A stretch of DNA of 32,567 nucleotides from a virus. Lineage: Duplodnaviria > Caudoviricetes. The translations under genes were made by a program, and so were the position numbers. Where the stretch lies: positions 1-32,567 of IMG/VR virus record IMGVR_UViG_3300022886_000005; one strand, written 5' to 3'. The notes below the pieces were generated by a model. It ran no database searches. It had not been told where the DNA came from and worked only from the letters and a program-made list of their open reading frames with translations. Shown in pieces: positions 1-32,567 of this stretch (position 1 is the stretch's first letter; each line of letters starts with the position of its first letter).

Positions 1-21
1 CATCGAGACCTGGGAGCCACC

Positions 22-183
22 ATGACCGAGCCCAAGCCCGAACCCCGCCACCGAGCCCCGGAAGCCTCGCTCAGCGACTCCGGGCGCTTTGACCCTGCCC
101 GCGTAGCCCGGTGGCGTGAGCAGGCCGCAGCAACCCGCTCAGAGCTGCGCACGGTGTCTCTGACCCGGCCGCGTGGCCGGTGA
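22..183 (+). CDS. Hypothetical protein (53 aa)
   Basis: ATG at 22 is preceded by ACCTGGGAG (8-16). TGA 181-183 overlaps the next GTG (GTGA). Below the ORF-track length cutoff. Confidence 0.6.
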   Translation: MTEPKPEPRHRAPEASLSDSGRFDPARVARWREQAAATRSELRTVSLTRPRGR

Positions 184-362
184 GGGCCGTAGCGCTCGGC
201 CTGGCCGTGCTCGGGGTGGCCATCCTCTGCGTGTCGGCCTGGGCGGCGTTCAACACCGTGGTCTACAGCTCGGCGCGCGTCTGGGCGGCGTGCCTGTTCG
301 CGCTCGGCATGGTGGTCACCGTGTCGGCCGGCATCGTCTGGCCGCTGAAGCCCCCGAAGTGA
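180..362 (+). CDS. Small membrane protein (2 TM)
   Basis: Two hydrophobic segments. GTGA overlaps on both sides. Confidence 0.75.
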   Translation: MRAVALGLAVLGVAILCVSAWAAFNTVVYSSARVWAACLFALGMVVTVSAGIVWPLKPPK

Positions 363-547
363 GTACCCCGGCGCGACGGCGCACCGATCCGCCAGACCTG
401 CGACCGTGGCTGGAGACCTACCCGCGCGGCCAGGTGCTCGCGCTGATGATCGCCCCGCAGGCGGCCTACGCTGCCGGGTCGCCGAGCCTGGCCGTGCTGA
501 TGCTGTTCGTCCTGGTCTTCGTGCTGGTTCGGGGCCGCCGGAAGTGA
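359..547 (+). CDS. Small membrane protein
   Basis: GTG at 359 overlaps the upstream stop. C-terminal hydrophobic helix followed by RGRRK. Confidence 0.7.
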   Translation: MSTPARRRTDPPDLRPWLETYPRGQVLALMIAPQAAYAAGSPSLAVLMLFVLVFVLVRGRRK

Positions 548-553
548 CTTTGC

Positions 554-598
554 CCCATGGGTTGCACGACTGTCCGCCCATGGGTTACTGTTCTCCCA
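554..598 (+). promoter_or_regulatory. Paired-CCCATGGG operator/promoter, copy 1
   Basis: CCCATGGG at 554-561 and 577-584. -35 TTGCAC 562-567, 18-bp spacer, -10 TACTGT 586-591, predicted +1 at A598. Confidence 0.85.
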
Positions 599-637
599 TC
601 GGCCCCGCAGGGGGGCCGAGAGCCTGGGAGGCAGAAC

Positions 638-814
638 ATGGAAGCTCTGATCGCGGTCTTGGTCTTGGCCCTTGTCTACGGGGTCAGCGCCGCCGGCCAT
701 GTCCTGTGGGGCCGGCTCCAGGAGGATGCCGCGTGGGACGAGAACGAGCGCCGGGACCGCCGGGAGCGTGCCCAGCTCGCCTGGAGCACCAGCGACCCGG
801 AAGCCGTCCGATGA
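638..814 (+). CDS. Small membrane-anchored protein
   Basis: CCTGGGAG-GCAGAAC-ATG start. N-terminal TM helix. Confidence 0.75.
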   Translation: MEALIAVLVLALVYGVSAAGHVLWGRLQEDAAWDENERRDRRERAQLAWSTSDPEAVR

Positions 815-969
815 CCGCCGTGTTCCTGCTGCTGGGCCTGCTGGCCGTCATCTGGATCGCCGGCGGCGCCTACAGCGCCCGGGAGGGCATGCGGGACCGC
901 TACGCCGCCCAGCGCAACCTGCGCGCGGCCTACGTCCGGGCCGGCAAGACCCCGCCGGACTACCTGTGA
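811..969 (+). CDS. Small membrane-anchored protein
   Basis: ATGA overlap with the upstream gene. N-terminal TM helix (MTAVFLLLGLLAVIWIAGG). Confidence 0.75.
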   Translation: MTAVFLLLGLLAVIWIAGGAYSAREGMRDRYAAQRNLRAAYVRAGKTPPDYL

Positions 970-974
970 GACCC

Positions 975-1009
975 CCCGGCCGCCGGTGACCCCGAGCCCG
1001 GCGGCCGGG
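975..1009 (+). other. Intergenic GC-rich stem-loop (12-bp stem)
   Basis: CCCGGCCGCCGG (975-986) and CCGGCGGCCGGG (998-1009). Confidence 0.6.
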
Positions 1010-1044
1010 TGCGTAACCGAAGCTCGGGGACCTGGGAGAAGCGA

Positions 1045-1239
1045 ATGGCGCGGCTGTGGCTCGGACAGGGAGAACCTGACCCGAACAAGACCAAGACGTG
1101 CCCGCTCTGCGGCGGGGACAAGACGATCACCGAGACCGTCAAGTCGGCCTACGGGCCCGAGAGCAAGCGGTACCACCCCGACTACGAACGGACGGTCACC
1201 TGTCCGACCTGCAACGGGTCGGGCCAGGTCCCGGCCTGA
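1045..1239 (+). CDS. DnaJ-type zinc-finger protein
   Basis: CPLCGG and CPTCNGSG motifs (CxxCxGxG type). Start follows ACCTGGGAG 1030-1038. Confidence 0.8.
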   Translation: MARLWLGQGEPDPNKTKTCPLCGGDKTITETVKSAYGPESKRYHPDYERTVTCPTCNGSGQVPA

Positions 1240-1248
1240 GGTTCCACC

Positions 1249-1274
1249 GGGCGGGGCCCGACCGGGCCCCGCCC
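1249..1274 (+). other. Stem-loop with GACC loop preceding the RBS
   Basis: GGGCGGGGCCC-GACC-GGGCCCCGCCC. The same core recurs at 5035-5060. Confidence 0.65.
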
Positions 1275-1296
1275 CCTACCTGGGAGACATCAGAAC

Positions 1297-1965
1297 ATGA
1301 ACGAGACGACCGTGCGCTACCGCACCGAGGGCCGCAACCCCGACATCTACACGCGACGGACCTGGACGCTGGACCAGAGCGACGCCCCGAACGTGGACCT
1401 GCTCCGCCGGACGCTGGAGTTCGTCACCGAACACCGCAACCTGCACGATCAGGGCCGTTGGTTCGGCTTCCGCGACACCGATGACATCGAAGGCACCTAC
1501 CCCACCGACAACCCCGAGGTGGTCGAGCGGGTCAAGGGCCGACTGGCCGAGGCGGGCACCGAGAAGGTCCCGGCGCTGCCCGACGAGCAGTGCGGAACCA
1601 CCGGGTGCCTGTTCGGTTGGGCTGCCGTCCTCGGTGGCGGACCGGTCACGGTGACCGTGATCCCGGCGCACAAGGACGCGTGGGGCGATCTGATCCCCGA
1701 GCAGGCTCAGCTGGAGCTGGACAGCATACGGGGCTGGCGGTTCGAGGGGGCCGACCTGCTGGACCTGAACCACGACAACGCCGAGGCGGTCAGCGCCCCG
1801 GGCAACTCGCTCGGCGACCTCTGGCGGATGGCCAGCATCATCACCGGGGGCGCCATCGTGGTGCCGGCCGAGTTCGCCAGCTACGACGGCCTCGCCGAGG
1901 CGGCCGGGCGTGACGCCGAGAACGCGACCGACCCGGACCGCTGCGACTGCGGGTGCGAGGACTGA
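1297..1965 (+). CDS. Hypothetical phage protein (CGTTGCLFGWA motif)
   Basis: 222-aa ORF with GC3-biased codons and a CCTGGGAG start motif. The Cys motif is of a type recurrent in actinophage proteins of unknown function. Confidence 0.85.
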   Translation: MNETTVRYRTEGRNPDIYTRRTWTLDQSDAPNVDLLRRTLEFVTEHRNLHDQGRWFGFRDTDDIEGTYPTDNPEVVERVKGRLAEAGTEKVPALPDEQCGTTGCLFGWAAVLGGGPVTVTVIPAHKDAWGDLIPEQAQLELDSIRGWRFEGADLLDLNHDNAEAVSAPGNSLGDLWRMASIITGGAIVVPAEFASYDGLAEAAGRDAENATDPDRCDCGCED

Positions 1966-2069
1966 TGGCCACGCGCTCAGGTGGCCGGGGGCTCAGCCCC
2001 CTGGTCACCTGGGCGCTGGTCCTGGTCCTGCTGGTGCTGTTGGCCAGCGGCTGGGACGGCGCCCGATGA
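1965..2069 (+). CDS. Small membrane peptide (34 aa)
   Basis: TGATG overlap upstream and ATGA overlap downstream. Single TM segment LVTWALVLVLLVLLA. Confidence 0.6.
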   Translation: MATRSGGRGLSPLVTWALVLVLLVLLASGWDGAR

Positions 2070-2257
2070 TGACCTGGGAAGCCGCACTGAGGGCCCGTGC
2101 CAGCGGGCACGGTGCCGACGCGGATGCGGCCCGGCTGGAGCTGGCCGAGCTGTCCCGGCTGCGCGAGATCGAGAGCGCGGCACGTGGGCTCTACCTGAAC
2201 GACAGCCCGACCGCCTGGCAGTACCTGACGGACGCGCTGGTCGGCACCAAGCGCTAA
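2066..2257 (+). CDS. Hypothetical protein
   Basis: ATG at 2066 is coupled to the upstream stop. The ORF ends exactly at the next promoter element. Confidence 0.7.
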   Translation: MMTWEAALRARASGHGADADAARLELAELSRLREIESAARGLYLNDSPTAWQYLTDALVGTKR

Positions 2258-2301
2258 CCCATGGGTGGTGGAATACCCGCCCATGGGTTACGTTGAACGA
2301 G
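2258..2301 (+). promoter_or_regulatory. Paired-CCCATGGG operator/promoter, copy 2
   Basis: CCCATGGG at 2258-2265 and 2280-2287. -10 TACGTT 2289-2294. Non-consensus -35 (TGGTGG). Confidence 0.75.
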
Positions 2302-2442
2302 ACGTAGGGCAGTCCCGGATCCGGGAGCGCGCCCGGCCAGGTCGGGGGACCTGGCCACCCGAGGGTCGGCCGCAGCTGGGGAGCGGCGGCCGACCCTCCC
2401 ACCCGGCCCGGTGGCGGCATTCGTCACCCGGCCGTAGTGCCC
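2301..2442 (+). ncRNA. Putative structured RNA or 5' leader with four tandem hairpins
   Basis: Stems at 2307-2334, 2335-2356, 2361-2398 and 2404-2434. Two GGGG loops. G-U pairs in the last stem favour the + strand. Begins at the predicted +1 of promoter copy 2. Confidence 0.55.
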
Positions 2443-2477
2443 AAACGATCACCTGGGAACACAGAGAGGACAGACCC

Positions 2478-2675
2478 ATGGCATGGGGAAGTGGCAAGGG
2501 GAACGGCAGCAACGCGGGCTCGGACGGGGCCAACGCCCCGAAGGGTGCGGTCGGCAACATCAGCGCCGCGCAGATGCGCGACCTGGAGCGCCGCGCAGAG
2601 ACCCGCAGCGACGAGGAGACCGCGCACTACGTGGCCCTCCAGCAGCAGAGCTACGAGAAGAGGAATCAGAACTGA
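2478..2675 (+). CDS. Hypothetical protein (paralog of the next gene)
   Basis: GAGGA RBS. TGATG overlap downstream. ISxAxxxDLxRR motif. Confidence 0.75.
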   Translation: MAWGSGKGNGSNAGSDGANAPKGAVGNISAAQMRDLERRAETRSDEETAHYVALQQQSYEKRNQN

Positions 2676-2860
2676 TGGCCTACACCCGGGGGCGCGACGG
2701 CGCCGAGACTCCGCCGGCCCGCAGCACGATCAGCGATGCGGACTGGGAAGACCTCAACCGCCGCCGGGGCGCTCGGTCCAACGACTACGAGACCGACGAC
2801 CAGTACGCCGAACGAACCCGACGGTCCGAGGACCAGCGCCAGAAGCGGGAGCAGAGCTGA
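2675..2860 (+). CDS. Hypothetical protein (paralog of the previous gene)
   Basis: TGATG overlaps on both ends. ISDADWEDLNRR motif. Confidence 0.75.
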   Translation: MAYTRGRDGAETPPARSTISDADWEDLNRRRGARSNDYETDDQYAERTRRSEDQRQKREQS

Positions 2861-2991
2861 TGGGGCTGCGCGACGAGTGGGCCAAGACGGTCGACCTGGA
2901 CGACTACCGGGCCGAACTGGAAGACAGGGGCGCAACGCCTGAGGACGTCAATGCCGCCGTGGAAGACCTGCGGCGCCGACAGGAGAGCTGA
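2860..2991 (+). CDS. Hypothetical protein (43 aa)
   Basis: TGATG overlap with the upstream gene. GC3-biased codons. Confidence 0.65.
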   Translation: MGLRDEWAKTVDLDDYRAELEDRGATPEDVNAAVEDLRRRQES

Positions 2992-2993
2992 CC

Positions 2994-3647
2994 GTGAATC
3001 CGCGCCCGCCCGCTGCTACCTGCCCCTCGTGCACCAAGCGCGTGGAGCCCGTGGAAGTGGGCGGGCGCTTCCCCGTCCACTACGTGCCAGGCACGCCCCG
3101 GCGTCGGTGTCAGCCGACACCGACGATCGTCCGCCGCTACCACCTGGTACACCCGTGCATCACCTGCGCCGCGTTGCCCGAGCGCCCGGCCGACTGGTCC
3201 CTGATGAATGCCGACGCCACCGAGTGGCGTCCCGAGACTCCCCGCCCGCTCGATCCCGAGTCCGGCCCCCGCCTGCCCGAGTGCGTCACGCACCGGCGGG
3301 CCCGCCTGGCGGCCCAGAAGGCCCGTAGGCGCGCGAGTGCCCGAGTGCGCGACCGGGGAGTGGCCGAGGAGGACCGTGACGAGCTGTGGGCTGCGCAGGG
3401 CTCCGCGTGCATCTGCGGGCGCGCGCTCACCAGCACCGGCAAGGCCCCGACGCTGGACCACGACCACCGCCGAGCCGCCGGCCACGACCACGACACCGTG
3501 AAGGCGTGCCGCCGGTGCGCGCGCGGGGCCCTGTGCGACACCTGCAACCGCATCCTGGTCGGGCGCTATTCGCCGACGCAGCTGCGGATGGTGGCGCGCT
3601 ACATGGAACACCCCACCGCCGAACTGCTCGGCTGGTGGGACGACTGA
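2994..3647 (+). CDS. Recombination endonuclease VII-family (His-Me finger) nuclease
   Basis: LWAAQGSACICG...LDHDH...RGALCDTCN matches the T4 endonuclease VII signature. Extra N-terminal Cys motifs. Confidence 0.85.
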   Translation: MNPRPPAATCPSCTKRVEPVEVGGRFPVHYVPGTPRRRCQPTPTIVRRYHLVHPCITCAALPERPADWSLMNADATEWRPETPRPLDPESGPRLPECVTHRRARLAAQKARRRASARVRDRGVAEEDRDELWAAQGSACICGRALTSTGKAPTLDHDHRRAAGHDHDTVKACRRCARGALCDTCNRILVGRYSPTQLRMVARYMEHPTAELLGWWDD

Positions 3648-3663
3648 TCGAGAGGACTCCACC

Positions 3664-4452
3664 GTGGGAAAGATGGGCCTGGGGAGCATGACCCCCGACG
3701 AGATCGCCAAGCGTTGTGAGGCACGCGGGGCTCGGGTGATACGCGACGGGCACATCTTCAAGGTCTACCCGGGCGACCCACGCAAACCCCCACTCTCGTT
3801 CTCCGCACTGCACGTCGGCGCCCGAGGGGCTGCCCGATCGAACCTTGTGTCAGACCTGCGCAAACGTGGGATTGACGTCCTGGCAGACACTCCGGCGGAT
3901 CAGCCGCCGGTGATCACAAAGAAGGAGCCAACCGTGGTCGCACCAACCGAGCCAACTCGCCCCCCGGCCGAGGACCGGACGAACATCAGGGGCAACGGCG
4001 ACTCGCCCTACGTCCAGCGCCCGACCGTGGTGCCGTTCGACTACCGCAAGGCGTACGAGGACGTGAAGGGCCAGGTGGCCGCACTGGCCAAGCGCCTGGA
4101 GGAGTCCGAGACGACCACGCTCGGGATGCTGGAGCCGATCCAGGCGCAGCTGACCGAGATGGATGCCCGGCTGGAGACCGTGGCACCCAAGCCCAAGCCG
4201 AAGCCGCCCTCGACCTCGGCCATCTGTCGCCGGGAGGTGTTGGCCTTCTTTGCCGCTGTGCCGGCCGGCTTCAAGGCCAGTCCCTCGACCGTGGAGGCCA
4301 ACATCGCTGACCGGCTGCCGGCCGACCGGGCCAAGACCTCGGTTGCGTTGGCCTGCCAGGCGCTCCAGAAGGACGGAAAGTTGGCCGGCGGTGCGCGCGG
4401 GATCTCGGCGACCATGGGCCTGTACTGGCGCGAGGAGCCGAAGAAGGACTGA
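3664..4452 (+). CDS. HicA-like N-terminal domain, coiled coil and C-terminal winged-helix-like domain
   Basis: N-terminal EIAKRCEARGARVIRDGHIFKVYP...NLVSDLRKRG fits the HicA alpha-beta-beta-beta-alpha pattern. The C-terminus has a helix-helix-helix-wing pattern ending LYW. Alternative start at 3688. Confidence 0.6.
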   Translation: MGKMGLGSMTPDEIAKRCEARGARVIRDGHIFKVYPGDPRKPPLSFSALHVGARGAARSNLVSDLRKRGIDVLADTPADQPPVITKKEPTVVAPTEPTRPPAEDRTNIRGNGDSPYVQRPTVVPFDYRKAYEDVKGQVAALAKRLEESETTTLGMLEPIQAQLTEMDARLETVAPKPKPKPPSTSAICRREVLAFFAAVPAGFKASPSTVEANIADRLPADRAKTSVALACQALQKDGKLAGGARGISATMGLYWREEPKKD

Positions 4453-4465
4453 GAAGAAGTTCTAT

Positions 4466-4510
4466 CCCATGGGTTGCGCGGGCCGTGACCCATGGGATAG
4501 TGTTCCTTCA
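4466..4510 (+). promoter_or_regulatory. Paired-CCCATGGG operator/promoter, copy 3
   Basis: CCCATGGG at 4466-4473 and 4489-4496. -35 TTGCGC 4474-4479, 18-bp spacer, -10 TAGTGT 4498-4503, +1 at A4510. Confidence 0.85.
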
Positions 4511-4551
4511 TCGGGCCGGACAAGCCGGCCCCCGAGGCCCTGGAGGCCCCG

Positions 4552-5028
4552 ATGTCCGCTCAGACCTCCGCCCCCCGCCCCTTCGTTGACGGGATCGAGA
4601 AGGCCGCCTACCAGGCCGGGCACGTCAGCCCGATCATGGCCAACCTGGGCACCCCGCCGGCCATGCCGACCCCGGCGCAGACCGACGCCGAGCTGATCTC
4701 GCACCTGTACGACGTGGCTGAGCGCCAGGCCGATCAGCGCCGGGTTGACGCCCTGCGGATCACCGAGCTGGAGCGCCGGGCCGAGCACGCCGAGAAGGTG
4801 GCTCGTACGGCGATGGCCGACTACAGCGAGACCCTGCGCCAGGCGGAGAACAAGGACGCGGCCTACGCCGAGGTCCGGCACGCCCTGGCCGAGGCAGAGG
4901 ACCAGCGCGACAACTACCGGCGCCAGCTGGGCGCCGCCCTGGCCAAGATCCAGGAACTGCGGGCCGGTATCGGCGCCCTGGCCTCGGCCGACGAGCGCGC
5001 GGGGCGCCGCTGGCTCGGGCAGGGCTGA
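4552..5028 (+). CDS. Coiled-coil hypothetical protein
   Basis: CCTGGAGG RBS. Heptad-rich C-terminal half. Confidence 0.85.
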   Translation: MSAQTSAPRPFVDGIEKAAYQAGHVSPIMANLGTPPAMPTPAQTDAELISHLYDVAERQADQRRVDALRITELERRAEHAEKVARTAMADYSETLRQAENKDAAYAEVRHALAEAEDQRDNYRRQLGAALAKIQELRAGIGALASADERAGRRWLGQG

Positions 5029-5034
5029 CACACT

Positions 5035-5081
5035 CCGGGGGGCCCGACCGGGCCCCCCGGCCCCCGGGGCCGACTGGCCCC
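5035..5081 (+). other. Two stem-loops (GACC and GACT loops) preceding the RBS
   Basis: CCGGGGGGCCC-GACC-GGGCCCCCCGG (5035-5060) and GGGGCC-GACT-GGCCCC (5066-5081). Confidence 0.6.
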
Positions 5082-5098
5082 ATCACCTGGGAGCAACG

Positions 5099-5506
5099 AT
5101 GAACGAGCGCATGATCCGGGCCAAGCTGGTCGTCGAGTACATGGCCGGCGACGAGGAGGGCGGCAGCACGCCGGTCGGCGAAGTCACGATCGAGGCCGAC
5201 GTCGCGGCCGAGGAGGGCAGCGTGTCCCTCGGGGTCGCCCTGCTGCTGGGTCGCCTGACCGGAGCGACCGTGAACAAGGTCCAGGAGCACCTGGGCGAAG
5301 AGTCCGCGTCCGTGCAGGTGCTGCGGTACCTGGCCAGTCACGCCGAGGGTGACGAGCGCGCGCAGCGTCTCCTGGCGGCCTTCGCCAGTCAGAACGACGG
5401 CCAGGCTCGGGACAAGCTGCCCGACGGTTCGGCGCCCTCGATCGAGGAGCTGAACGAGATGTTCCGCCGGGCCGGTTACGGCACCGGTGAGCACGGTAAC
5501 GACTGA
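5099..5506 (+). CDS. Hypothetical protein
   Basis: ATCACCTGGGAG-CAACG-ATG start. GC3-biased codons. Confidence 0.85.
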   Translation: MNERMIRAKLVVEYMAGDEEGGSTPVGEVTIEADVAAEEGSVSLGVALLLGRLTGATVNKVQEHLGEESASVQVLRYLASHAEGDERAQRLLAAFASQNDGQARDKLPDGSAPSIEELNEMFRRAGYGTGEHGND

Positions 5507-5535
5507 CCAACGCCACCGGGAGCCCCGGCCCCTGC

Positions 5536-5579
5536 CCCATGGGTAGGCGCCGGGGCTCCCATGGGTTACTGTGGAGGAA
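5536..5579 (+). promoter_or_regulatory. Paired-CCCATGGG operator/promoter, copy 4 (leaderless), embedded in an inverted repeat
   Basis: CCCATGGG at 5536-5543 and 5558-5565. -10 TACTGT 5567-5572, with ATG 6 nt later. Overlapped by a 12-bp inverted repeat at 5518-5529/5549-5560. Confidence 0.8.
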
Positions 5580-6037
5580 TGATGACGACCAACGAGACCG
5601 GCCGAGGCGCGCCGGAGCACATCGGTGATGGCGTCTACCGCGTGCCGGTCACGCTGGACGACATCCGGGAGATCCACGACCGCACCACCTGGCCGGCGAT
5701 CCAGGAACTCAAGCGCCGACGCGACGAGTTGATCCGTGAAGCCCTGGCCCACGGCGATCTGACGCAGGCCGAGATCGTGAACGCCGGCATCCTGAGCGAC
5801 GGGCACATCTACCGGCTCCGGAAGGGCCAGACCTCCGGCGCGACCCGAACCGACGCGCCGGAGCAGACCGAGCTGGGCCAGATCATGGCCCTGCGGGCCG
5901 AGCGCACCCGGCTGGTCGGGGAACTGGAGCGCCTGGGCGGTGACCTGGGCATCCCGCTGGACGCGCTCCAGGTGCGCAGTCGCGCACTGGGCCAGCGGCT
6001 CTCGGTCGTGGAGGCCGAGTTGCACGAGTTCGAGTAA
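5579..6037 (+). CDS. Helix-turn-helix DNA-binding protein with C-terminal coiled coil
   Basis: RDELIREALAHGDLTQAEIVNAGILSDGHIYRLRKG fits an HTH pattern. Confidence 0.7.
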   Translation: MMTTNETGRGAPEHIGDGVYRVPVTLDDIREIHDRTTWPAIQELKRRRDELIREALAHGDLTQAEIVNAGILSDGHIYRLRKGQTSGATRTDAPEQTELGQIMALRAERTRLVGELERLGGDLGIPLDALQVRSRALGQRLSVVEAELHEFE

Positions 6038-6073
6038 GACCGAGCAGTACCGAAGTCCTGGGAGGACAGAGCA

Positions 6074-6298
6074 ATGCCGAACGTGACCAACCCCTGGTGG
6101 AAGGACGCCAGCGACTCCGAGGAGATCGCGGCGACTCTCGACGACATGGCCGACGAGCTGTCCGCCGAGGCCACCACCCGACGCCAGCGTGCGGAGGTGG
6201 GCCGGCTCAAGAAGGCCGCCGCCGAACTGCGCACCCAGCACGACATTCCGGCACCGCCGCCGACGATCGCGCGGCGGGCCCCGAGCACCGAGGAGTAG
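6074..6298 (+). CDS. Hypothetical protein
   Basis: CCTGGGAGGACAGA start motif. Confidence 0.8.
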   Translation: MPNVTNPWWKDASDSEEIAATLDDMADELSAEATTRRQRAEVGRLKKAAAELRTQHDIPAPPPTIARRAPSTEE

Positions 6299-6302
6299 GC
6301 CA

Positions 6303-6575
6303 ATGACCGAGCGCGATCACCTGGACGTCGAACAGGCTCGGGTCCGTCTGGCGGCCCTGGGCCTGTCGGCCGTGGCGGCCCTGGTCGCCGTGGTCGCGCT
6401 CGGGCTGACCCTGTGGCTGTGGGCCATCGGCGCGGCCCTGTTCGCCGCCGGGTCCAGCGCCTGGGCGGCGCGCATGTACGCCGCCCAGGAGAACCGTCGG
6501 ACGATGCTGGCCGCGCAGGGACGGGCGACCCGCGCCTACGCCGATCCGTATGCCGACCCTCCCGAGGAGATGTGA
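6303..6575 (+). CDS. Membrane protein (2 TM)
   Basis: GAGGAG RBS. Long hydrophobic stretch. Confidence 0.8.
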   Translation: MTERDHLDVEQARVRLAALGLSAVAALVAVVALGLTLWLWAIGAALFAAGSSAWAARMYAAQENRRTMLAAQGRATRAYADPYADPPEEM

Positions 6576-6577
6576 CC

Positions 6578-6745
6578 GTGGGGATCTTCAAGCGCAAGTG
6601 CTGGTGCGGGTCCGGGTTCGAGCAGGGCTTCTGCAACCACCAGGCCGCCGTCAAGGAAGCCACGACCGGGCGCCCGACCCGGCTTCAGAAGGCCGTGGCC
6701 ACCAACGGCAACCCGACCGTGAAGAGGCGCCGCAGGCGCGCCTGA
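6578..6745 (+). CDS. SEC-C-like zinc-binding basic peptide
   Basis: CWCGSG...C-x-H motif and an Arg-rich C-terminus. GAGGAG RBS. Alternative GTG at 6572. Confidence 0.7.
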   Translation: MGIFKRKCWCGSGFEQGFCNHQAAVKEATTGRPTRLQKAVATNGNPTVKRRRRRA

Positions 6746-6756
6746 TACTGATCCGT

Positions 6757-6787
6757 GACGGCCGGGCCCCTACCGGGTCCGGCCGTC
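6757..6787 (+). other. Stem-loop preceding the RBS
   Basis: GACGGCCGGGCCC / GGGTCCGGCCGTC, a 13-bp stem with one G-U pair. Confidence 0.6.
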
Positions 6788-6809
6788 CGTGTCCCTGGGA
6801 GTGGACGAC

Positions 6810-7031
6810 ATGGCAGTGACCTACCGGACCGAGCGCCGGACCGTGAATCTGTGCGACGACTGCGGCGACGTCGGCCCCTACGCCGAAACGCATGCCCTGG
6901 TGGCCGTGATGAACGGCGACATGGACCACGCAGCCGAAGTGCTGCGCGAGTCCACCGCGATGGAGCTGAGCCAGCTGGAGGACTACGGCGACATGCTGGC
7001 GCAGGCCGCCGCACAGGCGCGGGTGCGCTGA
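6810..7031 (+). CDS. Hypothetical protein (CxxC)
   Basis: CCTGGGAGTGGAC start motif. TGATG overlap downstream. Confidence 0.75.
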   Translation: MAVTYRTERRTVNLCDDCGDVGPYAETHALVAVMNGDMDHAAEVLRESTAMELSQLEDYGDMLAQAAAQARVR

Positions 7032-7492
7032 TGCCGGCCGGTCGCCCTGCGCCGGACCCGCGCAAGGTCGCCCGCGCCGGCGTGATGCGCCGGGACGGCG
7101 CGTACCTGCACGAGATCGCCCGCGCGCTCGGGGTCTCCACGGAGACCGCGCGCAGCTACGTGCGGATCTTCGAACACGCCGAGCAGTGGGTGCCGGCCTA
7201 CAACCGGGCCCAGATCGTCGCCGACGCGACCGGGCTGCTGGAGGAACTGAAGCTGCGCGGACTCAAGCGCCTGGACGAGCGCGGCGCCGAGTTCGAGAAG
7301 GTGGCCCCGGTCGTGGTGACCGTGGTCCGGGAAATCCTGAAGATCCACGGTGGGTACGCGCCGACCTCGGTCACGCTGCACACCGACGAGCCGCGCCCGG
7401 ACCCGGAGATGATCCGGGCCATCCGTGAGGCGCAGGCCATCGCCGCGCGAGACCGTGCGGCGATCGATGACGACACTGGGAGTGGACCATGA
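7031..7492 (+). CDS. terS: Probable terminase small subunit (N-terminal HTH)
   Basis: HTH (MRRDGAYLHEIARALGVSTETARSYV) followed by helices, 153 aa, upstream of TerL. Confidence 0.65.
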   Translation: MPAGRPAPDPRKVARAGVMRRDGAYLHEIARALGVSTETARSYVRIFEHAEQWVPAYNRAQIVADATGLLEELKLRGLKRLDERGAEFEKVAPVVVTVVREILKIHGGYAPTSVTLHTDEPRPDPEMIRAIREAQAIAARDRAAIDDDTGSGP

Positions 7493-8886
7493 GCGCGGGG
7501 ATGAGCAAGTACGCCGAGGCACTGGCCTTGGTCATGGGGTGGACGGCCGAGCTGCGCCGCCGTAACGGGCGCGTGGACCGTGAGCGGCTGGCCGATGCCT
7601 ACGTGGCCGGGCACGTGCTGCGCACCGAGTTCCTGGCCACGAAGGAGGCCGAGCGCGCACTGACCGCGCTACGCGCCGAGCTGGCCATCGCCGAGACCGT
7701 GAAGCTCTGGAAGCAGGTGACATCGGGCGAGCCGGCCACGGTGGGCGGCGTGCCGCTGGACGACGGCGAGGAGAAGCCGCGCCTGGCCGCGCTGATGGCC
7801 GAGCCGGCGCCCTGGGAGGGCTGGAGCGGTCCGACGCCGGCCAGTGTGGACGAAGGGCCCGGGGATGTCGCGGACCGCGTAACGGCCGATCTGGACGGTG
7901 CGGCGGCCCTGCTGGCCGAGCTGATGGTCGACGAGTCCGCCGTGCCCGAACCGGTGGCGTCGCGCAGCTCGGGCAACATTCTGCGGGCCCTGGCCGGCGG
8001 TGCCGAGGCCCTGCGCCTGCTGGCCGGTCGTCCCCGGGTCACCGTGACCGACCGGTCCGAGCTGAACGCCGAGCTGCTGCGGGAGATCCAGGAGTACCGC
8101 GCCGCACTGGTGGACGCCGAGGATCGGGCGGCCTCCTACCGGGCCGAGCTGGGCAATCGGGAGCCCTGGGAGGTCGAGCATGCCGAGCTGATCCACCAGC
8201 GCGACCTGCTGGGCCAGGACGTGGAGCGCCTGGAGGACCAGTTGGACACGGCGGTTCGGAACGCGCGTGACCTGGAGAAGCGGGCGGAGAACCTGGAGGA
8301 GACGCTCAAGCTCCGTGAGCGCGAGCTGGCCGAGGCCCGTCAGACCCTGCGCCAGCTCCAGCACCCGAACTTCTTGCCGGACGGACTGAAGGACGTCCTG
8401 CGGGTGCTCGGGAACTGGGCACCGGGCTACGACGAGATGGACCCGCAGGAGCTGCGCGACACCACGCTGGAGGTGGCCCGGCGCGTCGTGGCCGAACTCC
8501 AGGCCGAGAAGCGCAGCCACGCAGAGCTGCGCAGCGCCCTGAACTCGATCCCCAGCATCGGCCCCCGGAACTCGGCCGGACCACTGCTCGATCGGGTCAA
8601 GGCCGCCGTGGCCATGCGCGAGCACACCGAGCGCGTCATCGCCGAGCGGGATCAGGTGATGGATGACCGCGACAACTGGAAGCGCCGGGCCAAGGAAGCC
8701 GAAGCGGCCAGCGTCCGGGTCGGCAACATGGCCCGGGAGGCGAACGAGCGGGCGCACCGCGCGACCCGCGATCTGGGCCTCGCGCACAGCGAGCGCGACG
8801 AGTGGCAGAAGCGGGCCGATCAGCTGGACGCCGAGCTGACCGCCGAGCGGCGCCGCGCCCAGGGTCCGGGACTGGTCGAGCGATGA
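7489..8886 (+). CDS. Long coiled-coil protein of unknown function
   Basis: 465 aa with extensive E/R/A/L heptads. ATGA overlaps with both terS and terL. Confidence 0.85.
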   Translation: MSAGMSKYAEALALVMGWTAELRRRNGRVDRERLADAYVAGHVLRTEFLATKEAERALTALRAELAIAETVKLWKQVTSGEPATVGGVPLDDGEEKPRLAALMAEPAPWEGWSGPTPASVDEGPGDVADRVTADLDGAAALLAELMVDESAVPEPVASRSSGNILRALAGGAEALRLLAGRPRVTVTDRSELNAELLREIQEYRAALVDAEDRAASYRAELGNREPWEVEHAELIHQRDLLGQDVERLEDQLDTAVRNARDLEKRAENLEETLKLRERELAEARQTLRQLQHPNFLPDGLKDVLRVLGNWAPGYDEMDPQELRDTTLEVARRVVAELQAEKRSHAELRSALNSIPSIGPRNSAGPLLDRVKAAVAMREHTERVIAERDQVMDDRDNWKRRAKEAEAASVRVGNMAREANERAHRATRDLGLAHSERDEWQKRADQLDAELTAERRRAQGPGLVER

Positions 8887-10427
8887 TCGCGCTACCGGCG
8901 ACCATCGACCGAGACGCCCTGTTCGAGCCCTGGACGGTGACCGAGCGGTACCACGGTGAGTGGACGCCGGCGATCGAGGTCAACGGCCAGTTCCGTCGGG
9001 ACGTCACTCGGTGGTCGCCGGTGCGCTTCGCCCTGGTGTACCTGCCGCACCTGCTCCGCAGTCCCGAGACGGGCAACGTGTCCAGCCTCGCCGAGCACCA
9101 CTTCGCCATGGCCAGGGCGGCGGCGAAGTGGTCCCGGCCGGGCGCGTGGCGAGATGCCTGGGTGGCCCCGCGTGGCGCGGCCAAGACCACGTGGACCGTG
9201 ATCCTGGTGCTGTGGGCGCTCTGCCACGGTCACCGCCGGTTCTTCGGCTGGCTCTCGGACTCCAGTGATCAGGCCCGGCTGGCCATGGCCACGTTCCGGA
9301 ACGAAGTCGGCTCGAACGCGGTCCTGCTGCGCGACTTCCCGGACATGGCCCCGCCGCGCACCGGCACGCGCGGGGCCCGGGACTCGCAGGACACCTACAC
9401 CGCACGCGGCGGGGCGATCCTCGCCGTGCGCGGGATCGGGGCGCGGATCCTCGGACTGAACATCGGTGGGAAGCGCCCAGACGGTCTGATCTGCGACGAC
9501 ATCGAGCCCGACGCCTCCAGCTACTCCGTAGCCGCCCGCAGGAAGCGCCTGGAAACCCTGCTGAACACGGTGCTGCCGATGAACGAGCAGGCTGCCGTGG
9601 TGCTGATGGGCACCGTGACGATGTACGACTCGATCATGCACGCCGTGGTGCGCAAGGCCCGGGGGGAGGGCCGGCAGGAAGCCTGGATCGACGATGAGCA
9701 CTTCACCGTGCACTACGTGCCGGCGATCGTCGACGACCCGGCCACCGGGGTCCGGCGCAGCTTCTGGGCGCAGCGCTACACGCTGCGCTACCTGGAGAGC
9801 ATCGAGCACACGCTGAACTACCTGCTGAACTTCGCCGGCTGGCCGCCGCTGCCGGGCGGGCACAACTGGAAGCCCGAGACGTTCCGCTACGGCGGGCTGC
9901 CATGGCTGGACGGCAAGCCGCTGGTGATGCAGATCGACCCGGCCCCGACGGCGGACCCGACCTCGGACTACACGGCGTTGGTGGTCGGCGGGCTGGTGCC
10001 GGTCGGGCCAGCGTTCCCGGGCGTGACGGACAAGCCCCGCGCGGTGATCCTGCACGGCTCGAAGTTCCGGACCACGCCGGGCCAGCTGGCCGAGCGAGTG
10101 AAGCGCCACCTGGCAGCGAACCCGGCGATCCGCACCGTGCGTGTCGAGGGCAACCAGGGCTCGGCGCTGTGGATCGGGGTCATCGAGCCGATCCTTCCGC
10201 CGGGCGTCGAACTGGTGGTGCACGCGGCCGGGCGCATGGCGAAGATGGACCGGATCGCCCGCGCGCTGTACTTCGCCGAAGAGGGTCAGGTCTGGCACGC
10301 GCAACGCCTGCCCGAGGCCGAGACGGATCTCCAGATGTGGGGCTCGGCCGCGCTGATCCACGATGATCTACCCGACGCCTACGCGCACCTGGTGCGGCAT
10401 CTCCTGGAGCCGTTCGAAGAAGAGTGA
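8883..10427 (+). CDS. terL: Terminase large subunit
   Basis: Walker A APRGAAKTT, Walker B LICDDIE, coupling motif LMGT, and RNase H-like nuclease residues IDPA / SDYTA / HDDLPDA. Confidence 0.93.
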   Translation: MIALPATIDRDALFEPWTVTERYHGEWTPAIEVNGQFRRDVTRWSPVRFALVYLPHLLRSPETGNVSSLAEHHFAMARAAAKWSRPGAWRDAWVAPRGAAKTTWTVILVLWALCHGHRRFFGWLSDSSDQARLAMATFRNEVGSNAVLLRDFPDMAPPRTGTRGARDSQDTYTARGGAILAVRGIGARILGLNIGGKRPDGLICDDIEPDASSYSVAARRKRLETLLNTVLPMNEQAAVVLMGTVTMYDSIMHAVVRKARGEGRQEAWIDDEHFTVHYVPAIVDDPATGVRRSFWAQRYTLRYLESIEHTLNYLLNFAGWPPLPGGHNWKPETFRYGGLPWLDGKPLVMQIDPAPTADPTSDYTALVVGGLVPVGPAFPGVTDKPRAVILHGSKFRTTPGQLAERVKRHLAANPAIRTVRVEGNQGSALWIGVIEPILPPGVELVVHAAGRMAKMDRIARALYFAEEGQVWHAQRLPEAETDLQMWGSAALIHDDLPDAYAHLVRHLLEPFEEE

Positions 10428-10471
10428 CCCATGGGTTGCACGCCTCTCTCCCATGGGTTAGTGTTCTCCCA
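10428..10471 (+). promoter_or_regulatory. Paired-CCCATGGG operator/promoter, copy 5 (leaderless)
   Basis: CCCATGGG at 10428-10435 and 10450-10457. -35 TTGCAC, 17-bp spacer, -10 TAGTGT 10459-10464, then TCTCCC and ATG at 10471. Confidence 0.85.
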
Positions 10472-10734
10472 TGAACAAGTTGCTCCTGGTCCTGGCGCTG
10501 GTGGTCCTGCTGGTCTCCCCGGCGCCGATCCGGGGCTTCCACTTCTGGCCGGGCGCACCGCTGGACACCAGCCGCGTGGCCTGGCTCTCGCCCCTGGGAG
10601 GACAGATGGACCAGCCCAACCCCGCGCAGGCTCTGGCGATCGCCGAAGCCGCCGCCGCGACCGAGAAGGCCGAAGAGGCCGAGTACTGCCAGACCGACGA
10701 AGAGTGCCGCCTTTGGGAGGTGCTGGGCCGATGA
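10471..10734 (+). CDS. Secreted or membrane-anchored hypothetical protein; possible internal start at 10606
   Basis: N-terminal signal-like MNKLLLVLALVVLLVS. In-frame ATG at 10606 is preceded by CCTGGGAGGACAG. Confidence 0.65.
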   Translation: MNKLLLVLALVVLLVSPAPIRGFHFWPGAPLDTSRVAWLSPLGGQMDQPNPAQALAIAEAAAATEKAEEAEYCQTDEECRLWEVLGR

Positions 10735-10805
10735 TCGGAGCCATCCTGCTCGGCCTGCTGATCCTGGTTCTGAGCCTGGCCGCAGCGCTCTACTTGCCGG
10801 AATGA
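10731..10805 (+). CDS. Small membrane peptide (24 aa)
   Basis: GGGAGG RBS. ATGA overlaps on both sides. Single TM helix. Confidence 0.55.
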   Translation: MIGAILLGLLILVLSLAAALYLPE

Positions 10806-11194
10806 CCCTTTCACCTGAGGAGATGAACATGGCCACGTACCACTTCACCGACACCCTGGGCCAGGCGATCGAAGAAGCGCGGGCCGCCAGCGAGAAAGCC
10901 AACGGCCTGTTCGGGCTCCTGGCCGACGAACTGGCCGCCGAGCGGGAGATGCACCGAGCCGAGGTCATGCGGCTGGTCGAGCGCGCCGAAGAGGCCGAAG
11001 CCGAGCTGGTGGCTCAGAACAAGCGGGCCGACGACCGGCGCCGCGAACTGGAGACCGGGCTCCAGCGGGCGCCCGAACTGCCGGACTGGGTCAAGGCGCT
11101 GGACGACAAGCTGGCCGGGAAGACCCCGCAAGCCCAACAGGACGACATCGCCAAGAAGCTGCGCCGGCTGGCCGAGTACGAGAAGTGGATCTGA
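10802..11194 (+). CDS. Coiled-coil hypothetical protein
   Basis: GC3-biased ORF. Start is 10802 (ATGA overlap) or 10829 (after TCACCTGAGGAG). Confidence 0.8.
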   Translation: MTLSPEEMNMATYHFTDTLGQAIEEARAASEKANGLFGLLADELAAEREMHRAEVMRLVERAEEAEAELVAQNKRADDRRRELETGLQRAPELPDWVKALDDKLAGKTPQAQQDDIAKKLRRLAEYEKWI

Positions 11195-11199
11195 CCCCG

Positions 11200-11282
11200 T
11201 ACAACACGAAGTGCCCCCACCGATGACCCGGTGGGGGCACTTCGCTGTGGGATTCGATCACCTGGGAGTAGACAGAACCACG
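11200..11282 (-). ncRNA. Putative trans-acting antisense small RNA complementary to the CCTGGGAG RBS motif of early genes
   Basis: The - strand reads GUGGUUCUGUCUACUCCCAGGUGAUCGAAUCCCACAG followed by the terminator hairpin. TAGGAT -10 box lies 7-8 nt upstream. No start codon follows the + strand motif copy. Confidence 0.6.
11207..11244. terminator. Bidirectional intrinsic terminator between the convergent arms
   Basis: Perfect 16-bp stem CGAAGTGCCCCCACCG / CGGTGGGGGCACTTCG with a 6-nt loop. On the - strand it is followed by TGTTGT. Confidence 0.85.
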
Positions 11283-11288
11283 GCGCCG

Positions 11289-11318
11289 ATCCTACGGCCC
11301 GTAGTACGTGATCCACCA
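11289..11318 (-). promoter_or_regulatory. Putative promoter for the antisense sRNA
   Basis: -10 TAGGAT (11294-11289). TGGTGG at the -35 position (11318-11313), the same hexamer as in promoter copy 2. Confidence 0.5.
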
Positions 11319-11331
11319 GGTGACGTCAGCC

Positions 11332-11766
11332 CTACTGGTCGTTGGGCAGCTGCCCGTCGCCGGGCTCGGTGTCGGGCTCCTCGGACGGCCGGGTCGGTCC
11401 GGCCGGGATCCCGTCGCCGCCGTCGCTCGGGCCAGGACCAGCCGGCCCGTCCGGCACCGGGGCGGACTGGTCGGCACCCATGGCCTCCAACGCCGAAATC
11501 GGGCCCTCGAAGCCGTCCAGGGCCGCGTTCACGGCCTGGGCCACCTTGCTGTCCGAACCGGCCGTGGCGTCCTCCAGCGCCGAGCGCAGGTCGCGCAGGT
11601 CGCTGGCCAGTTCGTTGGTGGCGTCGTTCAGGCGGGCCACCAGCTCATCCGCACGGGTCATCAGTCGTGCCTCCATCTCGTCGATCGCATCGAGCACCGG
11701 CGCCAGCAGTCGACGCCGGAGGTTCAGGGTCCACGCCATCAGGATCTCCAGCGGGGTCGGGAACAT
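11332..11766 (-). CDS. Coiled-coil hypothetical protein (last gene of the late operon)
   Basis: TGATG overlap with the upstream gene. Helical core and Pro/Gly/acidic tail. Confidence 0.8.
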
Positions 11767-12383
11767 CAGGAGTCCGCCGGCGGGTCGGTGAAGCCGGACT
11801 GGGCACCGTCGACGCCGGCCGGGCCCGCCGGCCCAGCCGGGCCCTGCGGACCCTCCGGACCGGTGCCGCCCGCCGGCCCCTGCGGGCCGATCGGACCGGG
11901 CACGGTGGAATCGGCCCCGGGCTCACCCTGCGGGCCCGGCGGCCCGACAGGGCCGGGCGGGCCGACACACTGGGACTCGGCGAAGAAGCACGGCGGAGTG
12001 AGCCCGGGGGAGCCGGCAGGACCCGTGGCACCAGGGGTGCCCGGGTCACCGGGAGGGCCCGGCACGACAGGCACCGGCGCCGCCTGAACCACCGCCGCCG
12101 CCGAGCACACGTCGGTGTCGCGGATCGCGCCGGCTTCGCACCGGTCACGGACCAGCGTGGCCAGGTCCACGGCCTGCCCGGCCGTGGCATCGCGTTCGGC
12201 GGTCACCGTGGTCACCACCTGATCGGTCTGGACCTTGGCCTGCTCGGCCGTGCTCGCCCGGTCCCCCACCGAGAACCCGAGTGCACTCACGACCACGGCG
12301 ACCAGGACCAGAGCCCCGGGCAACAGCCACGGCGAGAGGGGCTTAGCTCGCCTGTGCAGGTGCGGAAGCATCGTCGCCGTCAT
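11766..12383 (-). CDS. Membrane-anchored collagen-like protein
   Basis: N-terminal TM helix. Gly-X-Y triplets interrupted by [10 protein letters not shown]. Confidence 0.85.
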
Positions 12384-12615
12384 CGTCGGGTGGCTCCAGG
12401 ATCTTCGGTCGTGCCGGGACCGGGATTCCCCGGGAACTCAGGATCTCTTCCAGCCGGAAGGCGTGCGCCGCCCACGCCAGGATGATCTTCTCTCGATGGC
12501 GCCACTCCTTGCGAGAGATCGCCGACCGCCGTACTCGGGCCCCCGCCGAGATCCCCAGTGCTCCCAGCAGCAGGGCCAGGCCCTGAAACAGGGATGTGGC
12601 CAGCTCGGGTGTCAC
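12343..12615 (-). CDS. Single-TM membrane protein (lysis-cassette type)
   Basis: GGAGG RBS at 12621-12625, N-terminal TM, C-terminal GIPVPARP. Confidence 0.75.
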
Positions 12616-12931
12616 TCGGACCTCCAGCGGTGTAGTGCATCGTGCTGCGTGCTCGGAACAGAGCCCACTCTCGGCGGACGTAGGCGGCCGTGCTCACCAC
12701 GGCCAGGAAGATCACCGCAGTCAGGATCGGGAGCCGGTAGTTCCCCTGGGCGCCGAGTGCGGACAGATGGCCCGCAGTGAGCAGGGCACCGAACGCGGCG
12801 AACAGCCCGAACCGGGTCCGCTGGTCCCAGAACTCGGAGACCACCACGGCGAACCCGGCCAGCACCATCAGCAGCAGCGACAGACCCCCATTCGTCCAGC
12901 GGAGCACGTCCGCTGCCACCGAGCCGATCAT
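12380..12931 (-). CDS. Multi-TM holin-like protein with a long C-terminal tail overlapping the next gene
   Basis: ATG at 12931 overlaps the upstream stop. About three hydrophobic helices. The frame stays open to TGA at 12380. Confidence 0.65.
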
Positions 12932-14229
12932 GTGGTGATCACCGCTGCCTCTCCCGTCCTGGGCCCGGTACCCACCACGGCAGGGGTACCCGCCGCCGGT
13001 CCGGTTCCGATCGTCGCCACGGCGCCGGCGCGCGGGCCGGTACCCAGGATGAGACCGACGGCGCCGGCACGGGGCGGGCGCGTCCACACGGTCACCGCGT
13101 AGTCGGTCAGGTCCCCCCGCGCGCGGGGGGCCGAGCCGGCCAGTGCGCCCACGATCGGCGCCGTGCCGGTCAGTGCGCCGGCTGCACTGGGCGCCAGCCC
13201 GGCCAGCGTCCCGGTCCGGGACAGACCCGGAAGGTCGCCGGTCAGCGCGACGGTGGGGTTCGGGGTCGAGCCAGCGAACACGGCCGGGTTCACCAGTTCG
13301 GCGGCCAGTGCACCGGTGCTCTGCGGCACCGAGCCGGCCAGGGCGCCCGGATCGGTCTGGGTCGCCGGCAGGCCGCCCACGGCCTGGGGTGCCGCGCCGG
13401 CCAGCACGGCCGCCGTAGTCTGCGTAGCGGCCACCGCGCCGGCGGACTGGGCCACCGAGCCGGCCAGGGCGCCCGTGGTGCGCTGGGTGGCCACCAGGGC
13501 CCCGGTCGCCACCGGTGCCGTGCCGGCGACTGCGCCGGTCTGCGACTGCGCAGCGGCCACGGCACCGGTGGCCCGAGGTGCGGCACCGGCCAGGACACCG
13601 GTGATGGTGGTCGAGTACGGCCCGGTCACCGCCGTGACCGCCGTGGATCCGGCCGTCATGTTCGTCCCGGCGGACCCGGCGTCCGGGACCATCGTGACGG
13701 TGTCCATCGTGTGATGGCGGATCAGGTTGGTCGAGTCGACCACCGATGCCGTGGCCAGCTCGGTCTGACACTCGGCCAGCGTCAGCGCTCGGGTGTAGAC
13801 CTTCAGGTTGGCCAGATCGCCCGAGAACCACTCGGTGGCGTTGCCCAGCGTGAAGGACCCCGGCGAAGCCAGGGCGGTCCGGGTGTTCGGCCCGACCGTG
13901 GTCAGGCTGGCCGGGTTGGTGCCGTGGTAGAGCGTCCAGCTGGTGCCGTTCATGACGGCGGCGAAGTAGTACCAGGTGCCGATGGTCATCGTCGGCCCGG
14001 TCTGGGTCAGGAACGCCGAGTCGAACAGCGTCATGGTGTCGCCGCCCGAGTCGCTGCCCAGCCCGCCGCGCGTCGAGCCGGTGGCCCCGGAGTTGGCGTG
14101 GATGATCCAGATGTTGGAGTAGGCGTTCAGATCCGCGACCCGCTTGGCGGCGACCAGGATCGTTGCCGTGGCGCCCGAGAACCCGGGCGAGATGATCGTG
14201 TCCGTGCTCGCATCGAAGCGCCACGCCAT
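12928..14229 (-). CDS. Minor tail protein with LamG/ConA-like lectin domain and Ala/Gly repeats
   Basis: GTWYYFAAVMNGTSWTLY...FSGDLANLKVYTRALT is a LamG-type signature. ~23-aa GALAGSxPxAxG repeats. GGAGG RBS. Confidence 0.85.
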   Translation of the reverse strand: MAWRFDASTDTIISPGFSGATATILVAAKRVADLNAYSNIWIIHANSGATGSTRGGLGSDSGGDTMTLFDSAFLTQTGPTMTIGTWYYFAAVMNGTSWTLYHGTNPASLTTVGPNTRTALASPGSFTLGNATEWFSGDLANLKVYTRALTLAECQTELATASVVDSTNLIRHHTMDTVTMVPDAGSAGTNMTAGSTAVTAVTGPYSTTITGVLAGAAPRATGAVAAAQSQTGAVAGTAPVATGALVATQRTTGALAGSVAQSAGAVAATQTTAAVLAGAAPQAVGGLPATQTDPGALAGSVPQSTGALAAELVNPAVFAGSTPNPTVALTGDLPGLSRTGTLAGLAPSAAGALTGTAPIVGALAGSAPRARGDLTDYAVTVWTRPPRAGAVGLILGTGPRAGAVATIGTGPAAGTPAVVGTGPRTGEAAVITT

Positions 14230-14284
14230 GCCCTACACCTCCCTTCGCTGGTCACGGTCCTCCGGAAAGACCACTGTGGACGAA

Positions 14285-14698
14285 CTACGGGGTGCCCTGC
14301 GGGACGGTGATCGTGCCGCCGGTGACATCCACCGTGGTGCCCGAGACCACCGAGGTGCTGGACAGGGTCAAGTCCCCGCCGCCGCCGGTCGCGGTCACCG
14401 AGCCGTCGAAGCACGCCGCGTTGTTCGAGTCCAGGGCCCGGAACCACGACGCGGTGCCGGTGGCCGCCGCCGTGACGCCGGCCGGGTCAGCGATGGTGGC
14501 CACGCCCGAGGACGCGGCACCGAACGCCGGATCGATGCACGTCACGGTGGCCAGCAGGGTTCCGGTGGCCGTGGTCGCCGGGTCGGCCGGGCGGGTGCCC
14601 GAGCGGATCTGAATGGTGCCGGCGCCGGAGCCGGCGTCCAGGGAGTCGACGATGGCGTCGCACATCGCCGAGCGGATCGCGTTGGTCAGGGTGAGCAC
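14285..14698 (-). CDS. Minor tail protein
   Basis: AGAAAGG RBS. Thr/Ala/Gly-rich beta protein with ATGTASWFR motif. Resembles 15757-16137. Confidence 0.85.
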   Translation of the reverse strand: MLTLTNAIRSAMCDAIVDSLDAGSGAGTIQIRSGTRPADPATTATGTLLATVTCIDPAFGAASSGVATIADPAGVTAAATGTASWFRALDSNNAACFDGSVTATGGGGDLTLSSTSVVSGTTVDVTGGTITVPQGTP

Positions 14699-14729
14699 GG
14701 GGAGCGCCTTTCTACGGGGAAGCGGGGTC

Positions 14730-15152
14730 TTAGCGGGTGACCTGGTGGATGACCTCGAAGAGGCCCGGCTCGGACATCTGCCAGGTCTCGCCGTCCTCGT
14801 CGGTGATCTCGATGTCCCACCAGGCCGTCGTCACCGGGGCCCGACCCGGCCAGAGGTCACCCCAGGACGTCGTGACCAGCGAGGTGGCCGTGAAGACCAC
14901 CTCGCCGTCCGACACCACGGCATCGACCGGATCGTCATCGGTGTCGAAGCTGTGCAGCACCTGGTTCGAGTCGATCGCGTCGCGCACCTGCGCGCGGGCT
15001 CGGGTGATCGCCGAGGCCGGCATGTCGGTGCCGTCGCCCTGGAGCAGGGGCACCGTGATCTCCAGGGGCCGCCCGGCGTAGCACCGGACGTTGAACTGCG
15101 GGAGCGCCTGGTGCAGCTCCACGACCGCCGAGGCCGTGTCCTCGGTGGTCAT
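14730..15152 (-). CDS. Minor tail / baseplate-upper-like protein
   Basis: TGATG overlap. ARAQVR...WWDIEITD...EVIHQVTR pattern typical of phage tail-region Ig-like proteins. Confidence 0.75.
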   Translation of the reverse strand: MTTEDTASAVVELHQALPQFNVRCYAGRPLEITVPLLQGDGTDMPASAITRARAQVRDAIDSNQVLHSFDTDDDPVDAVVSDGEVVFTATSLVTTSWGDLWPGRAPVTTAWWDIEITDEDGETWQMSEPGLFEVIHQVTR

Positions 15153-15757
15153 CAGCCCACCTTCCAGATGTCGAGCTGGACCCAGTTCCCGGCGTCGGGC
15201 TCCAGCGTCCGGCCCGCGCCGGTGCCGTTGTAGAGGTGCACGACCAGCGCGGTGCCCGAGGCCAGGTAACGCGTGGAGCCGAGGTTGATCGTGCGGGCCA
15301 GGCCCTCTCGGCGAGCACCGTCGGCGGCCAGGCTGGTCGCGTAGCCCGAGCCGTAGCGGATGTTCGCGCTCATCTCGCCGGCCGTGGCCGAGCTGGCCAC
15401 GCGGATCGTGGCGTGCACGTGCCACAGGCCCGAGCTGCCCAGGGTGAACTTGTGCCCCGACCCCTCGGTGGCGCGGGTGACGCCCGAGGGTGCCGGATCC
15501 GCGCCGGCGGTACCGAACGCCACCACGGTGCCCGGCCCCGACACCGTGGCCGGGATGGACTGCACCGTGGTGTTGGCGTGCCAGCGTCCACCGACCACCG
15601 TGCCGATGTCACCGCCTCCGCCGCCCCCTTCGCCGATCAGCGCGGCCAGCTCGGTGACATCGGCGTCGATGTCCTCGGCCAGGTCCTGGAAGTGCTGCGG
15701 GATGTTCGGCTCGTCCAGTGGGGTCGGGTAGCTGTAGCCCCGCGTCGTGGCGGCCAT
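15152..15757 (-). CDS. Tail fiber / receptor-binding-like protein
   Basis: TGATG overlaps. N-terminal GYSYP...QDLAEDID anchor, Gly linker and beta-rich C-terminal head domain. Confidence 0.8.
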   Translation of the reverse strand: MAATTRGYSYPTPLDEPNIPQHFQDLAEDIDADVTELAALIGEGGGGGGDIGTVVGGRWHANTTVQSIPATVSGPGTVVAFGTAGADPAPSGVTRATEGSGHKFTLGSSGLWHVHATIRVASSATAGEMSANIRYGSGYATSLAADGARREGLARTINLGSTRYLASGTALVVHLYNGTGAGRTLEPDAGNWVQLDIWKVG

Positions 15758-16137
15758 CAGGCAGCCACCGGAACCGTGACGATGACCGCGCCGGCCGGGA
15801 AGGTCCGATCCGAGCCCACGGTGATCGGGTCGGCGGTGATGGTGCCCGAACCGCCGAAATCGCCCGTGGTCGGCGCGTCCCAGTGGGACAGGTGCGTCCA
15901 GTCCTCGGTTGCCGCTGCCGTGGTGACCACCAGGTCGTTGCTGTGGGTCAGCGTGACCACGCCGGCCACCGAGTCGTCCGGGGTGCCCCAGGTGACCGCG
16001 ATGCGCGTGGACTCGGCGGCGACGTTCGCCGTGCCGTTCGCCCCCGGGTCGCCGACGTGGAGCTGAATGTTGTCGTACTTCGTGGCCCATGCCGTGAGCC
16101 GTTCCACGGCGGCCAGCTTGGACAATCCGATGGTCAT
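15757..16137 (-). CDS. Minor tail protein
   Basis: AGAAAGG RBS. QLHVGDPGANGT...THLSHWDAPTTG pattern of actinophage tail proteins. Confidence 0.85.
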   Translation of the reverse strand: MTIGLSKLAAVERLTAWATKYDNIQLHVGDPGANGTANVAAESTRIAVTWGTPDDSVAGVVTLTHSNDLVVTTAAATEDWTHLSHWDAPTTGDFGGSGTITADPITVGSDRTFPAGAVIVTVPVAA

Positions 16138-16150
16138 GGGGAGCGCCTTT

Positions 16151-16393
16151 CTACCGGGGAGCGGCCGGGGTAACCGTGCCGATGATGACCGGCTCGGGAG
16201 TGAACAGGATCAGGACCGGACCGACACCGGCGACCGTTGCTCGCACGGCCGGCAGGTCGGTGTAGTTCGTCGCCCCGACGCTCACGGTGTTCCATCCGGT
16301 CACCGGATCCCACGCGGTCATGTAGGCCCCGAGCGCGACCGGGCGCCCGGGGCTCTGCTCGGCGGCGAAGAGGTTGGCCAGGTAGTCGCCCAT
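16151..16393 (-). CDS. Small minor tail protein
   Basis: TGATG overlap with the upstream gene. Short beta-rich protein in the tail-tip cluster. Confidence 0.75.
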   Translation of the reverse strand: MGDYLANLFAAEQSPGRPVALGAYMTAWDPVTGWNTVSVGATNYTDLPAVRATVAGVGPVLILFTPEPVIIGTVTPAAPR

Positions 16394-18336
16394 CACTTCA
16401 CCCTCTGGTAGACGCGGACCCAGGCGATGTCGAAGTTCGCCGCGCGCGGGTTGCCGCCGAAGTGGTCGAGCTGAACGGTCAGATGCATAGGCCCCGGCGC
16501 CTCGGCCACCCGTCCCGTGCCCCGATAGACCTCCCGGCCGTCGATGTAGGCCGCCAGGATCTTGTCTCGGGCATTCCAGTCAACGGCGTAGTTGTGCCAG
16601 TTCTGAATGTCCAGGGTCTCGGAATAGTGGTCCTGGCGGTACGGAGTGTGGTTCGGCAAGTGCATAAAAAGCCCGAACTTGCCGTCACCCTCGTCGCATT
16701 CGAAAAAGTCGTACTCCGCACCGGCGGGCCAGTTGTCCGAGTCGGGCCACAGGATCAACACCGGGTGGTATCGGTCGCCGCCGGAGTTGTCGGTGTTGTA
16801 GACCCGGGCCCGGACCTCGGCCCGGTACCCGCGCCCGTCCTGGCGGTGCTTGAACGCCGTGCCGCCCGAGACGTTGTCGGCGCTGCCGTGGATGGTCATC
16901 ATCCCGTCGTGCACGGTGAACGCGGACGGCCGGCGAAGCCCGTTCCCGCCGTGGCCGGGCCCGTTGTAGAGACCCCAGCGCGACAGGTCCCCGGCCGTGG
17001 TGAACTCGTCGCCGGTGAGGATCGCGCCCCAGCCCTTGACGATCGCGGCCTGCGTGCCGTCGGACGGGTCCCCGCCGCCGGGACCGGGGGGCGGGGTGGT
17101 CGTGCCGCCACCGGGCACCGGGTCGGGCTGCGGCTGCGTGTCGGGCTCGGGGTCCTCCGGGTTGGACGGCACCGAGTTCAGCGTGCGGGTGCGCACCGCC
17201 GATCCATCGTTACCGGTCAGCGGGACCCCCACGTCCTCCACGACGTGCACCGAGACCCCCGAGGGCAACACCACCTCAACCGTGTCGAGCGGGCGCACCG
17301 ACGGGTCGGGCACCAGCCACAGCGAGCGTTCCTCGGGAAGGCCCGTAGAGCGGGCCAGGATCGTCTCTGCGGCCTCGTCGGCGGCATCGGAGTCACCGAG
17401 CAGGGGCGAGGCGTAGTAGCGCACCGCAGGGCCGAACGGGCCGTTGTAGCGGATGGCCGAGGTCGGGTCGGTGTTGTAGGCCAGCCGGTAGCCGGTCACC
17501 TTCGCCGGATCCGAGCCGGTGGCCCGCACAACGTTGAACACACCGTCGCGCGACTCCGAGCGCGACGCCCGGACCAGGGTCCCGGTCGGCCCGTCCATCA
17601 GGGTGAAGTCGGCGACCGAGCCCACCGGCCGATCCCGGGCCAGCACGGCCAGCTCTCCGGTGGACTTGGCAACGATCACCGCGCCGCGCTCGCCGACCAT
17701 CTTGGACAGGAACTTGCCGGCGTCGTCCTCGACCACCACGGCCTTGGTCGTCACCGTGGTGTCCGGGTCGTAGCCCGCTCCGGTCCAGTCCACCGGCACG
17801 GTGGGGCCAGCCGGGCCGTACATCCCGTAGCCGCCCACGCCGTCGCTCGGCGACCCGTCCAGCAGTCGCCGGAAGATCGCTCGGTGCGACGTGCCGGCCG
17901 GGATCTGCCAGGGCAGCGCGACGCGCACCTGCGCCAGCTGCGCGGTGCGGTCCTGGCAGTCCAGCACCACCGGGCCGTAGGGCATGTCGTCCTGGGTGCG
18001 CCGGTTGATCCGGAAGTACCCGAGCGGGACCAGCTCGGTGGTGCCGTCGCCGAAGTTGACCCCGCGCGCGGCGTGCACCTCGGCGCCGTAGGGCTGCACG
18101 ACGTCCCACCACTCCCCGGGGACCGTGATGCCCAGCGAGCCGGTGATGTCGGCCGTGCTGTTCAGCGAGACATCGGCCGAACTGCCGTCGTGCAGCGGCA
18201 GGTCCCACCAGCTGCCCTCCGGGGCGACCGCGCGCGGGTCCGGCCCGAACACGATCTTGTTGAGCAGGGTCAGCTGGGTCACGGCCTGGTGCGAACCCGA
18301 GATGGTCTCGCGGAACCGGATGCTGGTCGGGTACAT
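16393..18336 (-). CDS. Tail tip/hub minor tail protein fused to a C-terminal GH16 glycoside hydrolase
   Basis: ELVPLGYFRI...DCQDR hub-type N-terminus, then a Pro/Asp/Gly linker, then DEF...WP..EYDFFE...WHNYAVDW...IAWVRVYQ with the GH16 E-x-D-x-x-E motif. Confidence 0.88.
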   Translation of the reverse strand: MYPTSIRFRETISGSHQAVTQLTLLNKIVFGPDPRAVAPEGSWWDLPLHDGSSADVSLNSTADITGSLGITVPGEWWDVVQPYGAEVHAARGVNFGDGTTELVPLGYFRINRRTQDDMPYGPVVLDCQDRTAQLAQVRVALPWQIPAGTSHRAIFRRLLDGSPSDGVGGYGMYGPAGPTVPVDWTGAGYDPDTTVTTKAVVVEDDAGKFLSKMVGERGAVIVAKSTGELAVLARDRPVGSVADFTLMDGPTGTLVRASRSESRDGVFNVVRATGSDPAKVTGYRLAYNTDPTSAIRYNGPFGPAVRYYASPLLGDSDAADEAAETILARSTGLPEERSLWLVPDPSVRPLDTVEVVLPSGVSVHVVEDVGVPLTGNDGSAVRTRTLNSVPSNPEDPEPDTQPQPDPVPGGGTTTPPPGPGGGDPSDGTQAAIVKGWGAILTGDEFTTAGDLSRWGLYNGPGHGGNGLRRPSAFTVHDGMMTIHGSADNVSGGTAFKHRQDGRGYRAEVRARVYNTDNSGGDRYHPVLILWPDSDNWPAGAEYDFFECDEGDGKFGLFMHLPNHTPYRQDHYSETLDIQNWHNYAVDWNARDKILAAYIDGREVYRGTGRVAEAPGPMHLTVQLDHFGGNPRAANFDIAWVRVYQRVK

Positions 18337-19802
18337 CAGGCGATGACCTCCAGATACGACGCGTACGCGTCGGCCAGTTCCTCGTAGGTCAGGAAGTCCT
18401 CCAGCAAGGTCGAGTAGGTCAGCCCGGGGCCGACAATCGACAGCGGCGGCGGGGACACCTCGGTGAGCGGGATGCTGAAGATGCTGCGCGGGCTGGTCAC
18501 GCCGCCCGAGCGCTCAAAGGTGTAGTCCCCGACCGAGGCGTACATGCTGCGCAGCTGCACGTTCGACGGGGTCTGGAAGTAGATCGGGAGCCCGATCGAC
18601 AAGGACCGGTCCAGCTCCTCGGCCTCGTCCTCGGACCAGGCCATCAGCTGCACGGTGACCGAGCGGGAGGCGTGCACGTCGGTGACGACGATCGGGTCCG
18701 GCCGGTTGCGGATGCCGAACACGGCCTGGCGCGACCGCCGGCTGACCGGCCCCCACCCGATCAGGCTGACCTTGGCGTTGCGGTGCGGGGCCACGATGAA
18801 CTTGATCCAGACCTGGTCGAGCGTGTCCGAGATGGACGCCACGATGGTCTGCGAGACGTTGGCCGGGGTGATGTTCTCCGCCGTGGTGAACGCCTGGATC
18901 CGGTACTGCATCCCCTCGCCGGCCACGAACTCGTAGTCATCGACGGTGCGCTCGAAGCGCCCATCGACCACGGCGACCTTGCCGCCGCGTACCGGGTTCC
19001 ACCGCACCGTGCCGACCGCGCGGGAGGACACCTCGACCCGCACGACGTCAGCCGAGAGCCCCACTGCCGTGACCCGCACGCGGCCCCGGCGCGGGTCCCA
19101 GCTGACCGTCGGGATCAGTCCGGTACGGGTGGTCTGCGCGCCCCAGATGGTCGCGCCGACCCCGAAGTCGCGCGTGCGGGTCACGGCAGTGGTCTGGGCG
19201 CCCCAGGTGGTGCGCCCGGCCAACGGGTCGTCGGCGATCAGAGTCGAGGTGGACAGCCCCGTGGTGCCGCTCCACGATGCGCCGGCCGTGTCGCCGTCGA
19301 AGTAGTTGCCGGGCAGCAGGTCGACGACCAGGCCGGCTTCGGCCTCGGGCAACGTGTCGAACTGGCGGACCATCACCGCCGTGATCTGCGAGTCGCCGAG
19401 CCAGTCCGCCGCCACCGGGATCATGCGCTCGCCGGTGGCCGGGGCCAGGCCGATCATCCCGAAGCGCCGGGTGCTGGAGCTGGTCATGTTGACCACACCG
19501 TCCGAGCCACCGGACGCACTGGTAGTGCTCAGGTAGGCGTCGCCGGAGGTCTTCCAGTCCATGTGCAGTGCGCCGGTGACCGTGGCGATGGCGCGCACCG
19601 AGAAGGTCAGCACGTAGTACTTGCCCGGCACCGTGGTCGAGCGGCCCAGCGCCGGTTCCACCCCGGTGGTATTGCCGGCCCACGCGGTCGTGCGCGGCAG
19701 CGAGGCGTGCGCACTGGCCGTACGGGCCCAGCCGGTGCCGAAGTAGTTCGTGTCGTTGACCGACAGAGCCGGGTTGCGGTGCAGGTTGACCTTCGTGGCC
19801 AT
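18336..19802 (-). CDS. Distal tail (Dit-like) protein with N-terminal carbohydrate-binding-like module
   Basis: First gene after the tape measure gene. NLHRNP...YFDGD...WSGT N-terminal module. C-terminal DDYE...RSVTVQL. Confidence 0.8.
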   Translation of the reverse strand: MATKVNLHRNPALSVNDTNYFGTGWARTASAHASLPRTTAWAGNTTGVEPALGRSTTVPGKYYVLTFSVRAIATVTGALHMDWKTSGDAYLSTTSASGGSDGVVNMTSSSTRRFGMIGLAPATGERMIPVAADWLGDSQITAVMVRQFDTLPEAEAGLVVDLLPGNYFDGDTAGASWSGTTGLSTSTLIADDPLAGRTTWGAQTTAVTRTRDFGVGATIWGAQTTRTGLIPTVSWDPRRGRVRVTAVGLSADVVRVEVSSRAVGTVRWNPVRGGKVAVVDGRFERTVDDYEFVAGEGMQYRIQAFTTAENITPANVSQTIVASISDTLDQVWIKFIVAPHRNAKVSLIGWGPVSRRSRQAVFGIRNRPDPIVVTDVHASRSVTVQLMAWSEDEAEELDRSLSIGLPIYFQTPSNVQLRSMYASVGDYTFERSGGVTSPRSIFSIPLTEVSPPPLSIVGPGLTYSTLLEDFLTYEELADAYASYLEVIA

Positions 19803-22800
19803 CAGAAACTCGCCCCCGGACCCTGCCGCACGCGCCGCGCCGTCTTGCGCTGATCGGCATCGATCTCGGTACGCACCATGCCCCGGAACTCCTGGCCGTC
19901 AACGTAGAAGTGGTTCACCACGACCGGCGCCGGCACGGTCACCGTGGTGCCCGCCGCCGAACCGCCGGTGACCGTGGTCCGGATCGGGCTGGACAGCGCA
20001 CTGGCCAGGCCGCTGTCCACGACGCCACCGCCGGCGAAGCCGGGCCAGTGCCCGGCGATCGTGGGCCGGCGCCCGCCCGAGGCCATCCGGTTCGCGCGCA
20101 GGATCTCGGCGGGCCCGATCTGCTTGACCAGCTCGGGCACCAGGACCGCTTCACCGGGGCTCAGCCACAGCGGCCCCACGGTGTCGCGCCCCGGGCTGTA
20201 ACCGGACAGGACCAGGCCCGAGCTGGCATACATCGGCGTACCGCCGAGCTTCGGATGCCCGATCAGGCCACCGCCGGCCAGGCCCGTCTTGCCCTTGCCG
20301 AGGACATCGCCGGTCGTTGTGACCCGGACCGTCATCGTGATGACGCGTCCGTTCTGGGAGTTGTAGAAGGCGTCGGCCGTGCTCTTACCGGGCCCGGTGT
20401 TCGCGGCCACGATCATGGTCCCGGTGGTCCGGTCGGTCTGGAGCTTGAACCCGTTCAGGTTCGCAATACCGGGCTTCGGGTTGCCGTCGATCGTCATCAC
20501 ACCCGTGGTGGCGTCGACCTTGTACTTGACTCCGTTCAGCTCCACTTCCGCCGGCTGGCCGTTGCCGTCGATGGTCATCGTGCCGACCGAGCCGTCGGCC
20601 AGCGTCACCGTGGCCCTGATCCGGCCCTCGGCGTCGGCCGGGTTGGCGTCCAGCACGAAGGTACCGGTGGAGCCGTTCACCTGGGCCAGGGCCGCGTCCA
20701 ACTGCCCCAGCGCATCCTTGGTGTTCGCCGTGACGACGAACGTCCCGTTGGGCAGCTTCTCGATCTTGAATCCCAGGGTCTCCAGCCGGGTCCGCGCCTC
20801 GTCGGTCAGCGCGTTGACCGTGACCGACTTCGTGCCCGGGATGCGGGCGAACTGCTCGCTGATCTGGTTGAGCGACTGGCCCACCGCATCGGCGTTCGTG
20901 ATGAAATCCGTACGCACCGCGTCCGGGATCAGGCCCATCGAGTCGGCCAGCTGCGCGGCCCGTTCCGCGCTGACCCCGGCCGCCGTGGCCGAGGCGATGA
21001 ACGCATCGCGGGACTCCTGGATCTTGCGGGCCGCCGTGTCCGCGCCGGCCGCCACGCCGCCGTACGCGACGTCGGCCTGCCCGGCCGCCGTGGCCGAGGT
21101 CAGCGCCGCCTTGGCCAGGTCCTGGAAGCCGGTCACCAACGGTGCGGTCGGGTTGCCGGTGCCCTTCAGTCCAGCAAGGCCGCCCTGGATCGACTCCAGG
21201 ATGGTGGCGAAGTCGGCACCGGCCTTGCCTGCTGCGGCGGTCTGCTCCTGGGCGTCCTTGAGCGCCCCTGAGTAGTCGCCCAGGGTCGAGCCCAGCTCGC
21301 CGAGCGGACCGACCTGTTCGCGGAACTGGTCGGTCAGGTCCTTGGCTCGGCTCTGGGCGGCCGTCATGTTCTTCGAGGTGTCGAGCAGCTTGGCTGCGAT
21401 CTCGTCCTGCGCCTGGACGTTGCCCAGCGCTGCCGCGCTCACCAGGTCCAGGGAAATCCCGTGCTTCTCCAGGGACTTCGAGGACGCCTCCCACGCCTGG
21501 CTGCCCTGGATCGTGTTCTTCGCCTGCTCCAGCAGCTGGCCGTTCACCCGCTGGAGCGCGTCACCGTTGCCCGAGGCCGCCGCGCTGTAGTCGTTGAACG
21601 AGATGCCCGCCGCACGCAGGGCATCGGTGACCTTCGTGGTGCCGTCGGCCAGGGTGGCGCCGGCCAGCTCCTGGGCGATCTGGAGCCGGGTCGCCTCGGT
21701 GACCGACCCGTTGTACTGGTCCAGCGTGCCCTTCAGGGACTGGATCCGGCTCTCGTGCTTGGCTGCCGCCTCGGCCGCCGCTTCCTCGGAGTTGCGCAGG
21801 TTGTTCAGGGCGAAGATCGCCGCTCCGATGGCCAGCACCAGCACGACCGGTCCGAGGGCGACCCCCAGCAGCCGGAACGCCGCCGCGCCGGCCGTCACCC
21901 AGCCGACCACCGTGTTGATCACGCGCAGGGCGCCGAAGCCGAGCACGATGCCGGCCAGGGCCGGAACGAGGAACTCGAACGTGGGCGACAGCGCCGACAG
22001 GGCCGTGGCGAAGCCCTGGATCAGCGGGCCCACGGTGCGGATCGCGTCCACCAGCACGGCGCCGAGCACCCGAGCGAAGTCCTGAACCGCCGGGGCGACG
22101 GCAGTGATGATCGGCGCCAGCTCCTTGAGCGCGGCCAGCAGGACTTCCTTCGTCACCTGGGCGGTCACCTTCAGGGTCTCGCCGAGGGCCTGAAGGGCGT
22201 CCTGCCCCTCGGCGCTGTTGAAGAAGTCCTCCAGCGCCTGGGTGGTCTCGATCAATCCGTCGGTGAAGCTGCGGCCATCGACCGACAGGCCCTTGAACAC
22301 CGTCGACAGAATCCCGCCGATGTTGCTACCGACCTCTCCGTACTTGGCCAGCTCCTCCTTGCCCTCCCGGATGATCGCGGTGATGCGCCCGGTCTCCTGC
22401 GCGCGCTGCGCCCACGCGGCGAACCGGGCCGTCACGTCGGTGATGGCCGCACCCATGCCCCGGAACTCCACGGCGCCTTGCTGGCCGATGGCCAGGATGC
22501 CGGTCAGCACGTTGGCCAGGGCCGGCTTCAGATCGTTCAGGACCCCGCGCTGCGCGGTCAGCACCGCGTTCACGTCGGCCACGGCACGGGGCTGGAGCAG
22601 GGCGACCGCCGCCGCCAGAGCCATCCGGTTGTACTCGGAGGCGATGCCGCCCAGTTGGGTCTTCATCACCGGCAGGTAGGTCGCCCCGAGCTGCTTCGTG
22701 ACGCCGGCCAGGTGGTCGAAGAACTGGCCCTGGACGGTCTTCTTGATGTCCTCCAGCGCCGGCTTCATCGCCCGGAACGCCTTGGCGGTCTCGATGGCCG

Positions 22801-23224
22801 GCTTGGCCATGCCGGCCGTGGCCTCGGCGAACTCCTTCGGGTCGGCCGCCTTGACGGCATCGCCGAAGCCGGAAGTAGCGATTTTGAGCGTTGCCACCGC
22901 GCCGGCCGCACCCAGCAGCACGCCGGGCAGCACCAGAGCGGCACCGGCCGTGGTGGTCAGGCTGGCCGTGAGGCCGGCGATGACGGGCAGCGTCCCGCCG
23001 ATCGACCCCATGGCGCCGACGAACTTGATGGCCGAGCCCGCCGCACCGTTCAGCCGGCGGGATGCGGCATCGACGTCGGTACCGAACAGCCGGACCGACC
23101 GTGCGGCCCGGCTGTTGTTCTCGTTCAGGCCCTCCAGCTGACGGCGCAGGCGGGCGATGGCCGCCTGCGCGTCGATGCTGTTGCCACGGAACAGCAGCTC
23201 GATGATCGAAGTGGTCCGGGCCAT
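19802..23224 (-). CDS. Tape measure protein
   Basis: 1140 aa, Ala/Gly-rich helical repeats with a hydrophobic segment, located after the tail chaperones. Confidence 0.93.
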   Translation of the reverse strand: MARTTSIIELLFRGNSIDAQAAIARLRRQLEGLNENNSRAARSVRLFGTDVDAASRRLNGAAGSAIKFVGAMGSIGGTLPVIAGLTASLTTTAGAALVLPGVLLGAAGAVATLKIATSGFGDAVKAADPKEFAEATAGMAKPAIETAKAFRAMKPALEDIKKTVQGQFFDHLAGVTKQLGATYLPVMKTQLGGIASEYNRMALAAAVALLQPRAVADVNAVLTAQRGVLNDLKPALANVLTGILAIGQQGAVEFRGMGAAITDVTARFAAWAQRAQETGRITAIIREGKEELAKYGEVGSNIGGILSTVFKGLSVDGRSFTDGLIETTQALEDFFNSAEGQDALQALGETLKVTAQVTKEVLLAALKELAPIITAVAPAVQDFARVLGAVLVDAIRTVGPLIQGFATALSALSPTFEFLVPALAGIVLGFGALRVINTVVGWVTAGAAAFRLLGVALGPVVLVLAIGAAIFALNNLRNSEEAAAEAAAKHESRIQSLKGTLDQYNGSVTEATRLQIAQELAGATLADGTTKVTDALRAAGISFNDYSAAASGNGDALQRVNGQLLEQAKNTIQGSQAWEASSKSLEKHGISLDLVSAAALGNVQAQDEIAAKLLDTSKNMTAAQSRAKDLTDQFREQVGPLGELGSTLGDYSGALKDAQEQTAAAGKAGADFATILESIQGGLAGLKGTGNPTAPLVTGFQDLAKAALTSATAAGQADVAYGGVAAGADTAARKIQESRDAFIASATAAGVSAERAAQLADSMGLIPDAVRTDFITNADAVGQSLNQISEQFARIPGTKSVTVNALTDEARTRLETLGFKIEKLPNGTFVVTANTKDALGQLDAALAQVNGSTGTFVLDANPADAEGRIRATVTLADGSVGTMTIDGNGQPAEVELNGVKYKVDATTGVMTIDGNPKPGIANLNGFKLQTDRTTGTMIVAANTGPGKSTADAFYNSQNGRVITMTVRVTTTGDVLGKGKTGLAGGGLIGHPKLGGTPMYASSGLVLSGYSPGRDTVGPLWLSPGEAVLVPELVKQIGPAEILRANRMASGGRRPTIAGHWPGFAGGGVVDSGLASALSSPIRTTVTGGSAAGTTVTVPAPVVVNHFYVDGQEFRGMVRTEIDADQRKTARRVRQGPGASF

Positions 23225-23667
23225 CAGGCACTCCAGGCCCGGGTGATGGCATCAAGCGCCTGCGCCCATGCCTCGTCGATCTCGGGCTGGTGGCGCTCGA
23301 TGGTGCGGAAGAACCAGTACGACGCAGCACCCCGGTGCGGGCGGAACTGCCGGGCGACCGAGCGCCGGTAGCGCCGGTTCGCATACCAACCGAACCGGCC
23401 CAGGGCGCCGAACTCCGAGCCGAACAGCAGCGGGTGCGGGCCCGCCGTGACCATCTGGCCCCCGGCCCCGGGGCGCACCGTGGTGGCGGCGCGCGCGGAC
23501 TGGCGGTCGCTGGCCTGCCCGGCCGCGCGGACCAGCTGCGCCAGGCGCTGACTCAGCTCCTCGCGCTTGTCGTCGATCTCCCGCTGCGCCTCGTCGGGAA
23601 GATCGCGCGCCGCACGGATGACCTCGTCCAGGCCCTCGAAGCGCCAGCTGATCTCGGTGCGGGGCAC
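23224..23667 (-). CDS. HK97 gp10-like neck/tail completion protein
   Basis: FEGLDEVIRA...GSEFG...YWFFRT pattern. TGATG coupling to the tape measure gene. Confidence 0.7.
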   Translation of the reverse strand: MPRTEISWRFEGLDEVIRAARDLPDEAQREIDDKREELSQRLAQLVRAAGQASDRQSARAATTVRPGAGGQMVTAGPHPLLFGSEFGALGRFGWYANRRYRRSVARQFRPHRGAASYWFFRTIERHQPEIDEAWAQALDAITRAWSA

Positions 23668-23672
23668 TGGCT

Positions 23673-24097
23673 CTATCCCTTCATCTGCGGACCGTCGGGC
23701 CCCGGGTCGGGCTCCTCGTCACGGAGCACCTGGAGCGCGGTGAAGATCGCCTGCTCGCCCTCGGCCGCCCAGACCGACGGCGGGATGCCGGTCCGGATGG
23801 CCAAGGACACGAGCAGTCGCCCTAGAGACCCGACAGGGAAGGGTCCGGCGACTCCTCGCCGGTCATCACGATCAGGAACCCGTCTTCGAACTCCTGCGGG
23901 GAACAGGTGATGACGCCGGTCCGCTTGCCGGCCAGGTAGGCGAGGATGTAGGCGTCCGCCAGGCTCGGTTCGGCCAGGAGCTTGCTGATCGACCGGCCCT
24001 TACCGGCCTTCTCCCAGCGCAGGACATCTCGGGAGTCGGCCACCACGTGGATGTCCTCGCCGTCGCCCTCCGCCGGGCGAAGCACGTAGTTGAACAT
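23673..24097 (-). CDS. Tail assembly chaperone, long form via predicted -1 frameshift
   Basis: The -1 frame from GAC CCT TCC (23845-23837) reads PFPVGSLGRLLVSLAIRTGIPPSVW...QMKG* with its stop at 23673 and no start of its own. Confidence 0.65.
23822..24097 (-). CDS. Tail assembly chaperone, short form
   Basis: Position between the tail tube genes and the tape measure gene. DVLRWEK motif. TGATG overlap. Confidence 0.8.
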   Translation of the reverse strand: MFNYVLRPAEGDGEDIHVVADSRDVLRWEKAGKGRSISKLLAEPSLADAYILAYLAGKRTGVITCSPQEFEDGFLIVMTGEESPDPSLSGL

Positions 24098-24447
24098 CAG
24101 ACCGTCAGCACCGCCCGGGTCACCGAGGTGACGCCCGAGTAGTCGACCAGCACCTTGTTCGGCCCCACGGTGGCGTCGTCGGCCTGAGCAAACAGGCTGG
24201 ACGGGAACGGCCCGAAGACCCGGGTGGCCCCGGCCGCCACCGCCCCGCCGGCGTCGGCGACGTCCAGGCCACCCTTCTGCGCGGTCGTCTGGATCGTCAC
24301 GGTGATCGGGGAGCCACCACCGTTGGTCACCAGGAGAGCCACGTTCGAGCCCACCGGGAGAATGTCGCCGTCCGCCGGGGCAGCGCCCATGGTGACGACC
24401 GTGCCGGCGTAGGCCGGCGTGACCGGGGTCGGAGTCGAGCGCGCCAT
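24097..24447 (-). CDS. Virion structural protein (tail-associated, beta-rich)
   Basis: TGATG overlaps on both sides. LLVTNGGGSPITVTI...FGPF motif. Confidence 0.8.
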   Translation of the reverse strand: MARSTPTPVTPAYAGTVVTMGAAPADGDILPVGSNVALLVTNGGGSPITVTIQTTAQKGGLDVADAGGAVAAGATRVFGPFPSSLFAQADDATVGPNKVLVDYSGVTSVTRAVLTV

Positions 24448-24860
24448 CAGGCGACCCGCTCGTACTCGGGCTTGCCGACGCACTGGAGCGTGACCGAGGT
24501 GACCTCGGTGCTCCGCACGTCGCCGCCGACGGCCGGGGCCTTGATCTTGACCTCGCCCGACCAGCGCACGTGCTCGCCGCTGACGTCGGGGTGGTGGTCG
24601 AGCTGGAAGGACACCTGGGTCTCGTCGTTGTCCTGGAGGTAGTCCGAGATCCCGCCCGAGCGCCAGTCGCTGTAGAAGGTCATGGTCAGCGACCAGTCCG
24701 GATCGGCCTCCTCCCGGAACTCCTCGCCCTCGGCGAAGACGTAGAACAGATCGCCGTCCGGGGTGTTGTTGTTCAGGGTCCAGTTCGAGCACTGGGCCTG
24801 GAACTCGGTCCCACCCAGGTCGAACGTGATGACCTTGAGCTTCCTGCTGTGCGCGGTCAA
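24447..24860 (-). CDS. Major tail (tube) protein
   Basis: FQAQCSNWTL...WSLTMTF...WSGEV...VGG...SVTLQCVGKP pattern and synteny. Confidence 0.8.
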   Translation of the reverse strand: MTAHSRKLKVITFDLGGTEFQAQCSNWTLNNNTPDGDLFYVFAEGEEFREEADPDWSLTMTFYSDWRSGGISDYLQDNDETQVSFQLDHHPDVSGEHVRWSGEVKIKAPAVGGDVRSTEVTSVTLQCVGKPEYERVA

Positions 24861-25213
24861 TTGAGGCTCATCTCTACGGAGATTTCGTAACAGGGGAGCG
24901 AGATCGCGCCGTTCTGCCAGGTGCCCGGGGAGGCTTGCGACACCACGGCATCGGTCAGCGATTCGATCGCTGCCGTGACCTGCGGGATCAGCTCCCAGAG
25001 GTTCGGGAAGGCGCGGTCATCGAAGTTCACGGCAACGATTACCACCCACCGGGCGCCGATCGGGTCCGAGTCGGGCCCGCCGAAGGACAGCAGTGGCGGG
25101 CCCACAAGGGCGGCAGGCGGATCGAGCACGGCTCCGGGGTCCCGGAAGACCCGCAGGCCCTCCACGGTCTCCAGCGCCGTGCTCAGCGCCTCGTGCGCGG
25201 TCGCCACGGTCAT
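24857..25213 (-). CDS. Tail terminator / head-tail joining protein
   Basis: LETVEGLRV...PPAALVGPP pattern. Lies between the adaptor and the major tail gene. Confidence 0.7.
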   Translation of the reverse strand: MTVATAHEALSTALETVEGLRVFRDPGAVLDPPAALVGPPLLSFGGPDSDPIGARWVVIVAVNFDDRAFPNLWELIPQVTAAIESLTDAVVSQASPGTWQNGAISLPCYEISVEMSLN

Positions 25214-25551
25214 GCGATCACCGACCTACGGAACCGGCCGATGCCGAGCTGACGATCGATGTCGACGTCATAGGACGTGACCCGGGCCGTGCCCAGGTCG
25301 CCCATCTGGATCAGGCCGTCCGGGGAGCGACGGCGCTGGTGCCAGCGGGCGGCCAGGCGCACGGTGCCCAGCTCCAGTTCCGGCGTCGGGGCCGGCAAGG
25401 TGTCCGGCCCCGAGCCGAAATCGAAGTCTCCGGACCGGACGCGCTCCACGAACGACACGGCGGCGGCCAGCACGACTTCCAGCTGGTCGTCATCACGGAT
25501 ATCCGTGATCTTCATGTCGTCCTTGAGCGCGTCCAGGTCCGGGGGCCACAT
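25210..25551 (-). CDS. Head-to-tail adaptor (gp6-like)
   Basis: DDDQLEVVLAAA...RLAARWHQRRRSPDG...DVDIDRQLGIG pattern. Confidence 0.85.
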   Translation of the reverse strand: MWPPDLDALKDDMKITDIRDDDQLEVVLAAAVSFVERVRSGDFDFGSGPDTLPAPTPELELGTVRLAARWHQRRRSPDGLIQMGDLGTARVTSYDVDIDRQLGIGRFRRSVIA

Positions 25552-25751
25552 CAGTTCGGAGTCACCAGCCCGAAGTTCTCCAGGGCGGTGATGATCGCGT
25601 CGATGGCCGTACGCGCCTGGGTGTCGACCGTGGCGCCACCGGTCGGAGAGGTGATCGCCGACTGGCGGGACGCCTGCGTTCCGGTGCCGAGCCGGAAGGT
25701 CGATGCCCGGACCGGGCCCGCCTTCCGGGCCGGGGCCTTGGTCGCCGCCAT
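25551..25751 (-). CDS. Head fiber / decoration-like small protein
   Basis: TGATG overlaps. ITSPTGGATVDTQARTAIDAIITALENFGL resembles a head-fiber trimerisation motif. Directly follows the capsid gene. Confidence 0.65.
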   Translation of the reverse strand: MAATKAPARKAGPVRASTFRLGTGTQASRQSAITSPTGGATVDTQARTAIDAIITALENFGLVTPN

Positions 25752-27118
25752 CAGCTGGCCGCCGTCACGACGATGCGCTTGATGCTCTTGCCGGCCTGCC
25801 GGCAGATCACCGCGCTGTAGCCCCAGATCCCGAGCTTGACCGACTCCGGACCGAGGGGCTCCTCGTACCGGAACCGCAGCACGTCGGACTCGAACAGGAT
25901 CGTGTCCGCCGCGCGCGCGACCAGGATCGACTCCGGGAAGGAGCCGGTGCTGACACCGTCGGAGGCGATGACCCCGAGCCCGTTGAGCCGGCCGTCGACC
26001 TGCACGGTGCCCACGCCGATGGCGTTCATCGGGCCCATCCCGGCTTCGGGGATCATCGGGCGGCCATCGGCGTCCTTGAGCTTCAGGAACTCGCCGTAGC
26101 GCACGATGCCCATGGCCAGCAGGTCCGCCGGGAGCTTCCGGGCGTTGCGCACCGCGATGGCCGCGTCGATCACCGCGTCGGAGGCGTCCTGGTCGGTGTT
26201 GAACGCCGCGTTGGTGGCGAAGGTGGTCACGGCCGAACCGGCCGCCGTGACCATGGCGGCCCCGACCTTCTTCTCGATCTTGAGGTTGTAGGCCGCCAGC
26301 ATGTCGCCGTAGATCAGGGCGTCGATGGCCGGGCTGGACATGTCCAGCATCTGCCGGGAGACGATCTGGATACCGGCGGTCGGCTTCGGGGTGACCGTGT
26401 CGACGTCCGAGGTCCAGGCATCGTCGTCCTCGGTCGCCGCGTTCTCCGACGCCTGCTCCACGATCTCGGCATCGGTACCGGTGACCTGCTTGGGCAGGGT
26501 GATCGGGCGCGGGTCGCTGCCCAGCCCGATGTTGCGCACGGCCGAGGCCAGTGCGCGACCCTGCCGGGCCAACAGCTCGAACTCCTCGGTCAGCCACTTG
26601 GGCGGAACCACGCCGGCGCCGGCGTTGCCGGTCCCGGTGGACAGCGCCCGGTTGTGCTCGGCGAGGCGACGCGCAGCCTCGTCGTCGCTGTTGCGGGCCC
26701 GGTTCAGGTCACCGAAGAACGAGTTGGCCGAGGCGCGGGTGTAGTGGCCCGGGTCGCGGTCCTGGGTGGTGAACTGGCCGAGCCGGGTGCCGTTGCCGCC
26801 GACCGGGACGCCGCCCTGGGCGGGCCGGTGCACGGTGGTCAGGGTGGCGTCGGACCGGTTCTTCACCGCGTCGACATCGGCATCGCCGGAGATCCGGGCG
26901 GCCAACTCCTGGACGGCGCGGTCCTGAACCTCGATGTCGGTCAGATCGCTGATCTGCGTGTGCAGGGCCTTGGCCTGGTCGGCCATGCCCCGGACGCTGG
27001 TCAGCTCCTCGTCGGACAGATCGCGGGACTCGTCCAGCGCGCGGGCCTGGAGGCCCTGAATGCTGGTCTGGAGGGTCGTGTACTTCTCGCGCAGAGAAGC
27101 CAGGTACGGGTTCGGCAT
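25751..27118 (-). CDS. Major capsid protein (HK97 fold with N-terminal delta/scaffold domain)
   Basis: Coiled-coil N-terminus, then RALSTG...VPPKW, VSRQMLD and LKDADGRP motifs. Confidence 0.93.
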   Translation of the reverse strand: MPNPYLASLREKYTTLQTSIQGLQARALDESRDLSDEELTSVRGMADQAKALHTQISDLTDIEVQDRAVQELAARISGDADVDAVKNRSDATLTTVHRPAQGGVPVGGNGTRLGQFTTQDRDPGHYTRASANSFFGDLNRARNSDDEAARRLAEHNRALSTGTGNAGAGVVPPKWLTEEFELLARQGRALASAVRNIGLGSDPRPITLPKQVTGTDAEIVEQASENAATEDDDAWTSDVDTVTPKPTAGIQIVSRQMLDMSSPAIDALIYGDMLAAYNLKIEKKVGAAMVTAAGSAVTTFATNAAFNTDQDASDAVIDAAIAVRNARKLPADLLAMGIVRYGEFLKLKDADGRPMIPEAGMGPMNAIGVGTVQVDGRLNGLGVIASDGVSTGSFPESILVARAADTILFESDVLRFRYEEPLGPESVKLGIWGYSAVICRQAGKSIKRIVVTAAS

Positions 27119-27282
27119 GGGGGACGGGGCTCCACGGGATAGGCGGGATCACCTATCGGGGTGCCGTCGCGTCCGGGGTGACGGCGCTTCTGCGCCGTGG
27201 TGCCGGGGATCGGGGTGCCGATCGTCTGGTGCGGGTACTCAGGCGGGAGCGTAGCAAGACCGGGCGCCGGCCGTGATCACCA
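27119..27282 (-). promoter_or_regulatory. Putative capsid promoter and repeat-containing structured leader
   Basis: -10 TACGCT (27253-27248). CGGCACCCCGAT occurs twice (27155-27166 and 27209-27220). Hairpins at 27138-27157 and 27181-27198. Confidence 0.5.
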
Positions 27283-27346
27283 CACGCGCCGAGCGCGTGG
27301 GATGCTGCGCCCGTTAGCTCCCCGCAACATGACCTGGAGGCCACCA

Positions 27347-27826
27347 GTGCCTGAGTCCACCGATCGACCCCGCACGGTCACGCTGACCGACGTCTTCTAC
27401 CAGGGCGGCCCCATGGGCGGCCAGCACCGGCGCTTCACCGACATGGACCCGGAGTCCTCGGTCGACCTGCACGGCGGCACCTACCGCCTGGAGGAGGACG
27501 CCAACGGCCGGAAGGTCTACACCTGGGATGCCGACACCGACCGGCCCGTCCCGCACGCCATCGACGGCGACGAGGCGTCGGCGGCCATGGCCGACGGGCC
27601 GGGCGAGATCCTGGCCGACGAGTCCAAGGGCGTCCGGACCGACGGGCCGAGCACCAGCCCGGCCGCGCTCGTGCAGGGCGGGGGCTCCAGCAAGGAGTCG
27701 AAGGCCCAGCAGCGCGACAACGCCAAGATCGGCGCCGAGCGCCCGGCCACCGCCGGGTCGTCCGCGTCGCGTTCGGGCGGCACCAAGTCCAGCCCGAACG
27801 TGCAGGAGAAGCCGACCAGCAAGTAG
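27347..27826 (+). CDS. Hypothetical protein inserted antisense in the head operon
   Basis: ACCTGGAGG RBS before GTG at 27347. GGPMGG...YRL...YTW N-terminal domain and a disordered tail. Followed by a terminator. Confidence 0.8.
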   Translation: MPESTDRPRTVTLTDVFYQGGPMGGQHRRFTDMDPESSVDLHGGTYRLEEDANGRKVYTWDADTDRPVPHAIDGDEASAAMADGPGEILADESKGVRTDGPSTSPAALVQGGGSSKESKAQQRDNAKIGAERPATAGSSASRSGGTKSSPNVQEKPTSK

Positions 27827-27894
27827 CCTGGCCGTCGCCGTCGGGGCCCACCTGCCTGCCGACGACGATCCGGGGCCCCAAGGGGCCGCCGGAC

Positions 27895-27937
27895 GCAGAA
27901 GGCCCCTCCCGCACTCGATCCGGGAGGGGCCTTCTGC
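27895..27937. terminator. Bidirectional terminator
   Basis: 17-bp perfect stem GCAGAAGGCCCCTCCCG / CGGGAGGGGCCTTCTGC between convergent genes. Confidence 0.85.
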
Positions 27938-27947
27938 TGTGCTCGGG

Positions 27948-28148
27948 CTACTGCTTGACGATGGTCGCCCCGTAGGGCTTGCCCTCCTTCCGCAGCCGGG
28001 CGTTCTCCTCGACTGCCGCCATCAGCGCGTCGAACTTGGTCGGGTAGGTCTCGCTCACCCCGTCCGGGTGGATCGCGGTGAAGGCGCCGTGTCCGGCGTC
28101 GTAGTCGCCCGGCTGCGCGGGGCCGACGGTGTCCTCGAAGTGGCTCAT
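27948..28148 (-). CDS. Hypothetical protein (moron, leaderless)
   Basis: ATG 6 nt after the -10 box of promoter copy 6. Confidence 0.8.
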   Translation of the reverse strand: MSHFEDTVGPAQPGDYDAGHGAFTAIHPDGVSETYPTKFDALMAAVEENARLRKEGKPYGATIVKQ

Positions 28149-28192
28149 GGGAGAAGACTAACCCATGGGAGAGAGCCCGCGCAACCCCTAGG
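28148..28192 (-). promoter_or_regulatory. Paired-operator promoter, copy 6 (upstream operator degenerate)
   Basis: The - strand reads CCTAGGGG-TTGCGC-GGGCTCTCT-CCCATGGG-T-TAGTCT-TCTCCC-ATG. Confidence 0.85.
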
Positions 28193-28217
28193 AGGGGGCC
28201 GGTTTCCCGGCCCCCTC
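28192..28217 (-). terminator. Stem-loop with GAAA tetraloop after a moron gene
   Basis: 11-bp stem GAGGGGGCCGG / CCGGCCCCCTC. The loop reads GAAA on the - strand. Confidence 0.65.
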
Positions 28218-28222
28218 GGGGC

Positions 28223-28564
28223 TCACATCTTGTAGTCGACGCGCCGGACGCTGTGTCCCAGGACCAGCCGGGAGGCGCCCCGGTCGTCGGACTCGCCGAC
28301 CCTGACCCAGCGGCCCGACCGGCGCCGGCTGTAAGCGATCTCGTCGCCGTAGGGCTGGTCCAGGATCCCGTCCTGGAGGGTCACAGCGGGTTCGTCGGAG
28401 CCGGCCGGAATGTAGCGCTCGAAGTAGACCGGGCCCAGCTCCACCGCGCGGGCCCAGAGCTTGGTCCCGCTCGGGCTGACCCGGGTGACGACCATGGCTC
28501 GGGAGTCGGTCACGTAGACCAGAGTGGCGGGGGAACCGGGGGCCGGGGTGCTGTTCTGCGTCAT
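28223..28564 (-). CDS. Hypothetical protein (moron, leaderless)
   Basis: ATG 6 nt after the -10 box of promoter copy 7. 113 aa. Confidence 0.85.
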   Translation of the reverse strand: MTQNSTPAPGSPATLVYVTDSRAMVVTRVSPSGTKLWARAVELGPVYFERYIPAGSDEPAVTLQDGILDQPYGDEIAYSRRRSGRWVRVGESDDRGASRLVLGHSVRRVDYKM

Positions 28565-28608
28565 GGGAGAAGACTAACCCATGGGAGAGAGCCCGTGCAA
28601 CCCATGGG
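28564..28608 (-). promoter_or_regulatory. Paired-CCCATGGG operator/promoter, copy 7 (leaderless)
   Basis: CCCATGGG at 28601-28608 and 28578-28585. -35 TTGCAC, 18-bp spacer, -10 TAGTCT. Confidence 0.85.
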
Positions 28609-28907
28609 AGGTGGTTCATCCCGTGCCATCCCGTTGCATTCCGGTTCATCGGTGCCACCAGCACGGCCGAGCCGCTAGCGTGGAACACGTACCCAGGTCT
28701 CGGAGGCACAGGCGTTGACCGGCCGGTGGTGCGACTAGGGCGCGGCCCCGTCGGGAGTTGGAGCCCGGCGGGGCCGCCGTCGTATCCTCTGGGCAGGGCG
28801 CGGCTAAGCCCCGGGGACGCCCGGGTGAGCACCGCGCACGCACCGCGCGGGCGGGCTGCGTCGAGACCGGACCCCCGGGACGGCAGGGTCGCAGCCCCCC
28901 GCGCGGC

Positions 28908-29537
28908 CTACGCCACCTCGTCCGGGAGCTGGAGCCCGGCCAGCTCGGCCATGATCGCCGCCGCCTGGTCGATCCGGCGGGGCTCGGGCCGCCACGTCGT
29001 GGTCCCGTCCTGCTGGTCCGCCGAGCGCACCGCCATGATCTGGGCGCCCTCCCCGTACGCGCCGGCCAGCACAACCGAGACCTCCCGCAGGTCCGCGCGC
29101 ACGCGGGTCACCGTGCCGTCGGGCTCGATGTGGTCCCGACCGGCGCGGAAACCGACGCTCAGCTCGGTCAGCACGCCGTCGGCGACCAGGGCCAGGGTCT
29201 CGTCCCCGGCCGACGTCGCCGACACGCGCCAGGCCCCCCACAGGCCCATGGCGTCGTTGCGCAGCTCCAGCGCCTTGCCGATCAGCACGCCACCGTGGCT
29301 CATGTGGTCGCGGGTGAAGACCACCCGGCCCGGCCGGTCGAGCTGGTGATCGAACGCGCCGGGCGCGAACTGCTCGGTCAGGTTCTGGTCGATCCGCTGA
29401 CGGCGCAGGAAGGGAACGGCGATCCCCTCGATGGTGCGCCCGTCGCCCCCACGGCCGGCGCTACGCACCTCCAGCAGGGGTTCGAAGGTGCGCACGAACG
29501 CGTCACCGGGCTTCGGGTGGATCAGGGGAGCGGACAT
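28908..29537 (-). CDS. HK97-family prohead (capsid maturation) protease
   Basis: RTIEGIAVPF...EQFAPGAF...H...IG...ELSVGF...LREVSVV..GAY signature. Confidence 0.92.
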   Translation of the reverse strand: MSAPLIHPKPGDAFVRTFEPLLEVRSAGRGGDGRTIEGIAVPFLRRQRIDQNLTEQFAPGAFDHQLDRPGRVVFTRDHMSHGGVLIGKALELRNDAMGLWGAWRVSATSAGDETLALVADGVLTELSVGFRAGRDHIEPDGTVTRVRADLREVSVVLAGAYGEGAQIMAVRSADQQDGTTTWRPEPRRIDQAAAIMAELAGLQLPDEVA

Positions 29538-29563
29538 CGGGGGAGCGTCCTTCCTTCTCGGGG

Positions 29564-30403
29564 TCAGCCGGCGATCCGCCGCAGGAGCGCGGCGGCCAGC
29601 TGGTCGTAGTCGAGTCCGGGCGCGGGGGCGCCCTCCCGAGCCTCGGCAAGGCCCTGGACGGTGGACATCAGCTCATCGAGCCGACGGTGCACGGCATCGA
29701 CGTCCCACGCCGTGCGGTAGCTGGACCCGTCGACGTTCATCGCGTAGCCGAACAAGGTGTCCGCGAACGGCGGGTTCCCCAGCGCCTCGCCCTGCGCCCC
29801 GCGCCGGTTGGGCAGCTTGCTGGTGGTCTCGCGGTGGATCTCGGAGAGCATCTTGATCTGGTCAGGGGTCAACTCGTCCTCCTCGGGATGGATCACCACG
29901 ACCGGCCCAGTGGTGGCCGGGTGGCCGTAGTGGGTGCGCAGCGCGGCCAGGGCGGTGGCGCAGTCCGCCTCGGTCATGCCGTCGGCGATCTCGAAGTGCA
30001 TCGGGTCCTTGCGGCCCGTGTAGTCCCCGCCCCACCGCACGACGCGCCGGCCCCGGGAGGTGGCCGAGGCGAGGATGTCGCGCACGGTGGCGATCTGGCG
30101 GGCCGAGAGGTTCACGCTCGGGGCGCTGCCCAGTGGCCAGCGAGTGGCGTTGACGTCGACCGCCGTACCGCTGGCGTGGTTGCTGATCGCCGCCGAGCCG
30201 CGCACGGTGCGTTCGGCGTAGCCCCAGTCGTCGGCGCCCTGGTCGACGTCCTGCACCATCAGGTCGAACAGCGCCACGACCTCCAGCAAGAGATCCCCGG
30301 CGGGCCCGATGCGCACGGGCAGGCGCAGGCGCGTACCCGGCGGCGTGCGCGTGGCGATCACCGACCGGTCATTGGCAGGCCACCCGTTCTGCGAGCGCAC
30401 CAT
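29564..30403 (-). CDS. Endolysin, M15-family (L-Ala-D-Glu-type) zinc peptidase
   Basis: SQNGWP N-terminus, WGYAER, SNHASGTAVD and WGGDY...DPMHFEI motifs. TGATG overlap at 30403. Confidence 0.9.
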   Translation of the reverse strand: MVRSQNGWPANDRSVIATRTPPGTRLRLPVRIGPAGDLLLEVVALFDLMVQDVDQGADDWGYAERTVRGSAAISNHASGTAVDVNATRWPLGSAPSVNLSARQIATVRDILASATSRGRRVVRWGGDYTGRKDPMHFEIADGMTEADCATALAALRTHYGHPATTGPVVVIHPEEDELTPDQIKMLSEIHRETTSKLPNRRGAQGEALGNPPFADTLFGYAMNVDGSSYRTAWDVDAVHRRLDELMSTVQGLAEAREGAPAPGLDYDQLAAALLRRIAG

Positions 30404-30840
30404 CAGCGATCCTGCGGGAGCTTGCCGAAGACCAGCCGGTACCAAGAGCTGGTGGTCGAGTCCAGCTCATCGCCCGACAGGTACTTGGACAGGAACTTGC
30501 GCAGCGTGCGCCACGGAGTAGGGGACCCGCGCCACTTCGCCAGGCCCGGCCCGGCCGTCCAGTACCGGCGCAAGGCGCCCGGGTTGCCCGAGCGCACGAC
30601 CAGGGCCGCCTTCTCGCCCGGGAACCACGGGCGTGACTCCTCCTCGGAACGGCCCATGACCGTCTTCGTGACGTCCTTGCGGACGAACGCGCGCCAGGCG
30701 TCAACGCCCTGCTCGGCCAGGATGGCCAGTGCCTGCGGAGATCCTTCGATCCCCGAGGCCGCCCAGGTGCCCGCGCCGGCGGGCTGGTCGAACTTCTCAC
30801 CCAGCTCTACTCGGGCGGCATCGCCGTCACTTCCAGCCAT
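30403..30840 (-). CDS. Hypothetical head-region protein
   Basis: LRRYWTAGPGLAKW..SPTPWRTL...LSKY domain. Start uncertain. Confidence 0.75.
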   Translation of the reverse strand: MAGSDGDAARVELGEKFDQPAGAGTWAASGIEGSPQALAILAEQGVDAWRAFVRKDVTKTVMGRSEEESRPWFPGEKAALVVRSGNPGALRRYWTAGPGLAKWRGSPTPWRTLRKFLSKYLSGDELDSTTSSWYRLVFGKLPQDR

Positions 30841-32567
30841 CGCTTGCCCCCCTTCATCGTGTCCTTAGTGATCGCGTACCGGGTGCCGTGCGGCAACACC
30901 AGCTCCTCTTCGTGCGGGAAGTGGCTCAGCCCACCGCCGTTCAGCACCGCGCCCGGCATGCCCTTCGGAACGGTGATCTTCATGACGACGTTCTTGCCGG
31001 TGAAGGCGCCCTCGCCGATCGACGTCGACTGGAAGCCCTTGGCCGTGTAGGTCATCCCCTCGGCGGGCGGGTCGGGCATTCCCGGGTCGGAGTCCAACCC
31101 GCGCACCGCCGTCATGGTCTCCGGCGCCTTCCACCGGTTCAGCAGGTTCGTCAGGTTCGTGATCTGGGCCTTGGTCAGATCGTCGGCACCGTCGAAGTTG
31201 TCGGCCCACAGCGGACCGTTCATCGAGCTGTAGCCCGAGCCCGAGTAGGCCAGTGCGGCCGACGCCTCCCACTTCGGGACCGCGCCACCCACGGCCTGGT
31301 TGTACTTCTTGGCCGCGCGGTTGGCCTTGGAGTTCGGCGCACCGTAGGGAGTCGGCGCGATCGGCTGCGGCGGACCGCCGACCTCGAAGGCGCCGAACTT
31401 CTGACCAGGTCCGACCGTGGGCCCGGTCCCGGTGGCGTTACCGCCGATCGTCGAACCGCCCATCAGCGACACGCCGGCCTTGCCGCCCAGCAGGCCCGGA
31501 GACGGGCCCGGGAGCCCGCCGTCGTCGGAGGCCGTCGGAAGACCGTTGGCCACCGCTGCCGCGTTCTGCGGGCTCAGGCCGCCCATCGATCCGTCCCAGT
31601 ACGCCTTCCACTGAGGACCGGTCCAGCTCAGCGAACCCACGCCCTTCGGCGGCTTCTCCACGCCGAGTGCGTCGGCCGTGGAATCCAGCTCGGCCGCACT
31701 CTTCGGCGGTGCCGACGGCACGACGTGCACCGCCGCCTTGGCCACCGCCGTGCTGTGGCCCATGGACTCCAGGAAGGCCACTTCTTCGGCCGCTGCCGCC
31801 TTGGCCTTGGCGTCGGGATCCGCAGCAATGGCAGCAGCGGCCGCCGAGCCGGGCGACATGCCCTGCTCGTAGGACGCCTTCCAGTAGCCCTCCCACTGCT
31901 TGGCCGTGGTCAACTTCTTCTGCATCGCCTTGGGCGGCGGTGTCACGCCGAGCTGGTCGGCGATCAGCTCGATCTGCACGGCGTCCTGCGGCACGAAGTC
32001 CGGCACGGTCTGACCCGGAACGGCGGGACCGGGGTCGAAGAAGTCGCCCCACTGGTCCTGGGTCCATGGTGTGCCCGGGGCCGCCTTGCCGACGTTCTCC
32101 GCATCCCACGCCGCCGTGGCTGCGTCCTTCTCGGCCTTGCCACCGGGGGTGTCGTACCAGGCGTGCTGCTTGGCGATCGGCCAGTCGTAGTAGTCGTCGG
32201 GGACCGAGGGCATCGAGTCCAGGAACGTGTCCAGATCGAATCCCACGGGCTCGGCGGTGACGTTGCCCGAGTTCTCCGGCACATCGGCCAGAGGCTTGGA
32301 CTGCTCCTTCTCAGCCATCTTGGCGTCGACGTCGGCCTGCACCTGGCCCAGGAAGTCTTCGAACTCAGCATCGAGATCGGCGAAGTCGCCATCACCCTTG
32401 GCCTTCTTCGCCGCCGCCACCGGGTTGGCGTCCATCTCGGCGACGAACGCGTCGAACTCCGCTTCGGCCTGGGACTTCTTGCTCATCGGGTCCGGCTTCG
32501 TGCTGGCCACCGACGCGCCGACGGTGGCCAGCTCCTTCTTCTTCGCCGCCTGGGTCAGCGAGCCCTC
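30807..32567 (-). CDS. Head-region protein with C-terminal VIP2-like ADP-ribosyltransferase domain (5' end outside window; possibly a MuF-like fusion)
   Basis: YSGSGYSSMN...AVRG...FQSTS...HEEELVL is an R-S-E class ART signature. The frame is open to the window edge. Confidence 0.88.
   Translation of the reverse strand, partial: EGSLTQAAKKKELATVGASVASTKPDPMSKKSQAEAEFDAFVAEMDANPVAAAKKAKGDGDFADLDAEFEDFLGQVQADVDAKMAEKEQSKPLADVPENSGNVTAEPVGFDLDTFLDSMPSVPDDYYDWPIAKQHAWYDTPGGKAEKDAATAAWDAENVGKAAPGTPWTQDQWGDFFDPGPAVPGQTVPDFVPQDAVQIELIADQLGVTPPPKAMQKKLTTAKQWEGYWKASYEQGMSPGSAAAAAIAADPDAKAKAAAAEEVAFLESMGHSTAVAKAAVHVVPSAPPKSAAELDSTADALGVEKPPKGVGSLSWTGPQWKAYWDGSMGGLSPQNAAAVANGLPTASDDGGLPGPSPGLLGGKAGVSLMGGSTIGGNATGTGPTVGPGQKFGAFEVGGPPQPIAPTPYGAPNSKANRAAKKYNQAVGGAVPKWEASAALAYSGSGYSSMNGPLWADNFDGADDLTKAQITNLTNLLNRWKAPETMTAVRGLDSDPGMPDPPAEGMTYTAKGFQSTSIGEGAFTGKNVVMKITVPKGMPGAVLNGGGLSHFPHEEELVLPHGTRYAITKDTMKGGKRWLEVTAMPPE

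Follow-up and report, generated by a model that had tools for sequence, protein, structure and literature searches.

The phage fragment analysed here (32,567 nt or 32.6 kb, 70.8% GC; the whole stretch is called the window) carries at the junction of its two gene arms a short unit that is probably the gene of an approximately 80-nt trans-acting antisense RNA, by which about 11-12 tagged non-structural genes of the phage would be repressed as a group. Judged from the sequence, this RNA would be transcribed on the minus strand from position 11281 and end after the hairpin at the arm junction. The seed is expected to anneal to the tagged Shine-Dalgarno regions of about 11-12 non-structural genes of the phage itself, which would block 30S loading on roughly a dozen non-structural mRNAs. 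In this way, the RNA may limit or shut off early proteins at the passage to the late phase. We infer its transcription, its pairing in vivo, the sign of the regulation and its timing from the features described below.

Tagged gene starts and the orphan unit of the window

Small non-structural genes, an endonuclease VII gene and a terminase-like gene are found in the plus-strand arm of the window (1-11194), and the minus-strand arm (11332-32510) contains the head, tail and lysin genes. A 16-bp hairpin at 11207-11244 marks the point where the two arms converge. Relatives of the capsid and tail proteins were found in Pseudonocardia and other actinomycetes, which makes an actinobacterial host likely for this soil phage. 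A close relative spanning the same stretch has a completeness rating of 44%. No DNA-level match of the region to annotated phages was found, a terminase scan of genome contigs found nothing, and the four DNA runs compared over the window revealed strain variants only.

The tag CCTGGGAG occurs 11 times on the plus strand of the window and never on the minus strand, against an expectation of 2.43 ± 1.55 from 100 dinucleotide shuffles, none of which reached 11. Eight of the 11 copies lie 5-10 nt upstream of called starts, two (7811 and 8165) fall inside gene 7489-8886, and the copy at 11261 is the orphan at the arm junction. The binomial p value of 2e-11 for the association with starts is optimistic, because the gene caller rewards sites that resemble a Shine-Dalgarno sequence and two starts were set by hand, so that the association is somewhat circular. 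Every tag site quoted in the earlier note was found in its place. The genes behind these sites, which the note had called early, are non-structural genes of the plus arm, their early expression being presumed.

All tagged sites are on the plus strand, and for most of them a net duplex energy was predicted. The best site is 6794..6806 before gene 6810-7031 (-16.6 kcal/mol). Duplexes are also predicted at 7476..7487 before gene 7489-8886 (-15.6 kcal/mol), 5082..5093 before gene 5099-5506 (-14.2 kcal/mol) and 1030..1038 before gene 1045-1239 (-12.7 kcal/mol). The sites 8..16 before gene 22-183 and 1278..1296 before gene 1297-1965 reach -10.7 kcal/mol each, 6057..6072 before gene 6074-6298 reaches -10.2 kcal/mol, and a bulged tag at 10811..10822 before the last gene of the plus arm (10829-11194) reaches -8.3 kcal/mol. 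A 13-nt match at 2446..2458 lies upstream of the Shine-Dalgarno sequence of gene 2478-2675 (-6.9 kcal/mol). Further tags precede gene 638-814 (623..637) and an in-frame internal ATG at 10606 of the ORF 10471-10734 (10593..10604; kept in the related phage G005). An extra predicted target at 6290..6300 before gene 6303-6575 (-14.3 kcal/mol), a gene absent from the list of the earlier note, matches the other flank of the seed.

The 5' domain of the predicted RNA, which contains the seed, has a contiguous match of at least 8 nt to 9 of 31 leaders of non-late genes and to 0 of 23 late leaders. At the same length, the seed matches 0-1 leaders in four more distant phages. Among 59,103 scan windows covering both strands, with the leaders themselves masked, the orphan ranks first for 8-nt matches to gene leaders. 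The eight best seed duplexes have a mean of -31.0 kcal/mol versus -21.7 ± 1.7 kcal/mol for 100 base-shuffled seeds, none of which was as good. When opening costs on both sides are counted, the 11 best targets are all genes of the plus arm (-16.6 to -8.0 kcal/mol). A duplex over the Shine-Dalgarno core that blocks 30S binding is an established mechanism of sRNAs. Since the duplexes predicted here lie over the GGAG core, spanning about -17 to -3, repression would be the expected outcome. An adaptor function that bridges 16S rRNA and mRNA was considered and rejected, as the SD-like stretch in the window seed is not kept in the other elements.

The orphan (11255..11278, plus strand) is the longest copy of the tag and has no start codon behind it, as had been noticed before; its complement is the seed. 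The TAGGAT -10 box and the downstream 16-bp hairpin described on the minus strand are both present. The predicted -10 box (11289..11294; TAGTAT in G005) lies 7 nt above G11281, the predicted start, and no -35 consensus was found upstream of it. Below the start, the predicted 5' domain (11245..11281, minus strand) forms a weak stem-loop with the seed. It is followed by the putative terminator at the convergent junction (11207..11244), a stem of 16 bp, all Watson-Crick, which has a weak U-tail on the minus strand and was not picked by a simple terminator scan. The idea that the ends of the RNA pair and expose the anti-RBS segment as a loop held only in part: the weak seed stem-loop is predicted, but the fold of the 5' domain by itself is not better than that of its shuffles (z = -0.32) and only CCCA is fully open in its MFE structure. 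Opening the seed core costs approximately 1.9 kcal/mol. Rfam covariance models gave 0 matches over the window at the gathering score, and the sub-threshold matches are hairpin hits only (E of at least 0.08). An imperfect inverted repeat of the CTAC-N-GTAG type (11289-11307), which is more perfect in G005, overlaps the -10 box and is a possible regulator site.

Promoter-like repeat units were observed on the plus strand of the window at 554-600, 2258-2300, 4466-4505, 5536-5575 and 10428-10470 and on the minus strand at 28608-28565 and 28190-28149. In these units, two CCCATGGG palindromes flank TTGCAC/TTGCGC and TACTGT/TAGTGT/TAGTCT hexamers, and four units run straight into apparently leaderless starts. 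They look like the ESAS of cluster K mycobacteriophages, and CCCCGGGG-type versions occur in the records L082, L083, G001 and G002. A long non-coding leader at 2297-2445, between a promoter repeat and gene 2478, folds strongly (-96.5 kcal/mol over 150 nt, a value without shuffle control). The structural arm is headed by a gene with an ADP-ribosyltransferase domain (PF03496; 30807-32510), which adjoins the endolysin and prohead protease genes. A non-coding run of 138 nt (28655-28792) is identical in G005 and represents the longest intergenic identity between the two.

Conservation and covariation in related phages

The terminase-like protein of G005 is 92% identical to that of the window, and positions 11240-11290 of the window are identical in G005 (51/51). 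This is modest evidence, because intergenic identity between the two is 88% and eight longer identical runs occur in uncalled regions. The stem of the junction terminator is rebuilt in G005 at 70% identity.

The unit of -10 box, seed and terminator was found at the same junction in seven related phage records. It is located on the late strand in G005, G003, G014 and L089. In G001, G002 and G007 it is inverted and follows the last early gene on the early strand. The eight elements use four kinds of tag, namely CCTGGGAG, GAACGGAGAC, GAGAGGAC and CCTGGAGG, and each kind matches start sites of its own phage. Seed and targets thus covary in relatives, a check that had been set beforehand. In G003 (complete, 73.8 kb), GAACGGAGAC-type starts go together with a seed hairpin that has a complementary loop. 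Among the leaders of this phage, 8 of 85 non-late and 0 of 35 late ones match the seed, and no leader of five other phages does. G014 contains 19 copies of GAGAGGACA, one of them at the junction, and 17 of the 18 others have a start within 14 nt. The same tag type is present in L089, where an 8-bp stem surrounds the seed and the terminator ends in U5. The tags of G001, G002 and G007 are CCTGGAGG-type.

In all eight elements, a TANNNT box precedes the seed hairpin by 5-7 nt on the antisense strand, and a terminator hairpin follows it. The boxes were picked by eye, the background of TANNNT in these genomes being 0.0003-0.0006 per position, and the box of G003 overlaps a stop codon. Because the antisense strand keeps the -10 box and the terminator although the unit flips, the comparison of the records speaks more for an antisense RNA acting in trans than for a DNA operator or a decayed gene.

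Unrestricted scans of G001-G003 and G007 were dominated by GC-rich words. When only intergenic regions were considered, the candidate held or shared the top rank in the window, G005, G007 and G002, and it shared the second rank in G001 and the third in G003. The energy test was not significant in G001, G002 and G007 (16/100, 98/100 and 26/100 shuffles as good) and borderline in G003 (6/100). At the 8-nt level, the seeds of G001 and G002 match just one own leader each, and at the 7-nt level 7/55 and 3/27, respectively; the tag match of G001 has a bulge, and starts are under-called in G002. Single cases fit the asymmetry of G-U wobble (orphan A versus target G; window and G003), the ungapped count being confounded by GC content. 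No element was seen at the junctions of G006/L087, L082, L083 and G015. Among 43 further loci screened, two were positive; many of the 43 have another layout or few early genes, and a locus of low GC content was left out. In G015/L096, a stretch rich in C and U at the junction was rejected as an element because no tag set matches it.

Several other features of these records were observed. L006 (12292-12468) and L096 (6843-7076) share a sequence at the junction that contains a tiny ORF and, ahead of a terminator, a CU-rich stretch. A conserved non-coding stretch of approximately 150 nt lies behind the terminator of the terminase-like gene in L082 (3630-3790) and L083 (3490-3640). It opens with a TAACCT box, contains common blocks and hairpins and is possibly another structured RNA. 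G003 encodes a Ro60/TROVE protein (38332-40017; L242:332-2017, minus strand) and a DpdA DNA-modification protein (34396-35190). Two terminase large subunits of different PHROG families (phrog_9 and phrog_38) are encoded in each of G003 (9983-11722 and 35414-37063) and G001 (31087-32709 and 38236-39891), and the phrog_9 gene of G003 is flanked by small subunit and portal genes. The terminase-like gene of the window (8883-10427) is of the phrog_38 type and lies amid non-structural genes; therefore, it may not encode the packaging enzyme.

Alternative readings and timing

The same pairing and repression could be exerted by the 3' end of the late mRNA or by a processed fragment of it, an explanation that we regard as rather unlikely. 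The last structural gene (11332..11766, minus strand) has its stop 38 nt above the -10 box, and late read-through would therefore also carry the seed. In five records (the window, G005, G003, G014 and L089), the late strand indeed carries the seed, immediately downstream of the last late gene, and a comparable loop in mycobacteriophage Adephagia, described below, belongs to the leader of the late transcript. However, the late mRNA accounts neither for the rare TANNNT box at a near-fixed distance in 8/8 elements nor for the position of the unit on the early strand in G001, G002 and G007. Adephagia and the five records with the unit on the late strand point to late timing of the RNA; the three records in which the unit is inverted do not. 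Control of lysogeny, which the earlier note had also proposed, is less likely, because two near-complete relatives, G003 (100% complete) and G014 (92%), have no match to a tyrosine integrase or serine recombinase.

Pope et al. left binding of a protein or of an RNA open for the start-associated sequence (SAS) of cluster K mycobacteriophages (PMC3203893), and the tag could likewise be a protein site, either a DNA operator or stoperator or the target of an RNA-binding translational regulator, with the orphan as an extra site or decoy. Several SAS phages show no mirror copy, and orphan and targets share their DNA orientation in five records, both of which would fit such a site. We nevertheless consider it unlikely, as G001, G002, G007 and cluster K have the orphan in inverted orientation, and promoter, stem-loop and terminator are always on the antisense strand, whereas a decoy RNA would be expected to carry the sense motif. 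In addition, the window phage has separate palindromic operator-like repeats over its promoters. The predicted pairing specificity and the Ro60/TROVE RNA-binding protein encoded in G003 would also be compatible with an RNA whose pairing with the tags has a positive effect, by activation or stabilisation of the messages, or brings a phage protein to them; the location of the predicted duplexes over the GGAG core argues against this, and we think it very improbable. Hardly credible is a decayed or non-canonical (ACG) start of a plus-strand gene, with the tag as a mere strong Shine-Dalgarno sequence. The ACG at 11280 does open a plus-strand frame of 401 codons, but this frame is only 83 codons long in G005 and shows a GC3 of 0.65 versus approximately 0.9 in real genes, and it is therefore a shadow frame. 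Neither the 51-nt identity nor the inverted recurrence in relatives is expected of a decayed site. A decayed plus-strand start, which had been named as one of the outcomes that would refute the RNA, is thus largely ruled out.

Relation to cluster K SAS and to known antisense RNAs

The SAS of cluster K was described by Pope et al. and is also known from EF Microbacterium phages (PMC3203893; PMC7302621). It has been unexplained since 2011 (PMC3203893), and the text of later papers still calls its role 'not known' (PMC11373665, PMC12699233). Four K1 phages carry a single SAS copy in opposite orientation (PMC3203893). As far as described in these texts, the SAS of K and EF phages and the window tag are both asymmetric motifs that contain the Shine-Dalgarno sequence a few nucleotides before starts, both occur at non-structural genes only and in a single orientation, and both are accompanied by paired palindromes over nearby promoters. 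The K1 phages and the window have one orphan copy each, that of the K1 phages being inverted. The motifs differ in sequence and belong to unrelated phages: the window tag is an analogous, CCTGGGAG-based one and does not match the 13-bp cluster K consensus. Furthermore, the window orphan has a -10 box and a terminator and covaries with the tag, whereas the SAS orphan is not treated as an RNA in the accessible text.

In Adephagia, the single SAS copy in inverted orientation forms the 10-nt loop on top of a long stem, at approximately 58,685. The stem is conserved through compensatory changes and the loop is invariant in 4/4 aligned K genomes. Late transcription 'appears to initiate' in the gap between genes 92 and 93, which holds the loop (PMC11373665). 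A scan for the anti-SAS loop with a pattern that included part of the stem gave 24 hits, 16 of them in contigs of 56-63 kb, where a strong stem presents the loop in fully open form; 11 of these lie close to the right end and 5 close to the left end. In Kratio the loop is also found near the left end, in a different stem, and Unicorn has a degenerate loop only. No anti-SAS loop was detected in the whole genomes of the SAS-rich phages Pixie, TM4 and Aminay, in the right ends of ZoeJ, G011 and G012, or in AnnaSerena. An inverted match in Aminay at 36069 was rejected as an RNA, since it reads as the SAS of a leftward start. SAS can therefore exist without a visible mirror, and an RNA accounts at best for the SAS of part of cluster K. 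No report of an anti-SAS RNA was found in the literature searched, mostly open-access text without figures or supplements. On balance we lean slightly towards the view that actinobacterial phages have repeatedly built translational regulons of anti-tag RNA and phage-specific tag, the latter placed around the Shine-Dalgarno sequences of at least a dozen non-structural genes, and that the cluster K SAS has its missing partner in such an RNA. An anti-tag RNA at the early/late boundary would switch the tagged genes off together, and tag and seed would co-evolve in lock-and-key fashion.

The C4 antisense RNA of phages P1 and P7, with which the P4 CI RNA is grouped as a like system, has the antirepressor operon as its target. 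C4 is approximately 77 nt long and its loops act in trans by pairing with mRNA of the phage itself; the pairing partly covers ribosome-binding sites, and changes in the loops alter its specificity (PMC5320573). C4 and the window RNA are thus alike in being phage-encoded, in their similar length and in trans pairing, predicted for the latter, at ribosome-binding sites of the phage itself. C4 is described as a three-stem cloverleaf that is processed by RNase P and has a role in immunity. In the window element, in contrast, a single seed hairpin precedes a terminator, the predicted targets are scattered and number about a dozen, no Rfam family matches, and the three stem-loops with two recognition loops of C4 are absent from its predicted fold.

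In Staphylococcus, the C/U-rich loop seed of RsaE pairs with the Shine-Dalgarno sequences of many mRNAs. The window RNA would differ in that its targets are the phage's own genes and that its seed extends past the Shine-Dalgarno core into a phage-specific tag which differs between relatives. As in trans-encoded sRNAs, a short seed covaries with distant targets. An sRNA gene of this kind has its own promoter and intrinsic terminator; of these, a candidate -10 box and a hairpin are present in 8/8 elements, with the missing -35 region, the weak U-tail and the negative terminator scan reported above for the window. By analogy, the window element would work like a trans-encoded anti-SD sRNA and like C4 of P1 and P7. 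Base-pairing phage sRNAs that steer development include P22 sar, lambda OOP and aQ, VP882 VpdS and lambda PreS (PMC12197685). According to the accessible text of this review, they are cis-antisense to one gene, or Hfq-dependent with mostly host targets, and a phage sRNA that targets a private tag of many phage genes is not mentioned there (PMC12197685).

Known phage sRNAs act mostly on one gene or on the host. If the proposed function is true, it would add an RNA-only layer to the infection programme, in which one RNA governs a tagged set of the phage's own genes. It also offers, via the Adephagia hairpin loop, a specific test of the long-open role of SAS in cluster K mycobacteriophages, a group that is used in phage therapy. 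Pairs of tag and seed that differ between relatives could serve as orthogonal translation switches in actinobacteria and, more speculatively, such differences might influence the competition of co-infecting phages.
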